NCBI GenBank assembly: GCA_045656285.1 | Contig: JAZOQY010000057.1 | Span: 1,845 to 65,844 of the forward strand | DNA length: 64,000 bases | Origin: Kiritimatiellia bacterium | GTDB taxonomy: Bacteria; Verrucomicrobiota; Kiritimatiellia; RFP12; UBA1067 | Direction of reading: 5' to 3' | In this document: in pieces, positions 1 through 64,000 of the stretch | Position numbering within the stretch: the first letter of the stretch is position 1 | Layout: each line of letters starts with the position of its first letter | The notes under the pieces: model-generated | Told to the model about the DNA's origin: nothing | Seen by the model: only the letters and a program-made list of their open reading frames with translations | Databases searched by the model: none | Made by a program: the position numbers and the translations under genes

Positions 1-738
1 TATTTCAAACTGGCGTCCCTCGCCTACCTTGGCCAGGAAAAACTCGGAAAGCGACGAGCCCAGATCTCCGATCTTGCCTTCTGCGACTTTTACGCCGCGA
101 TTCAGGATGGCGACACGATCGCACATATCTTCGGCATCTGCAAGAAGATGGGAAGTCGTAAGGATTGTCATCCCTCCCTTTACGAGAGATTTCACAAGGG
201 TTTTGACTTCATTGGTCGAAACAGGATCCAGTCCGCTCGTCGGCTCGTCGAGCACCAGAAGCCTTGGCTTCCCGATAAGAGCGCTGGCCAATGCGACTCT
301 GCGCGCCATGCCCTTCGAAAAACCGCCCACGGCACGATCGGCGACGTCGGACAGCCCGATCATCTCAAGAAGCTCCCCCGTGCGCCGCTTGATGTTCTTC
401 GAATCAAGCCCGCAAAGCCCGCCGTAATAATGCAAGGTCTCTCTCGCCGTAAGAAACGGATGAAGATAGCTCAACTCGGGCAGATAGCCGAGATCTTTTC
501 GGGCGGCGATCGCTTTTGGCGACATGCCGAAAAGCTTCACGCTGCCGGAATCCGGACTCAACAAGCCCAGGAGCATCTTGATCGTAGTGGATTTGCCGCT
601 TCCGTTCGGACCCAAAAGCCCGAACACCTCGCCTTCGGCGACAGATAATGAAAGATCGCTGACGGCTTTAACAGTGGGACGGAACCAAAAATCCTTGAAT
701 GTCTTGTTTACCGAAGATATCTCAATTACATTGGCCAT
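1..738 (-). CDS. ABC transporter ATP-binding protein; its 3' end runs off the window
   Basis: Reverse translation from ATG at 738-736 gives MANVIEISSVNKTFKDF...GEVFGLLGPNGSGKSTTIKML (Walker A). The frame stays open to base 1. It is missing from the ORF track because it is truncated by the window edge. Confidence 0.85.
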   Translation of the reverse strand, partial: MANVIEISSVNKTFKDFWFRPTVKAVSDLSLSVAEGEVFGLLGPNGSGKSTTIKMLLGLLSPDSGSVKLFGMSPKAIAARKDLGYLPELSYLHPFLTARETLHYYGGLCGLDSKNIKRRTGELLEMIGLSDVADRAVGGFSKGMARRVALASALIGKPRLLVLDEPTSGLDPVSTNEVKTLVKSLVKGGMTILTTSHLLADAEDMCDRVAILNRGVKVAEGKIGDLGSSLSEFFLAKVGEGRQFEI

Positions 739-765
739 TGGAAAATCCGTTTTGGAGTGAATGAC

Positions 766-1716
766 TCATCCGACGTCCTTGTTGCGCATCAGGAACATCC
801 CCAGAAGAAGAAAGGCGACAATGAAAGGCAACGCGGCGAAAAGCGCCCAGACCACATAGGTCCAGGGGAACTCGCCGCCCTTGGCGACGGCCTGGGTTTG
901 ATAATAGTTGCCGAGAGCCGGAACGAAAAGCAGAAATGCGCAACCGGCAAAGGACGCTACGGCATTATCCTTGAACTTGACGGACAAGGCCGCGCTCAAA
1001 GAAAGGAATATCGCAATGGGCGCCAGGAGCAGAAGCCCGACGGGCAAGATGCGCACCGCATGCGAAGTGAGGCCGGCGATAAGGCCGCCGAACTCGGCTT
1101 CCGCCAGAAAAAGATTGTAGCAGCAACCTGAAACCGAAATGAAAAGCGCGACCATGAAAGCGGTCGCGGCAAATCTGAAGCGCAGAAATCTGTTCAATAT
1201 CGCACCGAAAAGAAACGGAACGGTCAACACTGCGACATTGACAGCCAGCGAAACGAACCAGATCGTTTCGGTCATCACTTCTTCATGCGCCCCGCACGTT
1301 TCCATCATCTTGGCCGTATGGACCTTGCCGACTTCGGCACCGATGACTGTCGTAACAGTTGATGCAAAAACGATCGTAAAGAACACAAGACAGGCCAAAA
1401 ATGCGCCCGCCACCTTCGAAAGGAAAAACGCCTCGCGAGATATGGGCCGCGAAAGCGCCATTTGCAGCGTCCCTGATTCGATTTCGCGGCGAAAAACACG
1501 TATCGAAGAAAAAACCGCAAAAAGAACGCCAAAAATCAACACGGTCGACAGACCGATATCGCGCGGCATGCTCGAGGGCTCGCCGAACTGATGTATGTGC
1601 AAAAAGGACGCAAACGTCAAAACCGCAACGGCACTCACGGTCAAAAGCAAAAACAAAGGCTCCGACACCACTTCGAGCGTCGTAGCCTTTATCACGGCAC
1701 GAATTCGACCGAGCAT
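766..1716 (-). CDS. ABC-2 type transporter permease
   Basis: Track ORF 766..1968 trimmed to the internal Met (MLGRIRAV...) at 1716, 1 nt after the upstream stop at 1718-1720. Polytopic hydrophobic protein lying immediately upstream of the ABC ATPase. Confidence 0.7.
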   Translation of the reverse strand: MLGRIRAVIKATTLEVVSEPLFLLLTVSAVAVLTFASFLHIHQFGEPSSMPRDIGLSTVLIFGVLFAVFSSIRVFRREIESGTLQMALSRPISREAFFLSKVAGAFLACLVFFTIVFASTVTTVIGAEVGKVHTAKMMETCGAHEEVMTETIWFVSLAVNVAVLTVPFLFGAILNRFLRFRFAATAFMVALFISVSGCCYNLFLAEAEFGGLIAGLTSHAVRILPVGLLLLAPIAIFLSLSAALSVKFKDNAVASFAGCAFLLFVPALGNYYQTQAVAKGGEFPWTYVVWALFAALPFIVAFLLLGMFLMRNKDVG

Positions 1717-1717
1717 C

Positions 1718-2617
1718 TCAGAACCAAACTCTGGAGTAATCGAAGCAGTAGATGAAAACACCTGCGAGCGCCAATATAAAGCAAGCGGCAAACTGCAGAA
1801 TCGTATCAAACACAAGGAGACCGGTGGGCACGCCGCCATTGTCGTCTTGTACTTTGACCACGGCGGGCGCAGCGGCCGGAGCCGGAATATCCACAATATC
1901 CGGAATGTCGTCGACCTTGCCCTCGGCACCTTTTTCTTCGGCCGGCGCATCCGCCTTCTTGGCGGCAAACTTACCCATTGGACGGACAGCGCCAGGACGA
2001 GAAATCTTCAGAGTCTTGCGCTGAGTCACAGAGGGCGAACTCTCCGGAACTTCAGACGATCCTGCCGCAGGGGCGGCCGGCTTGGCGGGAGACTCGACAG
2101 CGGTAGGAGCCGAATTGAGATTGACAGGGCGCTTGATCCTGATCGTCTTCATCGGAGCCGCTTCATTCTGAACCGGCGAAGCGCCGATCGCGTCAGAAAG
2201 CGAAATTCGCGAAGTACGCGATTTGGAAGCCAGCTTCTGGGCGTCTGCCAGTTTTTGCTCGGCAATGATCCCCGTCTTGTGCAAGATCGCCTGTTGAGGA
2301 ATCTGCTGAGTGACGGCCTTAAGCTTCTGGGAAATCGACTTGAGCTGTTCAACCGAAGACGGCGCAGCAGGAGCGGCCGAAGCCGGAGCGGCGGGAGCAG
2401 GAGCGGCGGGAGCAGCCGGAGCCGGAGCAACAGGCGCGGCAGATGCCAACGACGGTTTTGAAGGCATCTTGAGAGCGGTCTTTGCTCCACCTATCACAGG
2501 CTTGCGGATAACAGGCTTCAGCTTGAGCGTAGCCGCATGCGAAGACGCAGAACCGGAAATCGGATTTACCGCCGGAGGCTTCGGCGCTTCAATCGAGCTA
2601 ATTGTTTCGTCTGCCAT
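1718..2617 (-). CDS. Pro/Ala-rich low-complexity protein with a C-terminal transmembrane anchor (hypothetical)
   Basis: 299-aa ORF with AAGGAG 7 nt upstream of the ATG. It carries an AAPVAPAPAAPAAPAPAAPASAAPAAP tract and a hydrophobic tail LLVFDTILQFAACFILALAGVFIYCF. I recognise no family. Confidence 0.55.
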   Translation of the reverse strand: MADETISSIEAPKPPAVNPISGSASSHAATLKLKPVIRKPVIGGAKTALKMPSKPSLASAAPVAPAPAAPAAPAPAAPASAAPAAPSSVEQLKSISQKLKAVTQQIPQQAILHKTGIIAEQKLADAQKLASKSRTSRISLSDAIGASPVQNEAAPMKTIRIKRPVNLNSAPTAVESPAKPAAPAAGSSEVPESSPSVTQRKTLKISRPGAVRPMGKFAAKKADAPAEEKGAEGKVDDIPDIVDIPAPAAAPAVVKVQDDNGGVPTGLLVFDTILQFAACFILALAGVFIYCFDYSRVWF

Positions 2618-2661
2618 ACCCTTGCTCCTTACGTATGAATGAAATTTACAAGCTTCCGCTT

Positions 2662-3225
2662 TTAAACAGCCATGATCTCGGCTTCCTTGGCCTTGAGCTC
2701 GGCATCGATCTTGGCGATACCGTCATCGGTAGCCTTCTGGATCTTATCGAGAGCGCTCTTCAAATCGTCCTCGGAGATCTTCTTGTCCTTCTCGAGCTTC
2801 TTGGCTGCGTCATTGGCGTCGCGGCGAACATTGCGCATGGCGACCTTCTGGGCTTCAGCCTGGGTCTTGGCGACCTTGACGATCTCTTTGCGGCGCTCCT
2901 CGTTGAGCTCCGGAACGGTAATGCGAAGAACCTTGCCGTCGCTCTGAGGCGTAACGCCGAGGTTCGCCGCGAGAATGGCCTTGTTCATCTCGGCGAGAAC
3001 GGTAGGATCGAACGGCGTGATCTTGATCTGGCGCGGCTCGGGCGTGGAAATGGTTCCGAGGTTCTTGATCGGGGTCAGGCAACCGTAATATTCGACCTTG
3101 ATCTGATCGACCATGGCAGGATTGGCCTTGCCGGTTCTGAGACCTGCGAACTGGGACTTGAGCGTATCGAAGCTCTTGCCGATTTTCTCTGTTGCGTCGT
3201 TTAAAACTTCCTGTACAGTTTCCAT
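2662..3225 (-). CDS. frr: ribosome recycling factor
   Basis: 187 aa with typical RRF signatures: LRTGKANPAMVDQIKVEYYG, LRITVPELNEERRKEIVK, AMRNVRRDAND. Confidence 0.95.
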   Translation of the reverse strand: METVQEVLNDATEKIGKSFDTLKSQFAGLRTGKANPAMVDQIKVEYYGCLTPIKNLGTISTPEPRQIKITPFDPTVLAEMNKAILAANLGVTPQSDGKVLRITVPELNEERRKEIVKVAKTQAEAQKVAMRNVRRDANDAAKKLEKDKKISEDDLKSALDKIQKATDDGIAKIDAELKAKEAEIMAV

Positions 3226-3272
3226 TTTATTGCCTTTCTGAAATTTATCTCTATGTTTTTATCTTCTTATCT

Positions 3273-4001
3273 TCAACTTACAACCGTTCCCACAGCCTCT
3301 CCTTTGACAACACGCTCAAGCGCATCGCCATCAAAGAAGTCAAAAACCACAATCGGAATGTCGTTATCCATGCAAAGCGCGAAAGCCGCAGAATCCATAA
3401 CCTTAAGCCGCTTCTCGAGAGCCGTCTCGTATTTCAACGAAGCATACTTCTTGGCCTTGGGGTCCTTCTTGGGATCGGCCGTGTAGATGCCGTCGACCTT
3501 CGTCGCCTTCAGAAGAGCCTGAGCTCCGATTTCGCTCGCCCTCAACGCAGCCGCAGAGTCGGTCGAGAAATACGGGTTGCCCGTTCCGCCCGCAAAAATG
3601 ACGACACGCCCTTTTTCGAAATGCCTGAGCGCCTTGCGCTGGATAAAGGGCTCGGCGAGCTTCGGCATCTCAATCGAAGTCATGACGCGCGTAGGGACGC
3701 CGATCGACTCAAGGGCGTTCATCATCGCCAGACCGTTTATGATCGTGGCGAGCATGCCCATCGAATCTCCCGTGACGCGATTAACACCCTTGCCCGCGCC
3801 GGTAAGACCGCGGAAAATATTGCCGCCGCCGAGAACGATGCCGACCTGAACACCCATTTTATGGATTTTCTTGACTCGTTCAGCCATAAATGCGAGATTT
3901 TTCGGGTCGATGCACTCGCCCGTCTCGTGGTTGCCAAGAACCTCGCCAGACAATTTAAGGAGTATTCTGGCGTACTTTATCTTTCGCGATGTTTTTTTCA
4001 C
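3273..4001 (-). CDS. pyrH: UMP kinase
   Basis: 242 aa with ILLKLSGEVLG and GGGNIFRG motifs. The start codon is GTG at 4001-3999. Confidence 0.93.
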   Translation of the reverse strand: MKKTSRKIKYARILLKLSGEVLGNHETGECIDPKNLAFMAERVKKIHKMGVQVGIVLGGGNIFRGLTGAGKGVNRVTGDSMGMLATIINGLAMMNALESIGVPTRVMTSIEMPKLAEPFIQRKALRHFEKGRVVIFAGGTGNPYFSTDSAAALRASEIGAQALLKATKVDGIYTADPKKDPKAKKYASLKYETALEKRLKVMDSAAFALCMDNDIPIVVFDFFDGDALERVVKGEAVGTVVS

Positions 4002-4008
4002 GCTTTAA

Positions 4009-4037
4009 ATTATACCAAACTGCCGAAAAAAACGCAA
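4009..4037 (-). promoter_or_regulatory. sigma70-like promoter with extended -10 (TTGCGT-17-TGGTATAAT) for pyrH-frr
   Basis: Minus strand reads TTGCGT(4037-4032) N17 TATAAT(4014-4009), preceded by TGG. Only 7 nt separate the -10 from the GTG start. Confidence 0.55.
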
Positions 4038-4057
4038 TCGAAGCATTCGGCCCCAAA

Positions 4058-4852
4058 TTAAACCACGATTCCGAAATGCGTCGCCAGGGCGTCCTTGAGA
4101 TCTTTTTCTGTCCTCAAGAATCTCGTCTCGGACTTCTCGCCTGCGGAAATCGACAGCTTTTCGGCCATAAGACCAGTTTCCGGATCTTGCACCGTCGCTA
4201 TCGATTTCCGGCCATCTGCACCGGGAAGATGAACAAAAAGATTGTTCCTGAACACCGACGACGGCTCGTTGGAGCAGAAATAATGAACATACGTAAAATC
4301 AATCGGATATTGGGGCGCCGAATCGAAAGAATATGACGCGATCCATTTCCCGTCAGCCAAGAACTCGACAACGGATTCTTCGCGCTCGTTCTTGACGATG
4401 CGATAATCAACGCCTTCACGGCTCTGGACCGCATCGTAAACGAACTCGAGCGGAGTGAGGAACGTGCGCTGCCCGACACCGACATCTACGATGAACTCCC
4501 GGCCTTCGACCGCAACCTTCAAAATGCGATGACGGCGCGCGGGGATCTTAAGAGTCTCATCTTTGAGCCATCTGCCGAAATATTCCTCAACCTCATATCC
4601 CAGCTCCCTCAAGAGCCAGCCGAACAATCCGTTAAGCTCAAAACAATATCCACCACGGCGGCGAACTACAATCTTGTCGAAAAGAACATCATACGCGAGA
4701 GAAGACGGCTTTGACGCCCAGATGTCATAATTCTCGTACGGCACAGACATCATGTGGGCTTTTTGAAGCGAAGCCAAGTTCGCAGCCGAAACCTCAGTAA
4801 GACCCTGCGCCCCTATGCGCGACAGATACTGAACGACTTTATCGCTAATCAT
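4058..4852 (-). CDS. arylamine N-acetyltransferase
   Basis: The RGGYCFELNGLFGWLL catalytic-Cys motif and overall NAT-like sequence. Start trimmed to MISDKVVQYL (ATG at 4852) because a TGGTATAAT -10 lies inside the longer track ORF. Confidence 0.8.
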   Translation of the reverse strand: MISDKVVQYLSRIGAQGLTEVSAANLASLQKAHMMSVPYENYDIWASKPSSLAYDVLFDKIVVRRRGGYCFELNGLFGWLLRELGYEVEEYFGRWLKDETLKIPARRHRILKVAVEGREFIVDVGVGQRTFLTPLEFVYDAVQSREGVDYRIVKNEREESVVEFLADGKWIASYSFDSAPQYPIDFTYVHYFCSNEPSSVFRNNLFVHLPGADGRKSIATVQDPETGLMAEKLSISAGEKSETRFLRTEKDLKDALATHFGIVV

Positions 4853-4894
4853 ATTAAAATCTCCATCTTGCTGTTTGTGATCCCGATATTCGCC

Positions 4895-4903
4895 ATTATA
4901 CCA
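4895..4903 (-). promoter_or_regulatory. extended -10 element (TGGTATAAT) upstream of the N-acetyltransferase gene
   Basis: Minus strand reads aaaaaTGGTATAATggcg, 42 nt upstream of the ATG at 4852. No good -35. Confidence 0.45.
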
Positions 4904-4971
4904 TTTTTTATTTTTAGAGGTGAAGAACTTATCCCAAAACACGAAACCAAGAACCAGGAACCAAACAGGAG

Positions 4972-7900
4972 CTACTTGATCTCCAATCTGATTTCATCGG
5001 AATTGCCGCGAAGACGAGGCGCGTACATAGCTTCGACTTTCGCGGGCAAAACGTGTATAACACCCGGCGTCTCGACTCTTACGCGATAGGTGAAAGAATG
5101 GGCGCCGCGTGAGATTTCTCTAAGGAAGATGGCCGTCTTCTTCTCGCGATTCTCGACATACGCCCAACCGCCGCCGAGATTCTTCCAACCGCTCATTCCA
5201 TCCAGCGGCTCAAAGCCCGCGCCCTTCCTGTCTTCGATAAGAATATACTCGTAGTCGTTCTTCGAGTCTAAATCGACCCGAATCTCAAGCGTTTCGCCCG
5301 CCTTGACCGCGTCGCCGTCATTGAGCGTAGTTAAGACTTCTTTCGTGCGCTTTTGAGCGAGCGACTGGCCTGAAGCGCCGCGCCCTGTCGAATCCTCAAC
5401 AACCTCACTTACGCGCGAAATCGTACGATTTACCTTAAGCTCAAGCCCCGCCGCTTTAATAGGCTCTTCGTATGTAAGGTAAGTCAAATATCCGCTCACG
5501 TATTTTTCATTTTTCTTCTCGACCTTGCGGCAATATTCGGCGAGCGCCTCAATCGCAAGCCCCGTATCGCGCGTATTCGTCCAATGCGTGCGCGAAATGC
5601 GGTTGTTGTACAGATAAAGCGCGAGGCCGCGCGTCGCGTCGCTCGTCGGCTCAACTTTCAAAAAGAGTTTCAGCGCCATTGCCTGAGCCTCGAAATCGCT
5701 GCCGTACCAGCACCACCAATAACCGTGGTTGCCAAGTTCAAGATACGCCGTGCCGTTTTCGGAATCCTCCTTGAGGAACTGCTTCAAGTTCCGCACTACC
5801 GTATCGCGCTTCTCGACTTCCCTGGTCAAATCGAACGCGAGGCCCAGAAGCGCTTGAGCATAGACAGGCAAGTCCAGCCGCGTGTCGTACGCAAGGCGCA
5901 TCATCTCTTTCGCCGTGGCGTCAGCCTTGCCGTCCGTAGCGAGCAATATCGCATACGCCGTAAGGACATCGTTCGCCCAAGGACGCGTCTTATGCTTCTT
6001 TATGTATCCCAGCGACTCCCTTTGACGCTCCTTCAGCCACTTTACGCCACCATCCATCACTGTGCCGGGAACTTCAACGCCATGGCGCTTCGCCTCGGCG
6101 AGCCCACGCACGATCGTCGCGGTCATGTGCTCATAGGAATGCTCGTAAGAGCCCCAGAACCAGCCCCAACCGCCGTCGGAATTCTGGCGCTCGGAAAGTT
6201 TCATAAGACTCTTCTCAATCAACTCGTCAACATCCTTCAACCTGTCGCCAAAGCCTCTGGCGACGAGAACGTCTCTCGCTGCCGCAGCCGGAACAAAGCG
6301 GTTCATCGTCTGCTCGTTGCATTCGTATTCGTAGTACTTCAGATAATCGAGCGACTTATCTATCGCGCCTGCGAGCGTATCGGAAACTTCGACCACGGCG
6401 CGCAAATCTTTAGCCTCATTCTTATCGGGAAGATTAAAACCGAGTTTCTTGTACATCTCAAGCGCCTCATCGCCCTCGTAAACCCTGCAATCCATTTTCT
6501 CAAGCGAAGAAAGAATCTTAAAGCAGCTCTCCGTCTTTTCGACGGCGTGTGAGACGACATCAAAACTCTTCTCTACGCCATCAGAAAGTTCAGCGTCCGC
6601 GACGCGCATGCGAGCGGTAAGTTTACCGGAAGAAAGAACCTTAATACGCCAATCTGCCCGCGCCTCGCCTCCGGCATTAATGGAAACTGTCTTTGAACTT
6701 GTATCGCCTTTGATTTCAACGCCCTTCAAATCGATTGAGGCGGTTACTTGTCGCGCTTTATCGCTGTAATTATGAAGATTAGCCGAAATAACAACCTCAT
6801 CCTTTTCGGTAAAGAATCGCGGCGTTATCATTCTAAGCATCAGATCTTTTTTCGTGATGAGCTCAGTCGCGACCTCCGCAACACGCCCGTCGATTCCGAT
6901 CGACCACACCTTTATATTCCATGTCGTAATATCTTCAGGCATCTTGAATTTAACGCGATAAACGCCCTGTGTACCCGTCGCTTCAAGCGCGGCGTTCCAG
7001 TATGCCGTATCGGCAAAATCCTTCCTGACGCCACCGGCTTTCGCACAGCCATTTTCCGAACTCACAGGAGAAAGACAAGCCATAGGTTCACACGCCACAG
7101 AAGCGTCACACTCCATCACAGGTTCAGCCTGAGGGGCCGCACTTCTCGACCTTTTCTTCTCTAATCTACTTCTGCCGATCGTTTTAGATCCGAGAAATCC
7201 GATCGCATATTCACCCCAAAGACCAAGCGGTCCAAAATTTTCATCACCAGAAAGATATATACAATTAAAGCCGTCAACTATCGTATTCAAAAATGAATGC
7301 GGAAAATTAAGGCGATCGAACCAAAACGCTTCTTTAAGACTTTTTACATTACTACCGCCCGCAATCAAATCAATCGCCTTGTCGTAAACGGTCATAACCG
7401 CTGATGCGTCTGCAGCCTTACCCTTCTCGTCAAAAATCTTAACGGTAGCCGAAACAGTTTCGCCGGGCTTTACGACTTCGAGGCCGCCATCTATCTCGAC
7501 AGTAGCCTTACCGATTTTATCGACCGGCGGCACCATAATTTCGCGAACCTCACGATGATACTTCGCTTGAGAAAAAGTCCACGCTTCAACAAAGAAATTC
7601 GGCTTGTCGCTTTCGACTACAGGAATTGATATTTCGCCCGTCTTGCCTTTAAGACGGAGAAGTTGGGTCTTACCGTTGCGAACTTTGTAAAAAACGGTCG
7701 AATCGGAATAGTCCGCATTGACCGTAAGTTTTACAGTATCGCCCGGCGAATAAGTTTCTTTATCGGGAATAAGCTCCAGCGACGAATACTTGTAGTTTCG
7801 CCCGTCATCACCCTCTCCTCTGACAAGAATTATGCGCGAGCCTTCACAAACTCTCCCTTTTATGTCAGTAACTTCAACTGAAACTCTGTACTGCCCGGGT

Positions 7901-10692
7901 TTAGACGCCGAAAACACCTTACTAACATTTTCACTAACATTTTCCTTCTTTCCGATTCCCTCGTACCTCAAATCACTTATCCAATACCGAACCTCCTTAA
8001 CATCACCCTCGCGAAGCCCATCAAAATGATGAAAAACACTAACCTTATCGCCGACACGGTAATGCGGCTTATCAGTCCACGTAAAAACGCGGAACGGTTC
8101 GGCACGAACAATTACCGAACCCGTCGCGTCAATCGTGCGGTGCGAATTATCAGTAACTGAAACCGAAATGGAATATTCCTGATCATCATCACCATAAAGT
8201 TTGCGCACCAATGACGTATCCCAGACAACCTTTACTTCGCCGTTCTCATCAAGAGGAACATTCTTCATCGTAACCACAGTTTCGGGCGCCGGCGAAGATC
8301 CATACCAACGATGACAGTTGCGCCTGCAGATCCAAAGATTCCCTAACCCGCAATACCAATCGGCATCATAAAAACACCAATTAGATCCGTTTTCGTAAAG
8401 CCAGGACCACTCACAGGAAGGATACCACGTTATTCTGCGCGGAGTACGCCGGACAGTCACATCCGCAACGCCTTTTTTTACGCTATCACCCCAAAGATAT
8501 TTAGCCCTTACCGTCGCCGAAACCTTTTCGCCCAGCATTGGAGCGTTATTTGGCGTATCGACTGACACCTCGAACTCGGGCTTACGGTATTCCTCGACTC
8601 TAAATGTCGAACGAATCTCATCGTAACGTCCTTCTTCGTATGTCGATATCGCATACTTCCCAAGCTTCGCGTCATCTGGTATTTCAAATTCGCCCGCTAA
8701 ACCACCGAATCTATCTAGAGTGGATTTTTTTTCACTCAGCTTATTCTCCATTGGATCATATATTCTTAAAGAAATCTTTACGCCTTCCAAGGAGTTTTGA
8801 TTACCATATCCGCCATTGCGCATCCAAAGCTTATATTTTACCGTATCGCCGGGACGATAGGCGGGGCGGTCGGTTATTATTACACCTCGACGACGGTCTT
8901 GAGAACTATAGTCAATATAATAATTATACCAATATGAATCAACAACCTCCAACGCGCCATCCGGAGAAGTTATCGTAATATATCCATCCCGACTGCGGTT
9001 CAGCAAAGGTATTTTCGCATATCCATTTTCATCGGTAAATACAGGACCGATTTCTTTATATTCAAACTTTCGATCTTTATTAAACGTAGCGTGAAACTGA
9101 AACGCTTCTATTTTTGCGGTTTTAACGGGAGCGCCGGTCTCAGCATCTACAATGTAAAGGCCACCACCGTCTTTTACGGCAAAGGATTCCTTAACTGCCG
9201 CCAAACGCTGCACACGCAAAATCGAATGAATTCTATTACCGCCCTTAGCCGTAACCTCTAAAAGATAATCACCTTGAGGCAAATCATACGGAACTTCTAT
9301 TTCCTTTTTGGCGTCAAAATGATCTTTAGGCGACGAAACTTTTTGGCTCCATGAATACTTTTCACCTATCAGATATTTTTCGACCTTTTTCAAATCCTTT
9401 AATCTTATCAAGAATCTGGCAACATCCCATAAATTATAATAATCATTTCTTTTACGATTATTCTTGACATCATCTTTAACTTCTTCCAAATATCTGGCCA
9501 CGTCGATTTTCACAAGCGAAAATTCCAATTCATCGGCGTTCCTGAAATTAACCTCAAATCTGCCGCGCTTTTTATAGCTTACGACCGGCACATTTCCGGA
9601 AAGCGAGACATTCGGAGATGAAATACTCTCAACACAATGGCTGCAGCCTTTGCCCGCCTTTTTCCACATTTCGCACGCTTTCACAAATTGATAGCGCCGT
9701 TCGTATTCTTGAGCTATGCTTGCGTAATCGCCAAGCTCGCGCCACATTCTCATGTAATTATATTCAACGGGAAGCTTAAAACGTTTAACTCCGTTGGCGA
9801 GCCTGGTAATAGTCTCATCATCATCAAGAGACTTTAAATCCTCAATAAGTTTTTTAAGATCACCTTCGTCTCTCAACCTGTAAACGCCGAACTGATTTTC
9901 GGCGAATGCGCCTAACGAACGCGCCGAATTGCGACGCCCGAAATCGTCAACCGCCGCGCGCGCGGTATTAGCGAACATCCATCTCTCGCCGTCGTTCTTG
10001 GCATCTTCCCAATTTTTGACAAGACCGTAAAAAAGAGGTTCTCCATTCTCATCAACGGGCGCGGGGCCCACTTCAAAATCGCTGTCACCCCAGTTTTCCC
10101 TTTCGTCTATCGGCGGAATTTCCTTTAAGGAAGTCAATTCCTGAAGCTTCCACGCAGCGCCCCTGTTTCGAGCGTTCATTTCGAGGGCGTTGACGACTTC
10201 ATTCCAGAACCAACGTTGGCGAAGTTTAGTCTGTTTAGGCAAATCCGGCATAATCGCCTCTAAACACTTTAGGCGCTTAACCCTATCATGCTCTACAGAA
10301 GAGTAAGGTGCTCCCCACTCGTTCACTCTGGAAAATACGCCCTTTACCGTTTTACCGTAACGCGGCAATTCCCCAAGCGCCTGCGAATACGCGACGTGAA
10401 CGGCAAACTCCCTGCGCTCCAAAATCGCTTTGTCGAGCAACGGCTCTGCCTCATCGAAGCGCTTAAGTTTCGCTAAGCACCTCGGCGCATCAAGGAGAGA
10501 CTGCGCGCGATTCCCGTCGGTAACATTCGCACCATCAGGCGCGAATACGATGTTCGTATAGGCCACATACGCCTCGGCATAGTGACCCTTTTCCATAAGC
10601 AAAGCTGCGTCTTTTATATCGGTTGCAAAAACTTGAAAGGATGCAAAAACGCCTACTGCAACAGCGAGCGCTGAGAAAAGATTATGTCGCAC
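4972..10692 (-). CDS. alpha-2-macroglobulin family protein (large, secreted, thioester-containing)
   Basis: - Track ORF 4972..10824 trimmed to GTG at 10692, which follows GAAGGAGG by 5 nt and avoids overlap with the upstream gene.
- The N-terminus VRHNLFSALAVAVGVFASFQVFA looks like a signal peptide.
- It has an RKDFADTAYWNAAL motif (A2M_N_2-like) and a thioester-type motif YEYECNEQT (CNEQ at 6310-6321). Confidence 0.85.
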   Translation of the reverse strand: MRHNLFSALAVAVGVFASFQVFATDIKDAALLMEKGHYAEAYVAYTNIVFAPDGANVTDGNRAQSLLDAPRCLAKLKRFDEAEPLLDKAILERREFAVHVAYSQALGELPRYGKTVKGVFSRVNEWGAPYSSVEHDRVKRLKCLEAIMPDLPKQTKLRQRWFWNEVVNALEMNARNRGAAWKLQELTSLKEIPPIDERENWGDSDFEVGPAPVDENGEPLFYGLVKNWEDAKNDGERWMFANTARAAVDDFGRRNSARSLGAFAENQFGVYRLRDEGDLKKLIEDLKSLDDDETITRLANGVKRFKLPVEYNYMRMWRELGDYASIAQEYERRYQFVKACEMWKKAGKGCSHCVESISSPNVSLSGNVPVVSYKKRGRFEVNFRNADELEFSLVKIDVARYLEEVKDDVKNNRKRNDYYNLWDVARFLIRLKDLKKVEKYLIGEKYSWSQKVSSPKDHFDAKKEIEVPYDLPQGDYLLEVTAKGGNRIHSILRVQRLAAVKESFAVKDGGGLYIVDAETGAPVKTAKIEAFQFHATFNKDRKFEYKEIGPVFTDENGYAKIPLLNRSRDGYITITSPDGALEVVDSYWYNYYIDYSSQDRRRGVIITDRPAYRPGDTVKYKLWMRNGGYGNQNSLEGVKISLRIYDPMENKLSEKKSTLDRFGGLAGEFEIPDDAKLGKYAISTYEEGRYDEIRSTFRVEEYRKPEFEVSVDTPNNAPMLGEKVSATVRAKYLWGDSVKKGVADVTVRRTPRRITWYPSCEWSWLYENGSNWCFYDADWYCGLGNLWICRRNCHRWYGSSPAPETVVTMKNVPLDENGEVKVVWDTSLVRKLYGDDDQEYSISVSVTDNSHRTIDATGSVIVRAEPFRVFTWTDKPHYRVGDKVSVFHHFDGLREGDVKEVRYWISDLRYEGIGKKENVSENVSKVFSASKPGQYRVSVEVTDIKGRVCEGSRIILVRGEGDDGRNYKYSSLELIPDKETYSPGDTVKLTVNADYSDSTVFYKVRNGKTQLLRLKGKTGEISIPVVESDKPNFFVEAWTFSQAKYHREVREIMVPPVDKIGKATVEIDGGLEVVKPGETVSATVKIFDEKGKAADASAVMTVYDKAIDLIAGGSNVKSLKEAFWFDRLNFPHSFLNTIVDGFNCIYLSGDENFGPLGLWGEYAIGFLGSKTIGRSRLEKKRSRSAAPQAEPVMECDASVACEPMACLSPVSSENGCAKAGGVRKDFADTAYWNAALEATGTQGVYRVKFKMPEDITTWNIKVWSIGIDGRVAEVATELITKKDLMLRMITPRFFTEKDEVVISANLHNYSDKARQVTASIDLKGVEIKGDTSSKTVSINAGGEARADWRIKVLSSGKLTARMRVADAELSDGVEKSFDVVSHAVEKTESCFKILSSLEKMDCRVYEGDEALEMYKKLGFNLPDKNEAKDLRAVVEVSDTLAGAIDKSLDYLKYYEYECNEQTMNRFVPAAAARDVLVARGFGDRLKDVDELIEKSLMKLSERQNSDGGWGWFWGSYEHSYEHMTATIVRGLAEAKRHGVEVPGTVMDGGVKWLKERQRESLGYIKKHKTRPWANDVLTAYAILLATDGKADATAKEMMRLAYDTRLDLPVYAQALLGLAFDLTREVEKRDTVVRNLKQFLKEDSENGTAYLELGNHGYWWCWYGSDFEAQAMALKLFLKVEPTSDATRGLALYLYNNRISRTHWTNTRDTGLAIEALAEYCRKVEKKNEKYVSGYLTYLTYEEPIKAAGLELKVNRTISRVSEVVEDSTGRGASGQSLAQKRTKEVLTTLNDGDAVKAGETLEIRVDLDSKNDYEYILIEDRKGAGFEPLDGMSGWKNLGGGWAYVENREKKTAIFLREISRGAHSFTYRVRVETPGVIHVLPAKVEAMYAPRLRGNSDEIRLEIK

Positions 10693-10724
10693 AAAAACCT
10701 CCTTCTGTTTTACAATACTATACA

Positions 10725-11912
10725 CTATCCACCGGCAATCCGCCGCGCCAATATCGGCAACTCCGGATCGCGAGCCCCGCAAGTGACAATGGCCGAAAAT
10801 TTCGACCGGTTCGAACATATCCACTCATACGCATCTTCAAGGCCAGAGACCTCGACAACCTTTCGAGAATCAATCATATCGGCCAGCAAATCTGAATTGA
10901 CCGATCTATCAGCGGTGCCCCCCGCGTCATAAACAGGCAGAAGAAGAAGTTTGTCGCAAGAACGGATCGTGTCGTTAAACATCTCCGCCAGGCCATCAAG
11001 CATCTTCCTCAAAGGAGCATATCCATGAGGCCTCCAGACGACGCAAATCCCATCGGGATGAGCTTCAGCGAGCGTAGTCCACATCGCCCTTATCTTCTCA
11101 GGATTATGAGCGTAATCATCATATACTCCATCACCGATTTTCTGAAGACGTCTTTCGACACCTCCAAACTTTAAAAGCGCCGCCCTTGCCGCAGCTTCAT
11201 CGCATCCAAGGGCCTTTGCCATTTCCAGCGCCAGAAAAGCATTGTTGCGATTATGCTTTCCGGGGATCGAAGTCTCCGCTTCCCCGTAAACCTTGCGTCC
11301 TTCCACAAGCGGCCCAGGCATACCGTCGACAAACGCGTCGAAGACTTCATCCATCTCCTCTTTGGAATAATGATCCGCCGACGCGTTCGTAACGACCGCC
11401 GCATAAGGCTTAAACGCAACGAGAGATTTATCGCTCTCGTCGACTTCGGCGACGGCGTATTCCCCGCGGCCGAACCGGACCGCCCCGTCCCATCCGGGAA
11501 CATTCGCGCCGTTGACGCACATCGGATCAAACCCGCACTCTGCGAGAATGTGTCCCAGCATCGCCGTAACCGTAGACTTGCCGCAAGTGCCGACTACAGC
11601 AACGAGCTTATACGGCGCAAGCGTCCGCGCGAGCGCCTTGGCGCGGTGGGTTACGGGAATGCCCAACTCACGGGCCCGCTTCAGACCCGGGTTGTCATCT
11701 TCTATCGCCGTCGAAACAACGACCTCATCGGTAGTTTCGTCGACGCCTGAACCATCGTCGGGAAAACACTTCACGCCGAGGGATTCAAGAAACGCGATAT
11801 TGGCGGTCCCAAGCGTACGATCGGCCCCCGTCACCTCGTCGCCAAGCTTGACGAGTGCAGTCGCCAAAGCGCTCATTCCGACACCGCCGACACCGATCAG
11901 ATGACGCTTCAT
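10725..11912 (-). CDS. Mur ligase family protein, MurC/Mpl-like (compact, 395 aa)
   Basis: N-terminal Rossmann IGVGGVGMSALA, P-loop VAVVGTCGKSTVTAML, GGVERRLQ and DDYAHNPEKI motifs typical of UDP-MurNAc:L-Ala ligase/Mpl. Shorter than canonical MurC. Confidence 0.7.
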   Translation of the reverse strand: MKRHLIGVGGVGMSALATALVKLGDEVTGADRTLGTANIAFLESLGVKCFPDDGSGVDETTDEVVVSTAIEDDNPGLKRARELGIPVTHRAKALARTLAPYKLVAVVGTCGKSTVTAMLGHILAECGFDPMCVNGANVPGWDGAVRFGRGEYAVAEVDESDKSLVAFKPYAAVVTNASADHYSKEEMDEVFDAFVDGMPGPLVEGRKVYGEAETSIPGKHNRNNAFLALEMAKALGCDEAAARAALLKFGGVERRLQKIGDGVYDDYAHNPEKIRAMWTTLAEAHPDGICVVWRPHGYAPLRKMLDGLAEMFNDTIRSCDKLLLLPVYDAGGTADRSVNSDLLADMIDSRKVVEVSGLEDAYEWICSNRSKFSAIVTCGARDPELPILARRIAGG

Positions 11913-13717
11913 TGCGCCTCCAGTTCTCTAAGCGTTTCTTCTACCGCCTTTACCATTTCGGCAGGATCGGCCATGTCCTTGACCGCGTTTTCCATCGGAC
12001 ATGTTCCGGTCTTCTCGCGGTTTGCGATCTCATTCACGATTTCGGCTCCGCTCGCCGCAACCCCGTATTGCTCCAAAAGCTCTCTGGCGCCTTCGCTCAT
12101 AACCTTCGCGTGAACTTCCTTTGCTCCGCCGGTGATGCAGATCGCCGCCGCAGCCCTGCCGATTATTTTGTCGACCACTATCGCGCCGTCGAGCTTGCCG
12201 TTGTCCAGGAAGTGAAGAAGCGGCTTGACCCCGCGAGCCTTGCTGCACGCGGTAATTACACCGTCCTTGGCAAGAACACAAGTGTCGCCGCCTTCAATAC
12301 GCGAAACCATCTCCGCTATCAAATCATCCTCTCCCATCGGCAAAACTTCTCTCTGACGGACAAACCCCTTGATGATGATGGCCGGTTCCGGCCTTACGGG
12401 ACAGACATGCTCGCACGCTCCGCATCCGACGCACGCCGTCTTGTCGACGACTACCGCGCCGTCCACCAGATGAAGAGCTTTAACCGGACATTTGCGGACA
12501 CATGCTCTGCAAAATTCTTTTTTATCTCCGGGAGCGTTCCTGAGACATAAATCCTTCTTCCAGACAGCGTGGCCTACATGAAGATTGGCACGCTCTTTCG
12601 TTCTCGGTTTCAACGCTCCTGTCGGACACGCGCGCGCACATTTGTAATCGCACGAAAGCCGGCAATATCCGTTCTGGAAATACATCTCCGGCTGGCCGAA
12701 AGTTTTCAGATCAACGGACTGCCGCAGAACATTCATCGGACAACGCGTCACGCAAAGTCCGCAGCCGACGCACTTGACGTTGAAAGTTTTTCGGGACACG
12801 GCACCGGGCGGCATGATCGGCAAGGGACGCGACGGTACTCCCGGCATGGAAACAGGAGCAAAGCCGCCGTCCGTCGTCTTTTCGACCGTATGCGCCGCGG
12901 CAAGAACGGCAACGCCCTTTATGGCGGTTCTTCTGGACACCTCGAGTTCTTTAGCATCACCCGGGGTGTTTATTTCAGCTTCTGCGTTTTTACCGTTTCG
13001 CGGGAAGCACTTTCTGCAATTTTCACACCCCCTGCAAATCTTATCGCTCAGGAGACTTTTTTTCGAAAGTACAGAAAACAGGGAGCCGAACGGGCACACC
13101 CAGTTGCACCAAAGTCTCCCCTTGCCGAAAAACGCGCTTGCAGCGACGATGGAAAGCATTATAAGTCCGCTCAACGCGATCGCATCCACGCATGATGATT
13201 TTTCGGAAGCGACACCTAATATATTGCCGATACCGGAGGCGTCGTTGCCGACGGCATTTCCGCACGTAAACGCCATAAGCGATTTACTGACTATCGAATA
13301 CGGATTTATAAAATGGGCCAGCGCCCCCAGACCGCACGCGATAAGAATCGCGAATACGGCGAAAATCGACCACCTGACGGCGAGCTGAACGCGAGTAACG
13401 GGCAGACGCGTACAGACACGGCGAACAGCCTTTCGTGGACTTGCGATTCTCGCGATAAAACTCTGGATTATTCCGAGCGGACAGAGGCACTCGCAGAAAA
13501 AACGCCCCCACAAATGAGTAAGCACAAAAACAACCAAAAACCCCAATGAAAAAGCCGGTTGTATCCAAAGAGGGTAATCGCTGAAACTCCTGAGAAATGA
13601 AGCCTTGTCGACGATGAACGCCGCAACGACGAGAACAATGACCGCCAGCGAAACAAGCCGTTTGAACGACCAGACAAGCAGAGGTTTCCAAAACGCCCAG
13701 CTTTTAAAATCTCTCAT
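11909..13717 (-). CDS. membrane polyferredoxin (NapH-like + NapG-like 4Fe-4S domains) fused to a C-terminal DUF1893/TM1506-like domain
   Basis: - Two FFCECLCPLG / LWCNWVCPFG membrane Cys motifs.
- An internal RRTAIKG Tat-like motif.
- Several CxxCxxCxxxCP clusters.
- The C-terminal ~125 aa (VLAKDGVI...VVDKIIGRAAAAI...NREKTGTCPMENAV) matches my memory of DUF1893. Confidence 0.65.
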   Translation of the reverse strand: MRDFKSWAFWKPLLVWSFKRLVSLAVIVLVVAAFIVDKASFLRSFSDYPLWIQPAFSLGFLVVFVLTHLWGRFFCECLCPLGIIQSFIARIASPRKAVRRVCTRLPVTRVQLAVRWSIFAVFAILIACGLGALAHFINPYSIVSKSLMAFTCGNAVGNDASGIGNILGVASEKSSCVDAIALSGLIMLSIVAASAFFGKGRLWCNWVCPFGSLFSVLSKKSLLSDKICRGCENCRKCFPRNGKNAEAEINTPGDAKELEVSRRTAIKGVAVLAAAHTVEKTTDGGFAPVSMPGVPSRPLPIMPPGAVSRKTFNVKCVGCGLCVTRCPMNVLRQSVDLKTFGQPEMYFQNGYCRLSCDYKCARACPTGALKPRTKERANLHVGHAVWKKDLCLRNAPGDKKEFCRACVRKCPVKALHLVDGAVVVDKTACVGCGACEHVCPVRPEPAIIIKGFVRQREVLPMGEDDLIAEMVSRIEGGDTCVLAKDGVITACSKARGVKPLLHFLDNGKLDGAIVVDKIIGRAAAAICITGGAKEVHAKVMSEGARELLEQYGVAASGAEIVNEIANREKTGTCPMENAVKDMADPAEMVKAVEETLRELEAQ

Positions 13718-14970
13718 TTCGACAGCTCCTTATCTATGAGTCCATCAATCCACCGGCTGATTTTCTCCATTTCTTTTGAGATGGGGATGCGCTGAGGACA
13801 ATGCCCCAGGCATCTGCAGCAATCGGTGCAGCGATCGGCGCGCCTTAATTTGTCGGGGATAGCCTTGCAGTACCTCTCCAGCACCTCTCGCGGAGAGGGA
13901 TACTCCTTCAATGCAAGTATGGAATTGTAAAACTCGAAATGCGCGGGGATGTCCAGCCCGTAAGGACACGGCATGCAGTAGTTGCAACGCGTGCAGGGAA
14001 TCATCCCGAACGAAAGATATGCCTTTGCCGCACGCTCAAGCGCCTCGAACTCCTTCTCGCTGCACGGCTTCAACGGAGAAAACGTTTCGATGTTCTCCTC
14101 TATGTGCTCTTCGAAAGTCATTCCCGAAAGGACCGTCATCACATTCGGATGCGAACCGCAGAACCTGAGCGCCCATCTCGCGAACGACGACTCTGCGTCA
14201 AGATGCGTCAGCTCCTTGGCGACGGCGTAGTTGTACTTTGCGAGATTGCCGCCCAGAAGCGGCTCCATGATCGCAACAGGGATCTTGCGCCTGGTCAATT
14301 CGTCGTAGAGATATTTGGCGTCCAGATTGCGGCTGTTCACCTCCTTGGCATGGCGCCAGTCGACATAGTTCATCTGTATCAGGCAGAAATCCCATTTGTA
14401 CCTGTCGTGATTCTGCATGCACCACTCGAAGACCTTCGGATCGCCATGGAACGAAAATCCGAGATTCCGTATCCGCCCCGACCTGCGCTGCTCGACGCAC
14501 CAGTCCAGCGCTCCGTTTTCGAGATAACGTCTGGAGAACGTCTTGAAGTCGCCGTTGCCGACCGAATGCAGAAGATAGTTGTCGATATAATCCGTCTGTA
14601 GCTCCTTCAGGGATTTCTCGAACATCTCCCTGCATTTCTCGAGCGGATACTGCGCAGGCGAGAAGTTCGAAAGCTTCGTCGCGATGACATAGTCTTCGCG
14701 TTTATACCCGCTCGCCTTGAGCGCCTTGCCGAGACATCCCTCCGAAAGCCCTCGGCAATAGGCTGGCGACGTATCGAAATAGTTGACGCCGTTGTCGAGC
14801 ATGTGTTTGATCTGCTCGTTGAGACGCTTCTGGTCGATTTCGGCGTTGGAAGCCCCGCGCGCCCAGCCGTTCGCATGCTTGCCGTCGACAGTAGGCATCC
14901 GCATGGCTCCATACCCAAGAAGAGAAATCTTCCTGCCGTCATCGTTAAATCTGTATGTCATATCTTTCAT
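13714..14970 (-). CDS. aldo/keto reductase with C-terminal Fe-S cluster domain
   Basis: 418 aa with an AKR N-terminus (LGYGAMRMP, NYFDTSPAY). The Cys-rich C-terminus is CTRCNYCMPCPYG...CTDCCRCLGHCPQ. Confidence 0.8.
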   Translation of the reverse strand: MKDMTYRFNDDGRKISLLGYGAMRMPTVDGKHANGWARGASNAEIDQKRLNEQIKHMLDNGVNYFDTSPAYCRGLSEGCLGKALKASGYKREDYVIATKLSNFSPAQYPLEKCREMFEKSLKELQTDYIDNYLLHSVGNGDFKTFSRRYLENGALDWCVEQRRSGRIRNLGFSFHGDPKVFEWCMQNHDRYKWDFCLIQMNYVDWRHAKEVNSRNLDAKYLYDELTRRKIPVAIMEPLLGGNLAKYNYAVAKELTHLDAESSFARWALRFCGSHPNVMTVLSGMTFEEHIEENIETFSPLKPCSEKEFEALERAAKAYLSFGMIPCTRCNYCMPCPYGLDIPAHFEFYNSILALKEYPSPREVLERYCKAIPDKLRRADRCTDCCRCLGHCPQRIPISKEMEKISRWIDGLIDKELSK

Positions 14971-15009
14971 GATGGTTTAACCGTCGGCATTCAATTGCAA
15001 CAGAGAAAA

Positions 15010-15612
15010 TCAGTTCAACTGGGTGATTCTGTAGGAAATGGCGCGCTTAAGCGTCAACGGATCGGAATACGCCACGCCGGAGTCGGCCGGAAGCCCGAAG
15101 GCAAGCCTGGTGATCTTGACGCCAAGCGGCCCGAGCACCTCGGTGACATATCCGGCCGTCGCATCACCCTCCATGTCGGTCGAAAGCGCGAGCAGCACTT
15201 CGGTGAAGCCCTCGCGCACGACGCGCTCCTTGAGCTCGTCAATGCGAATCTTGACCGAAGACGCGGCCTTCAACGCCGAGAATTTTCCGCCCAAGGCATG
15301 ATATCGGCCGCAAAATGCGCCTGAAGATTCGATCGACACGATATCGGAAGGTTCCTCGACAACGCAGACAACCGTCTTCTCGCGCGTCTCGTCAACGCAC
15401 ATCCGGCAAGGATTGTCGTGTATCGTCGTAAACCCTCCGCAGCGGGAGCAGCATACGACGTTTTCGCTCGCTGATTTCAATGCGGCGGCCAGGGGCTCGG
15501 CCAAACGGGAACGTTCGCGCACAAGAGCCAAGGCCGCCCGAGAAGCCGAGCGGCGCCCGAAACCGGGAAGTTTCGAAAGCGCCTGCTCAAGTTCTCTGAT
15601 CGGAGCGATCAT
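15010..15612 (-). CDS. recR: recombination protein RecR
   Basis: 200 aa with a helix-hairpin-helix N-terminus, a CCSRCGG...CRMC zinc finger and a Toprim segment. Confidence 0.92.
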   Translation of the reverse strand: MIAPIRELEQALSKLPGFGRRSASRAALALVRERSRLAEPLAAALKSASENVVCCSRCGGFTTIHDNPCRMCVDETREKTVVCVVEEPSDIVSIESSGAFCGRYHALGGKFSALKAASSVKIRIDELKERVVREGFTEVLLALSTDMEGDATAGYVTEVLGPLGVKITRLAFGLPADSGVAYSDPLTLKRAISYRITQLN

Positions 15613-15632
15613 CTGTCATCTCCACCTGGACA

Positions 15633-15664
15633 CCGGCCCCTGGCGGCCATCCGCCTGCGGCCGG
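15633..15664 (-). other. GC-rich intercistronic stem-loop between ybaB and recR
   Basis: CCGGCC-cct-GGCGG-ccat-CCGCC-tgc-GGCCGG gives 6+5 bp of nested pairing. There is no U-tract, so it is not a classical terminator. Confidence 0.4.
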
Positions 15665-15678
15665 AGACCAGAGAGCGC

Positions 15679-15996
15679 TTACTTGCCAAACAGCCCGCCG
15701 GCGCCGCCGGCCTGCATCATCTTGGCCATTTCCTGCTGCGTTGTTTCACGAGCCTTCTTGAGCGCCGCGTTAACGACGTTCAAAAGCATCGTCTCGAAGC
15801 GCGCCGGCTTGCCGGCCTTCACTTCATCGTACGCCTCAGGAGTAAACGATATCGACGAAATCGACATGTCGCCTTTGGCCGTCACCGTAATTCCGCCGTT
15901 GGAGTGGGTCACGGTAATCTTCTGAATCTCATTCTGAATGCGCTTTGCCTCAGAACGCATCTTCATCGCTTCCTTGATCTGATCGAACATACCCAT
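15679..15996 (-). CDS. ybaB: nucleoid-associated protein YbaB/EbfC
   Basis: Track ORF trimmed to MGMFDQIKEAMKMRSEAKRIQ... (ATG at 15996, AAGAGG upstream). 105 aa, typical of the YbaB family. It lies next to recR, as in many bacteria. Confidence 0.88.
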   Translation of the reverse strand: MGMFDQIKEAMKMRSEAKRIQNEIQKITVTHSNGGITVTAKGDMSISSISFTPEAYDEVKAGKPARFETMLLNVVNAALKKARETTQQEMAKMMQAGGAGGLFGK

Positions 15997-16012
15997 GAGT
16001 ACACCTCTTTCT

Positions 16013-16909
16013 TTAGATTTTGCGGCCGGAAAGATCTTCGTAGGCCTTGATGTAAATTTCACGCGTGCGCGCAACCACCTCGTCTGGGAGTTCAGGACCC
16101 GGCGGCTGGTGATTGAAATTGATCGAGTCGAGCCAGTCGCGAACGTACTGCTTGTCGAGGGACGGGGGATTGGACCCCACCGCATAGCTGGACTCCGGCC
16201 AGAAACGCGACGAATCGGGCGTAAGCACCTCGTCGGCGAGAATGAGAGACCCGTCGTCGTCCATGCCGAACTCGAACTTCGTGTCGGCGATGATTATGCC
16301 GCGCTCGCGGGCATACTCCGCCGCGCGCGTATAGAGAGATACGGTGGCCTCCTTGAGCTTTGCCGCCGTTTCGGCTCCGACGATCTCGACGGTCTGGTCG
16401 TAGTTTATGGCCTCGTCGTGATCGCCGATCGCCGCCTTCGTGGTCGGAGTGAAGAGAACCTCGTCAAGCTTCGAGGCGTTCTCGTAGCCTGCGCGGAGCT
16501 TCTCGCCGTTGACCGTTCCGGAGGATTTGTATTCCTTCCAGCCCGAGCCGGTAAGATAGCCGCGCGCGATGCATTCGACCTCGACCATCTTGACCTTCTT
16601 GACGAGCATTGAACGGCCGCGCAGATCCTCCTTGTAAGGCTGGAGGATTTCGGGATACTCATCGACATTCGCCGTGATAAGATGGTTCTTCATCCCGAGA
16701 AACTCCATCCAGAAAAGGGAAAGCTGGTTGAGCACCTTCCCCTTGTCCGGAACGCCCGAAGGAAGAATGACGTCGAAAGCGCTGATGCGATCCGTCACAA
16801 CCATCAAAAGGCTGTCGCCGAGATCGAAGACATCGCGGACCTTTCCGCTTTTTTGAGGGACGCCCGGAATCGAACACTCCAGAAGCGCGTTATTCTTGTC
16901 GTATTTCAT
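16013..16909 (-). CDS. purC: phosphoribosylaminoimidazole-succinocarboxamide (SAICAR) synthase
   Basis: GKVRDVFDLGDSLLMVVTDRISAFDV motif. The start MKYDK at 16909 forms an ATGA overlap with the upstream stop. Confidence 0.9.
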   Translation of the reverse strand: MKYDKNNALLECSIPGVPQKSGKVRDVFDLGDSLLMVVTDRISAFDVILPSGVPDKGKVLNQLSLFWMEFLGMKNHLITANVDEYPEILQPYKEDLRGRSMLVKKVKMVEVECIARGYLTGSGWKEYKSSGTVNGEKLRAGYENASKLDEVLFTPTTKAAIGDHDEAINYDQTVEIVGAETAAKLKEATVSLYTRAAEYARERGIIIADTKFEFGMDDDGSLILADEVLTPDSSRFWPESSYAVGSNPPSLDKQYVRDWLDSINFNHQPPGPELPDEVVARTREIYIKAYEDLSGRKI

Positions 16910-18624
16910 TTTGTTCCTTTCTCTGAAATTACCAATGGTGCAACCAGACATGCGACGTCTTCATCGGACAGGACAAACACGGCGTCAAACACGCCTGTCG
17001 CCGCATAATAACCCGTAGCAATCCTCTCTCCGATGAAAATGTTCCGTCTCAGCATACTCTCGTTGAAGAAATCGACTGAAATCCTGGCTGCGGGCTTTTC
17101 AAAATCAATGCCGTACTTCTGAAGTTCGTCCGTGCTGGCCTTCAGCGTCACTACAGAAACCGCATTAAGCGAATTGAGCTTGTTCAGCACGTTGACGACG
17201 GCGTCCTGACGGATGGAGCAACCCGCACACGAAGCGTCGGGACCCCAGGTCCGGCTGTTCATGTCGTATACAACCGCGGTTCCGCCCGACTCTCCGACGG
17301 ATTCGATCCTGCGGATGTCGGCGGTATTGAACTTGACGATCTCCCTGCTGCGCAGGTCGGCGAGCGAGAAATCCGAAAACAGCGCGTCGCGCGAAACCGT
17401 TTCGAGCGGCGAGTTCGTCGAAATGGAGACCGACACCCCCTTCTCGTCGCGATCTTTGTCCGTGACCGCAACTATCCTGTCCAGCAGCCGCTTCACGTAA
17501 TCGGCATCTGCAGCGGCGGCTATCGGAGAGTCCATCATCCATTTGCCGTCATGATTCTTCGACAGTCTGTAATCCACGCCGCCGTCCGTAAGCGCGATTC
17601 TCGAAATGCGCGAAGAATCATACGGGAAAAGGCGAGAATCGGAAAAATCGCTCTCGTTGACCAGATCTTTCAGCCGGGCGTCAACCGTTACAATGGCCCG
17701 TGCATTCTGAACAAGGGCATAGACAAGCCCGTCCCCGGCGGATTTGCCCAAAACCATCTGGCTTGTCGAGGCGTCATTGTCGTAGATCGTGATTGCAAGT
17801 CCGCTTTCGGCCGAAAGCCCGTATTCCGCGAGCCTGTTCAACGACACCGAGAGCACCTCGCCGGTCCCGTCGGCATCCGTCGGCCAGATGAAATCCTTGA
17901 CGCCGGCCTTCTCGAAGCAGGAGAGGAACTCGTTTATCTGGATATTTGAGGCCGGGGCGTAAAGACCAGTCTCGTCGTCGATGCAGCGCATCCACTGCCC
18001 CTCGGTCTTCTGCAGGCGCAACAGAGCCCCGTCCGGCCTCTTTACGTCGAACCGGGTCACGGGAACCGATTTGCGGATTGCCAGCTTTCTGGAGCGGAAC
18101 TCGTTGCATGACGCGGACGCAATATCAAGGATGCGGGCATCGAGAAGATAAACAGAGTCGTCGCCGTCAACCATGGCAAAAACCTTTTCCTTGGTGGGAC
18201 TCCTGTTCCCGATATAAAGGGTGTTGGTCAGCGATCCGTTCAGGATGTGCAGCGAAACATCCGGCTTCTCCAGACCGAAATCCGAGAGACGCTTGCCCAT
18301 GTTGGCGAGCTTTTTCTCGGGGAAGATGTCTGCGTCGCTGATTTTGCGGACGGACAGCAGATCCATCATCTCCTCGACCATGGCGTTTTCCGCAATCGCT
18401 GCATAAGGCTTTTCTACGATCCAGCCGCCATCCTGCCTCTTAAGCTCGATATCGGAACCGTTGCTGCGGTCTATGGCGATGGTGTCACAGTCCAGCACCG
18501 ACTCGTCAAACACCGTATCGCGATTCGACAGCTTCGCGACCCCGCTGATCGAAAGGTAGATGTGAACGCCGACCAGCGCGAAGATTCCGACAAAAAGGTA
18601 GATTATCTTGTACCTGTTGCTCAT
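16906..18624 (-). CDS. DUF4340-like protein (accessory to the GldG-type ABC system)
   Basis: About 570 aa with a single N-terminal TM (YKIIYLFVGIFALVGVHIYL). Its position directly after a GldG-like gene is the usual context of DUF4340. ATGA overlap at 18621-18624. Confidence 0.6.
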   Translation of the reverse strand: MSNRYKIIYLFVGIFALVGVHIYLSISGVAKLSNRDTVFDESVLDCDTIAIDRSNGSDIELKRQDGGWIVEKPYAAIAENAMVEEMMDLLSVRKISDADIFPEKKLANMGKRLSDFGLEKPDVSLHILNGSLTNTLYIGNRSPTKEKVFAMVDGDDSVYLLDARILDIASASCNEFRSRKLAIRKSVPVTRFDVKRPDGALLRLQKTEGQWMRCIDDETGLYAPASNIQINEFLSCFEKAGVKDFIWPTDADGTGEVLSVSLNRLAEYGLSAESGLAITIYDNDASTSQMVLGKSAGDGLVYALVQNARAIVTVDARLKDLVNESDFSDSRLFPYDSSRISRIALTDGGVDYRLSKNHDGKWMMDSPIAAAADADYVKRLLDRIVAVTDKDRDEKGVSVSISTNSPLETVSRDALFSDFSLADLRSREIVKFNTADIRRIESVGESGGTAVVYDMNSRTWGPDASCAGCSIRQDAVVNVLNKLNSLNAVSVVTLKASTDELQKYGIDFEKPAARISVDFFNESMLRRNIFIGERIATGYYAATGVFDAVFVLSDEDVACLVAPLVISEKGTK

Positions 18625-20720
18625 CTGCGCCGCCTCCTCCACAGCACCAGCAGAGAGTAAAGGGCGAAGACGACCGCCGGCGCCACGGCTGAAGTCATCG
18701 TCACGAACGAAACACGGGCGTCACGATCCATTTCCGTATGAAGCCTGTCGAGCTCCGGACCGGAGCTGACCATAACATCGCGTCCCGAAAGGTAGTTTAC
18801 CGAATTCAAAAAGAAATCCATGTTCGCGTTTCTGTACGACCTCAGACAGCCGTTCATAAGGAAATCGACATCTCCCACGGCGATAAGGCGAGACGGTCTT
18901 GTGGCGGCGTCGCTCCTCATGCTGCCTCGTTCGACGCACGCTGCGAGATCGCGTCCGCCCGCCGAGAAAAGCGCCCTGTAGCGTTTCCTGTCGGCGCCGC
19001 TGCCGCCTTCGATCGCAGACGACGACATCGACATGGCAAGAGGATTCTGCAGAATGATCTGCTGCCCCTCAAGCGGACGCGCCACGGGATGGGACTCGGA
19101 GAAATCCTTGACTATGACATCGCTTCCGGACATCGTAGGGACCCCGTCTAGAACGGTTGATTCGGCCCGGATTCCCCATGCGGAAAGCAGATTCGCCAGG
19201 CCTTGATGTTCTGCCGTATCCATGAGGACCAAAACCCGGCCGCCGTCGGAATTCTCGCCGTGCCCGTTCAGATACGACTGAAGATATTCTATCTCGCGCT
19301 CCGAGAAGCCCTTCTTCGGGCCTGCAATTATAAGAAGAGCGCAATCTTTGCCGATGGTCTCTTCGGCAAGATTGATCTTTTTGTTTTCATACCCGTTGAG
19401 GGCGAGCTCTCTGGCAAGATCGCTCATTCCCGCATTTGTGTAATCTTCAAAGTCGGCCTCTCCGTGGGTATACGTCCAATAAATGCGGCTGCGATGCAGC
19501 GGAACGGCTACGCGGGCGATCATCGCCGCAAAGATCCGCTCGCTGTAGCCCCCGTCGATATCGAGGCAATCCACGATGCGCCCGTCGCTTTCAAAAATGA
19601 AGCAGGCGTTCTTTACGGGCCACGGACACCGACGGATGAGACTCGTGGCCTCGCCTACATCGAGCACCGGATCGACATATCTTATCTCCAGGTTCACTCC
19701 GCCGATCTCGTCGGCATCACGTTTAAGAGACCTGAGGAAGTGGCCGACATGACGGAAACGGGCATCCTCGCGCCCGAGAAACGCAGTAATCGTAATCGAA
19801 CCGCGCGCCTGCTCCAGGATGCTGCGCGTATGGGGGGAGAAAACGGTTTCGCCGGAACCTGCAACGGGAATGTCAAGCTTTACGTCGACCCTGTGGATCA
19901 ACGAGACAAAAAGTATCGCGAACAATCCGGCGAGCCCCAGCGAAACATCCGTCGACAACCTGGAAAGCCGCGATGTGCGGCCGGTGAACCTGTACGACAG
20001 AATCGTTTTCGAGGCGAGGAACAACGCGAGCACGGTCAGAAGGAGATAGCAGGAAACCACTCCCACTGAAACAAGTCCGGAGGCGAAATCGAAAGCATGG
20101 GCATCCATGGGGAGCTCCGCAAATCGCACTTTCCCGTTGTCTGTCCAGTACGAAAGAGCCAGCCACATCGCCCGCGGCAGGGCCACGAGAACAAAAATGG
20201 TCATCGCAGCGGCGCCAGCGGCGCTCCTGAACATCGCACTGGCCGCCACGGCGACGGCCGACCACAGAGCGCTCTGGAGAACCAGCAGAAACAGACCGGG
20301 CAGAAAATTCACGAGCGATGCCTCGGTCGCCAGCCTCGGCGCGTACGAATTCAGGAAAAACAACGACAGCTGCAAAAATACGACAACGGCGGCAACCGTC
20401 AAAAGCCACACGCCAAGAAACTTTCCGAAGACAAAATCGCGCTCCTTGACGGGAGAGGAAAGAATGATCTCCATCCTGCCGGTTTTGCGCTCGTCGCTCC
20501 ACACCTCCATTCCCAAAAGCGCCGCCAGCGCAGGAAGGAGAGGAGAAACCGAACTCGCCCAAACCGAAGCGAGGCTGGCGAAAGACCCCTCAGAAGCGTC
20601 AAGATTGAAGGCAAAAAGAGCGGCGGCGCCGGAAAGAAAGAGGGAAATCGACAAGACGGTCACGAATGACTTTACGATCATCCCGCATGTCCGCCTGAAA
20701 GTAACCTTTACCGGACTCAC
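18621..20720 (-). CDS. fused ABC-2 permease (GldF-like) and GldG-like auxiliary domain protein
   Basis: The N-terminal ~250 aa form a polytopic ABC-2-type permease, followed by a large soluble GldG-like region and a C-terminal TM. GTG start at 20720 overlaps the upstream stop (GTGA). Alternative ATG at 20681. Confidence 0.65.
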   Translation of the reverse strand: MSPVKVTFRRTCGMIVKSFVTVLSISLFLSGAAALFAFNLDASEGSFASLASVWASSVSPLLPALAALLGMEVWSDERKTGRMEIILSSPVKERDFVFGKFLGVWLLTVAAVVVFLQLSLFFLNSYAPRLATEASLVNFLPGLFLLVLQSALWSAVAVAASAMFRSAAGAAAMTIFVLVALPRAMWLALSYWTDNGKVRFAELPMDAHAFDFASGLVSVGVVSCYLLLTVLALFLASKTILSYRFTGRTSRLSRLSTDVSLGLAGLFAILFVSLIHRVDVKLDIPVAGSGETVFSPHTRSILEQARGSITITAFLGREDARFRHVGHFLRSLKRDADEIGGVNLEIRYVDPVLDVGEATSLIRRCPWPVKNACFIFESDGRIVDCLDIDGGYSERIFAAMIARVAVPLHRSRIYWTYTHGEADFEDYTNAGMSDLARELALNGYENKKINLAEETIGKDCALLIIAGPKKGFSEREIEYLQSYLNGHGENSDGGRVLVLMDTAEHQGLANLLSAWGIRAESTVLDGVPTMSGSDVIVKDFSESHPVARPLEGQQIILQNPLAMSMSSSAIEGGSGADRKRYRALFSAGGRDLAACVERGSMRSDAATRPSRLIAVGDVDFLMNGCLRSYRNANMDFFLNSVNYLSGRDVMVSSGPELDRLHTEMDRDARVSFVTMTSAVAPAVVFALYSLLVLWRRRRR

Positions 20721-21427
20721 GATTCACCGCCTTTCAAAGCCGCATTGACTCGGGCGGCGACATCGGAGGGATCAAGCCCTTTAGTCTCGATCGAACTGGC
20801 GATTTCGCCCTTTGACAAAACCAAAAACCTCTTCGCCAATTTCGCCAGCTCCGCAATCTCGTGCCCCGTGACGACAACAGACGAAAACGCCGAGACGGAA
20901 GTTATAATCTCTCCGATGGAATCGCGCATCGAACAATCGAAACCGGAAAGAACGTCATCCAACAGAATGACCCTGGGCCTCAACAGTATCGCATCAGCAA
21001 ACGCTACGCGTTTCTTGGCCCCCAAGGAAAGCTTTCGGATCGGCCTGTTCAGCAGCTCTTTGATCTTGCATGTGGATGACGCTTCAATTATGCGCCGGCG
21101 GATGCGCTTGTCGGGTTCCCCCTTCAATCGCGCACGATATACGAGATACGACTTGACGGTCATATCTTCATAAAGCGAAGGTTTTTCCTGAAGATAACCG
21201 AGATTTTTGCGGTATTTCAGCGGATCTTTAAACGAATCGCGCCCGTCAATCCTCAAGACTCCGGCATCGGGCATCATAACACTTGCGAGTATTCTCAAGA
21301 GCGTAGTCTTCCCTGCGCCGTTTTCGCCGACAATGCAAACCGTTTCGCCGGGATTGACGGCGAACGAGACATCCTTAAGCACTTCTTTTGAGCCGTAGGA
21401 AAATGCGATATTGCGAGCTTCGAACAT
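20717..21427 (-). CDS. ABC transporter ATP-binding protein (GldA-like)
   Basis: 236 aa with Walker A GENGAGKTTLL, signature LSLGAKKRV and Walker B ILLDD. Confidence 0.9.
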   Translation of the reverse strand: MFEARNIAFSYGSKEVLKDVSFAVNPGETVCIVGENGAGKTTLLRILASVMMPDAGVLRIDGRDSFKDPLKYRKNLGYLQEKPSLYEDMTVKSYLVYRARLKGEPDKRIRRRIIEASSTCKIKELLNRPIRKLSLGAKKRVAFADAILLRPRVILLDDVLSGFDCSMRDSIGEIITSVSAFSSVVVTGHEIAELAKLAKRFLVLSKGEIASSIETKGLDPSDVAARVNAALKGGES

Positions 21428-21437
21428 TTCTCCCTAT

Positions 21438-21446
21438 ATTATACCA
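21438..21446 (-). promoter_or_regulatory. extended -10 element (TGGTATAAT) for the ABC/GldFG operon
   Basis: Minus strand reads aatTTGGTATAATatagggagaaATG, with 10 nt between the -10 and the ATG at 21427. Confidence 0.5.
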
Positions 21447-21448
21447 AA

Positions 21449-22618
21449 TTATTCCGACAATTTGCCTAATTTCATCGCATTTGACGCTTTGAGCAGCACA
21501 AAATCGCCCGGCTTGAATATTTCGTCAATTTTTTCGGTCATTTCGGCGGTGGATCCGAACGATCGGGTGCACTTGCAACGGCTTGCGACGCGACCGACAC
21601 CTATGACGGCGTCGAATCCCAGCGTGGAGGCGTACTCGAACACTTCCGCATGAAGACGCTCGGAATCCGCACCGAGCTCGAACATGTCTCCCATTACGGC
21701 AATCCGCCTGGAATCGCAACGCTCGCAGGAAAACGCCTTGAGCGCCGCCTTCATCGCATCGGGGTTGGCGTTGTACGTATCGTCGACGAACCGCACGCCG
21801 TTTTTCTCGACTCTGCGCCAACGAGAGCCGGGCAGCTTGAAATTCTCAAGCGACCGGACCGCATCGTCGACGCCCACCCCGTAACGTGAAGCTACCGCAA
21901 ACGCGACGGACGCGTTCGATAGATTGTGCTCCCCGGGAAGAACGGCGCCTACCGCCTCGGCCAATTTCGCCGGCAACGGCCCGGCCACGACAAATTCGCC
22001 GCGGCATCCGGAGCGCAGCGCATCCTTAAAGTCGCAATCCCCCGGAACCGCGCCAAATTCCCTCGCCCTCGCAAGCAGCGTCCCCTTCTCGTCGGCAATG
22101 CCCTCGCGCGTCTTGAAAAATTCGATGTGGGCCGTGCCGATGTTCGTGACGAGCCCCGAATCGGGTTCGGCGATGTCGCAAAGAGCCGCTATTTCGCCGG
22201 GATGGTTGCTGCCCATTTCGAGAACGAGAAACCTTGCGTCCCGAGGGCAGTTGAGCATCGTTATCGGAAGACCGAGATGATTGTTGTAATTGCCCGCCGT
22301 CGCATGGGTCTTGCCGATCGACGAAAGGAACGACTTCAGAAGCTCCTTCGTCGTCGTCTTGCCTGCCGATCCGGTAAGCGCCACGACCGTAGTGCCTTTA
22401 AGCGAGCGGCGATAGTCGCGGGCAAGCGCCTGGAGCTCCGCGAGAGCGCCATCGCCTCCGATCACTTTCGACGCGCCCGCCTCAAGCGCTTTCGGGATGA
22501 AATCGTTGCCGTCGACATTCTCGCCCTTGAGCGCGACATAAAGCATCCCGGGCTTGACGAGCCGCGAATCGAAAGTCGCACCTTCAAAGCGGAACTTCGT
22601 CTCATCGCTCTCCGTCAT
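21449..22618 (-). CDS. murF: UDP-N-acetylmuramoyl-tripeptide--D-alanyl-D-alanine ligase
   Basis: FDSRLVKPGMLYVALKGENVDGNDF and TGSAGKTTTKE motifs. Start MTESD at 22618 forms an ATGA overlap with the djlA stop. Confidence 0.88.
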   Translation of the reverse strand: MTESDETKFRFEGATFDSRLVKPGMLYVALKGENVDGNDFIPKALEAGASKVIGGDGALAELQALARDYRRSLKGTTVVALTGSAGKTTTKELLKSFLSSIGKTHATAGNYNNHLGLPITMLNCPRDARFLVLEMGSNHPGEIAALCDIAEPDSGLVTNIGTAHIEFFKTREGIADEKGTLLARAREFGAVPGDCDFKDALRSGCRGEFVVAGPLPAKLAEAVGAVLPGEHNLSNASVAFAVASRYGVGVDDAVRSLENFKLPGSRWRRVEKNGVRFVDDTYNANPDAMKAALKAFSCERCDSRRIAVMGDMFELGADSERLHAEVFEYASTLGFDAVIGVGRVASRCKCTRSFGSTAEMTEKIDEIFKPGDFVLLKASNAMKLGKLSE

Positions 22619-23382
22619 AATCCACGCTCCTTCTTTATCGCGCCCCACGCAGCATTGATCTTCGACATTCTCTCGTTTGCGCGCGCAATCATCTCGTCCG
22701 GCAGCCCCTGCGCCCTGAGCGTGTCGGGATGGTAGCGTTTTGCAAGATTGCGGTAAGCCTTTTTGACCTCGTCATCTGACGCCGACGGCTGAACACCAAG
22801 CTGACTGTAGGCGTCTGTGATGTTCTCCTGATCGGATGTCGCCTGGCCTCTGTAGCCGGAACAGAACCTCTCGCGATAAAAGAGACCGTACCATCCGGGG
22901 TTTATCCGAAGAGACGACGTTATCCTTTCGAGAATCGACTTCTCCGACTCCGACAGCTCTCCGTCGGCGCATGCTATATCCCAAAGCATTTCGTAGAAAA
23001 TGACTCGCACTTCCTCGTTTCTGACGACCGCGGCAAAATCGCAGGCGTATTCATAGATCGAATGCGAATCATCCTTCGCCTTGCGAAAGACGTCTATGGC
23101 GTAGCTGCGTGCCGCATGCGAAAAACCGAGTCTCGCGAACACCGCCTCCACGGCGGCGATCTCTACTTTCGAGATGCGCCCGTCGGCCTTCGCCATTTTG
23201 GCGAGCATCGCGGCCGCCGAGCCGCAGAATACGGCATCGGGAGATCTTCGCGCAGCCTTCCCAGGCTTGACGGCCTCTTCCAGCAGATGGCCTATTACGC
23301 CGCCGATGAGAACGCCCGGCAATCTCCCGACAAAGCTACCGATGCAGCCTCCGATTATCGCTCCGTTCCAGCCCATTTCCAA
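22615..23382 (-). CDS. djlA: DjlA-like co-chaperone (TM + TerB-like domain + C-terminal J domain)
   Basis: N-terminal glycine-rich TM and a central TerB-like repeat region. C-terminal J domain: YSQLGVQPSASDDEVKKAYRNLAKRYHPD. Confidence 0.8.
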   Translation of the reverse strand: MEMGWNGAIIGGCIGSFVGRLPGVLIGGVIGHLLEEAVKPGKAARRSPDAVFCGSAAAMLAKMAKADGRISKVEIAAVEAVFARLGFSHAARSYAIDVFRKAKDDSHSIYEYACDFAAVVRNEEVRVIFYEMLWDIACADGELSESEKSILERITSSLRINPGWYGLFYRERFCSGYRGQATSDQENITDAYSQLGVQPSASDDEVKKAYRNLAKRYHPDTLRAQGLPDEMIARANERMSKINAAWGAIKKERGL

Positions 23383-24314
23383 TCCTTCTTTTCAGAACTT
23401 TCCTTGATCCAGCGCGCCTTGTAGAACTTCGCCCCCCTGTACGGGCCGACAATCCGCTCGCCTCCGTCGGGTTCAATCACGATCAGACGGTCAGACCACC
23501 ACTTTTCGGTGGGCATCTGCACGAGAACACCCTTCGTGCCGTCCGGAGAGTAGCTTTTGACGTGAGCGCGCATCATGACCGGCTTGAACACCCCCTCGTC
23601 GGGATTGAAACTCCATACTCCCGTGCGGTTGGTCATGTAATATCCGCCTCTGCCGTCGGCAACAAGATCGTGACCTCTGGCGTCTGCTGCAGCTTTCGAG
23701 AAATCCCACTTGCGCTTTACGTCAACCGACATCGTCTCCTTTCTGTACGCCAGCTCGAAAAGATTCGTGTAGCCGAGAACAAAGAGGCTGTCGCGCTTTG
23801 AATCCCAGACAACGCCGTGACCGCCCGGCAGATCCATCACCTCTTTCGCCGTTTGCCCGGAAGGATCGAAGGGATGCTTGGCGACATCTACAATAACGAG
23901 CTTGTCGATGCCGACGGAACAGGCCACGGCGACACGGCCATCAGGCAAGAGCTCAAGCGAATGGGGACCGGCGGTGTCGGGGGCGAGCTTCAGATACCAG
24001 CGCGCTCTCCGGGTGGCCACATCGACCGCCGCCGCGCCCCCGTTCGAAGCGCACACCAGGACGGTGCGGCCTCCGTCGACCATCTTGCACTCGTCGACCC
24101 AGGCGAAGGCCGCCGCGTCTTTCGCGACGTTCGGATCTTCATAAGGGCTCCATCTCCAGGAAAATTCAAGCGGCGAGCCGGGAGCCGCGGAGGCGATGAC
24201 GACATTGGTCGCGCCCTGCTCGGCGGCGACAAAGCGCCAATCCGCATCGCCAAAGCCCGTACTTCGCAAAAGCGACGCAAAAAGAAATGCAGCTACCGTT
24301 TTTTTCGCAATCAT
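23355..24314 (-). CDS. secreted hypothetical protein, probable beta-propeller
   Basis: Track ORF trimmed to MIAKKTVAAFLFASLL (signal-peptide-like) at 24314, an ATGA overlap with the trkH stop. Repeated GxHxLxLLPDG / HGVVWD-type strands. No family recognised with certainty. Confidence 0.5.
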   Translation of the reverse strand: MIAKKTVAAFLFASLLRSTGFGDADWRFVAAEQGATNVVIASAAPGSPLEFSWRWSPYEDPNVAKDAAAFAWVDECKMVDGGRTVLVCASNGGAAAVDVATRRARWYLKLAPDTAGPHSLELLPDGRVAVACSVGIDKLVIVDVAKHPFDPSGQTAKEVMDLPGGHGVVWDSKRDSLFVLGYTNLFELAYRKETMSVDVKRKWDFSKAAADARGHDLVADGRGGYYMTNRTGVWSFNPDEGVFKPVMMRAHVKSYSPDGTKGVLVQMPTEKWWSDRLIVIEPDGGERIVGPYRGAKFYKARWIKESSEKKDWKWAGTER

Positions 24315-25798
24315 GACAACCCCCGATCGATACGTCCCGCGCCGGCGTTTTTGCGGCGGGAGCCGAAAACGGCTCCGACAAGGATAAAGAGCGTGAATAT
24401 CTCCAGCCTTCCGGCCAGCATCGCAATGCAATACCACCACTTCAGAAGATCAGGGATGCTGCCGTAATGCGCAGTCGGCCCCAATTCGCCGAACGCGGGA
24501 CCGACATTGCCCACCATGCTCAGCGAACCCGTCAAAGCCTCGAAGGGCGCAAGCCCCGCCAGAGCGCCGAAAAGCATGGTCACGAACACGAGCAGAACGT
24601 ATGCGAAGATGAACGCGGCCACATACGGAACAATCGTCTCGCGCCCCGGCAGCCCGTTGAGCCGCAACGTAAAAACTCCGCGAGGATGGACAAGACGCCG
24701 CAACTCGTTTACGAGCTGCTTGAAAAGGACAGTCCAGCGCACAACCTTGACTCCGCCGGCCGTCGAGCCGGAACATCCGCCGATAAGCACGAGCGAAAGG
24801 AGGATTATCTGGGCGGCGGGGCGCCAGGCGGTGTAATCGTCGGTCATGAAACCGGTCGAGGATATTATGGAGGCGACATGGAACGCCGAGTCACGAAGCG
24901 TCTTCAGGAAGGAGTCAGGCCCCGGCAGCTCGACAAGAACGACACAGACGATCGCCGCCAGCACGATTCCGAGGAACGCCCTCAACTCGCTGTCGCGCCA
25001 GATGCCGCCGACGCGCCCTGTGAAAAAGCGGTAGTAGAGCGCGAAGTTTATCGACGCCAGAAGCATGAACACAAACGTAATCCACTCCACGGCGGGGCTC
25101 CCGAACGAACCGACCGACAGATTTCGCGTAGAGAAGCCGCCGGTGCCGAGAGTCGAGAACGAAAGGCACAAAGCGTCGAACTTCCCCATGTCGCACGCCG
25201 TCAGCAGCGCGAACTGGGCGGCGGTGAAGCCAACGTAGATGAACCAGAGAACTTTCGCCGTATTCGTTATGCGGGCGGTGAGCTTGCCCTTCTCCGGACC
25301 TGTCGTTTCGGCCTGGATGAGCTTCATGCCGCCGATTCCGAGAAGCGGCACGAGCGCGACTACAAGAGCGACAACTCCCATGCCGCCGAGCCAATGCATC
25401 TCGCAGCGCCACAGGTTTATGCTGCGCGGCAGAGACTCGACATCGAATATCACCGTCGCTCCCGTAGTCGTAAAGCCGCTTATGCTCTCGAACAGGCAAT
25501 TTGCGAAATCCCCAATCGTGCCGCTTAACCAGAGAGGCAGCGCTCCGAAGAAACCCAGCAGAATCCAGCTGCCGCCCACCGCGACAAACGCCGCGCGGAT
25601 ATTCAACGGCGCAGCTTTGACGCGGCGATACACTACGGTTATCGCAACGGCGGCGGCGATGCTCGCCGCCATCGGCATCGCGAACGCCCACGCCGAGCGC
25701 GTCTCGCCGTATCTGACGGCGGCGACAAGCGGCAGCGCCAGCGCCACGCCCGCCAGCGCGAGAACGTACGAAAAGATCCGGAGAAGAGACAACGCCAT
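24311..25798 (-). CDS. trkH: potassium uptake protein TrkH
   Basis: 495-aa polytopic protein with TrkH-type GFTTTGATV and STGGFS selectivity-loop motifs. Adjacent to trkA. Confidence 0.9.
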   Translation of the reverse strand: MALSLLRIFSYVLALAGVALALPLVAAVRYGETRSAWAFAMPMAASIAAAVAITVVYRRVKAAPLNIRAAFVAVGGSWILLGFFGALPLWLSGTIGDFANCLFESISGFTTTGATVIFDVESLPRSINLWRCEMHWLGGMGVVALVVALVPLLGIGGMKLIQAETTGPEKGKLTARITNTAKVLWFIYVGFTAAQFALLTACDMGKFDALCLSFSTLGTGGFSTRNLSVGSFGSPAVEWITFVFMLLASINFALYYRFFTGRVGGIWRDSELRAFLGIVLAAIVCVVLVELPGPDSFLKTLRDSAFHVASIISSTGFMTDDYTAWRPAAQIILLSLVLIGGCSGSTAGGVKVVRWTVLFKQLVNELRRLVHPRGVFTLRLNGLPGRETIVPYVAAFIFAYVLLVFVTMLFGALAGLAPFEALTGSLSMVGNVGPAFGELGPTAHYGSIPDLLKWWYCIAMLAGRLEIFTLFILVGAVFGSRRKNAGAGRIDRGLS

Positions 25799-25803
25799 CC
25801 GTC

Positions 25804-27255
25804 TCAGGCCTTTCCGGTGAACATCTGGATTATCTTGGTCGCTCCGGCGTGGACGACCAGAACGACACGCGCACCGGCCTGAATCAGGGTCGAACCGTTG
25901 GGAGGCGAAAATTCTCCGCTTTCGGCATTGCGCACCAGAAGAACGATAAACCGGCCGCCCTTCGAAGAAAGCTTAGAAAGGGTCTTCCCGGCGGCGTAGC
26001 TCGAAGCGGACACCTCGCATTCCACGATTTCGAAAGCCCTGTTGCAGACGGCGTGGATCGACTTGACGTTGTCTCCCCTCAGATGGCTGACGATGCAGTC
26101 CACAACCGTATCGCGCATGGGCACAGCCACATCGACGCCGAGCTTGCGCGCGACATCGCCGAACTCGCCCGACAGGGTGAGAGCGATGGTCCTTTTCACC
26201 CCGCGGGACTTCAGATAGGCCGCCATCACGAGATTGCTGTCGTAATTGCCGGAAGCCGCGATCATCAGGTCTGAAGCGTCGAGAGCCTCCTCTCGCAAAA
26301 GATCGGCGTCGGCCATGTCGCCGCACAATACGCGGACGTCGCCGAAGCGCTCCGCCGCCTCGCGGCAGAGCACGGGATCCTTGTCGACAATCGTTATCTC
26401 GCGGGAATTCGCCCGGGAAGACGCGCCGAATATCTTTGAAAAAGTTGAGACCCGGCGCTGGGGCAGCTGGCTGTCGACGACAAGAGTTCCGACCTTGTCG
26501 GCCCCGAAGACGGTAACGGTCTTCAGCACCTCCTCGTCGGAATGCCCCATGAAATGCATAAGCGCAGGGATGTCTGCGAGAGAAACCACGATGCCGATGC
26601 GGTCGCCGGCTTTGGGCACGGTGTTTCCGTCAGGCAGAACCGCGGCCTTGTCAGACTCGACATACGCAATGAGATACCGCCAGCCCGGAAGAGCGGAAAG
26701 TTTGCGGATAGGCATCCCGTCAAAAGGATCGTCTGCGGCGACCGACACCGACACGATGCCGTATCCGCCGCCCAGGTCGATGACGCTTCCGACGGCCCCC
26801 AGCGCCATCGCACGGGAAATCGCCGCCGCCGCCTCGACGTCGGGATTGAGCATGTGGTCAACGCCGAAAAGAGGCCTGCGTTCGCCGCTTGCCGTCGCAT
26901 CGGCGTGACGCTTGGCCGTAGCCGTCGTCCGCATATAGTACGCATAGTTCCGCACACGCGCGATCTTCAGCACATCGGGATAGTCGGCATCCACGAGCGA
27001 ACACACGATCAGGTTCGTCTCGTCGTCCGCCGTAAGCGTAACGAGTGCGTCGGCCGAAGCTATGCCGGCTTCCGAAAGCGTCTCCAGACTGCTGCCGTCG
27101 GATTCGACAACGGTGCAGTCGAGCGTATTTCTTGCGTGCTGGACCTTTTCCGGATCGCGATCGACCAGAACCACATGCACATCCTCCGCGACGAGTGTGC
27201 GCGCAAGCTGCAATCCGGTAAAGCCGGCTCCTACGATAATAACCTTTTTGCTCAT
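25804..27255 (-). CDS. trkA: potassium uptake protein TrkA (two RCK/NAD-binding halves)
   Basis: MSKKVIIVGAGFTGLQLA Rossmann motif and a second half TVFGADKVG. Start chosen at 27255; track ORF extends to 27306. Confidence 0.88.
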   Translation of the reverse strand: MSKKVIIVGAGFTGLQLARTLVAEDVHVVLVDRDPEKVQHARNTLDCTVVESDGSSLETLSEAGIASADALVTLTADDETNLIVCSLVDADYPDVLKIARVRNYAYYMRTTATAKRHADATASGERRPLFGVDHMLNPDVEAAAAISRAMALGAVGSVIDLGGGYGIVSVSVAADDPFDGMPIRKLSALPGWRYLIAYVESDKAAVLPDGNTVPKAGDRIGIVVSLADIPALMHFMGHSDEEVLKTVTVFGADKVGTLVVDSQLPQRRVSTFSKIFGASSRANSREITIVDKDPVLCREAAERFGDVRVLCGDMADADLLREEALDASDLMIAASGNYDSNLVMAAYLKSRGVKRTIALTLSGEFGDVARKLGVDVAVPMRDTVVDCIVSHLRGDNVKSIHAVCNRAFEIVECEVSASSYAAGKTLSKLSSKGGRFIVLLVRNAESGEFSPPNGSTLIQAGARVVLVVHAGATKIIQMFTGKA

Positions 27256-27323
27256 TGACAACATTAAGACGCCAGGTGTTTCATGCTTGGCCCCATGACA
27301 GCCCAAAAACCCGATTTCCGAGT

Positions 27324-27332
27324 ATTATACCA
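27324..27332 (-). promoter_or_regulatory. extended -10 element (TGGTATAAT) upstream of trkA
   Basis: Minus strand reads gaaataTGGTATAATactcgg, 68 nt upstream of the ATG at 27255. Confidence 0.45.
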
Positions 27333-27347
27333 TATTTCGCACTGAGA

Positions 27348-29705
27348 TTACTCGACTGAGGTGCGGCCGAGACGCACAGGACCGAGCAGCCCGGAAGGAA
27401 CCGGTTTGGAATCACCGGTGAAGTAATTCCAGTCGGTAAAGCATCTTCTGCCTTTCGACGGCCGCGAGCGAATCCCGTTCCCAAACCATTCCGGAATGCG
27501 TTTCAGATAGGCGCCGCCCGAAATCGGCGCCGCGGCAAAATCGCAGTCCGCCTCTTCGCGCTCATCACCGATAAGCCTGTTGGCCCAGACGTTCGTAAAC
27601 TCTATCCTCAGCTCATTCTCGCCTTTTTGCAGAGCGCCTTCGGGCAGCCACACCGCGTATGGAGCGCACCACAACGTCGACAGTTCCCTGCCGTTCAAAA
27701 ACACTTTGGCAATCTGGTTGTTGCAGTCTCCAAGATCAAGAATTTCGCCGTCAAAAGCCTCCGGCAGCGTAAACCTTGCCGAATATGCCGCAGTGCCGCT
27801 GAAATACCTGAGCTCTTCATCCTGACTCGCCGTCCAGTCCACCAGCTTGGGCATGGCGACGACCCTGCCGTCGAACGAGAGCTTCCAGTCGCCCTTTATC
27901 TCCTCGGCAGTCAGAGGGTCAAACGAGACGAACCCTTGCCTGAAATCGCTCCTGCGCGAAGACCGTGCCGTCCGCAACGCCTTTCGCATCCTCAGAAAGC
28001 CAGAACCGCACGGATCAAGCACCAAGGGAATCTCGCCGTCAACGGACCGCAGAGGCAGGCAGACGCCGGAAACGGGATCGTACCATTCCGCAACAAGGCC
28101 GCCTTTCGCGAAAACGGCTTTAAGGCTCACGCGCCTCATCGAACGGTTGACGACAAAAAAGCGGTATTCGCCAGACGATTCACGCGCTATCGATTCGACA
28201 GCCGCATCTGAAGGCGACACGGCTCTTAACGTCAGTTCGACATCCGAAGGCTCGCCCCATTGGAGGTTCTGCTGGCAGCGGTTGAGATATTCGAAGAACC
28301 CCCTTCCGCTTTCGGCCCACGTCTGATTCCGGCCGAAATGAGTACCCCATCGCCCCATCGCCTTGCCCGGCAGCACATCATCACCCCACGGCTGGAGAGG
28401 ACACGCATGAAGAACCATCCTGTTGATTCCGCGGAGGAACTGCGCATCGGCGGCGGCCTTGAGCATAAACGGCGTCTCGTTCCATCTGCAGTTCGAGGGA
28501 CTTGCCGTAAACGCCTCCGCTTCGATTACGTTATGGCGTCTTCCGTCGGGTCCGGTCCATGAATTCCAGCCGAGAGGCTTTGCGGGCTCGTGCACTTTCT
28601 TGGGCCTGAACCAGAATTCCGTCATCAGACGGTCCACGTATGCCGCGCACTCTCGCGAATCGAACGGACCCCCGTAGGGCTCGCAAGCGAACTCCAATCC
28701 CGCCGCCTTCAGCTTCTCGCGCATGATCTTGAAAAGAACATCTCGATAAAGCTCGCGTATCGTCAAATCGTAGTCGTCCTTGAACTTCTTCTCCGCGGCC
28801 GCGTCGGCCGCGGCGGCCGTCTTGAAGCCCCCGAGAACCGGCAGGAACGGCAGAGGGTCGTAACCTCTGCGCGCTTTGAATTCCTCTCGCATGTTCGGCG
28901 TCCAGGTCGGACGGCCCGCTTCGTAAGAATCAAGAAGGACAAACTTGAGGGTCTTGCCGACGTGGCGTCCTAGATGCCTTTTCATCTCGCCGATAACGTG
29001 ATCAAGATGGAATTCGACGGCTTCCGGATTCATCTTGTCGCACTCAAGCCCGAAATTCTCCCACTGGTTCGGCTGGGTGAACGATCCCATCGGAATGTGC
29101 TGGATCCTGACGCCGTCGACAACGGCGATGTCGACGATGTCGGTGCGCCGCGCGGTGATGGCAGGCTTTTCGAAGACGCCGGTATCGCCGTTTTCAACGG
29201 GAAACATGGCATTGGCTTCAAGCGAAATCTGCTCCGCGGCATTTGTGACGTTGAAAACAAGTTCCCGCATCGCCAGACGAGAAGGAATCCACGGCCCGCC
29301 GGTTGAAGTGTAGCCCGGACAATTGTGGATCCCAAGTTCGATATTCCTTTTCTCGGCCTCATCGCAGGCGAACCTGACAAGAGCCCACCACTCGGGGCCG
29401 AACGCAAGAATCTTCCCGCCCGGAGGATTGTCGACCTTCGAAGCCCACGGAGTGCAGATGTCGCACATCCCGAAGATCGTGGCGGAGCCGATGCCCGACC
29501 GGGAGAACCAATCCAGATCCTTTACGATTCCGTCCCTCGAAACGTACGAGCCCATCCAGTGCCACCACACGCCCGTCTTGGCGGACGCATTGCATTCGTC
29601 GGCGGATTCGCCGGCACGCTCGCACACGCCGGAGTCCGCGCCGAACCCGTGGAGCGGACTTGCGGCAATCGCAAAAAGACACAGCAGAGACGTCGTTACG
29701 CGCAT
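27348..29705 (-). CDS. secreted glycoside hydrolase, GH106-like / jelly-roll sugar-binding C-terminus
   Basis: Signal peptide, then GVWWHWMGSYVSRDGIVKDLDWFSRSGIG near the N-terminus. C-terminal NGRELSTLWCAPY...NVWANRLIGD resembles GH106-type rhamnosidase-family proteins. Family assignment is from memory only. Confidence 0.55.
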   Translation of the reverse strand: MRVTTSLLCLFAIAASPLHGFGADSGVCERAGESADECNASAKTGVWWHWMGSYVSRDGIVKDLDWFSRSGIGSATIFGMCDICTPWASKVDNPPGGKILAFGPEWWALVRFACDEAEKRNIELGIHNCPGYTSTGGPWIPSRLAMRELVFNVTNAAEQISLEANAMFPVENGDTGVFEKPAITARRTDIVDIAVVDGVRIQHIPMGSFTQPNQWENFGLECDKMNPEAVEFHLDHVIGEMKRHLGRHVGKTLKFVLLDSYEAGRPTWTPNMREEFKARRGYDPLPFLPVLGGFKTAAAADAAAEKKFKDDYDLTIRELYRDVLFKIMREKLKAAGLEFACEPYGGPFDSRECAAYVDRLMTEFWFRPKKVHEPAKPLGWNSWTGPDGRRHNVIEAEAFTASPSNCRWNETPFMLKAAADAQFLRGINRMVLHACPLQPWGDDVLPGKAMGRWGTHFGRNQTWAESGRGFFEYLNRCQQNLQWGEPSDVELTLRAVSPSDAAVESIARESSGEYRFFVVNRSMRRVSLKAVFAKGGLVAEWYDPVSGVCLPLRSVDGEIPLVLDPCGSGFLRMRKALRTARSSRRSDFRQGFVSFDPLTAEEIKGDWKLSFDGRVVAMPKLVDWTASQDEELRYFSGTAAYSARFTLPEAFDGEILDLGDCNNQIAKVFLNGRELSTLWCAPYAVWLPEGALQKGENELRIEFTNVWANRLIGDEREEADCDFAAAPISGGAYLKRIPEWFGNGIRSRPSKGRRCFTDWNYFTGDSKPVPSGLLGPVRLGRTSVE

Positions 29706-29720
29706 CTTGCGGCACCTTGA

Positions 29721-30716
29721 TCAGACCCTCGAGAGACCCAGTCTCTCGTACGCGAGGGAAGTGGCGACACGCCCCTTGGGCGTGCGCTCCAGATATCCTT
29801 CCATTATGAGGAACGGCTCATAGGCCTCCTCAATGGCGTCAGGCTCTTCGCCGACCGAAACGGCGATCGTCGAAAGTCCGACCGGCCCTCCGGAAAACTT
29901 CACGCAGATCGTCTCGAGAATGCGCCTGTCCATATCGTCAAGACCGTTGGGATCTATCTCCAGCAGCCCAAGAGACTCGCGGGCAACGTCGCCGGTTATG
30001 AAGTTGCCGGCGCGGATCTGGGCGTAATCGCGGACGCGTCGCAGCAGATTGTTCGCTATGCGGGGAGTGCCGCGCGAACGGCGCGCAATTTCAAGCGAAC
30101 CCTCGCCGTCGATGTCGACGCCGAGCTTCATCGCGCTGCGCAAGACGATCTCGGCGAGCTTCTCGGGCTCATAATAGTCAAGTCTGTTGATGAGGCCGAA
30201 GCGCGCCCTTAAGGGAGCTGCGATAAGGCCGATGCGGGTGGTGGCGCCGACGAGCGTAAATCTCGGCAGCTCAAGTCTCACGGAACGCGCATTGGGGCCC
30301 TGGTCGATCATGATATCGATGGCGTAATCCTCCATGGCGCTGTAAAGATACTCTTCGACCGTTTTGGCCATGCGGTGTATTTCGTCCACAAACACGATAT
30401 CGCCCGGCTCAAGCGTGGTCAACAGCCCCGCGAGATCGCCGGGCTTGGTTATCACGGGCCCCGAAGTGGTTTTTACGTTAACCCCCATCGCCTCGCCCAG
30501 AATATACGAGAGCGTTGTCTTGCCCAATCCGGGCGGCCCCGAAAAAAGAACGTGATCAAGCGACTCTCCGCGTGCTTTAGCGGCTTCGACAGCCAAAAGA
30601 AGCCTGTCGCGAATCTTATCCTGTCCGACAAAACCGTCAAAATCAGTCGGTCTAAGTTTATTGTCAAACGCCGTATTACGGCGGTTCAACTCATCGCTCT
30701 GTCTTTCTATCTGCAT
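29721..30716 (-). CDS. ruvB: Holliday junction branch migration helicase RuvB
   Basis: 331 aa with [16 protein letters not shown] and the overall RuvB pattern. Confidence 0.95.
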
Positions 30717-30755
30717 CTATTTCTGTAATTTTGCGGATTATTCTACGTATTTTTC

Positions 30756-30764
30756 ATTATACCA
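30756..30764 (-). promoter_or_regulatory. extended -10 element (TGGTATAAT) upstream of ruvB
   Basis: Minus strand reads gtgTTTGGTATAATgaaaaa, 39 nt upstream of the ATG at 30716. Confidence 0.5.
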
Positions 30765-30874
30765 AACACCGCCTCCGCCTGACCAGCGGTTTTTTGTTCT
30801 GCAACCATTGAAAAGGCCCTGGCAATTAACTTTAATGAACTGATGGCCTCAACCGGCAACTGTCCAGGAGAACC

Positions 30875-31348
30875 CTAATCCATTGCCGCGACCGTCATCA
30901 TTCCTATCGCATGCATTGCGGCTGATCTGCGGATATCTTCGCGCGAACCCGCGAAAATAGCCTTTTCGGAGCGTGTTCCGCTCTTGGTCGCGACGGCGAA
31001 CCAGACGAGGCCGACGGGCTTTTCGGCGCTCCCGCCGCCCGGACCTGCGATGCCGGTCACGCTTACGGCGACATCCGCTCCGGTCAAACGCTTTGCGCCC
31101 TCGGCCATTTCCGCCGCGCACTTTTCGGAAACGGCTCCGAAAGTCTCCAGCGTCCCGTCGGAAACGCCCAGAACGCCCGCCTTTACGGAATTGGCGTAAC
31201 TTACGACTCCGCCCAGATACGCTTCGCTCGATCCGGGAACGGCCGTAATGAGAGATCCGATCATCCCTCCCGTGCAGCTCTCCGCCGTCGCGCACGTCCT
31301 GCCGTTCGCCTTCAGAAGTTCAACCAGATTAACAGCCTGTTGAGTCAT
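30875..31348 (-). CDS. pncC: CinA C-terminal domain protein / nicotinamide-nucleotide amidohydrolase PncC
   Basis: 157 aa with the ATAESCTGGMIGSLIT motif. Confidence 0.85.
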   Translation of the reverse strand: MTQQAVNLVELLKANGRTCATAESCTGGMIGSLITAVPGSSEAYLGGVVSYANSVKAGVLGVSDGTLETFGAVSEKCAAEMAEGAKRLTGADVAVSVTGIAGPGGGSAEKPVGLVWFAVATKSGTRSEKAIFAGSREDIRRSAAMHAIGMMTVAAMD

Positions 31349-32082
31349 CGCAAATCCCCCTTCCGGGTTGAAATAAAAATATGTTTCGCCTCGCCTCCGC
31401 CGGCGTTTGCGAGGCCTCGGTCCTCGAGCACTCTTTTCGCCCTGAGCGCAACCGCCCGCGAAGGCTCGATGATTTCGGCGCGGCCGGCTGCGACCTTTTC
31501 AATCAATGGCCTTAAATGCGGAAAGTGCGTACATCCGAGAACAATCTTATCGCAAGACGCCGCAATCAAAGGCTCGATCTTTTTTCGGACGATCCTCTCG
31601 GCCTCCTCGCCCGACGTAAGCCCTCTTTCGACAAGATCGACGAACTCGTCGGCGACGGTCGCGATCACTGTCGCGTTCTTCGCAAACTTCGCCTTCGTTT
31701 CGTTGTAGAGACGCCCGCCGAAGGTTCCCGCCGTGGCAAGAACCCCGACAATGCCCGTCCTGGACTCCGTCGCCGCAGGCTTGATGGCGGGCTCGATCCC
31801 GACAAACGGGACATCCGGATACTTCTCGCGCAGAAACTCCAGCGCCGCGGCGCTCGCCGTGTTGCAGGCCACGACGATCATTTTGCATCCGGCCTCGAGA
31901 AGCCTTCTGGCGTTCGCGTCGGAAAGCGCGATTATCTCCTCTGCGCTTCTGTTCCCGTAAGGGCAGTTGGCGCTGTCGGCGATGTACACGGTCGACTCCG
32001 ACGGACACTCCCTCTTGAAGGCTTCAAGAATGCAAAGCCCGCCAAGACCCGAGTCGAAAAACCCTACCGCGCGCGAACTCAT
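31345..32082 (-). CDS. murI: glutamate racemase
   Basis: VGFFDSGLGGL and GCTHFPHL motifs. Start taken at 32082 (ATGA overlap with the maf stop); track ORF extends to 32097. Confidence 0.9.
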   Translation of the reverse strand: MSSRAVGFFDSGLGGLCILEAFKRECPSESTVYIADSANCPYGNRSAEEIIALSDANARRLLEAGCKMIVVACNTASAAALEFLREKYPDVPFVGIEPAIKPAATESRTGIVGVLATAGTFGGRLYNETKAKFAKNATVIATVADEFVDLVERGLTSGEEAERIVRKKIEPLIAASCDKIVLGCTHFPHLRPLIEKVAAGRAEIIEPSRAVALRAKRVLEDRGLANAGGGEAKHIFISTRKGDLR

Positions 32083-32603
32083 CCGACTATTCCCCACTCC
32101 TTGAGCGGCTCGACGGGAAGCCCCATGATGTTCTCGCAGCTCCCCGAATACGACTCGATGATCAGCTCTCCCGACTCGTCGATATCATACGCGCCCGCAC
32201 GATCGGTCGGCTTGACGCGCTCGACATACCCGTCGATGTCTGCGTCGGTCAGTTCGCGGAAGTTGACCTTGCTTTCGACAACTTCTACTTCGCCGTTGAA
32301 GGCGACGCCCGTAAAGACGGAATGGGTCTTTCCGCTCAACGTGCGCAGAAACTCCTTCGCCTCGTCGAACGAACGCGGCTTTCCGTAGATGCGGCTGTCG
32401 TACCAGACGACCGTATCCGCCGAAAGGACATTCGCGCAGCCGGCGGCGGCGCCTTTTGCAAGCGCGTTTTCGCTGACGGTGCGGCGCGGGTCGGCGTCGT
32501 ACGAAACTTCTGGCGCGTCTGTTTTGACGACCGTAAAATCAACTCCCAACGACTCGAGAATCTTCGCCCTTCGCGGGCTCGCACTGGCAAGGACAATTTT
32601 CAT
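32079..32603 (-). CDS. maf: Maf-like nucleoside triphosphate pyrophosphatase
   Basis: KIVLASASPRRAKILESLG N-terminus. 174 aa. Confidence 0.88.
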   Translation of the reverse strand: MKIVLASASPRRAKILESLGVDFTVVKTDAPEVSYDADPRRTVSENALAKGAAAGCANVLSADTVVWYDSRIYGKPRSFDEAKEFLRTLSGKTHSVFTGVAFNGEVEVVESKVNFRELTDADIDGYVERVKPTDRAGAYDIDESGELIIESYSGSCENIMGLPVEPLKEWGIVG

Positions 32604-33265
32604 TTGAACGGAAAGTATACGTAAACTCGTCTGGTGGAACTTAAGGTCACCTCATCTCCGACGGCTCTGTTGAGCGTCGCGCAATAGAGGTTTTCGAACC
32701 TGACCGCGTCCAGCGGCCACTTGAGCCCCGTCGATGTCATTTTGGTGTCGGGGTCGGTCGCGAAGACAGACACGCCCGCTCCGGGCTTCACCCGGTAGGT
32801 CCCGGTCCCCTCAAGCGCGGAGAACCGCCCGTAGTCCGTAACGACATCGATGCCGAAATCAAGCGCCCTGAAGACGTTGCCGAGACTGTGATCGTCGCGT
32901 TTGCCCGTCGCCCCGAGAATGACCAGATTTCCGATGCCGTTCCCGCGGCAGAATCTCACAGCCTTGGCGAGATCGTTGGTGTCCTGCTCCTCGACCCTGA
33001 CGACGGTCTTGAACCTGCCTTTTACGGAATCGCAGTCTCCGACGACCGCGTAAGGCTCGCGCCCGCAGTTCCGCCTGAACGCGTCGGCAGCGCTGTCGCA
33101 GCAGATGACGCGCTTGGCGGCATCGAGAATGCGTCGCGCCTCACCGCCTTTTTTGGGAAACGCCCCCGCGGCCAAAATGACGTTGCGCAAACCCGTACGG
33201 TCTGTTTCTTGGATGTCGGCTGATCTGCTCAACGATTTATGGTGTTCTGACGGCGACGATTTCAT
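32600..33265 (-). CDS. thiamine pyrophosphokinase
   Basis: VVGDCDSV and EQDTNDLAKAV motifs typical of TPK. 221 aa. Confidence 0.75.
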   Translation of the reverse strand: MKSSPSEHHKSLSRSADIQETDRTGLRNVILAAGAFPKKGGEARRILDAAKRVICCDSAADAFRRNCGREPYAVVGDCDSVKGRFKTVVRVEEQDTNDLAKAVRFCRGNGIGNLVILGATGKRDDHSLGNVFRALDFGIDVVTDYGRFSALEGTGTYRVKPGAGVSVFATDPDTKMTSTGLKWPLDAVRFENLYCATLNRAVGDEVTLSSTRRVYVYFPFK

Positions 33266-33273
33266 TTCGATAA

Positions 33274-33282
33274 ATTATAGCA
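33274..33282 (-). promoter_or_regulatory. extended -10 element (TGCTATAAT) for the TPK-maf-murI-cinA unit
   Basis: Minus strand reads aaagTGCTATAATttatcgaaATG, with 8 nt between the -10 and the ATG at 33265. Confidence 0.5.
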
Positions 33283-33321
33283 CTTTCACGGCGCGTACAA
33301 AAGCGAGACCGGGTGAATTCC

Positions 33322-34020
33322 CTACCAGAACGCCCATGCTCCGGTGTAGAGGACGAACAATGCGAGAAGCAGGTTCGTGACGACATGCGCGACAGCCGCA
33401 GGCAGAAAGCCGAACCGCCTGTACACGAAAAGATAAAACGCTCCCGCCATCAGGGCCGCCACGATACGGTTGTGCTCGAGGGCAAAAAGCCCCGTCGTCC
33501 AGAGAAACGCGGAGAGGTCGAAATTCCTGCGGTCCACCTTGCGCCATTGCTCGCCTTGAAGCCTGCGGTAGAGATACGCGCGGAAGAACAGCTCCTCCGC
33601 CGGCGCAATTATGAAAGCGCTTCCCGCGATGCGCAACACCGTAAGAGACCATCCGCAGACATCGGGATCGTATGCCGAATTCTGCACTTCGCACGGAGAC
33701 GGCACGTCGCCCATGATGCACCACCGGCGGTAAAGCGGCAGATACTCCGGCGCGATCCAAAGTGCGGTCACGGCCACTCCGGCCAGCACGCCCCAGACGA
33801 TTCCGGCCGAACGCGATTCGCCGTCACACCGCGCCGCCGACATGTCCAGCGGCGATTTCCTGGCGAAATGCACCCACGCGGCAAAAAGCGCGACGGCCGA
33901 AGCCAGAGTGCGAAGCGCATACCCTGAAGCGCCGGGCGGAAGAAGGAACATCAGCGCCATCCATGCCGCAAACGGCGCGACTGCGAACAGGGTCGCTTTC
34001 TGGAAGAGACGATCCATCAC
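33322..34020 (-). CDS. CPBP family intramembrane glutamic endopeptidase (CAAX protease-like)
   Basis: Polytopic protein with APAEELFFRAYLY and ALEHN motifs. The start is either GTG at 34020 or ATG at 34017. Confidence 0.8.
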   Translation of the reverse strand: MMDRLFQKATLFAVAPFAAWMALMFLLPPGASGYALRTLASAVALFAAWVHFARKSPLDMSAARCDGESRSAGIVWGVLAGVAVTALWIAPEYLPLYRRWCIMGDVPSPCEVQNSAYDPDVCGWSLTVLRIAGSAFIIAPAEELFFRAYLYRRLQGEQWRKVDRRNFDLSAFLWTTGLFALEHNRIVAALMAGAFYLFVYRRFGFLPAAVAHVVTNLLLALFVLYTGAWAFW

Positions 34021-34973
34021 CGCCCCCCGGAACGCGGATGCGACTTCGCGTATTCATCCTTGAGCCGTTCGACCGAAATATGCGTATATATCTGTGTCGT
34101 CGAAAGGGACGCGTGGCCGAGCATCTCCTGGACGCTGCGCAAATCGGCCCCTGCGTCGAGAAGATGGGTCGCAAAACTGTGGCGGAGCTTATGAGGCGAA
34201 AGATCGGCGGGGAGCCCCGCCTCCTCAAGATACATCTTCATCCGTCTTTCGACGAACCTCGCCGACGCCTTGGCGTATCTGTCGCTTATGAACACATGGG
34301 CATCGTCAAGCGCAAGGGAAGGCCTGACGGCGGAAAGGAGATCCTTCAGTCTGGCAAGCGCGGCGAGAGCTTTTGAGCCGATGATGACCAGTCTGTCTTT
34401 CGAGCCTTTTCCCGTGACGATCAGAGTGCCGCGGGCGCAATCTACATCGCCCCACTTCACGGCTATGGCCTCGCTGATGCGGCAACCGGTGGAATAGAGA
34501 AACTCAAAGACGGCAGAATCCCGCAATGCCGAGAACTCGCTTATCCTGCCCTCCGCCAGCTTCTTCGCAGGCGCCGCCAGAAACCTTTCGATGTCGCCGA
34601 TCGAAAGCACCTTGGGAAGCGTCTTCGCTTTTCTTGGGCCTTTGAGCATCGAAAAGGGATTGCCGGACGCTTCGCCCTCTCTCCTGAGAAAACGGTAGAA
34701 TGTCCTCAACGCCGCGAGCTTTCTGCGCACCGTGGTCGCACCCGCGCCGTTCTTCGTGAGATCCGCAAGAAAACGGCGGGCGTCAGATTCGTCAACATCG
34801 CCCCACGGACGCTGAGCGCCGGAGAGATCGGGCCAGCGAAACGCGGCAAACTGCCTGAGGTCTGACATGTAACCGCTGAGGGTGTGGCCGGAAACGCTGC
34901 GCTCCGCGAGAAGATACGAAGCGAACTTCCCTGAAAGGACGTCTCCCGGAATTATAGAGGCCTCACCCTCCAC
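34017..34973 (-). CDS. xerC: tyrosine recombinase XerC/XerD family
   Basis: RHSFATHLLDAGADLRSVQEMLGHASLSTTQIYTH C-terminal catalytic region. 318 aa. Confidence 0.85.
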   Translation of the reverse strand: MEGEASIIPGDVLSGKFASYLLAERSVSGHTLSGYMSDLRQFAAFRWPDLSGAQRPWGDVDESDARRFLADLTKNGAGATTVRRKLAALRTFYRFLRREGEASGNPFSMLKGPRKAKTLPKVLSIGDIERFLAAPAKKLAEGRISEFSALRDSAVFEFLYSTGCRISEAIAVKWGDVDCARGTLIVTGKGSKDRLVIIGSKALAALARLKDLLSAVRPSLALDDAHVFISDRYAKASARFVERRMKMYLEEAGLPADLSPHKLRHSFATHLLDAGADLRSVQEMLGHASLSTTQIYTHISVERLKDEYAKSHPRSGGR

Positions 34974-44023: not shown

Positions 44024-44872
44024 TCAGCGGAAGTCCGAAACGCGGCAGTATATCCCGCTGGGGCAATCGAATCCTTTACCCTCCAGAAGCATCTCGCCCG
44101 TGGAGAGCGTCGCCTTGGGAAACAGCTGCCTGAGAATGTTTTCGGCGACCTTGCACGAAAGGCCCGGCGTATGAGACGAAAAAAGCACGAAGGAAGGCTT
44201 TTGCGAAAGAAGATCCTTCACAAGCGAAAGCGTCTCCTTCAGATCCCTCTCGATCTTGTACATCTCGCCGGAGGCCCCGCGGCCGAACGTCGGAGGATCG
44301 AGAATTATGCCGTCGTAGGTGCGGGCGCGGCGGATCTCGCGTCTCATGAACTTGTGGGCGTCATCGGTGATCCAGCGCACCGGAGCGTCGGAAAGTCCGT
44401 TCAAGGCCGCGTTTTCGCGCGCCCATTCAACCATGCCGCGAGAAGCGTCGAGGTGGCACGCCTCGGCTCCTCCCAGCGCGGCCGCCATGGTCGACCCGCC
44501 GGAATAGGCGAAGAGATTCAGGACCTTCAGCCGGGCTCCGCCGCGCAACGCGGTATCCGCTTCGACCTTGGAGCGGATCCACTTCCATTGGGCGCGCTGT
44601 TCGGGGAAAATCCCCAGATGGCCGAAATCGGTTCCGCCGAGCTTGAAGCGGATGCCGGCGGTTTCTATCTTCCACTCTTTTGGAAGGTTTGTGCGTCCGT
44701 GCCAGCGGTTGCCGTCTTCGCGGTCGAACGATGCGTCCGCAGCCCTCCAGTCGGCATCCGGCAATTGAGGCCGCCACATCGCCTGGGAACAGGGACGGGC
44801 AAGAACGTATCTTCCGAAACGCTCAAGCTTGCGGCCGTCTCCTGAATCAAGAAGCTCGTAATCGTCTTTCAT
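44024..44872 (-). CDS. class I SAM-dependent methyltransferase (RlmI/PF10672-like)
   Basis: VLNLFAYSGGSTMAAA SAM-binding motif and ILDPPTFG motif IV. 282 aa. Confidence 0.7.
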   Translation of the reverse strand: MKDDYELLDSGDGRKLERFGRYVLARPCSQAMWRPQLPDADWRAADASFDREDGNRWHGRTNLPKEWKIETAGIRFKLGGTDFGHLGIFPEQRAQWKWIRSKVEADTALRGGARLKVLNLFAYSGGSTMAAALGGAEACHLDASRGMVEWARENAALNGLSDAPVRWITDDAHKFMRREIRRARTYDGIILDPPTFGRGASGEMYKIERDLKETLSLVKDLLSQKPSFVLFSSHTPGLSCKVAENILRQLFPKATLSTGEMLLEGKGFDCPSGIYCRVSDFR

Positions 44873-46635
44873 TTCGCTTTTTTGAATTTTTGGTCGAAAT
44901 CAACTTCAACAGGCACCTTCGGCAGGAACGCGTTGCGCTTTTGCGCATCCCGAAGCTCTTCATCCTTGTCGGCGTCGAACCACCAGTAGGAAAGCACCGC
45001 CTCCTCGTTGCTGTAGCGGGACAGTATCGTGTCAGGCATTCCGAATTTGTTCCAATATATCAACCTCTTCGCCGAAATGTTCCAGAGGAACGCATAGGGA
45101 TGCTCGGCGGAAACGAGCCTGTCGATCTCCCTGTAGGCGGCGTTGCGCTCGGCGACGGTCATCATGGACTTTTCCGCAGCGATGATGCGATCGACCTCTT
45201 CGGACCTGAAACCCGTGTAATTGCCGCTCGTCTTCCTGTCGGCCTCGCTCGAAAGCCAGAATATCTCAGGATTCCTGAAGATCGACGCCCCCATCGCAGA
45301 CCAGGTCATCTGAAAATTGAAGTCGTCCATGTCCTTCATCCAGCTGGTGAAGTCCTTGCGCTCGATGTGCATCCTGATGCCGAGGTTTTCAAGAGCCGTC
45401 TTGAAGTGGACGAGGAACTTGTCGTTGTTCTGTTCCCGCGTCAGGAACTTGAAGACAAACGGCCGGCCGTCCTTCTCAAGAACCCCCGTTTCGGGATTCT
45501 TCGAGAAGCCGGCCTCCTTCAGCAGTTCCGCGGCACCTTCGGAATCGAAAAGAACAAGCTCGTTCGGACAGGGATGCTCTTCGTCGTAAAGATCGCCGTA
45601 GAAGGAATTCTGCATGAAATACTCGTTGTACATCATGGTTCTGTTCATCATGACGCGATCTACAAGCTTCGCCATCGCTTTTCGCACCCGCACGTCATCA
45701 AAGGGGAAATTCCGCATGTTCATCGCGAAACCCTGATAGCCGACCGGCTCGTGATTCGTGACACGGCGCTTCAGTATCCAGTTCCTGTCGTACGCCTTGC
45801 CGTTGGCGGACTGCACCCACAGCCTGGCGGAATAGACGGGATAGACGTCTATCATGTTTTTCATCAGCGCAAAGAAGCCGTTTTCGTTTTCGGCATAGTA
45901 GCGCATCACGATTTCGTCGAAATTGTACACATGCCTGCACGAGGGCAAATCCTTTCGCCACCATGTCTTGACGCGCGAATACACCGTTTCGACATTTTCG
46001 TCGACCTTCGAGATCATGTAGGGGCCGCCTGCCGGCGCACCGAGAAAATCAAGCTTGTTGAAATCCTTTCCCTCGAAGGCGTGGCGCGGAAGGATCCAGA
46101 AGGTTCCGCAATGCATGAGGTCGCGCCAGTTGCGCGGCGTGCTGCCTTTCTTCCTGAACTTGACCGTAAGGGGACGGTCGCTGTCGGCGTCCAGGATCTC
46201 GGGGCTTTCAAACCCGCCGAGCATGGTCTTGTACGGCCCGCTGTTGCTCTTCCTGTCCATGACCGCGTCAAAGGTCCATTTGACGTCCAATGCGCTCACC
46301 GGACGCCCGTCCGACCATGTCGCACGCTCGTCGATCACAAATGTGTATTCGTTCCAATCGTCGGAGACAGCCCATTTCTTCGCAACGCACGGCGTGAATT
46401 CGAGTGTCTCCGAGTCGGTCGAGATCAGAGGCAGATACATCATCGAAAACATCATCGACGTGTAGGAGCTTGTATCGATGTAGGCGTTGTTGCTCTCAGG
46501 AGCGCTCGCGCCGTTAAATCTGATGCGTCCGCCTTTTTTGGCGTGAACCGACGCTACCGGATCGGGCCGATCGACCCAATCCGGCGCAGGATACCATGTT
46601 ACTGCGGCAAGAGCGGCAGCGGCGAAAAATGTCAT
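44869..46635 (-). CDS. ABC transporter substrate-binding protein, family 5 (peptide/opine/nickel type)
   Basis: 588 aa with an N-terminal hydrophobic signal. Overall resemblance to OppA/YejA-type binding proteins. No cognate permease or ATPase lies adjacent. Confidence 0.65.
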
Positions 46636-47855
46636 AATACGCCTTTCAGTCTCTCGATGGCCTCGAGAACGTTCTCGCGCGAATTGAAGGACGAAATGCG
46701 GATGTACCCTTCTCCCGCTGCGCCGAAACCGGCGCCGGGCGTGGTGACGACGTTGGCTTCCTTGAGAAGCTTGTCGAAGATGTCCCAGCTGCCGCCCTTG
46801 GCGTCAACCCAGAGATAAGGCGAGTCGCCGCCGCCCGTGACGGTGTATCCGAGCGATTCGATCGCCTCCTTCATGAGACGTCCGTTCTCGAGATAGAAGT
46901 CGATGATCTTGCGGCACTGCTCGCGGCCCTCGGGCGAATAGATCGCCTCTGCGCCACGCTGCGTGATGTAGCTCGCGCCGTTGAACTTCGTCGTCTGGCG
47001 ACGCATCCACATGGAGCGGAGCTCGACAGGCGTACCGTCGGCTGCGTATGCGACAAGGCCCTTGGGGACGACGGTGTAGCCGCAGCGGATGCCTGTGAAG
47101 CCGGCGGTCTTCGAATAGCTGCGAAATTCGATGGCGCACTTCTTCGCGCCTTCGCACTCGTAGATCGAATGGGGAATGCCCGGAGTGCGGATGAACGCCT
47201 CGTATGCCGCATCGAAAAGTATGAGCGCCTTGTTGGCGTTGGCCCAGTCGACCCACGCCTGAAGCTGCTCCTTGGTGGCGACGGCGCCCGTCGGGTTGTT
47301 GGGATAGCAAAGATAGACGATATCGCATCCGTTGGCCGATTCGGGGGAGGGGACAAAACAGTTGGAGGCGTCGCACGTCAGATAGGTGAGGTTTGCGTAA
47401 CGTCCGTTTTCGTTGGCGCCCGTGCGTCCGGCCATGACGTTCGTGTCGACGTAGACGGGATAAACGGGGTCGCCTACGGCAATCTTGACGTCGTCGCCGA
47501 AGAGCTCCTGGATGTTGCCGCAGTCGCACTTCGCGCCGTCGGAGATGAAGATCTCGTCGGCCGCGATGTCGACGCCGCGCTCGGCGAAGTCGACGGCCGC
47601 AACCTTGTCGCGGAGAAACGCGTAACCCTGTTCGGGGCCGTATCCGTAGAATGTGGAACGGTTGGCGACGTCGTCGACGGCCTTGTGCATGGCCTCGATA
47701 ATTGCGGGGGCGAGAGGCTCTGTGACATCGCCGATGCCGAGGCGGATGATCTTCGCGTCGGGGTTCGCGGCCTGATGGGCGCTCACCCTGTGGGCGATTT
47801 CGGTGAAAAGGTAGCTGGCCTTGATTTTCGAATAGTTTTCGTTTACGTGAAGCAT
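46632..47855 (-). CDS. dapL: LL-diaminopimelate aminotransferase
   Basis: [24 protein letters not shown]...[13 protein letters not shown] is the characteristic DapL N-terminus. The [15 protein letters not shown] segment holds the PLP lysine. Confidence 0.88.
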
Positions 47856-47877
47856 GGTTTTCTCCTTAGATTAGTTT

Positions 47878-49425
47878 TCAAGATTGGTTTTCATCGTCTG
47901 AAAGGCTGGGCATGAATCCGTCGATCGCGGCGATCATGACAAAAAACAGCGACATGACCGCCGGGCTGCGGAGCGGGCAGTCTCCCATCGAATGCAGCAA
48001 GGTGGCCGCCATGGCCAGCAGGATGCAGAACGCGCTCGCCGGAAGCGCGAAGATCGCTATAGGCCGCGCAGGCCTCTTGGAACCCTTCAGGAAAGACGCC
48101 GTCACTATGAGCCGTCTCCACGCCCGGACCACAGGCACCAGCAGCAAGACCAGCATCGCCACGATCAAAAGGAATCCGACAAGCCCGTGCTCGGCGAGGA
48201 ACTGGAGGAAATCGTTATGGACATTGATGCCTCCGACCTCCTGGATGTTTTCGAAATCCTCGTCGGTCATCTTGTCGATGGCGAAGTGCTTGTAGCCCCA
48301 GCCGCCGCATCCGAAAAGGAAATTGTCGAGCCACACATCTGTAGCGACCCTGAAATGATACTGGTCCTTGCCGGAGATCCGGTCGAGAACGGCATTGCTG
48401 TTGATCGTCGAAAGCTCCTTGTTGAAATCTCCCGACTCGATAATGCTGTCGCTTTTGGTCGTCACGACGTAAAACAGCGCGGAGACAATCGCCAGAGCGA
48501 CGATGTTCATGGCGACCAGCTTGACGCGTTTCACGCGATTGGCGGAATGAAGGAAGCTGACCAGCGAATGCATGAAGAAAACCAAGGCCAGCAGCGAGGC
48601 GAGAATGATTGCGGCCCTCGACAGGGTCATGAAGGCGGAGAGGAAGAATATCACCGCAGGAATGAGGAAATAATGCTTTTTCCAGAATACGTCATGCCCG
48701 TTCGACTTGACCTCCGTAACGCGCTCGGAATAGGACACCTCGTCGACCTTCCGGCGCCAAAGCGCGATCGACAGCGCAAACAGAGTCACGAAATAATCGC
48801 CCGCCATGTTCGAATACCCGAACGTGGAGAAGAAATACACCTTATCGCCCCACTCCTTCTCGTCGGCCCAGAGCGGTGCGCTCGCATTCGTGATGTATTG
48901 AAGAAATCCGATCGCGCTTAAAGCCATCCCGTTCCAGACGATAAGTTCAAGAACCTTCCTTTTGCCGCGCTTGAGCAAGGCGTGCTTGACGGCCAGCATG
49001 GCGATGAGTGCGGAATAGAACCAAACCGTGACATTCAGATGCTCCAGCCTGTTTACGCAGAACGGCATGGAGGGGAACGGAGGGGCTTGCCGCGCGCCGT
49101 CGAAGGCTATCTCCGGATAATTGCACGACGGGCACAACCCCTTGTTGACAAAGGGAACGAGCAGAAGAAGAAGGAAGAAGACGGCAACCCAGGTGAGAGG
49201 ATCGCTCTTGACGGCCTTCCAGACCCTGCGGCGCGCCTCGAAGGTGGTTTCGCCGGCATGCCGCTGCGGGAAGCAGATCATCAGCTCGCAAACCAAGGCG
49301 ATCAGCCAGGGGATTGTCGGCAGCAGCTCCGCGGCGACGGTGCCTCCGTAGAGCCATGTGAAGGCCGAGCACAGCAAAGCCACGCCGATCACTGCGGCAT
49401 TGTCATATAGAAAGCGCATATTCAA
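47878..49425 (-). CDS. O-antigen ligase / polymerase family membrane protein
   Basis: 515-aa polytopic protein with a central periplasmic loop and a Wzy_C-like segment (SRAAIILASLLALVFF...). Assigned on general resemblance. Confidence 0.55.
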   Translation of the reverse strand: MNMRFLYDNAAVIGVALLCSAFTWLYGGTVAAELLPTIPWLIALVCELMICFPQRHAGETTFEARRRVWKAVKSDPLTWVAVFFLLLLLVPFVNKGLCPSCNYPEIAFDGARQAPPFPSMPFCVNRLEHLNVTVWFYSALIAMLAVKHALLKRGKRKVLELIVWNGMALSAIGFLQYITNASAPLWADEKEWGDKVYFFSTFGYSNMAGDYFVTLFALSIALWRRKVDEVSYSERVTEVKSNGHDVFWKKHYFLIPAVIFFLSAFMTLSRAAIILASLLALVFFMHSLVSFLHSANRVKRVKLVAMNIVALAIVSALFYVVTTKSDSIIESGDFNKELSTINSNAVLDRISGKDQYHFRVATDVWLDNFLFGCGGWGYKHFAIDKMTDEDFENIQEVGGINVHNDFLQFLAEHGLVGFLLIVAMLVLLLVPVVRAWRRLIVTASFLKGSKRPARPIAIFALPASAFCILLAMAATLLHSMGDCPLRSPAVMSLFFVMIAAIDGFMPSLSDDENQS

Positions 49426-50473
49426 CCACCTTTCCGACGGCGTCGCATTCGGCTACCTTTCCGACGCTTTCGCCTTTTACATAAAGTATAAATTCACCGT
49501 CCGCTCCGCAAAGCGCGATATCGGCGCCCTTGGCTTCGCCGGGGCCGTTGACCGCACACCCCATCACGGCGACATGCGGAAGTTTGACCCCGTCCTTTGC
49601 GAGCGTTTCAAGCGCGATCTCGATCTGCGAAGCGATATGCATCAGATCGACTTTCGTGCGCCCGCATGTCGGACACGAAGTTATGGCCGGTCCCGGCTCC
49701 CGCAGAGAAAGCGAGCGCAAAATCTCCATCCCGACGCGCACCTCCTTCTCGGGACGGGCGGTCAGCGAAACGCGGACGGTGTCGCCGATCCCCTCCGAAA
49801 GCAATATCCCCAGCGCGACGGAATTGCGCACCGTGCCCGGAAGGAACGTCCCGGCCTCCGTCACTCCGAGATGGAGCGGACAGTCGGTCGTCTCGGCGAG
49901 CATGCGGTATACCTCTATCGTTTCGGCGACGTTGGACGCCTTGGCGCTGATGACGACATCGCGAAAGCCTTCATCCTCCAGAAGCTTGAGGTGACGCATC
50001 GCCGACTTGACGAGCAGAGGCGCCCGCCGCTCTCCGGCGGCCACCTCCGCCGCGAGATCGCGCTCCAGGGAACCGGCATTGACACCGATGCGGATCGGCA
50101 CATTCCTCTCCTTCGCCGCACGGGCGACAGCCTGGACGTTTTCCCGCGGACCGATATTCCCCGGGTTGAGCCTGAGCGCATCGGCACCGGCCCCGATCGC
50201 GGCCAGCGCACAGCGGTAGTCGAAATGAATGTCGGCGACCATCGGAATCGGCGAAGACTTTCTGACCTCTCCGAAGACTTTCGCCGCTTCAATATCGGGC
50301 ACGGTAAGGCGTATGATATCGCATCCGACCGCCGCGCACGCCGCGATCTGCTCTGACAATCCTGCGGCATCATGCGGATCGACGTTGCACATCGTCTGGA
50401 CGCTCACGGGAGCGCCTCCGCCGACATAGTGAGAGCCGACTTTTACCTGTCTGGTGTCACTTCGCCTGAACAT
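49403..50473 (-). CDS. ispG: 4-hydroxy-3-methylbut-2-en-1-yl diphosphate synthase
   Basis: VGSHYVGGGAPVSVQTM N-terminus and the C-terminal Cys motifs CPTCGR ... GCAVNGPGE. Confidence 0.92.
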   Translation of the reverse strand: MFRRSDTRQVKVGSHYVGGGAPVSVQTMCNVDPHDAAGLSEQIAACAAVGCDIIRLTVPDIEAAKVFGEVRKSSPIPMVADIHFDYRCALAAIGAGADALRLNPGNIGPRENVQAVARAAKERNVPIRIGVNAGSLERDLAAEVAAGERRAPLLVKSAMRHLKLLEDEGFRDVVISAKASNVAETIEVYRMLAETTDCPLHLGVTEAGTFLPGTVRNSVALGILLSEGIGDTVRVSLTARPEKEVRVGMEILRSLSLREPGPAITSCPTCGRTKVDLMHIASQIEIALETLAKDGVKLPHVAVMGCAVNGPGEAKGADIALCGADGEFILYVKGESVGKVAECDAVGKVVEYALSI

Positions 50474-51680
50474 CGTTTTTCTTAGGCTCGTCCGTCGCGC
50501 CCGTATTCGAATTCTCCGTCTTGTTTTTGTCCTCTGAAACCTCTACCTTTGCGGTATCGTTCGTTTGGGATGAAACTTCCCTGACGACTCCTAGATCTAC
50601 GGTCTTGCTCACGGTTCCGACCCGCCAGAAATCCCTCGCGACGAGAAAGAGCATAAGACCCATAAGAATATACATGAAGAACGTCGACAGAGCGGCGATG
50701 ATCTTATCGGGTATCCTGCGGCGGAATATCATCGCTATCAGCGAGAAGAGTATAAGTCCGCCGTCAAGTACGGGAATCGGAAGAAGATTCATCACCGCGA
50801 GGTTCGTATTTATGAAACGCAGAAATCCGAGCCCGTCCCAGGTATCGCTGCGAATTGTGGCGTACGTCCCTTTCGCGATCATGACCGGCCCGCCTATCGC
50901 CTTTCCTGTAGCTTTCGCCTCCTTCGGAGTTACGAGCCCCTTGAGCGCACGGAAGACGGACCCTGCGTCCCACATCACCTGATCGACAATGCCGCGCTTC
51001 GGCATCCACATGGCATAGCGGGCGCATTCGTTGGTTTCTGAAACAGCTCCGATATAAGCGACGCCGTTCTCTTTGACTTGAGGCGTGATTTTCAAAGTAA
51101 GTTCTGAATCGTCGCGACGAACTACAAAATCGGTTTCGCGGTTGGCGGCAAACTGAACTTCCGTCGTCATTTTGCTCCAGCTGTCTACAGGATTGCCGTC
51201 GACGCTCAACACTTCATCACCTTCCTTAAGGCCGCCCTTCTCGGCAGGGCTATCGGTGAGAATGCCGCCGATCTTGGCGGGAATCGTCCCGAACTTCGCC
51301 CCGGGCGCACAATAGAGAATAATCGCGAGAGCAAACGCGAACACTATATTCATCATCGGACCCGCGAGCGCGACGACAAAATCTTTCCACGGAGGCATAA
51401 CCTTCCTTTTTTTGTCACCGCCGCCTTCAAGGATCTTGGTTCCTTCAGGATCGGCGTCGGGAATCGATACGTAGCCGCCGAGAGGGATGCAGCTTATGCG
51501 GTATTCTACGCCCTTATATGTCTTTTTCCAGATTGCGGGACCAAAGCCTATCGAAAAGCGTTCGACTCTGTAACCGAGTTTCAACGCGGCGATAAAGTGA
51601 CCGAATTCATGAATCGCGATCGAAAACGAAAAAAGAAGAACGCAAAGAACTATGTATCCGATTGTTATAAGTATTTCCAT
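50457..51680 (-). CDS. rseP: RIP site-2 metalloprotease RseP
   Basis: HEFGHF zinc motif, a PDZ segment, and NLAVMNLLPIPVLDGG. Confidence 0.9.
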   Translation of the reverse strand: MEILITIGYIVLCVLLFSFSIAIHEFGHFIAALKLGYRVERFSIGFGPAIWKKTYKGVEYRISCIPLGGYVSIPDADPEGTKILEGGGDKKRKVMPPWKDFVVALAGPMMNIVFAFALAIILYCAPGAKFGTIPAKIGGILTDSPAEKGGLKEGDEVLSVDGNPVDSWSKMTTEVQFAANRETDFVVRRDDSELTLKITPQVKENGVAYIGAVSETNECARYAMWMPKRGIVDQVMWDAGSVFRALKGLVTPKEAKATGKAIGGPVMIAKGTYATIRSDTWDGLGFLRFINTNLAVMNLLPIPVLDGGLILFSLIAMIFRRRIPDKIIAALSTFFMYILMGLMLFLVARDFWRVGTVSKTVDLGVVREVSSQTNDTAKVEVSEDKNKTENSNTGATDEPKKNDVQAK

Positions 51681-51693
51681 CTCTACCTCTTAT

Positions 51694-52767
51694 TCATTTT
51701 GAAAGTTCAGCCCTCGCCCACCTGTCGGCCTCCATGACGGCTTCAAGCGAATCGCAGTCCATCTTCGGGGCCTTTGAGAGACACAGCTCAAGAGACTTGG
51801 CTATGTCGACATAGCCAATGGAGCCTTCAAGAAACCTTTCGACAGCCCATTCATCTGCCGACGCGAGAATCGCAGGCGCGCAACCGCCCATATTGCATGC
51901 CTCGCGCACAAGATTGAGGCACGGGAACCGACCGGGATCGGGCGCGCGGAACGTAAGCGAACCGAGCTTGGCGAGATCCAACGCTTCTCGATCGGCCTTT
52001 ACGCGCTCTGGGTGGGTCAAAGCGTATTGGATCGCAACGCGCATGTCGGGCGGCGAAAGCTGAGCCAATGTCGCCCCGTCGACGAAAGTGACCAGACTAT
52101 GAACGATTGATTCGGGATGAACAACAACATCGATTCTGTCAATCGGCACATCGAAAAGCCACCTCGCTTCGATCATCTCGAAGCCCTTGTTCATCATCGT
52201 CGAGGAATCGATCGTCACCTTCGGCCCCATCTTCCAGCGCGGATGGTTGAGCGCCTGTTCTACCGTAACCGCAGACAGATCGGCGGGCGAATCGAGGAAA
52301 GGACCTCCGGACGCGGTGAGGATGAGGCGAGATATGAGGGACGATGGCGACGAGTGTGGCAGGCACTGGAAGATGGCGGAATGCTCGCTGTCGACAGGCA
52401 GGAACTTTACGCCCTTTTTCGCGGCGGCCTTCGTGACAAGTTCGCCGGCCATAACCATCACTTCTTTAGTCGCAAGCGCGATATCCATCCCCTTTTCGAT
52501 CGCCGCCAATGTCGGTTTCAGACCGCTTAATCCGACCGTCGAAACAAGGCAGATGTCGGCATCGTTTTCTTCGACGGCACGGACAGCCGCATCTTCACCG
52601 ACATACGCTTTGGCGCCGAGAACGGCGGCGACAGCCTCGCACTGAAGTTTATTCCTCAGCGCAGCTACCGCAACAACCTCGAACAGATCGGGATTGGAGG
52701 ATATGACATCGACGGCATTCATGCCGATCGATCCCGTTACTCCAAGAATTATCACCTTTTTCGCCAT
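51694..52767 (-). CDS. dxr: 1-deoxy-D-xylulose 5-phosphate reductoisomerase
   Basis: MAKKVIILGVTGSIGMNAVDVI N-terminus, plus LPVDSEHSAIFQC and NKGFEMIEA motifs. Confidence 0.92.
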   Translation of the reverse strand: MAKKVIILGVTGSIGMNAVDVISSNPDLFEVVAVAALRNKLQCEAVAAVLGAKAYVGEDAAVRAVEENDADICLVSTVGLSGLKPTLAAIEKGMDIALATKEVMVMAGELVTKAAAKKGVKFLPVDSEHSAIFQCLPHSSPSSLISRLILTASGGPFLDSPADLSAVTVEQALNHPRWKMGPKVTIDSSTMMNKGFEMIEARWLFDVPIDRIDVVVHPESIVHSLVTFVDGATLAQLSPPDMRVAIQYALTHPERVKADREALDLAKLGSLTFRAPDPGRFPCLNLVREACNMGGCAPAILASADEWAVERFLEGSIGYVDIAKSLELCLSKAPKMDCDSLEAVMEADRWARAELSK

Positions 52768-52774
52768 TTGGCAT

Positions 52775-52783
52775 ATTATATCA
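52775..52783 (-). promoter_or_regulatory. extended -10 element (TGATATAAT) immediately upstream of dxr
   Basis: Minus strand reads aattTTGATATAATatgccaaATGgcg, with only 7 nt between the -10 and the dxr ATG. Confidence 0.5.
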
Positions 52784-52806
52784 AAATTTTGAGATGTCTT
52801 GGAGAA

Positions 52807-53895
52807 TTAGCGAATCTTCAGAAAAAGTATAAGAAGGATCGGCATCACGACAAGCTGAAGAAGAATAAAGCGCATCAAAACCTGAGCATTGGTCCAGCCG
52901 AGATTTTTTTTGCAATGGTCGTGCAGCGGGAATCGGATCTTCCGGATTGTGGCATCTTCGCCGATATTCATGCCGATTTTCTTGGCGACCCTCAACAGGA
53001 CCAGTTTCGCAAGCCCCCCGCCGCCGTTGATGAGAACGACGGGAGAGAGCGCCAGAATCAGGAACGGATTGCCCGCGACCAAAACGGCCGTCGCGACAAG
53101 AATGCCAAGGAAACGGCTCCCCGCATCGCCCATCAGAATCTTGGACGGCTCGGCGTTGAACCAAAGATATCCGCCAAAAGCGCCGGAGACGATGATCAAA
53201 ACGATAGCCCACGATGCGGCTCCGGGGTTGCCCGGAATTCTCAGATACGCCGCAACCGGATCGTATCCGATGATCACATAAAGCATGACAGCCAGCATGA
53301 CGAGCGTAATAAGCGTCAATGAGCCCGCCAGCCCGTCGACGCCATCGGAGCAGTTCGTCGCGTTCATCGAAAACCAGAGCAGAAACGCGGCGCAAGGCAC
53401 GTAAACATACGGCGGGACCACAAAAACTTCTTTGGTGAAAGGAAGCCAGACTTCCATCCCGCCGCCGTCAGAGTGGCCCAAAAACAGGAATAACGCGATG
53501 CATATTGAAACTACGGCGTCCAAAAGCCCCTTTTTCAGTTCGCCCCACGGCACTTGCGAGCGGTCGTCGAGATAACCGAACAGCATCGCGAAATAAATCG
53601 CCAGGACGGTGAACACATCCCAGAATGCAAGCGGAGCAAAAAGCATGATGATCGGCAAAGCGACAAGCGTGACCACAAGACCTGCGCCCGTGGGCTTGCC
53701 GGCCGACTTCATCCCGTCCTTGCCGAGAATAGCCTTGCCGTGATCGCGAGGAAGCAAGGTCCAAAATTTAGGCAGGAGAAACAGCGACAGGAACGCCGCA
53801 AAGAACGCGCCCAGCGTCAACAGGAACAAATGCGAATGAAAAAGGCGAAAAGGCCCCCATTTCGGAGTGAGAAACTCGGAGAGATAATAAAGCAT
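52807..53895 (-). CDS. mraY: phospho-N-acetylmuramoyl-pentapeptide transferase
   Basis: 362-aa polytopic protein with NATNCSDGVDGLAG and MGDAGSRFLG motifs. Confidence 0.92.
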   Translation of the reverse strand: MLYYLSEFLTPKWGPFRLFHSHLFLLTLGAFFAAFLSLFLLPKFWTLLPRDHGKAILGKDGMKSAGKPTGAGLVVTLVALPIIMLFAPLAFWDVFTVLAIYFAMLFGYLDDRSQVPWGELKKGLLDAVVSICIALFLFLGHSDGGGMEVWLPFTKEVFVVPPYVYVPCAAFLLWFSMNATNCSDGVDGLAGSLTLITLVMLAVMLYVIIGYDPVAAYLRIPGNPGAASWAIVLIIVSGAFGGYLWFNAEPSKILMGDAGSRFLGILVATAVLVAGNPFLILALSPVVLINGGGGLAKLVLLRVAKKIGMNIGEDATIRKIRFPLHDHCKKNLGWTNAQVLMRFILLQLVVMPILLILFLKIR

Positions 53896-53914
53896 TGCGG
53901 GATTCTTTCAGCTT

Positions 53915-55381
53915 CTAGTTTCCGTTGGCGTGGGGGCACGATGCGCACGGACACTTGTAGCCCTCGCCGTCGATAGACACGTCCTTGCCGGTCCAGCAGT
54001 AGGTACACAGATTCTCGGCGGGAAGTCCGATCGCCTTGACGAGATCATCGATCCGCTGGAACGCGAGCGACGTAAGATTGAGCTTTTCGCGGATGAACTC
54101 GACCATACGAGCGTAGGGCTCGCCATCGGCATCAATATACTTCGAAACGTCCGCGTTCTCGCCCTCATGCCCGCGGATATAACGGCGCGTGACGAGATCG
54201 TACTCGCTCTTTGAACGAGAGAAGTTAAGAAACTTGCAGGGATACAGAAGCGGCGGGCTCGCGATACGCATGTGCGTTTCGAGGCAGCCCTCGGAATAGA
54301 GCTTTATGGCCTGCTTGCCGAGCTGGGTGCCGCGGACGATCGAGTCGTCGCAGAAAACGAGCTTGCGGTTCTTGATGAGCCCGGGAATCGTGATAAGCTT
54401 CATCCTGGCGACATGCTCGCGCTGACGCTGATCGGACGGCATGAACGAGCGGGCCCAGGTAGGAGTGTACTTCACAAAGGGTCTTGCGTACTTGATCCCC
54501 GCCTCGTGCGCATAGCCGAGCGCATGGGAGATTCCGGAATCGGGGATTCCGCACGCGGCGTCGGCATCGGTCGGAGTGCGCTTGGCGAGCGCGCTGCCGC
54601 AGCGGTAGCGCGTCATTTCGATGTTGCGCCCTTCGTACGACGAGGCCGGATAGCCGTAGTACACCCAAAGGAACGAGCAGATCGCCATGCGCTTGCCGGG
54701 CTCGACGAGCGTAATGTCCACTTCGACGGTAAGCTCGACGACTTCACCCGGGCCGATGTCGCGAACATACTCGTAGCCGAGGTTGGCGAGCGCGCAACTC
54801 TCCATAAGCGCTATCATCGCGCCGTCCTTCTTGCCGAGAATCACCGGTGTGCGCCCCCAGCGGTCGCGCATGGCGTAAAGACGGCCGGTCTCGTCGATTA
54901 TGAGGATCGAGCAGCTGCCCTTTATCTTCTGCTGGACATACTTGAGGCCCTCAACGATCGACGACTGGGTCGCGATAAGCGCCGAAACAACTTCGGTCGG
55001 ACCTACCATTCCGCTCGTCGTCGAAAACTGCAGCTGCATCGAATTCTGCTCGAAAAGTTCCTTCTTAAGTTCATCGATATTATCGATGTAGCCTACCGTC
55101 ACGATGGCGAACGCGCCAAGCTTCGAGCACATGACGAGCGGCTGAGGATCGGTATCGGAGATTACGCCGATTCCGACCTTGCCCGAAAACTTCGGGATGT
55201 CATTCTCGAATTTGCTGCGGAACGGCGAATTCTGAATGTTGTGAATCGAGCGCTGAAAGCCCGATTCGTTCAAAAGCGCCATTCCGCCGCGGTGGGTTCC
55301 GAGATGTGAATGGTAATCCGTTCCGTAAAAGAGGTCAAGAACGCAATCGTCCTTGGAAATTACACCGCAGAACCCGCCCAT
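53915..55381 (-). CDS. purF: amidophosphoribosyltransferase-like class II glutamine amidotransferase
   Basis: N-terminal MGGFCGV (Ntn Cys) and a PRTase loop VFCDDSIVRGTQ. Has an extra Cys-rich C-terminal tail. Confidence 0.75.
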   Translation of the reverse strand: MGGFCGVISKDDCVLDLFYGTDYHSHLGTHRGGMALLNESGFQRSIHNIQNSPFRSKFENDIPKFSGKVGIGVISDTDPQPLVMCSKLGAFAIVTVGYIDNIDELKKELFEQNSMQLQFSTTSGMVGPTEVVSALIATQSSIVEGLKYVQQKIKGSCSILIIDETGRLYAMRDRWGRTPVILGKKDGAMIALMESCALANLGYEYVRDIGPGEVVELTVEVDITLVEPGKRMAICSFLWVYYGYPASSYEGRNIEMTRYRCGSALAKRTPTDADAACGIPDSGISHALGYAHEAGIKYARPFVKYTPTWARSFMPSDQRQREHVARMKLITIPGLIKNRKLVFCDDSIVRGTQLGKQAIKLYSEGCLETHMRIASPPLLYPCKFLNFSRSKSEYDLVTRRYIRGHEGENADVSKYIDADGEPYARMVEFIREKLNLTSLAFQRIDDLVKAIGLPAENLCTYCWTGKDVSIDGEGYKCPCASCPHANGN

Positions 55382-55395
55382 TTTTATAGCCTTTT

Positions 55396-55472
55396 TGGTG
55401 CGACTGACTGGGATCGAACCAGCAACCTTCGGCTTCGGAGGCCAACGCTCTATCCAATTGAGCTACAGTCGC
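55396..55472 (-). tRNA. tRNA-Arg (anticodon CCG), CCA encoded
   Basis: The reverse complement folds by hand as a cloverleaf:
- acceptor GCGACTG / CAGTCGC
- D arm GCTC / GAGC
- anticodon stem TTGGC / GCCGA with loop CTCCGAA
- T arm GCTGG-TTCGATC-CCAGT
- 3' ACCA. Confidence 0.93.
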
Positions 55473-55480
55473 GTATGTTG

Positions 55481-57064
55481 TCAGAATTCAAGCGCGTCGT
55501 ACATCATCGCGAGGAACTCGCCGTAGGTCATGCGCGTCTGCTTCATGGAATCGCGTTCGCGGACCGTGAACGTGCCGTCCTCGACGGACTGGGCGTCGAC
55601 GGTGATGCACCAGGGCGTTCCCGCCTCGTCCTGACGGCGATAGCGGCGGCCGATGGCGCCAGAGACGTCCCACATGACGTTGACCTTCTTCTGAAGCTTC
55701 ATGAAGATCTCGCGGGCAAGCTTGTCCTGGGCCTCGTCCTTCTTGATGAGCGGGAAGATGGCGACCTTGATGGGCGCAACCTTCGGGCTGAAGTGAAGGA
55801 CGGTGCGGATATCTTCTTTACCCTTCTCGTCAACGAGCTTCTCTTCCTCATAGGCCTCGCACAAAAGAGCGAGCATAAGGCGGTCGACGCCGGCGGAAGG
55901 CTCGATAACGTGGGGAACGTACTTACCGTCAAAAAGATTAAGGCAGAACTTCTCGGCGGCAACGGGATCCTTGCCGCGGGCGACCCAATCGGCCTGAACC
56001 TTCTCGATGAACGCCTTGCGGGCGGCCTCGTCCATCTTCTTGGCGGCCTGCTTCAGAGGATCGTCGAAGACCATCTGGGACTCGCCCGAATGCTTCTGGT
56101 GCTGCGAGAGGTCGAAATCGCTTCGCGCGGCGATGCCTTCGAGCTCCTGACGGCCGAAGGGGAAGTCGTATTCGATATCGACGCAGGCGCGCGCATAATG
56201 GGCGAGTTCGTCGGGCTTCTGCCAATATTCGACAAAGCGCTCGGTGGGAAGACCGACGGCGTTCAGGAACTTCTTGCGCTGCTCGACCCAGTACTTGTGC
56301 CAGACCTCCCAGCCCCAGTCGTCCTGAACGGGACCGTTGAGATCGGGATTATCGGCGAGAGTTACGACATGACCGTGAAGAATCTCAACCGCCTCATCGG
56401 GGCGGATGAAGAACTCGAGCTCCATCTGCTCGAACTCGCGGCTGCGGAACGTGTAGTTGCGCGGCGTGACTTCATTGCGGAAGCTCTTGCCCATCTGGGC
56501 GATACCGTAGGGAACGGCCTTGCGCGAAGTCGAAGTGACGTTCTGGAACTGGGCGAAAATCGCCTGAGCCGTCTCGGGACGCAGATACGCGACGTTCGAG
56601 GGATCCTCGATAGGGCCGACGATCGTCTTAAACATCAGATTGAAGGGCTTGGGCTCCGTAAGCTCGCCGCCGCAGTAGGGACAGAAGAAGTCGCTGCCGG
56701 CGATCTTGGGCTGAGGCTTCTTTTTCTGATCCTCGTAGATATCCTTGATCTGGTCGGCGCGCATGAGCTTTTTGCAGTCCTTGCACATCGTCATGGGATC
56801 GGCGAACGTATCAAGATGGCCCGACGCCTTCCAGATTTTCGGGTGCATGATGATCGTCGCGTCGAGACCGGCGACATCCTCGCGGCCACGGACGGTAAAC
56901 TGCCACCAGGCCTGCTTAACATTGTTCTTAAGCTCGCAGCCGAGCGGACCATAATCCCAAAAACCGGGCATTCCGCCGTAGATTTCGGACGAATGATAAA
57001 TAAAGCCGCGACGCTTGCAAAGAGCGCTGAGCGGATCGAGAGACGATTTGTTTTCTTCTGCCAT
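55481..57064 (-). CDS. glyQS: glycine--tRNA ligase (dimeric GlyQS type)
   Basis: Start MAEENKSSLD at 57064. RGFIYHSSEIYGGMPGFWDYGPLG and YLRPETAQ motifs. Confidence 0.92.
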   Translation of the reverse strand: MAEENKSSLDPLSALCKRRGFIYHSSEIYGGMPGFWDYGPLGCELKNNVKQAWWQFTVRGREDVAGLDATIIMHPKIWKASGHLDTFADPMTMCKDCKKLMRADQIKDIYEDQKKKPQPKIAGSDFFCPYCGGELTEPKPFNLMFKTIVGPIEDPSNVAYLRPETAQAIFAQFQNVTSTSRKAVPYGIAQMGKSFRNEVTPRNYTFRSREFEQMELEFFIRPDEAVEILHGHVVTLADNPDLNGPVQDDWGWEVWHKYWVEQRKKFLNAVGLPTERFVEYWQKPDELAHYARACVDIEYDFPFGRQELEGIAARSDFDLSQHQKHSGESQMVFDDPLKQAAKKMDEAARKAFIEKVQADWVARGKDPVAAEKFCLNLFDGKYVPHVIEPSAGVDRLMLALLCEAYEEEKLVDEKGKEDIRTVLHFSPKVAPIKVAIFPLIKKDEAQDKLAREIFMKLQKKVNVMWDVSGAIGRRYRRQDEAGTPWCITVDAQSVEDGTFTVRERDSMKQTRMTYGEFLAMMYDALEF

Positions 57065-57074
57065 AATGCGTGAT

Positions 57075-57083
57075 ATTATACCA
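57075..57083 (-). promoter_or_regulatory. extended -10 element (TGGTATAAT) immediately upstream of glyQS
   Basis: Minus strand reads cagaTTTGGTATAATatcacgcattATG, with 10 nt between the -10 and the ATG. Confidence 0.5.
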
Positions 57084-57126
57084 AATCTGATAATACGATA
57101 CAAATAGGAGTATTTCCCTTAACCGC

Positions 57127-59961
<2,835 letters not shown>

Positions 59962-59972
59962 TTATTTATTCT

Positions 59973-60001
59973 ATTATATCATTAAGAAACCCTCATGGCT
60001 A
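59973..60001 (-). promoter_or_regulatory. promoter TAGCCA-17-TGATATAAT for lacZ; the -35 is the terminal unit of CTAG block 1
   Basis: Minus strand: TAGCCA (60001-59996), 17-nt spacer, TATAAT (59978-59973) preceded by TGA. 26 nt to the ATG at 59946. Confidence 0.5.
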
Positions 60002-60335
60002 GTGGTAGAGAGGAACTAGATAGGCTAGAGTGTCTAGATGGGCTAGAGCCCTAGATTTCTAGAAATGCTAGACTTACTAGATGGACTAGAAGTTCTAGAT
60101 AATCTAGATAGTCGTTAGTCGCTAGTCGCTCTAGCCCCTCTAACCAATCTAGCCCGTCTAGTCTAGCCCCTCTAGCCCATCTAGCCTATCTAGGCTCCCC
60201 CTCGCTCCTAGCCCATCTAGCGCCTCTAGCCCATCTAGGCTCCCCCTCGCTCCTAGCTAATCTAGCGCCTCTAGCCAATCTAGCCTAGCCCCTAACTCCT
60301 AGTCCCTAGCCCCTCTCCCCCTAGCCTCGCCTTCA
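59997..60335. repeat. CTAG-dense block 1: two opposed arrays of a 9-bp unit (GGCTAGAn / nTCTAGCCC) around a TAGTCGY heptamer hinge
   Basis: I read 32 CTAG in about 325 bp, mostly spaced 9 bp apart. In the left arm CTAG is followed by A. In the right arm it is preceded by T and followed by C. A perfect palindrome ATTTCTAGAAAT lies at 60055-60066. Confidence 0.9.
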
Positions 60336-60972
60336 GCGCGGCGATCTCGCGCTTAAGCGAGGCGTTTTCGGCTTTCAGCGCGGCGATTTCTTCGTTTTGG
60401 GTCTTGCGCCGCCCTAAGCGCGCGGCGGTCATCCGCTCTCGAATACCGCCGTTTTCAGTAAAATCGGTTTCTTTGTTTTTAAGATGAGTGGCTATCATCT
60501 TATCAACCATATGACAAAGTGTATTGGCGCAATTAGCGAGCTCTTCGTCGGTCCACTTCTCGAAAAAAGGCTCATATTCTTCAAGCTTATTGCGCTGACG
60601 GCAAAACTTCAAAAGCCCGTCGTAACGCGGATGCTTTTTATCCCAGAGAACGAGCGAGCGCGAGCGAATATAATCAAGATAATCCTCTTTAAGTTCTTTA
60701 AGGCTCGCGCGGGCGACATTAAGAAGTTTAAGTTCCATTTCGGTCGAAGTAACGCCGTCAGCGCAGCCTTCAACGATGTTCTGCTTACCGCTACGCGCAG
60801 CCTGAATCATCTGATCGACGGTACGATCGCCATGACGAGGCAAAAAGCGCTTACAGAAAACATAAGTCATCTGATAAAGAACAACAGTCTTCTGATAGAA
60901 GAAGAGCTTCTCCCAGTTAGTCTGATCTCTAAGGATTTTAACCGGCTCTTTAGTAGGCTCATGTGGTTTCAT
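60292..60972 (-). CDS. four-helix-bundle protein (23S rRNA-IVS / Avd-like family) with suffix domain and C-terminal coiled coil
   Basis: NWEKLFFYQKTVVLYQMTYVFCKRF...DQMIQAARSGKQNIVEGC...LLNVARASLKELKEDYLDYI matches my memory of four-helix-bundle plus suffix-domain proteins. The C-terminus carries EEIAALKAENASLKREIAALKARL heptads. The last ~12 codons and the stop lie inside block 1. Confidence 0.7.
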   Translation of the reverse strand: MKPHEPTKEPVKILRDQTNWEKLFFYQKTVVLYQMTYVFCKRFLPRHGDRTVDQMIQAARSGKQNIVEGCADGVTSTEMELKLLNVARASLKELKEDYLDYIRSRSLVLWDKKHPRYDGLLKFCRQRNKLEEYEPFFEKWTDEELANCANTLCHMVDKMIATHLKNKETDFTENGGIRERMTAARLGRRKTQNEEIAALKAENASLKREIAALKARLGGEGLGTRS

Positions 60973-60981
60973 AGCAGTAAC

Positions 60982-61010
60982 ATTATAGCACTAAGCAAAG
61001 CCTCTGGCTA
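60982..61010 (-). promoter_or_regulatory. promoter TAGCCA-17-TGCTATAAT for the four-helix-bundle gene; the -35 is the terminal unit of CTAG block 2
   Basis: Minus strand: TAGCCA (61010-61005), 17-nt spacer, TATAAT (60987-60982) preceded by TGC. Only 9 nt to the ATG at 60972. Confidence 0.5.
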
Positions 61011-61320
61011 GAGAAAATCTAGAGAGTCGCTAGATGGGCTAGAGGGTCTAGATGAGCTAGAGTAGCTAGAGGGTCTAGAGCTCTAGATTTCTAGAAACGC
61101 TAGATAGGCTAGAGGTTCTAGACAATCTAGATAGTCGCTAGTCGTTAGCGGTTAGTCGTTAGTCTAGACTATCTAGCCCGTCTAGTCTAGCCCATCTAGC
61201 GCCTCTAGTTAATCTAGCCTAGCCCTTCTAGCCAATCTAGCCCCTCTAGCCCATCTAGTCTAGCGCTTCTAGCCTATCTAGCCCGTCTAGGCTCCCCCTC
61301 GCCTCTAGCCCCCGCCCTCG
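61006..61320. repeat. CTAG-dense block 2, homologous to block 1 (same arm/hinge/arm layout)
   Basis: I read 32 CTAG in about 300 bp, again phased at 9 bp. It shares long stretches with block 1: ctagatttctagaaa(t/c)gctaga, atctagatagtcg, atctagcccgtctagtctagccc, ctaggctccccctcgc. Confidence 0.9.
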
Positions 61321-61325
61321 CAACT

Positions 61326-61351
61326 AAAAAAGGCCCGGGTTGCCCCGAGCC
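61326..61351 (-). terminator. Rho-independent terminator after the surface-protein gene
   Basis: Minus-strand RNA forms GGCUCGGG-GCAA-CCCGGGCC followed by UUUUUU, about 30 nt after the stop at 61381. A T-run also follows on the plus strand. Confidence 0.75.
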
Positions 61352-61380
61352 TTTTAGTTCATCTAACCGCAATTCTGCGA

Positions 61381-64000
61381 TTATTCAGCGGACGTCGGCT
61401 GGCTCGCAGCTATCGGAGCGAAATCGACGAGAACGCGATAGAACGCTGCATCACCGATCGCAGGAGCGTTAAGCCCTGTCGTTACCGTAGCTTCGTCCGT
61501 ATCAACCTTATCGACAGCCGCTGCCGAGCGAACCGCGTAGTAAAGGCCAGGAAGCTCAGTCTCGAGCGCGACCGTTACATTGCCGTTCTCATCGAAGCTA
61601 ATGGCAGTAATCTCAGGCGTGACAACCGCTGGATTAAGCGCGACAGTTACCGTATACTTTCTTGTCGACTCATTAAGTGTAGCCGTCTTGGTGAAGTATG
61701 TAGCGTATGTCGCAGCATCAACGTCGGTTACACCCTCCGGAATAAGGATTTCAACCTTAGCCGCAGCCGCAGCCGCATCAGTAGCCGAAACCTCAATCGA
61801 ACCACTCGGCTCAATCGCCGGCTTCTCGACTACGGTGTAGAAGCCGTCAACAGGGCCTGTAATCTCATATCCTTCGGCTACGAACTTATCATTAGGCTTA
61901 GTTACATATTGGCCGCCAGTCAAAAGAAGAGAGCCTGTTGTTGTGCCGCCTGTTAAAGTTTGTTCTTCAACACAAATGTTTGAAACACTGATAGTTGCGC
62001 CATCATAAAACTCAAAGCCAAACCAGGCAGTAGAACTCTTAATTGTACCGCCCAAAAATTCAGCCCTAGCACCTCCCGCAACAGCGATTACAGCCGCGGA
62101 CTCACTCCCATTGTAGTCACCAGACTTCTGAAACACGCCATCGAGAACTTTAACCGCACCAGCCTTAACATTTAACAACCTATAGGTAGAAGCTTTATTG
62201 TGCACTACCGTATATTCTCCACCATCAATCTCAACATATGCACCATTATGCATACGAATACCATGATAATGCGTAGTGAGATTTACATTTACCAATTTAA
62301 GACTTATATTCTTAACAAGAATAGCTCCTTTATTACCTTCTGAGGCCACTGGAGTTTCGCAATAAATATTACCATTTTCAATAATGAAATCTGCTGAATT
62401 TTCATTTGCGAAATAAGCTAAAACACCACCATTAAGCGTCTTGCCGCCAAGGTCAATCGTGCCATTGAAGCCAGCAGGAATGGTGATATTCTCTGTCGTA
62501 TCCTTAATAAGCGTAACCTCAACACCAGCCGTTGTGCCCGCAGCCGTAAGAGCTTCCTGAAGCGTCTCATACTCCGTCTCGCCAATCTTAGCGACATTAT
62601 TCGAGACAGGGATTAGAGCTACAGTCCAGTAGCCATCTTCGCCTTCAGTAGCGGTATAGCCATCAGCGCACCATGTTGTTACATTATCATCTGTATTAAC
62701 AGCGGCAGGATTGAAGTCCTTGAACGTACCACCCTTGACAACAAAAGTGCCGGGTTCATCATTGCGGCTGTTCAATGTCCAACGAGGCGTCTGGCAAATG
62801 AACGTACCGCCGTTGATTTCGACAGAGCCACCATTTCTAACATAAATAAGGTCGAAGTGGGCTCCGTCTTCTTCGGACGTAGCACCTACGTTCGTATAAG
62901 TACCGCCATTGATAGTAACCTTACCACCATCTTTAGCCCAGACAGCCATGCACCAGTCATTCAAACCGAACGCATTAACCGTACCTTCGCCTTCGAGGGT
63001 GAGGTCGCCGCCAGCGACAACATAGAACACACCGTTACCTTCTGTATCATTGGTAGCAGCAATTGTCTTCCCGCCAAGGTTAACCGTCACCTTCTTGTTA
63101 ACGGTAATCGGGCCATCCGTAACAATATCAGCGATTACGGTAACAGTAGCACCAGCATTTGCAGCATTAACAGCAGCCTGAAGCGTCTGATACTTCGTTT
63201 CGCCAACCTGAGCCACAGGAGTTGCCGCGGTTACATCAGGTGTTGTGATTTCAGCACCGTTTTCACCAGAGTTGACCGTATAATCCTTAGAGGTCGAACC
63301 GTCAGCAAAAACCTTACCATCATCAGCCTTAAGAGTGAGTGTCACATCCGTGTTAGGATCAACAGCGATGGTGCCAGCTTCAACCACATTGCCATTTGCA
63401 TCATACCACTTAGTATTCGCAGGCGCCGCAGGAATCGTCACATTGACCTTCGCCACAGCGAGCTTGATGGTGTTGCCATCAACGACGTACTTGAGACCAG
63501 TAGGAGCGGTCGGCAAGGATGGCACGATGTCTGCGGCATTGTTGCAAGCGATGACCGTTTCGCCAGCTTCATCAGCGTGGGTGATGGTCAATGCACCAGC
63601 AACAGTAACATTGCCATTAACCGTCACCGGTCCCGCGAGGGTCGCGCCATCAGCGAGGGTAAATGTATTGACTCCTGAAATCGTACCTGAACCAGAAAGT
63701 GTGGACGTTTTGATTACAACAGGCTTTCGACCTTGACCACTTGGAACTCCATTAACCGTGCCATTAACTTCAAGGGCATTAAGTGTAATATCGTACTGAT
63801 TGCCCCAAGTTTTCAAGGTCAATGTATTTCCAGCAGCAACAATCAAGGTGCCCGTGAAACGGGAAAGGCCCGATGTAAAACCGGAATCACCAGTATTGCC
63901 AATCATTGCATTGGCATTAATCACAATCTTACCGGCGCCTGCGAATCCGCGATACAACTCTCCCGAGGATTGAATTTCGAGTTCGCCATTTACAGTAATG
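61381..64000 (-). CDS. large beta-helix / autotransporter-associated-repeat surface protein; its 5' end runs off the window
   Basis: The frame stays open to base 64000 (the M at 63957 in the track is a TTG). Gly/Thr/Asn/Val-rich beta-strand repeats. Two similar modules: VGETKYQTLQAAVNAANAGATVTVIADI and IGETEYETLQEALTAAGTTAGVEVTLIKDT. Confidence 0.7.
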   Translation of the reverse strand, partial: ITVNGELEIQSSGELYRGFAGAGKIVINANAMIGNTGDSGFTSGLSRFTGTLIVAAGNTLTLKTWGNQYDITLNALEVNGTVNGVPSGQGRKPVVIKTSTLSGSGTISGVNTFTLADGATLAGPVTVNGNVTVAGALTITHADEAGETVIACNNAADIVPSLPTAPTGLKYVVDGNTIKLAVAKVNVTIPAAPANTKWYDANGNVVEAGTIAVDPNTDVTLTLKADDGKVFADGSTSKDYTVNSGENGAEITTPDVTAATPVAQVGETKYQTLQAAVNAANAGATVTVIADIVTDGPITVNKKVTVNLGGKTIAATNDTEGNGVFYVVAGGDLTLEGEGTVNAFGLNDWCMAVWAKDGGKVTINGGTYTNVGATSEEDGAHFDLIYVRNGGSVEINGGTFICQTPRWTLNSRNDEPGTFVVKGGTFKDFNPAAVNTDDNVTTWCADGYTATEGEDGYWTVALIPVSNNVAKIGETEYETLQEALTAAGTTAGVEVTLIKDTTENITIPAGFNGTIDLGGKTLNGGVLAYFANENSADFIIENGNIYCETPVASEGNKGAILVKNISLKLVNVNLTTHYHGIRMHNGAYVEIDGGEYTVVHNKASTYRLLNVKAGAVKVLDGVFQKSGDYNGSESAAVIAVAGGARAEFLGGTIKSSTAWFGFEFYDGATISVSNICVEEQTLTGGTTTGSLLLTGGQYVTKPNDKFVAEGYEITGPVDGFYTVVEKPAIEPSGSIEVSATDAAAAAAKVEILIPEGVTDVDAATYATYFTKTATLNESTRKYTVTVALNPAVVTPEITAISFDENGNVTVALETELPGLYYAVRSAAAVDKVDTDEATVTTGLNAPAIGDAAFYRVLVDFAPIAASQPTSAE

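Follow-up and report, generated by a model that had tools for sequence, protein, structure and literature searches.

Members of the PF05635/TIGR02436 family (S23p, the 23S rRNA intervening-sequence protein; Avd) resemble the protein encoded at the locus described here over its N-terminal 140 residues, in family HMMs as well as in fold, and also as small "guest" genes in varied loci. PF05635 proteins (S23p, intervening-sequence protein and Avd relatives) are widespread, and we know of no function for them outside retroelements, of no sequence-specific DNA binding by them and of no phased core arrays reported for the family. In contrast to other PF05635 proteins, the protein studied here adds a TIGR04258 suffix and a zipper. 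In the intervening sequence of Coxiella, 2–3 tandem heptamers are located just ahead of the S23p ORF (PMC4990558), which is comparable to the tandem repeats preceding the ORF of this study.

On the DNA side, plasmid centromere and operator arrays share with this locus very short cores, a fixed spacing, free spacers and units in both orientations. ParG binds ACTC tetramer boxes with 4-bp spacers (TP228 parH/OF), omega binds 7-bp heptads in direct and inverted orientation (pSM19035), and ParR binds parC (R1), with parC1 and parC2 of pB171 flanking their operon. Such arrays also overlap the promoter of the binding protein and may flank its operon on both sides. Unlike them, the present locus is chromosomal, has a period of 9–10 bp, uses as core the most avoided word of its host and has many dispersed array copies without the gene. 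The RNA-binding protein TRAP recognizes (G/U)AG triplet repeats at a spacing of 5–6 nt; similarly, a ring-forming oligomer could read a periodic 3–4-nt core with free spacers here, where UAG lies within the core. In contrast to TRAP sites, however, arrays of the present type have no strand preference, some apparently lie outside transcripts, and their spacing is 9–10 nt.

A basic helix which is continuous with a parallel dimeric zipper whose "a" positions include an Asn, an invariant Arg located 10 residues ahead of the first Leu of the zipper, and a short dyad-symmetric (here putative) DNA target are reminiscent of bZIP proteins such as GCN4; yet the basic region differs from theirs in sequence, and a folded domain is located directly N-terminal. 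With regard to gene order, prrC is found between hsdS and hsdR, and many relatives of the gene studied here likewise lie between hsdS/hsdM and hsdR. The two proteins are however unrelated, prrC has no repeat array, and the present module does not adjoin restriction genes. It has been described before that type I restriction loci can harbour accessory genes such as prrC (PMC12707154).

Results

Two phased CTAG arrays bracket a small gene

The window, i.e., the whole 64-kb stretch of DNA analysed, contains two blocks of CTAG repeats which bracket the gene of a 226-aa protein (Table 1). All 32 CTAG start positions that a sequence-only reading had listed for block 1 were reproduced exactly on recount (59999–60324), and the dominant 9-bp spacing was confirmed as well, as 19 of the 31 successive gaps are exactly 9 bp and four are 18 bp, the others being 5, 7, 8, 14, 15 and 17 bp. 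Periods of 9, 18 and 45 were returned for the arrays by Tandem Repeats Finder. Outside both blocks, 11 CTAG were counted in 63.3 kb, as compared with 240 expected from base composition and 30.5 from a second-order Markov model. The homologous second block, with 32 further copies, had been overlooked in the earlier reading. At the background rate of the window, about 0.06 CTAG would be expected per 339 bp as compared with the 32 observed in block 1, so that the enrichment claimed earlier is real. The observed/expected ratio of CTAG in the flanks is 0.00–0.13, including one group of loci with 0 copies in 46.8 kb. Among palindromic tetranucleotides, CTAG is the one that these genomes avoid most. 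As the core is otherwise rare in the genome, a 4-bp core repeated in phase can be a specific address, and the arrays explain where the few CTAG of strongly CTAG-depleted genomes are concentrated.

Table 1. Position and strand of the features in and around the repeat module (numbering of the window).
Feature	Position	Strand	Description
GH2 beta-galactosidase gene	57127..59946	-	Downstream; served by the promoter-like site ending block 1
Promoter-like site, block 1 end	59973..60001	-	TAGCCA-17 nt-TATAAT with TG extension; -35 overlaps last CTAG unit (consensus match)
Block 1	59997..60335	.	Array of 32 CTAG (modal spacing 9), 3' to the four-helix-bundle gene, 5' to the beta-galactosidase gene
Block 1, promoter-proximal arm	59999..60108	.	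12 units nnnCTAGAn (+ strand) = nTCTAGnnn in gene sense
Block 1, centre	60109..60130	.	7-bp repeat TAGTCG[CT], 3.1 copies; unit orientation flips here
Block 1, gene-proximal arm	60131..60324	.	19 CTAG; nTCTAGCCn (+ strand) = GGGCTAGAn in gene sense
226-aa gene	60292..60972	-	Four-helix bundle (PF05635/TIGR02436), then TIGR04258 suffix (GGIRERMTAARLGRRK), then 3.5-heptad zipper
Promoter-like site, block 2 end	60982..61010	-	TAGCCA-17 nt-TATAAT with TG extension; -35 overlaps last CTAG unit (consensus match)
Block 2	61008..61308	.	Twin array 5' of gene; 32 CTAG, same arm-centre-arm anatomy
Terminator-like hairpin and T-run	61320..61346	-	Ends upstream large gene
Large repetitive protein gene	61381..63957	-	Upstream; without Pfam match

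The opposed arms previously proposed for block 1 exist insofar as the unit orientation flips, but only CTAGA/TCTAG is common to both arms, the G/C-rich flank being one-sided. The best inverted repeats have arms of 32 nt with 88% and of 35 nt with 83% complementarity. The centre of block 1 is formed by a separate 7-bp repeat. The gene-proximal arm has an internal 45-bp super-repeat and contains the stop codon of the gene; as the last 44 nt of the ORF enter the right end of block 1, its description as non-coding with stops in all frames does not hold there. An 8-bp-spaced trio (60043, 60051, 60059) recurs in block 2 as well as in every orthologous array. Over 96 nt, blocks 1 and 2 share 78% identity, and the centre of block 2 (61132–61164) comprises 4.7 copies of a 7-bp repeat. 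Independent assemblies from ENA, NCBI and Logan contain the same arrays, and related ones were found in a cultured isolate, Prevotellamassilia timonensis (L050), so that the earlier concern about an assembly artefact does not apply to block 1.

The beta-galactosidase gene, with its ATG at 59946, follows the promoter-like site of block 1. In the corresponding site of block 2, the -10 element ends 9 nt ahead of the ATG of the 226-aa gene, leaving a leader that is very short or absent, and this promoter-like site is unchanged among six orthologous loci. The homology shared with related loci sets in at 61386, the stop codon of the upstream gene, and in L001–L013 the module is likewise preceded by a related large protein. 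The neighbours of the module in the window are GH2, tRNA synthetase and amidotransferase genes; restriction genes do not adjoin it in this window. Rfam, run on the whole window at the gathering threshold, returned one tRNA only.

A four-helix bundle followed by a basic helix and a zipper

The 226-aa protein matches TIGR02436 with 36.7 bits (cut-off 24), while the PF05635 match of 31.7 bits is slightly below the gathering score of 33.8; TIGR04258 was found at residues 142–190 with 52.9 bits (cut-off 40). The best PDB matches of an AF2 model (pLDDT 72.8) were 2RLD and 2GSC (target TM-score ~0.8, probability 1.0, E ~0.04), of which 2GSC is a homopentamer (PMC4990558). Residues 142–220 are modelled as one long helix, with low confidence over the GG hinge and the basic stretch. 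Here the conserved basic helix GGI[RK]ERMxxAR precedes the zipper, the invariant residue being Arg189. In a profile search the EIAALKAENASLKREIAALKA stretch matched the zippers of CC-Di, GCN4, Fos and VBP, and the zipper comes close to CC-Di, a designed parallel dimer, down to the Asn at "a". These PDB chains were matched over the zipper only, with no similarity to a bZIP basic region, and the bZIP signature N-x7-R is absent, Met181 occupying the Asn position. PHROGs and PADLOC searches with the protein yielded no match, and an exact-sequence look-up no entry. A phage origin of the gene was rejected as no homologue was found in IMG/VR. The suffix sub-family comprises more than 7,500 clusters at 90% identity.

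Linkage of array and gene across genomes

Five of 120 genome loci that were found by the DNA pattern alone have a homologous gene abutting the array, and three of these five are flanked by an array on both sides. The converse sample consisted of 80 metagenome loci picked by protein alone. At least four CTAG within 350 bp were present in 42 of 74 downstream and 15 of 75 upstream flanks, at a background of 0.31 CTAG per kb. A core-agnostic detector (8–10-bp phase) found arrays in 35 of 60 downstream flanks (58%), 22 of 62 upstream flanks (35%) and 9 of 613 control windows (1.5%). By the same detector, 15 of 53 loci (~28%) have no array on either side, and the close homologue L138 has none. For most CTAG arrays in the genome scan, no gene of this kind lies within 8 kb. 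Such orphan arrays sit among housekeeping genes, and similar arrays without the gene occur on phage-like contigs. As tblastn detected no gene remnants beside orphan arrays, the idea of decayed cassettes was dismissed.

The gene occurs in type I restriction operons and beside tRNA synthetase, malic enzyme and glycosidase genes. In many relatives it is preceded by hsdS or hsdM and followed by hsdR on the same strand, the array being placed immediately ahead of hsdR, and the pairing of gene and array recurs in gut and rumen bacteria, often inside restriction operons. Kiritimatiellae homologues of at least 86% identity occupy three contexts, and the downstream array of L005–L013 is absent at the same site in L001–L004. 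It is the array–gene module, and not the hairpin, that is conserved across Bacteroidota and PVC-group bacteria. Many generic-pattern hits in viral contigs as well as L016, L018, L021, L027, L043, L057 and L074 are coding tripeptide repeats, an explanation that does not apply to the present class; sorting arrays by six-frame translation into inside and outside of ORFs was abandoned as unreliable, because period-9 arrays leave frames open. Literature searches on the gene family, CTAG repeats and links to restriction systems returned nothing relevant or comparable, in agreement with the earlier statement that no element of this architecture has been described.

Conserved cores, drifting spacers

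The unit is about 9 bp long and its constant part is only a short core, here (t)CTAG(a). In the gap-free columns of six orthologous arrays, 94% of CTAG positions are invariant as compared with 60% of spacer positions, and indels are whole units. The core follows the lineage of the protein, being CTAG, CTATAG, CCTAGG (period 10), CCGG or ACGG, while the phase stays at 9–10 bp; the cores are mostly dyad-symmetric, with a central pyrimidine-purine step in all. The basic stretch of the protein is nearly constant between lineages with different cores, and co-variation of the two was sought and not convincingly found. Arrays have no preferred orientation or strand relative to the gene (65 units are CTAGA-only, 62 TCTAG-only and 96 TCTAGA on the gene strand) and are found on either side of it. 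In Bacteroidales relatives the flanking arrays are direct and non-palindromic. The number of units varies between close relatives, local super-repeats of 18, 32 and 45 bp occur, and arrays persist to ~50% protein identity and across phyla.

Discussion

The arrays are tentatively interpreted as duplex-DNA binding sites for the adjacent, presumably dimeric protein, acting on the abutting promoters, a reading to which we give slightly less than an even chance. It is favoured as the arrays accompany a single gene family in different phyla, their cores are conserved while the spacers drift, these cores are mostly dyad-symmetric and differ by protein lineage, and the units are without preferred orientation relative to the gene. 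Of the three roles suggested in the sequence-only reading, the comparative evidence thus supports the array of protein-binding sites and speaks against a cruciform or ssDNA site and a 3'-UTR hairpin. Block 1 would then be one of two cis-acting duplex-DNA arrays of a small module, in which the gene for the four-helix-bundle "suffix" protein is placed between two units of phased array plus promoter. The protein is predicted to dimerize via its C-terminal parallel zipper, whereby the conserved basic helix would be set on the core; neighbouring units might be occupied side by side, aided by oligomerization of the four-helix bundle, whose relatives crystallize as pentamers. Since one array adjoins the -35 of the promoter of the gene itself and the other that of the next gene, occupancy would set the transcription of the module and of the downstream gene, i.e., beta-galactosidase here and hsdR in many relatives.

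The 9-bp phase is shorter than the helical repeat and puts neighbouring sites on different faces of the helix, which counts against binding sites. The same holds for the array-less loci (~28%) including L138, the orphan and phage-like arrays, the constant basic stretch and the lack of similarity to bZIP basic regions.

A further, very doubtful extension is that the module is a putative titration sensor for foreign DNA. In this scenario, the host would purge a short palindrome and keep copies only in phased arrays, by which the four-helix-bundle protein would be retained at the promoter of the following gene, in many cases hsdR. Foreign DNA with many copies of the avoided word, on entering the cell, would pull the protein off and switch the downstream gene, for example toward more restriction. 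The core would shift by lineage as the avoided word shifts, and array-bearing phage-like contigs would be decoys or exploiters.

The arrays could alternatively be structural DNA, curved or wrappable through flexible pyrimidine-purine steps (TA in CTAG and CTATAG, CG in CCGG) every 9–10 bp, or sites for another host protein such as a nucleoid protein or a methyltransferase, and as such modulate promoters or insulate transcription units. This would fit with the pyrimidine-purine step shared by all cores, the basic stretch that does not co-vary with them, the orphan arrays among housekeeping genes and in phage-like contigs, and the position of both window arrays directly upstream of promoter-like sites. 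We nevertheless consider it unlikely, as it leaves unexplained both the tight two-way linkage with one gene family and the array type tracking protein phylogeny, and as curvature normally wants a phase of ~10.5 bp and not 9. Distinctly unlikely is a role as recombination or insertion sites of a mobile cassette, in which case orphan arrays would be unoccupied landing sites or single scars of array–array recombination. The many unrelated gene contexts, the three contexts of similar (at least 86% identical) Kiritimatiellae homologues, the downstream array missing from L001–L004 and the homology beginning exactly at the upstream stop codon would fit with such a cassette. However, no recombinase, transposase or target-site duplication was seen, orphan arrays have no adjoining gene remnants, the divergence of the spacers is too great for efficient homologous recombination, and the related upstream gene common to the window and L001/L005 means that the contexts are not clearly independent insertions.

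An action as RNA or single strand (hairpin terminator, mRNA stabilizer, RNase III site, cruciform, or an RNA motif wrapped by the oligomer) appears very unlikely. The folding proposed earlier as a check did give strong values against dinucleotide shuffles (-169 kcal/mol and z -7.4 for gene-strand RNA, z -6.0 for DNA), block 1 would, without an intervening terminator, be part of the 3' UTR of the gene, and PF05635 genes are found in 23S rRNA intervening sequences flanked by RNase III stems (PMC4990558). Shuffling the order of units within each arm, however, gave equally good folds (z -0.3 to -1.7), from which it follows that the palindrome consists of two opposed arrays and is not a co-evolved stem; together with the non-palindromic arrays of relatives this rejects the hairpin as the functional unit, and the absence of a strand preference of the units rejects an RNA motif. 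Moreover, block 2, located between terminator-like and promoter-like sites, may be untranscribed, and Rfam gave no match. That the arrays are a translational device of in-frame amber codons, either a fail-safe run of stops or a tripwire by which a phage suppressor tRNA extends the protein, is regarded as highly improbable. TAG is in frame with the ORF in 29 of 42 period-9 downstream arrays (18 of 26 independent, hand de-duplicated groups, the expectation being one third), in L093, L048 and L059 the first CTAG unit serves as the stop codon, and the gene has a defence-locus context. Yet this bias may simply reflect selection against long tails from out-of-frame arrays, upstream as well as orphan arrays are at odds with such a device, arrays with a period of 8 or 10 pass through all frames, CCGG and ACGG arrays hold no stop codon, and the window ORF passes several units out of frame. 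A neutral by-product of replication slippage, expanding a 9-bp unit beside the gene, would account for the varying unit number among close relatives and the super-repeats, but not for a core conserved while spacers drift, for arrays kept across phyla or for their being made of a word otherwise purged from the genomes; it is already disfavoured and extremely improbable.

Several known classes were compared with the locus. As in parC and parH, an array lies over the gene's promoter, block 2 overlapping the -35 of the promoter-like site; a parC/ParR or parH/ParG locus was nevertheless rejected, as the protein is a helical bundle and not ribbon-helix-helix and an NTPase gene (ParA/ParM) is absent in the window and in L001–L013. 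The earlier likening to iterons or a parC centromere, taken as family membership, therefore fails for want of a Rep, ParA, ParM or ribbon-helix-helix partner. Iterons, 17–22-bp direct repeats by rep with AT-rich and DnaA-box elements, also differ from the 9-bp units in both orientations, the neighbours here being surface protein and beta-galactosidase genes. CRISPR arrays have 23–55-bp repeats with unique spacers of similar length as compared with a period of 9 bp and a core of 4–6 bp. An integron attC or other hairpin recombination site does not agree with the unit-order shuffles, the non-palindromic relatives and flanks without integrase, and a REP/MITE assignment fails on the defining features. 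A 23S rRNA intervening sequence was dismissed as Rfam finds no rRNA in the window. No reverse transcriptase was found among the window neighbours or the called genes of L001–L013, which argues against a diversity-generating retroelement as context of an Avd relative; for a template/variable repeat pair, the repeat scan covered 59900–61450.

As a conserved cis partner, the phased array with its lineage-dependent 4–6-bp core offers a first concrete handle on the role of the suffix sub-family. That many type I operons have the gene between hsdS and hsdR points to a so far unrecognised level of control, or to an accessory function, in the restriction systems of gut and rumen Bacteroidales. Many contigs carrying the gene are only ~1 kb long, and the arrays are therefore a likely cause of contig breaks near it.

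Two paralogous CTAG arrays enclose one gene

Block 1 (59997-60335), in which the sequence-only reading had located 32 CTAG, is real and highly non-random. Every listed start was reproduced, and so was the dominant spacing, with 19 of the 31 gaps between successive CTAG being 9 bp and four being 18 bp; Tandem Repeats Finder returned periods of 9, 18 and 45. The claimed scarcity of CTAG elsewhere was likewise confirmed: outside block 1 and its twin, block 2, the 64-kb window contains 11 CTAG, where 240 would be expected from base composition and 30.5 from a second-order Markov model. Block 1 is therefore a concentration of a word which the genome otherwise avoids. Its halves are indeed opposed, with CTAGA on the plus strand up to 60108 and TCTAGCC from 60131, and its best complementary arms comprise 32 nt at 88%. 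The description as a single element of about 330 bp, accurate for block 1 itself, had overlooked block 2 and the separate 7-bp centres of both blocks, and the statement that block 1 is non-coding does not hold for one end, where the minus-strand ORF of a 226-aa four-helix-bundle suffix protein terminates.

Features of the locus, in the order read on the minus strand, which is the sense of all genes at the locus
Feature	Position	Strand	Remarks
Large gene without Pfam match	ends 61381	minus	
Terminator-like hairpin	61346-61330	minus	
Block 2, twin CTAG array	61008-61308		other side of the gene; 32 further CTAG; anatomy as block 1
Block 2 centre, TAGTCG[CT] 7-bp repeat	61132-61164		4.7 copies; unit orientation flips here
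Block 2 unit trio	61075-61103		spaced 8 bp instead of 9
Promoter-like site, predicted	61010-60982	minus	TAGCCA-17-TATAAT with TG extension
Gene of the 226-aa protein	60972..60292	minus	
Block 1, CTAG array	59997-60335		starts ahead of the gene's stop codon
Block 1 centre, TAGTCG[CT] 7-bp repeat	60109-60130		3.1 copies; unit orientation flips here
Block 1 unit trio	60043-60071		spaced 8 bp instead of 9
Promoter-like site, second copy, predicted	60001-59973	minus	
GH2 beta-galactosidase gene		minus	

The two blocks are paralogous, sharing 78% identity over 96 nt, the arm-centre-arm plan and the 8-bp-spaced trio. This trio, which forms the palindromes TTTCTAGAAA in block 1 and AGAGCTCT in block 2, is unchanged in every orthologous array of the alignment and might represent a site of its own. 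In gene sense, the distal arm of block 1 (60131-60324) and its equivalent in block 2 exhibit GGG every 9 nt (GGGCTAGAn), a pattern compatible with a G-quadruplex motif and lacking in Bacteroidales arrays.

The promoter-like site upstream of the gene, which is unchanged in all orthologues, overlaps the last CTAG unit of block 2 with its -35 element, and its -10 element (TGCTATAAT, 60972-60993) ends 9 nt before the ATG. No Shine-Dalgarno sequence lies between the two, and the mRNA of the gene may, judged from this arrangement, be leaderless or nearly so. The sole Rfam match in the window is a tRNA gene (55399-55472, minus strand).

The encoded protein

The protein matches TIGR04258 ('four helix bundle suffix'; 52.9 bits, cut-off 40) and TIGR02436 (36.7 bits, cut-off 24), and scores slightly under the gathering score of PF05635. 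An AlphaFold2 model (pLDDT 72.8) exhibits a helical bundle followed by a single unbroken helix (residues 142-220), with low confidence at residues 171-190, which comprise a GG hinge and a basic stretch. Structurally, the model comes closest to two PF05635 proteins, 2RLD and 2GSC, of which the latter is a homopentamer (PMC4990558). The C-terminal EIAALKAENASLKREIAALKA is near-identical to the designed parallel dimer CC-Di, including the Asn at the 'a' position, and a profile built from the last 60 residues matched zippers only (CC-Di, GCN4, Fos and VBP), with no match for the basic stretch. Six diverse homologues share the invariant residues G175, G176, I177, E179, R180, M181, R185 and R189, the last of which lies 10 residues ahead of the first zipper Leu. 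bZIP proteins contain an invariant Arg at this very spacing. Zipper match and R189 spacing thus make the arrangement of the protein bZIP-like, yet it falls outside the bZIP family. Within the ORF, a 21-bp tandem periodicity (60327-60390) corresponds to the coiled-coil heptads.

Pairing of gene and array in other genomes

One genome per species was scanned for five CTAG at 9-bp spacing, which yielded at least 120 loci. Rumen and gut Bacteroidales account for most of the matches listed, and smaller numbers come from Victivallales, Kiritimatiellia and Verrucomicrobia. Short, degenerate arrays that keep nothing constant but CTAG(A) make up the majority, and a few matches are perfect or coding repeats of another nature. 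In at least five of the loci listed, the array adjoins a gene homologue (50-60% identity); three of these (L093, L048 and L059) have arrays on both sides, and in them the first CTAG unit supplies the stop codon. The upstream array of L048 (3972-4411) consists of 54 units with a period of 8 bp (CTAGGAGG / CTAGAAGC); the MAG of this locus, RUG12186, also contains the orphan arrays (arrays without a nearby homologue) of L019.

Starting from the gene, 80 metagenome loci were picked by protein similarity alone (49-73% identity). At least four CTAG within 350 bp were found downstream in 42 of 74 and upstream in 15 of 75 loci, at a background of 0.31 CTAG per kb, with spacings of 9 bp (221 gaps), 10 bp (62) and 8 bp (9). 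Seemingly array-less loci exhibited another core in the same phase, namely CTATAG, TCTAT/ATAGA, CCTAGG or CCTAAG (period 10), CCGG, ACGG or GACTA. The CTATAG type is represented by L295, whose downstream array consists of 37 CTATAR+3 units (CTATAACCA / CTATAGCCT); there the sixth base alternates between A and G, by which the palindrome is broken and TAA/TAG is kept. A core-agnostic detector found arrays downstream in 35/60 and upstream in 22/62 cases (control windows: 9/613), and of the 53 loci with both flanks evaluable, 38 had an array upstream, downstream or on both sides. Array type tracks the protein tree. In period-9 downstream arrays, TAG shares the reading frame of the gene at 29 of 42 loci (about 18 of 26 after de-duplication by hand), a tally covering the metagenome loci L265-L344 and others. 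Gene and array form a conserved, apparently undescribed module.

Genomic contexts and orphan arrays

The neighbours of the gene in metagenome loci were strongly enriched, with polarity, in subunits of type I restriction-modification systems: HsdS (8/58) and HsdM (4/58) upstream, HsdR (8/60) and HsdS (4/60) downstream. A frequent position of the gene is the interval that separates hsdS/hsdM from hsdR in type I restriction operons, the array then lying immediately 5' of hsdR; in L285, L313, L326 and L331 the array sits directly between gene and hsdR on the same strand. As a control, orphan CTAG arrays among the genome-scan matches listed adjoin housekeeping genes without restriction enrichment. 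As restriction genes accompany the module in relatives but not in the window, the module occupies many contexts. Among Kiritimatiellae, the homologues with 86% identity or more are spread over three contexts, and at the same site some assemblies contain the downstream array and others do not. Homology between the window and related Kiritimatiellae loci has its start precisely at the upstream gene's stop codon, but these upstream genes are themselves related. The homologue of L138-L145 (86-89% identical) has a Prim-Pol/AAA_25 gene as its neighbour, in island-like surroundings; it lacks a flanking array and contains only four phased CTAG, in its annotated N-terminus.

For most arrays among the genome-scan matches listed, no gene homologue was found at a distance of up to 8 kb, nor were remnants of the gene found beside the orphan arrays. 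Such orphans may serve the protein as sites in trans, may be solo scars, or may be elements independent of the module. The gene was not found in IMG/VR. In a phage-like lineage from IMG/VR (L210, L221, L365 and L371, also L357, L367, L374, L192 and L241), several of the gaps between genes contain (GGGCTAGAn)n arrays, each of which begins where the preceding ORF stops, at its stop codon, and differs in unit number between related contigs; the gene was not seen in the DNA examined of these contigs. In L063 (Verrucomicrobia UBA3783; 5488-6034) a 53-unit CTAG array merges into a longer repeat of about 27 bp (CTAGACTACGAAGTCCAGCCTT...); the 8 kb examined contained no gene homologue.

How the arrays might act

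A folded hairpin had been among the roles proposed for block 1, and dinucleotide shuffles, which destroy the units, do fold worse than the real sequence. Shuffling the unit order within each arm, however, gave folding energies as good as those of the real order (z -0.3 to -1.7), and Bacteroidales arrays are direct, not palindromic; the hairpin is therefore not the conserved feature. As the units exhibit no strand preference relative to the gene (CTAGA only, 65; TCTAG only, 62; TCTAGA, 96) and the consensus tCTAGa is dyad-symmetric, the arrays probably act as duplex DNA. The cores are also under selection: across six orthologous upstream arrays, in which indels are whole units, 94% of CTAG columns are invariant versus 60% of spacer columns (Fisher p ~1e-9), a contrast which the aligner may somewhat favour. 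Furthermore, the cores are rare words, with CTAG observed/expected ratios of 0.00-0.13 in the flanks of metagenome loci, where CCGG is also depleted (0.41-0.53). In the TCTAGA group (L288-L312), nearly all CTAG lie inside arrays, the far flanks contain none in 46.8 kb where 77-182 would be expected, and GATC, GGCC and CCGG are likewise depleted.

Together with the promoter-like sites which both arrays of the window adjoin, these observations favour the reading that each array is a series of binding sites for a protein with dyad symmetry, hence a dimer, a role for which the encoded zipper protein would be the obvious candidate. The main weakness of this reading is that the basic stretch is nearly constant between lineages with differing cores; either it would read a common half-site (CTA/TAG in most cores) with variable spacing, or another factor would read the core. 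The most likely mechanism, put forward tentatively at somewhat less than an even chance, would be that protein-occupied duplex arrays act on the adjoining promoters. There is a smaller chance of something categorically new linked to restriction systems.

Relation to known systems

The searchable literature contains nothing that ties the gene family to repeat arrays or restriction loci, in agreement with the initial impression that no element of such architecture had been described. ParG tetramer boxes, omega heptads and ParR/parC are arrays of short cores that serve small plasmid proteins as operators or centromeres. By working principle these appear closest, so that binding-site arrays with a cognate protein would be a known principle and the combination of this gene with an array an apparently undescribed one. 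By membership tests, the module belongs neither to the ParG, omega or ParR/parC families nor to iterons, CRISPR, attC sites, rRNA intervening sequences or diversity-generating retroelements. Tandem heptamers, which the blocks of the window carry at their centres, are also present in the rRNA intervening sequence of Coxiella, ahead of its PF05635 ORF (PMC4990558).

Follow-up and report, generated by a model that had tools for sequence, protein, structure and literature searches.

A single-gene cassette bounded by tandem 9-bp CTA/TAG-core arrays and encoding an S23p-like four-helix-bundle protein in Kiritimatiellae and Bacteroidales

When a single small gene stands between two long palindromic repeats, do the gene and the repeats form one unit, and what might the repeats be for? 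We addressed this question in a 64-kb window, the whole stretch of Kiritimatiellia DNA that was analyzed, in which positions 59973-61386 hold two ~340-bp direct-repeat blocks with one gene between them (Table 1). The neighbors of this unit in the window are an adhesin-like surface-protein gene, lacZ, and a tRNA ligase gene.

Table 1. Features of the block-gene-block unit, listed in the direction of the encoded gene.
Feature	Position	Strand	Description
5' border of the unit	61317..61386	(-)	Conserved; homology to the unit in the other context starts at 61386
Block 2, distal arm	61164..61316	(-)	G-rich in gene sense; 9-bp CTAGRNGGG units and 18-bp motif CTAGAGGCGAGGGGGAGC
Block 2, center	61132..61163	(-)	7-bp repeats, TAGTCGT on + strand (TRF row 61132-61164, period 7); non-palindromic hinge joining the arms
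Block 2, proximal arm	61008..61131	(-)	9-bp units CTAGNNNNT: CTAGATTGT CTAGAACCT CTAGCCTAT CTAGCGTTT CTAGAAAT CTAGAGCT ...
Promoter-like site of the four-helix-bundle gene	60982..61010	(-)	TAGCCA-17-TGnTATAAT, kept in all relatives; first hexamer within last CTAG unit, -10 box only ~10 nt before ATG
Four-helix-bundle gene	60292..60972	(-)	226-aa product; sole ORF between the blocks
Block 1, distal arm	60131..60330	(-)	G-rich; 45-bp higher-order repeat (TRF 60130-60316, period 45)
Block 1, center	60108..60130	(-)	7-bp repeats
Block 1, proximal arm	59999..60107	(-)	CTAGNNNNT units, order as in block 2
Second promoter-like module	59973..60001	(-)	TAGCCA-17-TGnTATAAT; precedes lacZ (ATG at 59946)

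Block 1 (~59973-60330) and block 2 (~60982-61316) are direct repeats of 335-358 bp. About 80% of their aligned columns are identical, and the similarity extends into a promoter-like end common to both (CTAGCCA-N17-TGnTATAAT). Both are imperfect palindromes: CTAGRNGGG units make up one arm, which is G-rich, CTAGNNNNT units make up the other, and a center of 7-bp repeats joins the two. Unit order in the proximal arm is kept in all Kiritimatiellae copies; in the distal arm of block 2, unit count and order differ among relatives. As single strands, the blocks fold far better than their shuffled counterparts (-75.8 kcal/mol, z -7.3; -85.3 kcal/mol, z -9.2). They also hold 63 of the 75 CTAG sites in the window, leaving 12 for the remaining ~62.7 kb. 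When the entire window was shuffled with dinucleotides preserved, ~120 sites were expected, and outside the arrays CTAG is ~10-fold depleted. No further copy of the blocks was found elsewhere in the 64-kb window.

On its 5' side, the unit begins with a border sequence common to five loci (L001, L005, L014, L215, and L218). This border holds the stop codon (61381-61383) of the surface-protein gene that precedes the unit, as well as a short hairpin and a stem-loop plus T-run resembling an intrinsic terminator; a sequence scan placed its stem at 61330-61346. This layout agrees with the initial annotation, which had described two direct-repeat palindromic blocks around exactly one ORF (60292-60972), between the terminator of the surface-protein gene and the lacZ promoter; the latter corresponds to the promoter-like site at 60001-59973. 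Its observation that the last ~12 codons and stop of the gene lie inside block 1 also held. Block 1 encodes the tail GGEGLGTRS, and tail length varies in close homologues (221 to 247 aa). The lower GC content noted for this end of the window was seen as well (45-52% in 57-64 kb vs mostly 55-63% in 11-57 kb).

The window protein matched NCBIfam TIGR02436 (36.7 bits; cut-off 24) and, C-terminal to the bundle, the suffix domain TIGR04258 (residues 142-190; 52.9 bits; cut-off 40). Its PF05635 score of 31.7 bits fell just under the gathering score of 33.8. PF05635 is precomputed for all of its close homologues, which their sources name 'four helix bundle suffix domain-containing protein'. In order, the protein comprises a bundle of the S23p / 23S rRNA IVS protein / Avd-like type, the suffix domain with GGIRERMTAARLGRR, and three heptads (EIAALKAENASLKREIAALKA). 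The suffix motif GGI[KR]ERMxAAR (longer form F-x3-GG-I-x-E-R-M-x3-R-x3-R) is invariant and is followed by the coiled coil; a conserved basic motif reads GGI[KR]ERMxAAR.G.R. An AF2 model of modest confidence (pLDDT 66) placed helices at residues 24-43, 52-71, 77-104, and 142-173, giving a bundle, a GG hinge, and one long helix. The top Foldseek matches of this model were 2gsc (Xcc0516) and 2rld (BT_0352), with a probability of 0.97-1.0 and a TM-score (target) of up to 0.85. Both are pentameric S23p structures. The heptads carry I, N, and I at position a and L at position d, a pattern shared with designed parallel dimers. It is difficult to see how a zipper that forms dimers would fit an S23p ring of five subunits. 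Strict bZIP membership was rejected, as a profile of the C-terminal 51 residues matched mostly designed coiled coils and reached bZIP proteins only at E 0.03-0.16, driven by the zipper; the resemblance is architectural only. PADLOC returned no match to a known defense family, and PHROGs nothing significant.

The superfamily also includes Avd, a nucleic-acid-binding partner in diversity-generating retroelements (DGRs) that is homologous to PF05635 proteins. An Avd-like gene downstream of a large surface-protein gene that varies among strains (1124-2001 aa in otherwise syntenic contigs) could be the remnant of such a retroelement. However, no reverse transcriptase was present among the called neighbors in the window or at syntenic loci, no TR/VR-like repeat was seen between the 3' end of the adhesin gene and the cassette, and most family members adjoin unrelated genes. 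This reading is already close to refuted.

To place the blocks in a wider setting, we surveyed 80 homologous loci from 79 assemblies of Kiritimatiellae and Bacteroidales. Arrays of 9-10-bp units with a CTA/TAG core lay directly beside the gene in 67-76 of the 80 loci (67 with a generic detector, 76 with a permissive TRF search), and their cores were CTAG, CTATAG, GATAGA/TCTATC, and GCCTA. The generic detector yielded 93 arrays in the ~64 kb beside the genes vs ~8 TAG-core arrays in ~490 kb elsewhere, such that arrays were ~90x rarer elsewhere in these loci. CTAG clusters occurred within ~100 bp of the gene at 37 of the 80 loci, and only 4 clusters were found in 612 kb elsewhere. Loci seemingly devoid of arrays carried 9-10-bp arrays with one of the other cores (CTATAG, GATAGA/TCTATC, or GCCTA). 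CTAG clusters within hsdS genes were set aside, as these are unrelated 12-bp coding (LEAE)n repeats. The wider subfamily comprises >7,500 sequence clusters from gut and rumen Bacteroidales and Kiritimatiellae, with Prevotella nigrescens FDAARGOS_1486 (protein WP_004367454.1, locus K8O81_RS09930) as a cultured carrier.

Period (9-10 bp) and CTA/TAG core persist across the two phyla, down to 53% protein identity and on both sides of the gene, while the spacers drift. The double-arm architecture of the window's blocks also occurs in Bacteroidales (L033, L037, and L046). TCTAGA, ACTAGT, CCTAGG, GCTAGC, and CTATAG are each found with one protein clade, a match that is confounded by shared descent and involves few independent events. 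The hexamer has remained a palindrome in several clades despite changed outer bases. The arrays follow the lineage of the gene rather than the host site. The occurrence of TAG every 9 nt had prompted us to consider amber read-through or recoding, which we rejected: the gene stops with TAG at 28 of 80 loci vs 36 of 145 neighbors, and TAGs after its stop are found in all three frames (164, 145, and 104).

The arrays could simply be slippage-prone 9-bp minisatellites that accompany the gene as functionless passengers. Their unit number and spacers change fast among close relatives, the ORF tail is arbitrarily set by the array, and loss of the downstream block appears to be harmless (L001 type). 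Yet the persistence of period and core, the conserved unit order of the proximal arm, and the status of the arrays as the only places that tolerate the otherwise strongly avoided CTAG make this quite improbable. We consider it more improbable still that the arrays are dense targets of a CTAG methyltransferase or endonuclease which switches neighboring promoters. Such a role would suit the depletion of CTAG elsewhere, the precedent of Leptospira, where CTAG 4mC methylation regulates a promoter, and the location of 7 of the 80 cassettes inside type I restriction-modification operons. Against it, many clades have CTAG-free arrays (CTATAG, TCTATC, GCCTA) in the same layout, and the cassette lacks a consistent association with any methyltransferase.

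Comparison of loci showed that the gene and its arrays travel as one unit, occurring in unrelated contexts and being present or absent in related operons. At 82-89% DNA identity, the ~1.4-kb unit recurs in a second context, between a large surface-protein gene and an AMP-binding operon, with homology limited to the stretch from the stop codon of the upstream gene to the end of the downstream block. The AMP-binding cluster is missing from the window. Related hsdS-hsdR operons also exist with and without the gene. Among 80 HsdR-related loci, arrays were present only in the two with a close homologue of the gene (L234 and L241), L294 had a distant homologue (41% identity) without arrays, and the empty hsdS/hsdR junctions of L236 and L240 had neither gene nor array. 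Thus, gene and arrays come and go together, as expected for a cassette. Aside from the seven cassettes between hsdS and hsdR, contexts across the surveyed loci are diverse. The cassette probably spreads horizontally; one Kiritimatiellae copy and one Bacteroidaceae copy share 71% protein identity. Many homologues lie on ~1-kb contigs, which suggested a multi-copy transposon, but this idea was dropped in view of one copy per genome and one context per lineage. The cassette likewise does not qualify as an insertion sequence or MITE: it is single-copy with no transposase, and no target-site duplication was seen in a non-rigorous look.

These comparisons bear on the possibility that the arrays, or the palindromes they fold into, are recombination sites for insertion, excision, and swapping of modules. 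The exchange could be homologous, with arrays as linkers, or could be carried out on folded single strands by an unlinked site-specific or HUH-type enzyme. Long direct repeats flank the gene, and a one-block form (L001 type, seen in many samples) exists alongside the two-block form, although it looks like a palindrome deletion and not the ancestral state. Gene content beside the arrays is variable, with surface proteins of different length upstream and lacZ or an AMP-binding gene downstream. Array-gene-array-gene-array tandems occur in L035, L093, and phages, and solo arrays lie mainly within a few kb of cassettes. Conversely, the empty hsdS/hsdR sites keep no array, none of the 147 neighboring genes of the 80 loci was a recurrent integrase or recombinase, and neither copy number nor target sites bear the marks of such a process. 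Copies inherited vertically also retain their arrays, as would be expected if these had a lasting function. On balance, we regard a role as recombination sites as unlikely.

The same results bear on the origin that had been proposed for the window's locus, in which a circle carrying one block recombines with a resident block. Empty sites without a block, the single copy, and the lack of a recurrent integrase in the neighborhood speak against this route. Nor do the blocks look like the attC sites with which they had been compared: they consist of 9-bp motifs in tandem, with a period and a CTA/TAG core that are kept across phyla. A search for an empty adhesin-lacZ site found no clean example; lacZ homologues at L228-L230 (94%, 85%, and 68% identity) lie in unrelated contexts, with L228 sharing the lacZ ORF only. 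What survives of the cassette idea is a discrete unit among unrelated genes, with sharp homology borders, a one-block form, presence and absence in operons, and an almost invariable association of block-type arrays with four-helix-bundle genes. The integron-like mechanism of insertion is not supported.

Arrays resembling those of the cassette were also found in one phage contig family, where homologous arrays fill nearly every intergenic gap. Their GCTAGA/ACTAGA units are in one orientation and have only a 4-nt palindrome in common. No gene of the suffix-type family was found in phages in IMG/VR or INPHARED, and thus arrays can exist without a cis-encoded protein. When viral contigs were scanned generically for six CTAG spaced 9 bp apart, most matches were trivial, being perfect tandem repeats of 9 bp.

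The position of the arrays with respect to promoters is not fixed. Among Bacteroidales loci, the -7 box was downstream of the array in 11 cases, upstream in 9, and absent in 22. Since no promoter separates the array from the upstream gene at 22 of 44 loci, transcription of many arrays is probable. The distance from the end of an array to the following start codon is 15-60 nt. In the window, the proximal arm of block 2 could pair across the gene with the distal arm of block 1, at 88-96% complementarity over 24-32 nt (I5, I7, and I19). The blocks are, in addition, each complementary to themselves, and the promoter falls within the would-be cross-gene stem.

These features invite comparison with an RNA element akin to the intervening sequences (IVSs) of rRNA, in which arrays would fold in the transcript. 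Cleavage by RNase III or a different RNase would then free the cassette mRNA from host transcripts or insulate it from them. In the window each block would give a single long hairpin, and elsewhere palindromic hexamers would pair within or between 5' and 3' arrays. Members of the same gene family do reside in rRNA IVSs, elements with complementary borders that RNase III excises. The strong folds of the blocks, the cross-gene complementarity, the palindromic hexamers retained in several clades, and the probable transcription of many arrays all fit. RNase III sites of T7 lie between genes, and the phage arrays are similarly intergenic. Several observations nevertheless make an RNA element improbable. 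Given a promoter 3' and a terminator 5' of block 2, this block is probably outside the mRNA of the gene. At the majority of Bacteroidales loci, spacers in the 5' array are not complementary to those in the 3' array, permitting only 6-bp helices with 3x3 loops, and the phage arrays share no more than their 4-nt palindrome. No rRNA or other relevant Rfam match was found in 59500-61800.

Our preferred reading, to which we give a probability of roughly 0.45, is a horizontally spreading single-gene cassette whose arrays are predicted tandem sites of its own oligomeric protein, where they insulate or regulate the gene and occasionally recombine. The protein may bind the arrays either as a dimer on duplex DNA or as a ring on transcribed UAG repeats. 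In this Kiritimatiellae lineage, each array is doubled into two inverted arms, which gives the ~340-bp imperfect palindrome. With an extended -10 promoter at the end of each array, block 2, upstream, would drive the cassette gene, while block 1, downstream, would drive lacZ. A protein-array complex would serve to mark the inserted gene and to insulate it, would set its own expression, and would also affect the gene starting 15-60 nt past the downstream array. Homology between arrays may allow the occasional capture or loss of modules by recombination. A further reading, possible but doubtful, is an unrecognized protein-array system in which the oligomeric bundle protein would read, in DNA or RNA, regularly spaced TAG-core repeats that punctuate gene-sized modules, and would control, insulate, or mobilize those modules.

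If true, such a protein-array system would operate on modules of Bacteroidota, Kiritimatiellota, and some phages, and would give the 23S rRNA IVS family its first function outside DGRs. S23p / 23S rRNA-IVS proteins have been known for ~30 years as cargo of "selfish" intervening sequences, and the arrays offer a concrete candidate for the cis partner of an S23p-type protein. Insertion of the single-gene module occurs within operons, those for type I restriction-modification among them, and supplies neighboring genes, here lacZ, with promoters. The shared array type links the cassette module to a phage family. Arrays probably break metagenome assemblies, consistent with the many homologues on short contigs. 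We found no description of arrays of this type in the literature on the suffix family, PF05635, or CTAG/TCTAGA/CTATAG repeats, and the gene plus its arrays as one insertable unit appears to be previously undescribed.

Among known systems, the cassette shares its superfamily (PF05635/TIGR02436) with ORF-bearing 23S rRNA IVSs, which are regarded as selfish elements in Leptospira and Coxiella. Both have one small ORF bordered by self-complementary sequence and a sporadic, horizontal distribution. In contrast to an IVS, the cassette lies between protein-coding genes and not in helix 25 or 45 of 23S rRNA, it is bordered on both sides by tandem 9-bp arrays (here two palindromes) rather than by one 28-bp stem, and its protein is extended by a suffix domain and a coiled coil. 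A promoter-like site of its own also sets the unit apart. Avd has a homologous four-helix-bundle fold and is a basic protein that acts with nucleic acid and a partner enzyme, but it is missing the suffix domain, and its reverse transcriptase and template/variable repeats have no counterpart here.

Integron cassettes similarly combine a single gene with imperfect palindromes in various contexts, with the ORF ending beside or inside the repeat. Here, however, there is a single cassette per locus, with no IntI and no attI cassette array. The attC sites of integrons are ~57-141 bp long and lie 3' of a usually promoterless ORF, whereas the present blocks are 335-358 bp of tandem nonamers on both sides of a gene with its own promoter-like site. 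Empty sites of the cassette carry no site copy.

The RNA-binding rings TRAP and HutP read spaced UAG/GAG triplets, with spacings of 5-6 (TRAP) and 7 (HutP). Their folds differ from that of the cassette protein, for which RNA binding is hypothetical, and the spacing here is 9 nt. The likeness lies in a regularly spaced TAG/CTA core, ring-shaped S23p pentamers, and arrays placed 15-60 nt before start codons. Finally, MetJ met-boxes, the omega heptads of pSM19035, and ParR-parC are tandem operator or iteron arrays beside genes for small oligomeric binders. The candidate binder here is a four-helix bundle with a coiled coil and not a ribbon-helix-helix protein, and its gene has arrays on either side, free of a fixed promoter geometry. 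As in those systems, many short repeats, direct and inverted and at sub-helical-turn spacing, lie near the promoter of an adjacent small gene, with palindromic units in some clades and the arrays beside the gene of the candidate binder at 67-76 of 80 loci.

The cassette between the surface-protein gene and lacZ consists of two direct-repeat blocks around exactly one gene, as the initial annotation had proposed from sequence reading and as repeat tools and the single ORF bear out. Block 1 lies 3′ of the gene and faces lacZ; block 2 lies 5′. Both are built of 9-bp units, every one of which contains CTAG. Read in gene orientation, each block runs from a G-rich arm, in which CTAGRNGGG units are accompanied by an 18-bp motif, CTAGAGGCGAGGGGGAGC (a 45-bp higher-order repeat is present in this arm of block 1), through a short stretch of 7-bp repeats at its centre and a second arm, composed of CTAGNNNNT units, to a promoter-like module, TAGCCA-17-TGnTATAAT. 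Aligned over the stretch from the G-rich start to the -10 box, the blocks are identical in ~80% of columns. As the alignment runs through this box, the direct repeat contains a promoter. Each block of the window thus also supplies a promoter, with one predicted copy directed toward the four-helix-bundle gene and the other toward lacZ. The extended -10 boxes (TGnTATAAT) lie ~10 nt 5′ of the four-helix-bundle ATG, and the AMP-binding gene of relatives likewise has TGnTATAAT only ~10 nt before its ATG. These short distances suggest that mRNAs in this lineage may be leaderless or nearly so.

Coordinates of the cassette, its neighbours and related features in comparison loci (L-numbers)
Feature	Coordinates	Strand	Remarks
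lacZ (GH2)	window 57121-59949		
Block 1	window ~59973-60330	minus (gene sense)	sequence reading and repeat tools
Four-helix-bundle ORF	window 60292-60972	minus	226-aa product
Block 2	window ~60982-61316	minus (gene sense)	sequence reading and repeat tools
Upstream surface-protein gene	window 61381-63957	minus	directly 5′ of cassette
Extended -10 boxes	window 60982-60972, also 59973-59946; L001 6700-6740		L001: AMP-binding gene
Array-gene-array-gene-array layouts	L035 2477-4737; L093 3005-4766		
Solo arrays	L016 8109-8147; L017 4356-4395		5′ of Prim-Pol/AAA_25 gene
Other short-period arrays	L079 7345-7381; L084 6942-6978; L087 6750-6810; L089 7134-7170; L046 5481-6115		
hsdS (LEAE)n repeats	L263 3762-3798; L303 3782-3824; L307 2710-2764; L310 3771-3813		unrelated to nonamer arrays
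Phage-contig arrays	L127 648-9464; L136 264-5894; L311-L314		IMG/VR, mostly sample 3300045988

CTAG is approximately tenfold avoided in the window's genome and fifty-fold concentrated in the blocks. The 64-kb window contains 75 sites (63 in the two blocks, 12 elsewhere), compared to ~120 in dinucleotide-preserving shuffles; outside the blocks, the 12 sites in 62.7 kb contrast with ~118 expected. Such concentration cannot be chance. CTAG was likewise scarce in the flanks of 80 related loci (0-0.7 per kb). The lower GC content initially noted for the 57-64 kb segment was also reproduced (45-52% versus mostly 55-63% in 11-57 kb). Both blocks fold strongly as single strands (-75.8 and -85.3 kcal/mol; z -7.3 and -9.2 versus shuffles). 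This folding would suit RNA processing resembling that of the 23S rRNA intervening sequence (IVS), whose protein family is classically encoded by an ORF lying within an RNase III stem. We consider such processing unlikely, as block 2 is probably absent from the gene's transcript and only weak helices could form in most Bacteroidales arrays.

By sequence, the encoded protein is assigned to the TIGR02436 (four helix bundle protein)/TIGR04258 (four helix bundle suffix domain) family, exceeding both cut-offs, while its match to PF05635 (23S rRNA-intervening sequence protein) falls just under the cut-off. AF2 modelling, with modest confidence (pLDDT 66), predicts a bundle, a GG hinge (175-176) and a single long C-terminal helix (177-219); the model most closely matches two S23p-family structures, 2gsc, a pentamer according to the literature, and 2rld. 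The bundle is followed by the invariant motif F-x3-G-G-I-x-E-R-M-x3-R-x3-R and a coiled coil of variable length. Heptad positions in the window protein are I, N and I at a and L at d, and the best PDB sequence matches are designed parallel dimers with that pattern. The basic segment, continuous with the zipper, resembles bZIP in architecture; membership is not claimed, as true bZIP proteins reach only E 0.03-0.16. The gene's last 12 codons and stop do lie inside block 1, as initially noted. Homologues 96-99% identical end at 221 to 247 residues, identifying the C-terminal tail as a by-product of the array. A cultured carrier, Prevotella nigrescens FDAARGOS_1486 (gene K8O81_RS09930, with a CCTAG array 3′ of the stop), makes the family experimentally tractable.

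The window derives from an uncultured Kiritimatiellae bacterium of the ruminant gut. A yak caecum MAG (L014) is syntenic with the window, with adhesin, unit and lacZ. In most other close relatives, the unit instead has a large surface-protein gene on one side and an AMP-binding/2-hydroxyacid dehydrogenase/TsaE operon on the other. Homology to these loci (82-89% DNA identity) starts at window 61386, the upstream gene's stop codon, and spans the terminator, block 2, promoter and gene. In the L001 type, which has no downstream block, it stops where block 1 starts; in the L005 type, it extends to the end of block 1. As homology starts and stops at the edges of the unit, its borders are sharp and both neighbours differ. 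A single-block form of the unit thus exists, the L001 type. It retains CTAGGGGCTAGGG immediately 5′ of the next gene's native promoter, and deletion of the palindrome is its most plausible origin. No empty adhesin-lacZ site was found. The closest lacZ homologue (L228, 93% DNA identity) has only the ORF in common; both flanks are unrelated, indicating that lacZ itself relocated in these genomes. The surface-protein locus adjoining the arrays looks hypervariable. Its genes differ greatly between otherwise syntenic Kiritimatiellae contigs (L001, L005, L214, L218 and L220), with lengths of 1124, 1226, 1625, 1847 or 2001 aa in no stated order, and all versions share a similar C-terminal motif, [FY][FY][KR]V.V...

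Scanning one genome per species yielded 445 relatives, and the best 80 loci were analyzed. These came from Kiritimatiellae/Verrucomicrobia and many Bacteroidales, the latter at 53-71% protein identity, which across phyla indicates horizontal transfer. Of the 80, 37 had a CTAG cluster no more than ~100 bp from the gene, with only 4 clusters elsewhere in 612 kb. Loci seemingly without arrays had arrays of 9-10-bp period with other cores: CTATAG, GCCTAW, or GATAGA/TCTATC, the last in two inverted arms exactly as in the window blocks (L033, L037, L046). A motif-blind detector (requiring ≥5 occurrences of any one 4-mer, spaced 8-10 bp apart) placed an array beside the gene in 67/80 loci (93 arrays in ~64 kb); the remaining ~490 kb held 26, only ~8 with a TAG core. 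Permissive TRF found arrays in 76/80. The conserved 4-mers (CTAG, ATAG, CTAT, TCTA, TATA and GCCT) are variations on CTA/TAG, and the consensus of 306 CTAG units is CTAG-A-N3-T, the palindrome TCTAGA plus 3 bp. Across protein clades the hexamer is TCTAGA, ACTAGT, CCTAGG (period 10), GCTAGC or CTATAG; outer bases vary, and it is often still palindromic. The Kiritimatiellae hexamer is asymmetric (GCTAGA), and complementarity comes from the inverted arm. Period and core are conserved, and spacers are not. It is improbable that the arrays are a neutral satellite. That they are targets of CTAG methylation or restriction is contradicted by clades with CTAG-free arrays and is very improbable.

The constant layout has arrays on both sides of the ORF, ending 15-60 nt 5′ of start codons. 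In 60 of 70 loci, the gene and its upstream neighbour point the same way. Among Bacteroidales loci, promoter-like -7 boxes were downstream of the array in 11, upstream in 9 and absent in 22, and a fixed operator geometry is not conserved. Other intergenic arrays near cassettes were AACCTYAT (8 bp, 5-8 copies), just 5′ of a start codon, and GACCTTAAG (9 bp, 8-9 copies, two arrays). Full-text searches found no published description of the family's arrays.

In 7 of the 80 loci, the gene lies between hsdS and hsdR. Using HsdR of these loci, 80 related type I operons were fetched from metagenomes. Arrays were confined to the two operons with a close homologue of the gene; a third had a distant homologue and no array. 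Empty sites in close relatives were bare, with hsdS stop, 7 nt and hsdR start in L236 and an 80-nt gap in L240. Gene and arrays were therefore gained or lost together, which supports the idea of a cassette, as do the sharp borders elsewhere. Together they form a discrete, horizontally spread unit. The same empty sites retain no block, arguing against the originally suggested recombination of a block-carrying circle with a resident block. Direct repeats, variable neighbours and tandem layouts would fit arrays serving as recombination sites in general; this is doubtful given array-free empty sites, single-copy status and the lack of any recurrent recombinase among 147 flanking genes. In occupied operons L073, L075 and L078, the hsdS frame extends beyond its usual ...LLTFE* end into the insert, and the hsdR start gains ATGACA or ATGATG, like the inserted gene's start (ATGACAG...). 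Other CTAG clusters in the HsdR-related operons proved to be unrelated 12-bp coding repeats in the hsdS central region, CTAGAAGC(A/G)GAG, encoding (LEAE)n in 3-4 copies varying by contig.

A handful of solo arrays lie no more than a few kb from a cassette. Two array-gene-array-gene-array layouts include an MFS transporter (L035) and a family 2 glycosyltransferase (L093), housekeeping-type genes bracketed by the same array and leader module as the neighbouring four-helix-bundle gene. In L016 and L017, a solo CTAG nonamer array directly precedes a Prim-Pol/AAA_25 gene, typical of mobile elements, ~2-4 kb 3′ of a four-helix-bundle gene that itself has no arrays there. In a small phage-contig family (L127, L136, L311-L314), almost every gene is followed by heterogeneous CTAG nonamer arrays, which contain >90% of the contigs' CTAG sites. 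They terminate in GGCTGGCGCGA, a motif also present in the Prevotella cassette L073. As the four-helix-bundle suffix gene was not found in IMG/VR or INPHARED, arrays can exist apart from it, possibly acted on in trans.

Our preferred reading, to which we assign a probability of about 0.45, is that the arrays would be bound, as tandem sites, by the oligomeric protein that the cassette itself encodes. We favour it because this protein is the sole constant partner of the arrays, its strictly conserved basic motif adjoins the oligomerisation helix, it shares a superfamily with Avd, a protein that acts while bound to nucleic acid, and array flavour tracks protein clade. On duplex DNA, the palindromic hexamer would suit a dimer. 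On RNA, the transcribed UAG repeats would suit a ring that recognises spaced triplets, in the manner of TRAP and HutP. The arrays give a long-unexplained protein family a testable cis partner.

The defining features of a 23S rRNA IVS, integron cassette, diversity-generating retroelement (DGR) and IS/MITE were each tested for and found lacking, excluding all four; descent of the element as a DGR remnant is extremely improbable. In its working, the window element is most like an IVS-type selfish ORF, through its complementary borders, combined with an iteron-like array.

Follow-up and report, generated by a model that had tools for sequence, protein, structure and literature searches.

A four-helix-bundle protein gene in a 64,000-nucleotide stretch of Kiritimatiellia DNA (the window) is framed by two blocks of phased CTAG repeats, and the same package of gene and array recurs across gut bacteria. 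Among relatives, the class of the array follows the protein tree, and gene and arrays move together between genomic contexts. We therefore favor a tentative reading, to which we give somewhat less than an even chance, in which gene and flanking arrays together make up a single functional cassette that moves horizontally, with the arrays as predicted cognate nucleic-acid binding sites of the encoded protein.

The open reading frame occupies positions 60292-60972 of the minus strand, as the original prediction had it, and encodes a four-helix-bundle suffix protein of 226 amino acids including an array-encoded tail. The bundle spans about residues 21-174, a basic helix and leucine zipper span residues 177-217 (window 60322-60444), and residues 218-226 are read-through into the downstream repeat block (block 1). 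The product had been assigned to the four-helix-bundle (23S-IVS/Avd-like) family with an additional suffix domain, and profile searches had been suggested as a check. Both assignments were borne out: TIGR04258 (four helix bundle suffix domain; cut-off 40 bits) matched residues 142-190 at 52.9 bits with the full model 1-49 covered, and TIGR02436 (four helix bundle protein; cut-off 24 bits) matched residues 26-96 at 36.7 bits. The third profile, PF05635 (23S_rRNA_IVP), stayed just below its gathering score of 33.8 (31.7 bits, E = 1.9e-7); close homologues carry precomputed PF05635 annotation. The AlphaFold2 model is confident and all-helical (pLDDT 92.9), and the closest PDB structures in Foldseek are two bundles of the S23p family, 2GSC and 2RLD (probability 1.00, target TM 0.77-0.87), the former also being retrieved by a profile search (E = 0.001). 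The window protein is a four-helix bundle of the S23p-type fold. The subfamily comprises 2,600 clusters at 50% identity; a profile search for more diverse homologues gave only the same Kiritimatiellae clade again. A defence-system or phage origin was rejected, with support absent throughout: the protein matched no PADLOC or PHROGs model, none of 50,697 phage records, and a single, distant sequence in 2.9 million viral contigs.

The upstream block (block 2, 61008-61311) contains 32 CTAG and reads, on the plus strand, as CTAGA-type 9-bp units (61008-61134), a TAGTCG-type center (61135-61163) and TCTAGCC-type units (61164-61311). Block 1 (59996-60324), also with 32 CTAG, has the same architecture and orientation and covers the last 10 codons and the stop codon of the gene. 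Each block is an imperfect palindrome of ~300 bp. Most CTAG sites of the window (64 of 75) fall within 59999-60324 and 61008-61308, and all 27 occurrences of CTAG-N5-CTAG-N5-CTAG lie in 60016-60283 or 61030-61290, compared with 0 in 100 shuffles; no further array was found in the 64 kb. The two blocks are 78-83% alike (direct-repeat families D2, D4), and their inner arms are 71-96% complementary (I1, I5, I7, I19), flanking the reading frame with arms able to form a stem, as in an IVS element. No other gene lies between them. The description of the gene as the sole cargo of the CTAG blocks, embedded in inverted-repeat DNA, is thus accurate.

In both blocks, a promoter-like module is fused to the final CTAG unit. 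More specifically, the module TAGCCA-17 nt-TG-TATAAT at 60982-61010 (minus strand) precedes the four-helix-bundle gene, its -35 hexamer being made by the final CTAG unit of block 2 and its -10 ending 10 nt ahead of the ATG. An identical module at the end of block 1 (59973-60001, minus strand) precedes a beta-galactosidase gene with its ATG at 59946. On the other side, the gene for a surface protein is followed by a terminator-like, G+C-rich hairpin with a T run (61322-61360, minus strand), which is kept together with the cassette at other loci, and homology to loci L001, L131, L140 and L141 covers about 59973-61397 of the window. Two further statements about the surroundings also hold: the gene lies outside rRNA, with no match to rRNA or any other Rfam family in 56-64 kb of the window, and no reverse transcriptase occurs among the genes at 44-64 kb, which are housekeeping or unassigned. 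A repeat search of 59900-61400 gave array-derived repeats only, with no template/variable repeat pair.

To our original observation at a single locus we added 80 diverse relatives from metagenomes, with 405 segments of the same contigs as controls. An array of some core with an 8-10-bp period lies at the gene in 62 of the 80 relatives (78%) but in only 5 of the control segments (1.2%); a strong array is missing at the remaining 18 family loci, a point against the cassette reading. At least four phased CTAG accompany the gene in 38 of the 80, and the ~4 kb flanks of such loci hold just 0-3 CTAG. Co-occurrence had been named as the decisive check on a link between this subfamily and CTAG arrays, and the link extends beyond the original prediction to cores other than CTAG. 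Arrays were found upstream at 26 of 76 loci, downstream at 51 of 77, and on both sides at 15. The median distance from the end of an upstream array to the ATG is ~25 nt, and the stop codon itself often supplies the first letters of the downstream array. At most loci the arrays lie inside a transcribed leader or an intercistronic gap; in Bacteroidales, the upstream array follows either the -7 box or the preceding gene and precedes the ATG. Two loci (L218 and L173) each have a third array, matching the others in type, ~2.3 kb away from the gene. Inverted-repeat structure is confined to the Kiritimatiellae blocks, most other loci having simple direct arrays. The overall arrangement is shared between phyla, occurring in Kiritimatiellae MAGs, Prevotella nigrescens and Prevotellamassilia timonensis. 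A coding function of the arrays was rejected because 8- and 10-bp periods occur and the read-through tails vary freely. In the literature searched, neither arrays beside these genes nor phased CTAG arrays of Bacteroidales were found described.

Such arrays might instead be general host intergenic elements, whose adjacency to the gene would be incidental or reflect a shared preference for intergenic gaps. In an unbiased pattern scan, most CTAG arrays are indeed solo, filling intercistronic gaps among diverse housekeeping genes in Bacteroidales operons, and about 95% of those found have no adjoining family gene. Locus L107 has a solo CTAG array at a distance of 2.4 kb from a family gene that is itself accompanied by CTTAAG-type arrays. 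The solo arrays and this mismatch count against the cassette reading. The statistics nevertheless argue strongly against host elements, given the excess at family loci over control segments, a motif that follows the protein clade, an arrangement maintained across phyla, and a window with no other array in its 64 kb; we regard this explanation as highly improbable. As a separate observation, the host genomes of the Bacteroidales solo arrays otherwise avoid CTAG.

Clade-specific cores occupy identical positions at the different loci and include TCTAGA, ACTAGT, CCTAGG (with a 10-bp period), GCTAGA, CTATAG, CTTAAG and TCCGGA, as well as CCAATTAGA and GGCTAATGA. The array class is the same in the nearest protein neighbor in 23 of 48 cases, against 4.4 expected, an agreement reached in 0 of 2000 permutations. 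The array class follows the protein tree. Because motif and protein change together, the protein probably has these repeats as its nucleic-acid target, although co-inheritance alone could produce the agreement. Some arrays have non-palindromic units, which are not the expected preference of a symmetric dimer and count against the cassette reading.

The C-terminal part of the protein was examined in the structural model, where residues 177-221 form a single unbroken helix of 45 residues. A conserved basic stretch (GGI[RK]ERMxxAR...) lies in this terminal helix just before the zipper, whose a/d positions are filled in the window protein by an I/L/N/L/I/L/L pattern, the Asn at 'a' being conserved throughout the family. 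The polar face of the bundle is likewise conserved (DRTVDQMxQAARSGKQNIVEG). The predicted heptad-repeat tail is therefore present as a zipper helix, with the exception of the last 9 residues (GGEGLGTRS), which are read-through into the repeat block and variable: the 70 nearest homologues are constant up to ...ALKARL and then carry at least 35 different tails. In some family members, a topoisomerase-type zinc ribbon takes the place of the zipper. The coiled-coil families DivIC, HALZ and Cnn_1N match residues 188-218 of the window protein, all below threshold, and neither bZIP_1 nor bZIP_2 of Pfam matches it. The basic helix was rejected as the specificity determinant, since its motif is unchanged across array classes and so cannot set specificity, which also counts against the cassette reading.

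The dimeric-type zipper following a basic helix in the model is in keeping with a protein that would bind the arrays; the pentameric state of solved S23p and Avd bundles is a poor fit with a dimeric zipper. It belongs to the same not quite evenly balanced reading that the cassette would be self-contained, the protein dimeric, and the arrays active at promoter and leader positions. The protein would dimerise via its C-terminal parallel leucine zipper, and the invariant pre-zipper basic helix and the polar bundle face would contact one short, mostly palindromic core per unit. With a spacing of 8-10 nt, neighboring dimers would touch, so that the array could be coated cooperatively. In Kiritimatiellae, the upstream array and the -35 of the gene overlap, and the downstream array is positioned ahead of the next gene. 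From these positions, we propose that the protein coat would set the expression of the cassette itself and shield or modulate neighboring host genes, so that the cassette could be tolerated inside operons, for example those of type I restriction-modification systems.

The arrays could also be secondary-structure elements without specific protein binding, such as IVS-like stems or ladder hairpins of the transcript or DNA cruciforms, that would process, terminate or insulate the mRNA of the inserted gene inside host operons, a role that RNase III stems have in 23S rRNA intervening sequences carrying genes of the same fold family. Most cores are palindromes of 4-8 nt, so any array can pair with itself and with its partner array. 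Block 2 folds as one long hairpin (z = -10.4) and block 1 as another (z = -6.4), while Bacteroidales arrays form 6-bp helices with 3x3 loops (-14 to -65 kcal/mol), with z = -3 to -7 in 11 of 12 tested. Furthermore, non-palindromic units tend to form inverted arms, or to be inverted between upstream and downstream arrays, and the location of the arrays in transcribed leaders or intercistronic gaps at most loci fits this reading. Fragmentary gut metatranscriptome contigs contain 90-95% relatives of the window gene. The sense strand is more stable in 10 of 11 Kiritimatiellae blocks, but these are homologous copies and not independent tests, and over 84 independent arrays neither the sense nor the antisense strand is consistently the more stable as RNA (38 vs 45, p = 0.25). 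Several arrays hardly fold (-0.1 to -5 kcal/mol), and that of L146 folds worse than its own shuffles (z = +2.2). Permuting units within the arms lowers block stability inconsistently, which argues that no specific pairing partners are maintained; neither this permutation nor the sense/antisense folding gave a consistent signal of selection for hairpins. A plain inverted repeat would suffice for such a role, leaving the strict 8-10-nt phasing, the conserved core and the free spacers unexplained. We consider this alternative unlikely.

The gene and its arrays move together between genomic contexts. The same protein clade and array type are found in unrelated flanks, Kiritimatiellae genes at least 85% identical occupy four contexts, and about a quarter of the loci lie inside type I restriction-modification operons. 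In contigs from DNA runs, the block sequence is joined to many different flanks, and no clean empty site for the window locus was found among them. The window beta-galactosidase has no exact record, and its closest relatives (94% and 85%) are in non-syntenic contexts.

This mobility raises the question of whether the arrays are recombination substrates or by-products of cassette movement, with the protein assisting or being mere cargo. A circle with the gene and one array would enter a chromosomal array in a Campbell-type event, giving direct copies on both sides, and after excision solo arrays would remain, either as scars or as landing pads. Flanking arrays are in fact direct copies in the window blocks, with the similarity given above, and the upstream and downstream arrays of L224 match; at one locus the downstream block is either intact (L131, L140, L236) or reduced to two units (L001). 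The abundance of solo arrays and the recurrence of the same gene and array type in unrelated contexts would also be expected, and L196 and L197 share an upstream neighbor (84% amino acid identity over part) while differing in protein clade (58% identity) and array type. However, no recombinase is consistently near family genes, an IS110 transposase being found once among 64 upstream neighbors, and the fetched loci yielded no empty site and no gene presence/absence pair; flanks shared among them belong to orthologous gene-bearing loci or are not collinear past the gene. Orthologous solo CTAG arrays persist across species (L022/L100, L107/L047) with phasing kept and spacers changed, which looks like selection rather than scars, and 9-bp units with variable spacers are poor homology for RecA. 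We regard this recombination reading of the arrays as doubtful. Still more speculative, and quite unlikely, is the idea that TIGR04258 genes together with their arrays make up an autonomous cassette of a new class, in which the bundle protein would recognise the end repeats to integrate into, excise from or spread among intergenic sites that bear arrays, with or without help from a host recombination function, the solo arrays in housekeeping operons being landing pads or footprints. If true, this would be a mobile element without a recognisable transposase or integrase, and the first function for the fold family of Avd and the rRNA-IVS proteins.

We compared the cassette with known systems. 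S23p/IVS proteins (PF05635, TIGR02436; 2GSC, 2RLD) have the fold and the signature helix ..AARS.KQNI.EG.. in common with the window protein, and both are encoded by small guest genes in host transcription units, set between sequences that can pair. In contrast, the window gene is not inserted in a 23S rRNA helix, its protein adds a 35-residue insert, a suffix helix and a leucine-zipper helix, and the gene is flanked not by simple inverted repeats but by arrays that repeat a conserved core in 8-10-bp phase. Avd is the basic, nucleic-acid-binding accessory protein of diversity-generating retroelements. It has been placed in the four-helix-bundle family (PMC10053308), whose fold the window protein shares. 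Unlike the window protein, Avd has no zipper, and the window locus lacks both a template/variable repeat pair and a reverse transcriptase, none being found within 20 kb of the gene or among the top neighbor families of the 80 loci.

A parallel in site organization comes from ParR-parC, the ParG-parH tetramer boxes and the pSM19035 omega-heptads, where small dimeric DNA binders cooperatively coat iterated sites beside their own gene, with 7-11 bp units sharing a conserved core in direct or inverted orientation at the binder's promoter. Those proteins have a ribbon-helix-helix fold and act on plasmids together with a partition ATPase. The window locus likewise has short iterated sites at the gene's own promoter, whereas the window protein is a helical bundle with a zipper and without an ATPase partner (ParA occurs once among 64 upstream neighbors), the family loci are on chromosomes, and there are arrays 3' of the gene as well. 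In Beggiatoaceae, sets of intergenic TAACTGA direct repeats have been proposed as a regulatory network (PMC4679880); these too are short, phased direct repeats that occur at many genes, in leaders or between genes, but with heptamer units, another motif and no linked four-helix-bundle gene described (PMC4679880). Eukaryotic bZIP proteins resemble the window protein in a basic helix continuous with a parallel zipper, the Asn at 'a' and palindromic target-like motifs. On inspection, however, the window protein lacks the N-x7-R signature, in line with the missing bZIP Pfam match, the spacing from the AA pair to the first 'a' is off by one residue, and the helix is joined to a large bundle domain.

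PF05635/TIGR02436 proteins are abundant, and apart from Avd of diversity-generating retroelements we know of no function or ligand for them. For one large subfamily, the phased array beside the gene, with a motif that changes with the clade, supplies a sequence-defined candidate partner, and an open annotation problem becomes directly testable by experiment. The phased CTAG arrays that separate cistrons in housekeeping operons of Bacteroidales appear to be an undescribed class of element, and the four-helix-bundle gene emerges as a frequent guest in type I restriction-modification operons. The protein itself may represent a bacterial use of the basic-helix-plus-zipper design.

The 226-aa open reading frame at 60292..60972 on the minus strand was confirmed as the gene of a four-helix-bundle suffix protein. 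Its product scored 52.9 bits against the NCBIfam model TIGR04258 (four helix bundle suffix domain; residues 142-190; cut-off 40 bits) and 36.7 bits against TIGR02436 (residues 26-96; cut-off 24 bits), while Pfam PF05635 was matched slightly below its gathering score of 33.8 (31.7 bits, E = 1.9e-7). A confident AlphaFold2 model (pLDDT 92.9), computed with 36 diverse relatives as input, predicts helices at residues 24-43, 50-72 and 77-104, two short ones within 117-137, a 'suffix' helix at 142-174 and, after a GG turn, a single 45-residue helix at 177-221. In a Foldseek search, the bundle matched 2GSC and 2RLD, both S23p-family structures (probability 1.00, target TM 0.77-0.87), and 2GSC was also reached by sequence profile search (E = 0.001). 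As the original prediction had proposed for both bundle and suffix domain, both TIGR04258 and TIGR02436 include the protein, and its fold puts it in the S23p/Avd family, a nucleic-acid-binding fold family. The protein's own subfamily within this fold amounts to 2,600 clusters at 50% identity (E <= 1e-3).

The final helix starts with a family-invariant basic stretch, GGIRERMTAARLGRRKTQ, followed by heptads whose a/d positions read I/L/N/L/I/L/L. The zipper Asn is kept throughout the family alignment; under coiled-coil rules, Asn at such an 'a/d' position is the mark of a parallel dimeric zipper. The heptad tail claimed earlier thus holds for the helix at 177-221, but not for the end of the reading frame. 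The 70 closest homologues have a constant sequence up to ...ALKARL and then carry at least 35 different tails, and the last nine residues of the frame, judged from these alignments, lie outside the protein proper, their variability arising because the frame reads on into the repeat block. In some members (P0202, P0234 and P0263; family alignment A2, columns ~320-420), a topoisomerase-type C4 zinc ribbon replaces the leucine zipper. Membership tests rejected both bZIP family membership and identity as a partition module.

The gene is flanked by two CTAG blocks. CTAG triplets at exact 9-bp spacing occur 27 times in the window, solely within 60016-60283 and 61030-61290, and in 0 of 100 shuffled sequences. 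These blocks (59999-60324 and 61008-61308) hold 64 of the 75 CTAG of the window; just 11 lie outside them over ~63 kb, and this genome hence strongly avoids the tetranucleotide. Both blocks are built from GGCTAGAnn units, a short TAGTCG centre and complementary nnTCTAGCC units, which makes each an imperfect ~300-bp palindrome and bears out the view that the gene is embedded in inverted-repeat DNA. Similarity between them is 78-83%, their orientation is the same, and each is predicted to fold as a single long hairpin (z = -10.4 and -6.4). An Rfam scan of 56-64 kb found no rRNA and no other Rfam family, and no reverse transcriptase is among the genes at 44-64 kb, in agreement with the earlier reading on both points; identity as an rRNA intervening sequence or as a component of a diversity-generating retroelement was accordingly rejected.

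The arrays might nevertheless act through structure only, in the manner of intervening sequences, as their palindromic cores, the predicted ladder hairpins and the historical occurrence of this fold family in rRNA intervening sequences would suggest. Against this, no asymmetry between sense and antisense folding emerged from a comparison of 84 arrays (38 vs 45, p = 0.25), some arrays scarcely fold, and pairing partners are not maintained.

Each block ends in an identical promoter-like module, TAGCCA-17-TG-TATAAT, on the minus strand: at 60982-61010 before the family gene (upstream block) and at 59973-60001 before a beta-galactosidase gene (downstream block). The -35 hexamer of both is the final CTAG unit, the array lying just upstream of, and overlapping, the -35. 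Because this module is shared, the beta-galactosidase gene appears to take its promoter from the downstream block. A large repetitive surface-type protein without a Pfam match lies at 61381-63957 on the minus strand (858 aa up to the window edge), and its relatives stand before the cassette in other Kiritimatiellae loci. Two long plus-strand frames, antisense to the glycyl-tRNA synthetase gene (55310-57073) and to the four-helix-bundle gene (60484-61011), are probably shadow ORFs rather than genes.

Close relatives of the protein come from Kiritimatiellae MAGs of gut and rumen samples, and genes at least 85% identical to it occupy four genomic contexts. The window has the order surface protein, family gene, beta-galactosidase; five loci (L001, L131, L140, L141 and L236) carry an AMP-binding enzyme in third place; L224 places the gene between an FGE-sulfatase and DUF4838; and L003 and L230 show a mobile-element-like setting with a Prim-Pol/AAA_25 gene. 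The homologous segment that the window shares with the AMP-binding-enzyme context coincides exactly with the intergenic cassette and extends from the hairpin as far as the second promoter module (window ~59973-61397). The downstream block of that context holds 24-28 CTAG when present and has shrunk to two units in L001. In L224 each side has only 6-7 units, one side being a direct copy of the other. It follows that the arrays move together with the gene and that their length changes easily. In the mobile-element-like setting (L003 4001-8699, L230 1501-3732), the homologue is 89% identical and lacks flanking arrays, with four phased CTAG within its N-terminal coding part. It is accompanied by two small opposite-strand genes, a 193-aa protein and the Prim-Pol/AAA_25 gene, with an uncharacterised protein of 880 or 337 aa directly 3' of it; a PADLOC search of this setting gave no match.

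The association extends well beyond these relatives. Among 80 metagenome loci with relatives 45-77% identical, 38 show four or more phased CTAG at the gene and 0-3 CTAG in ~4 kb of flank, which confirms the proposed co-occurrence with CTAG arrays. Clades without CTAG carry, at the same positions, phased CTATAG, TCCGGA, ACGGA, CCAATTAGA, GGCTAATGA, CTCAGAnnn or CGAGG/CGAAG cores; the core in L107 is CCTTAAGG. The period is 9 bp in most, 10 bp for CCTAGG units, and 8 bp also occurs; 3' of the gene, the stop codon itself frequently opens the array. By a motif-free score (autocorrelation of at least 0.67 over 45 bp, lag 7-12), an array adjoins the gene in 62 of the 80 loci (upstream 26/76, downstream 51/77, both 15), with periods of 8-10 and a single exception of 7, compared with 5 of 405 control segments from the same contigs at least 1 kb off. 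Furthermore, among 48 members less than 85% identical, the nearest protein neighbour shares the array class in 23 cases, where 4.4 would be expected and 2000 permutations gave at most 14. The class of array tracks the protein tree, and a coincidence of the gene with host intergenic elements is effectively excluded by these two comparisons. The flanks differ in most of the nearest-neighbour pairs. L196 and L197 have a common upstream neighbour (84% aa identity over part), while their proteins belong to different clades (58% identity) and their arrays differ (TCCGGA vs CCTAGG). Fixed array positions, clade-specific motifs and joint movement show that gene and arrays form a cassette.

Several loci display further array arrangements. 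A third array of the gene's own type lies ~2.3 kb upstream, directly before another gene, in L218 (1-95) and L173 (60-132); the interval between the arrays in L218 contains a lipoprotein gene and a PIN toxin pair. The GGCTAATGA-type array 3' of the gene runs in frame with the next lipoprotein gene (L216 3136-3330; L217 3050-3446), giving its signal peptide repeated ATG and hydrophobic tripeptides, and gene callers merge the two proteins there (P0147, P0151).

Scanning one genome per species for four CTAG at 9-bp spacing yielded at least 120 loci, and the matches listed were overwhelmingly from Bacteroidales of gut and rumen, with some from Victivallales and Kiritimatiellae. Among these matches, the family gene directly adjoins the array in four loci, on both sides in three (L068, L085 and L125), the fourth being L071 of Prevotellamassilia timonensis; all others are solo arrays, and 73 of 132 arrays begin at a gene 3' end and 22 lie within long ORFs. 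In the solo arrays (L011-L130), 4-12 tCTAGa units follow one another every 9 bp; many Bacteroidales of gut and rumen have such arrays, and CTAG is nearly absent elsewhere in their genomes. The solo arrays usually occupy the gap between two co-directional genes, with diverse housekeeping genes as neighbours (for example L016 4382-4448, L022 804-852, L100 4521-4587, L107 2358-2406 and L047 1773-1803). On the mRNA-sense strand the unit reads tCTAGAaaa(t), and A outnumbers T in 27 arrays vs 10. At orthologous sites in different species, CTAG phasing is retained and spacers are altered (L022/L100; L107/L047, the latter pair between the two methylmalonyl-CoA mutase genes). The phased core thus appears to be kept under selection. 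The conservation of solo arrays also speaks against arrays as recombination sites or scars, as do the failure to find a recombinase consistently near the loci and a search for an empty site that found none, although the directly duplicated flanks, the gain and loss of blocks, the multiple contexts of the cassette and the very existence of solo arrays would fit such an origin.

Neighbour counts (upstream, n=64: Methylase_S 9, N6_Mtase 4, Eco57I 4; downstream, n=70: HSDR_N 10, Methylase_S 4, SWI2_SNF2 4, ResIII 2) place about a quarter of the family genes inside type I restriction-modification operons. Insertion points there are the hsdM/hsdS or hsdS/hsdR junction (L151, L154, L159, L164, L186, L200 and others); L159 has the order hsdM-TAATG-gene-array-hsdS, the gene start overlapping the hsdM stop. 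A single conserved site in Prevotella, with thiamin pyrophosphokinase on one side and a PnuC-type transporter on the other, accounts for nine loci. The median distance from the end of the upstream array to the ATG is ~25 nt, and the Bacteroidetes -7 box (TAnnTTTG) lies at most 34 nt before six upstream arrays and between array and ATG in four, which places the array within leader or intercistronic RNA in most Bacteroidales loci. In L168 (1812-2513), the gene is probably a pseudogene, since an in-frame stop splits it. The family was not found among PADLOC and PHROGs models or in 50,697 phage records, and occurs in just one of 2.9 million viral contigs.

The literature searched gave no account of phased arrays beside TIGR04258 genes, nor of Bacteroidales arrays of phased CTAG. 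Closest among what it offered is a network of TAACTGA repeats in Beggiatoaceae (PMC4679880). We rate the cassette as a nucleic-acid-binding protein encoded next to its iterated sites, with binding presumed; we consider it improbable that this represents a new kind of mobile cassette. In the mechanism we tentatively propose as the most parsimonious, at somewhat less than even odds, the protein would dimerise via the zipper, preceded by the invariant basic helix, and would cooperatively coat the arrays as its cognate sites; the coat would govern the promoter or leader of the cassette itself, together with the junction to the next host gene. Array binding, its stoichiometry, DNA or RNA as target, and the regulatory effect are what we infer here. 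The basic motif is unchanged across array classes, and therefore specificity, if real, resides elsewhere in the protein, and co-inheritance alone could account for the agreement of motif and clade. The binding-site, structure-only, recombination and coincidence readings are not mutually exclusive. Two cultured carriers could serve as experimental models: Prevotella nigrescens FDAARGOS_1486, with a complete genome (L244, NZ_CP082843.1 260483-261172; WP_004367454.1, 55% identical) and four CTAG units after the stop, and Prevotellamassilia timonensis, which likewise has a short CTAG array after the stop.

Follow-up and report, generated by a model that had tools for sequence, protein, structure and literature searches.

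Periodic CTAG arrays bracket a four-helix-bundle suffix gene in Kiritimatiellia and recur beside its homologues in Bacteroidales

The window analysed here, a stretch of 64,000 nucleotides from a Kiritimatiellia bacterium (GenBank assembly GCA_045656285.1, contig JAZOQY010000057.1, positions 1,845 to 65,844 of the forward strand), contains two arrays of closely spaced CTAG tetranucleotides, one upstream and one downstream, which form a bracket around a single gene. On the minus strand, the order is a surface-protein gene, a terminator-like hairpin, the upstream array (block 2), a promoter-like site, the gene for a 226-aa four-helix-bundle protein and the downstream array (block 1), followed by a second copy of the promoter-like site and a beta-galactosidase-like gene. 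The features, in coordinates of the window, are:

61381-63957, minus strand: gene for an 858-aa surface protein
61330-61346, minus strand: intrinsic-terminator-like hairpin and T-run of the 858-aa surface-protein gene, directly before block 2 on the gene strand
61006-61320, no strand assigned: block 2, a CTAG lattice with 32 CTAG, upstream of the four-helix-bundle gene
61164-61308, plus-strand reading: right arm of block 2, TCTAGCCnn units, the reverse complement of the left-arm unit
61132-61164, plus-strand reading: hinge of block 2, TAGTCGY units with period 7
61008-61141, plus-strand reading: left arm of block 2, nnnGCTAGA/TCTAGA units
60982-61010, minus strand: promoter-like site TAGCCA-17-TGcTATAAT, its -35 hexamer being part of the last CTAG unit of block 2
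60292-60972, minus strand: 226-aa four-helix-bundle gene, its last codons and TAG stop lying inside block 1
59997-60335, no strand assigned: block 1, a homologous CTAG lattice with 32 CTAG, downstream of the four-helix-bundle gene, hinge at 60109-60130
59973-60001, minus strand: second promoter-like copy TAGCCA-17-TGaTATAAT, at the end of block 1
57127-59946, minus strand: beta-galactosidase-like gene

At the block-2 promoter-like site, where TCTAGCCAGAGGCTTTGCTTAGTGCTATAATGTTA is invariant in 8/8 orthologues, the -10 element ends 9 nt before the ATG, a near-leaderless arrangement; the block-1 copy precedes the ATG of the beta-galactosidase-like gene by 27 nt. The latter is followed by a glycyl-tRNA-synthetase-like ORF, both being read from translations without a profile scan, and the beta-galactosidase-like protein of the window had no exact look-up match on record.

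The 32 CTAG of block 2 are exactly the positions listed in a first-pass annotation of this DNA, with no others in 61000-61330. Neighbouring motifs are 9 bp apart in 20 of the 31 gaps, the remaining gaps measuring 8, 11, 5, 18 or 26 bp. The layout proposed by that annotation, a GCTAGA arm, a hinge and a TCTAGC arm, was confirmed, and the four segments it quoted as common to the two blocks occur in both and nowhere else in the window. Its claim that the blocks are homologous copies in direct orientation also holds: aligned with MAFFT (59990-60340 against 61000-61325), they are colinear at 81% column identity, have exact words of up to 23 nt in common and keep the same sub-segment order, including CTAGCGTTTCTAGAAATCTAGAGCTCTAG-type cores. 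Since this pairwise alignment reveals colinear similarity beyond the CTAG motif, the alternative of two independent tracts is excluded. The homology continues into the promoter-like element at the end of each block. This extension had been overlooked in the earlier reading, as had the bracketed gene and the near-absence of CTAG elsewhere.

Two familiar kinds of repeat were considered for block 2 and rejected. A protein-coding tandem repeat is ruled out by the lack of any ORF of at least 50 aa spanning the block on either strand, and by units of 8, 5 and 11 bp that break the frame. CRISPR arrays consist of direct repeats of ~23-50 bp with unique spacers of similar size, usually accompanied by cas genes, whereas here each unit has 4-6 constant and 3-5 variable bp, and the two arms are inverted.

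Outside the arrays, CTAG is scarce. The window holds 75 CTAG in total, of which the blocks account for 32 each and the other ~63 kb for 11, giving an observed/expected ratio outside arrays of 0.045; at this background rate, 0.05 CTAG would be expected per 315 bp. No further array was found in the other 62 kb. The ratio outside arrays is likewise low in the loci of homologous genes described below (0.079) and in the first 300 kb of a Prevotella nigrescens replicon (0.009). The share of CTAG that lies inside 9-bp lattices amounts to 85% in the window and 32% in that complete 568-kb replicon.

The enclosed protein is a member of the TIGR02436/PF05635 and TIGR04258 families. It matches TIGR02436 ('four helix bundle protein') at 36.7 bits (cut-off 24) and TIGR04258 ('four helix bundle suffix domain') at 52.9 bits (cut-off 40), the latter over residues 142-190 and the full profile length. 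Its score for PF05635 (23S rRNA intervening-sequence protein), 31.7 bits, falls just below the Pfam cut-off of 33.8; the PF05635 assignment is precomputed for every listed homologue. The closest named relatives, at 96-98% identity, belong to Kiritimatiellae MAGs, close relatives are annotated in their sources as 'four helix bundle suffix domain-containing protein', and at least 8000 sequence clusters pass E <= 1e-10 in a profile search. The AlphaFold2 model (pLDDT 78.9) predicts a bundle followed by one continuous helix at residues 177-220, and the top Foldseek matches in the PDB were XCC0516 (2GSC) and BT_0352 (2RLD), with target-normalised TM-scores of 0.72-0.80. This final helix opens with the motif GGIRERMTAARLGRRK, followed by the heptads IAALKAE/NASLKRE/IAALKAR, in which one 'a' position is occupied by Asn; by sequence, the helix matches nothing in the PDB except designed coiled coils, and the best of these matches are parallel dimers. 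Of 83 homologues read from DNA, 79 have the signature GGI[KR]ERM..AR.G.R together with a coiled coil, the length of which varies. The basic stretch is only moderately basic and contains a conserved glycine.

In its continuous helix, with a basic stretch preceding heptads that carry Asn at 'a', and in the palindromic nature of the putative target, the protein recalls bZIP factors. Unlike in these, the basic part is shorter and includes the conserved glycine, so that the resemblance is one of design only. Identity as a bZIP factor (basic-region N-x7-R/K plus zipper) was rejected, as a Pfam scan of the 226-aa protein returned no bZIP match and only a weak DivIC match; in relatives the matching family is PF02183, which describes a zipper alone. 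Profile scans revealed no nuclease, recombinase or transposase signature in the enclosed protein, and PADLOC defence-system models matched neither the protein nor the neighbours of one relative. A HEPN survey makes no mention of the four-helix-bundle suffix family (PMC3710099).

Variation among close relatives shows how the arrays evolve. The first-pass annotation had inferred expansion or contraction by units, and eight related Kiritimatiellae contigs substantiate a change in unit number: their eight distinct upstream blocks carry 23-32 CTAG, and the downstream block, present or absent among close strains, carries 0, 24, 25, 28 or 32. Indels between orthologous blocks are mostly of 9, 18, 36 or 9n+5 nt; array length changes by whole units. 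Per sequence pair, orthologous blocks differ at 0.034 of CTAG columns and 0.175 of spacer columns, a contrast of about five-fold that is inflated by the anchoring of the aligner on CTAG. The CTAG of the arrays are under purifying selection, in genomes that otherwise purge this word.

All eight Kiritimatiellae versions have retained the 3' end of the upstream gene, its terminator and the promoter, the terminator hairpin with one compensatory pair across the 8/8 orthologous loci; the cassette of the window is therefore orthologous at its upstream side. Recent mobility within Kiritimatiellae was rejected on the same grounds, because relatives at 96-99% identity have the upstream gene end and terminator of the window. 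The downstream neighbour is a beta-galactosidase-like gene in the window vs an AMP-binding enzyme operon in the orthologous loci, and a Kiritimatiellae relative at 88% identity occupies another context and has no arrays.

When one genome per species was scanned for runs of five CTAG spaced 9 bp apart, at least 120 loci were found, against about one expected by chance on our own estimate. Those listed are mostly from rumen and gut Bacteroidales, with some from Victivallales, Kiritimatiellia and Verrucomicrobia. The only protein family recurring beside the listed arrays is the four-helix-bundle family of the window (five loci): in three Bacteroidales loci, with homologues at 56-65% identity (L080, L035 and L046), arrays lie on both sides of the gene, and in two others (L037 and L114) on one side. 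Between loci, only CTAG and the period are common and the spacer letters differ, while the upstream and downstream arrays of one locus have a common spacer flavour. The distance from array to ATG ranges from 9 to ~190 nt, and no conserved cassette ends were found.

The association was examined further in 80 metagenome loci carrying homologues of 49-73% identity (392 kb, from Bacteroidales and other metagenomes). In 42 of 74 loci an array is found at the stop codon or immediately behind it, and 15 of 75 carry one upstream; six of 69 have arrays on both sides and 23 of 69 have none, and elsewhere in the 392 kb only three arrays occur. The period is usually 9, although it is 8 in a few loci and 10 in one protein subclade, the period-10 CCTAGGAAAn arrays going with one clade of the basic motif. 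The symmetric hexamers TCTAGA and CCTAGG are more frequent than expected in gene-linked arrays (302 observed vs 195 expected) and in solo arrays (414 vs 342); they are not enriched in the asymmetric arms of the Kiritimatiellae blocks (GCTAGA/TCTAGC). A gene of the four-helix-bundle suffix family accompanied by CTAG lattices constitutes a conserved module that crosses phyla. The earlier suggestion that a copied and maintained sequence of this structure argues for function or mobility and not chance is supported by this recurrence of arrays beside homologues of the enclosed gene in another phylum.

An origin of the arrays in chance low complexity, in two independent slippage tracts or in assembly error is hardly credible, and for the arrays themselves it is already refuted. 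Repeats of this kind do break assemblies, many homologue contigs being only ~1 kb long, and the downstream neighbour in the window differs from that in all orthologous loci. Against this stand the colinearity of the blocks at 81% identity, the excess of scan loci over the number expected, and the finding of the same architecture in independent assemblies of many samples and in the finished genome of a cultured strain.

This finished example is P. nigrescens FDAARGOS_1486, of which replicon NZ_CP082843.1 (567,798 bp) carries a single homologue (WP_004367454.1, annotated 'four helix bundle suffix domain-containing protein') with a four-unit array 48 bp after its stop. The replicon contains 53 CTAG, vs ~2194 predicted by base composition, and 17 of the 53 are in four period-9 arrays. 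Each of the four is found at the 3' end of a gene; the flanking genes are convergent for three of them and co-directional for one. Two are situated beyond a recognisable terminator hairpin, read by eye without a terminator scan. Eleven non-array CTAG occur in the first 300 kb; six of them fall in a stretch without annotated genes, and at least two of these six match what we take to be conserved 16S rRNA sequence. Most other non-array CTAG of the replicon are at 300-450 kb, where conjugative-transposon genes are numerous.

Most arrays found by the scan stand alone, and they invite comparison with dispersed selfish elements. In 115 of the 120 scan loci listed there is no homologue within 8 kb, and the genes next to solo arrays have, among the listed loci, no common functional class besides the four-helix-bundle family. 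According to crude ORF calls, 101 of the 138 arrays in these loci are intergenic, beginning ~10 bp after the upstream stop and ending ~40 bp before the next start, with 61 between co-directional, 17 between convergent and only 9 between divergent genes. These data are compatible with a REP- or MITE-like intergenic repeat without host function, for which the gene would be mobiliser, cargo or preferential insertion target. The common spacer flavour on the two sides of the gene, as if a pre-existing array had been split, points the same way, as do the presence or absence of the downstream block among close strains and the identity of 50-73% across phyla, which suggests horizontal transfer.

The gene is also found in many unrelated contexts, including Type I restriction-modification operons: neighbouring genes encode HsdS (14 loci), HsdR (12 loci) and HsdM (9 loci), assignments that Pfam confirmed for representatives, and in the hsd loci gene and array are packed co-directionally between hsd genes. 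Other neighbours of homologues are ORF6N and Bro-N/ANT genes. We nonetheless regard a purely selfish repeat as unlikely, though far from negligible. The gene lacks any nuclease, recombinase or transposase signature, the varying array-ATG distances betray no conserved cassette ends, and the Kiritimatiellae copies, that of the window included, are orthologous upstream and not newly inserted. The window has no other array in 62 kb, and the strong conservation of CTAG in genomes that purge it argues for selection. Copies are lacking in viral contigs and phage records too: no homologue was found in IMG/VR contigs or phage records, and a phage or plasmid origin was accordingly rejected, the single 'plasmid' match being a 568-kb second replicon.

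A known arrangement of this general kind is the REPtron, in which palindromic REP/BIME repeats occur at gene 3' ends as solo copies and around one flanked gene, RAYT. The CTAG arrays are similar in lying at gene 3' ends and in comprising dispersed solo copies and one array-flanked gene, but they are lattices in which a 4-bp core is repeated with free spacers and in variable number, not a fixed ~35-bp palindrome. A REPtron proper, with an HUH/Y1 transposase gene between inverted REPs, was rejected because the flanked gene encodes a helical bundle without a transposase domain. Integron attC sites offer a further parallel, in that a small gene directly precedes an imperfect palindrome that may include its stop and is co-directional within operons; unlike in integron cassettes, there is no nearby integrase, no cassette arrays were seen, and the palindrome of the window is periodic.

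The inverted arms give the blocks a strong folding potential, and this raises the question of a structured nucleic acid, such as RNA hairpins or DNA cruciforms acting as 3'-end or processing (RNase III-type) elements, terminators or insulators. Block 2 as ssDNA folds into a long imperfect hairpin of -85.3 kcal/mol (z -9.15 vs shuffles), as does block 1 as RNA (-169.3 kcal/mol, z -7.39 vs shuffles), and the hairpin is kept in all eight orthologues. P. nigrescens array 36085 is a near-perfect palindrome, spacers included; arrays lie at gene 3' ends; and the name-giving members of the family reside inside stem-forming rRNA intervening sequences (PMC4990558). Other results count against a selected structure. 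RNAalifold detected no covariation across the eight orthologous blocks (term +3.69), the only compensatory pair belonging to the separate terminator, and indels in the left arm are not matched by indels in the right arm. Folding was no weaker when the order of units was permuted (median z: gene-linked arrays -0.31, solo arrays 0.0, Kiritimatiellae blocks -1.06); as permuted orders fold equally well, folding follows from the palindromic units and not from a selected structure. Block 2 is moreover placed between a terminator and a promoter, and no Rfam family was matched in 59800-61500 at E <= 1. A structural role of this kind appears improbable, although not to be dismissed.

The rRNA intervening sequences themselves, as in Leptospira and Coxiella (S23p; PF05635/TIGR02436), share protein fold and family with the window, and there a small ORF is bracketed by stem-pairing sequences in an element regarded as selfish or of unknown function (PMC4990558). 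In contrast, the element of the window lies outside rRNA, is flanked by periodic CTAG arrays and not by a single stem, encodes a protein with an additional suffix domain and zipper, and has arrays that also occur without the gene. An rRNA intervening sequence was rejected, given the absence of an Rfam family and the protein-coding flanking genes. Avd of diversity-generating retroelements is a four-helix bundle that has a basic surface for binding both nucleic acid and a partner enzyme. It has the bundle fold in common with the protein of the window, and PF05635 has been linked to these retroelements (PMC10053308), but no reverse transcriptase is evident next to the gene. The retroelement assignment was rejected because the genes read beside it encode a beta-galactosidase-like and a surface protein; no RT-like family is prominent among the recurrent neighbours of the 80 homologue loci, the clusters being only partly annotated.

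The position of the arrays relative to the stop codon is not random. The stop codon is TAG in 47 of 82 homologues, and distances of 0, 9, 18, 27 or 36 nt between the stop and the first CTAG are far commoner than by chance; these being multiples of 9 nt, the array starts in phase with the stop codon. After the stops of homologues, 199 TAG are in frame vs 108 and 87 in the other two frames. In the window, the first arm of block 1 on the gene strand consists of TAG codons in frame with the stop of the four-helix-bundle gene, 14 TAG following it in frame as read from sequence comparison. The runs might thus serve as a back-stop to, or sensor of, amber read-through, for example by TAG-recoding gut phages, and the gene family has been linked to defence loci, 23S_rRNA_IVP genes being reported in 18 cas loci in a published survey (PMC3936711). 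Upstream arrays and those beyond terminators cannot be translated, however, periods of 8 and 10 lose the frame, the read-through peptides have no property common between loci, and in-phase anchoring is also expected from slippage seeded at a CTAG stop codon. A translational role is accordingly considered very unlikely.

The explanation we favour, tentatively and at somewhat less than even chances, is that the arrays are a double-stranded binding lattice for the dimeric protein encoded between them; there are no binding data. The encoded protein would dimerise through its C-terminal zipper, and the adjoining basic helix (GGI[KR]ERM..AR.G.R) would recognise the palindromic CTAG core on double-stranded DNA, with one dimer per ~9-bp unit, thereby coating the array. 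With CTAG nearly eliminated elsewhere, the arrays would be almost the sole landing places. Occupancy of block 2, the last unit of which overlaps the -35 hexamer, may feed back on the gene of the protein itself, and occupancy of block 1 may act on the downstream beta-galactosidase-like gene. Slippage of whole units would make the arrays grow and shrink while selection retains the CTAG cores. Both the binding and the resulting promoter regulation are inferred, from genomic association and structure prediction only.

Several lines of evidence favour such a binding lattice. Gene and array are tightly associated, the predicted dimer design of the protein is matched by a palindromic core, and CTAG is nearly unique to the arrays in these genomes. 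The array type follows the protein subclade, the same promoter-like site ends both blocks of the window, and symmetric hexamers are enriched in gene-linked arrays. Nothing but CTAG and the period is common between loci, and CTAG columns are more conserved than spacers. Arrays of the window and of P. nigrescens are placed past intrinsic terminators, where the DNA is probably not transcribed.

Other observations are difficult to reconcile with a binding lattice. A third of the homologue loci (23/69), as well as the relative at 88% identity, have no array, and downstream arrays are commoner than upstream ones, which is unusual for an autoregulatory operator. Periods of 8, 9 and 10 are awkward for one fixed protein lattice, and the Kiritimatiellae units are asymmetric. 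The stretch proposed to contact DNA is only moderately basic, includes a conserved glycine and has no Pfam bZIP match, while the co-variation of array type with protein clade could also reflect shared descent. Many Bacteroidales arrays, for instance those inside hsd operons, are located between co-transcribed genes, so that a role at the RNA level is not excluded. Nor is there a family precedent: to our knowledge, no sequence-specific DNA binder has been described in the 23S_rRNA_IVP/Avd family, and we know of no function assigned to the 23S-rRNA-IVS family outside diversity-generating retroelements since its description in 1993.

Precedents for the proposed arrangement exist in plasmid partition. 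In R1 ParR/parC, pB171 parC1/parC2 and the omega heptads of pSM19035, repeats in direct or inverted sets lie beside the gene of their binder, overlap its promoter and are bound cooperatively. The CTAG arrays resemble parC and iteron arrays in being short repeats beside or on both sides of a gene and overlapping its promoter, but differ in their chromosomal setting, in the lack of a partition NTPase and in a protein predicted to be a helical bundle with a zipper instead of a ribbon-helix-helix. A Type II or Ib partition centromere was rejected, there being no adjacent NTPase gene in the window or in related loci. As the defining features of the known systems are lacking, and nothing was found in the openly accessible literature on CTAG arrays or on the suffix-domain family, the gene-array system appears to be undescribed and outside the known kinds, its function being inferred only.

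A broader interpretation, which we consider doubtful and put forward as a conjecture, is that CTAG is a 'reserved word', purged 10- to 100-fold elsewhere and surviving only in the arrays, which would be dedicated landing sites of a hitherto uncharacterised helical-bundle-plus-zipper protein. The whole would be a new chromosomal protein-DNA system that marks gene ends, often resides inside Type I restriction-modification operons and has spread by horizontal transfer between Bacteroidota and Kiritimatiellota; one instance is located between dnaA and mnmG, a frequent site of replication origins. Array length differs between strains, and the arrays disrupt metagenome assemblies; the large share of surviving CTAG held in 9-bp lattices bears on the long-standing puzzle of CTAG avoidance in bacteria. 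A large subfamily is now tied to a simple, easily synthesised DNA pattern, which provides it with a testable DNA target, and in the cultured P. nigrescens direct tests of binding and regulation are feasible. If the 'reserved word' interpretation were true, a member of the 23S-rRNA-IVS/Avd family would, for the first time outside retroelements, have a defined nucleic-acid target.

Outside the two CTAG blocks, the window (1-64000) contains 11 CTAG against approximately 243 expected from composition, corresponding to a roughly 20-fold depletion. GTAC is also scarce (observed/expected 0.37), and TCGA, GCGC, and CGCG are over-represented. G+C content is only 0.445-0.484 at 6001-10000, compared with 0.54-0.63 over most of the window. 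A 587-aa ORF at 55310-57073 (+) lies antisense to an ORF at 55481-57103 (-), recognised as glycyl-tRNA-synthetase-like from reading of its translation; the former appears to be no gene itself but the shadow ORF of a gene rich in G+C.

Within the cassette, i.e. the 226-aa four-helix-bundle gene with its two flanking blocks, Tandem Repeats Finder detected a 21-bp period at the 3' end of the gene (60327-60390), which is the three heptads of the zipper seen at the DNA level. The downstream junction of the cassette (59946-60001, compared with L123:4882-4960) differed between the window and the orthologous Kiritimatiellae contigs: the neighbour is a beta-galactosidase-like gene in the window, whereas it is an AMP-binding enzyme operon in all the orthologous contigs read. 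The window is also alone in having a downstream block that terminates with a duplicate of the promoter belonging to the cassette itself. The difference derives either from rearrangement through the repeat or from an assembly join.

CTAG arrays were located at other loci, both with and without homologs of the 226-aa gene.

CTAG arrays at other loci
L050:5488-5938, Verrucomicrobia MAG (UBA3783): 49-unit array between dnaA and mnmG/gidA
L035:3972-4411, rumen MAG: 54-unit array of period 8, upstream of a homolog
L146, L149, L152, L154, L159, L137, L165, L177, L180, and others: homolog and array within a Type I restriction-modification operon

The replication origin usually lies in the neighbourhood of dnaA and mnmG/gidA, which were identified at L050 from reading of their translations. 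No four-helix-bundle homolog occurs within 8 kb of the array. The period-8 array of the rumen MAG comprises runs of CTAGGAGG, as well as CTAGAAGC alternating with CTAGAATG, and the local stretches in which one unit is repeated without change suggest recent slippage; a 12-unit array of period 9 lies downstream of the same homolog. A CTAG array is absent from an 88% identical Kiritimatiellae homolog (L222:3440-4200), which carries its own promoter of the TGCTATAAT type. An 880-aa gene without a match in Pfam or PADLOC begins in overlap with the stop of this homolog.

In the Type I operons, homologs and arrays are placed with hsdM/hsdS on one side and hsdR on the other, sometimes adjoined by ORF6N genes. 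Bro-N/antirepressor genes neighbour homologs at other loci (L176, L197, and L203). In the complete Prevotella nigrescens replicon NZ_CP082843.1, most of the CTAG outside arrays and rRNA falls in the 300-450 kb region (L233-L235), together with many conjugative-transposon, restriction-modification, and transposase genes; this concentration is as expected if the region were imported DNA still unpurged of CTAG.
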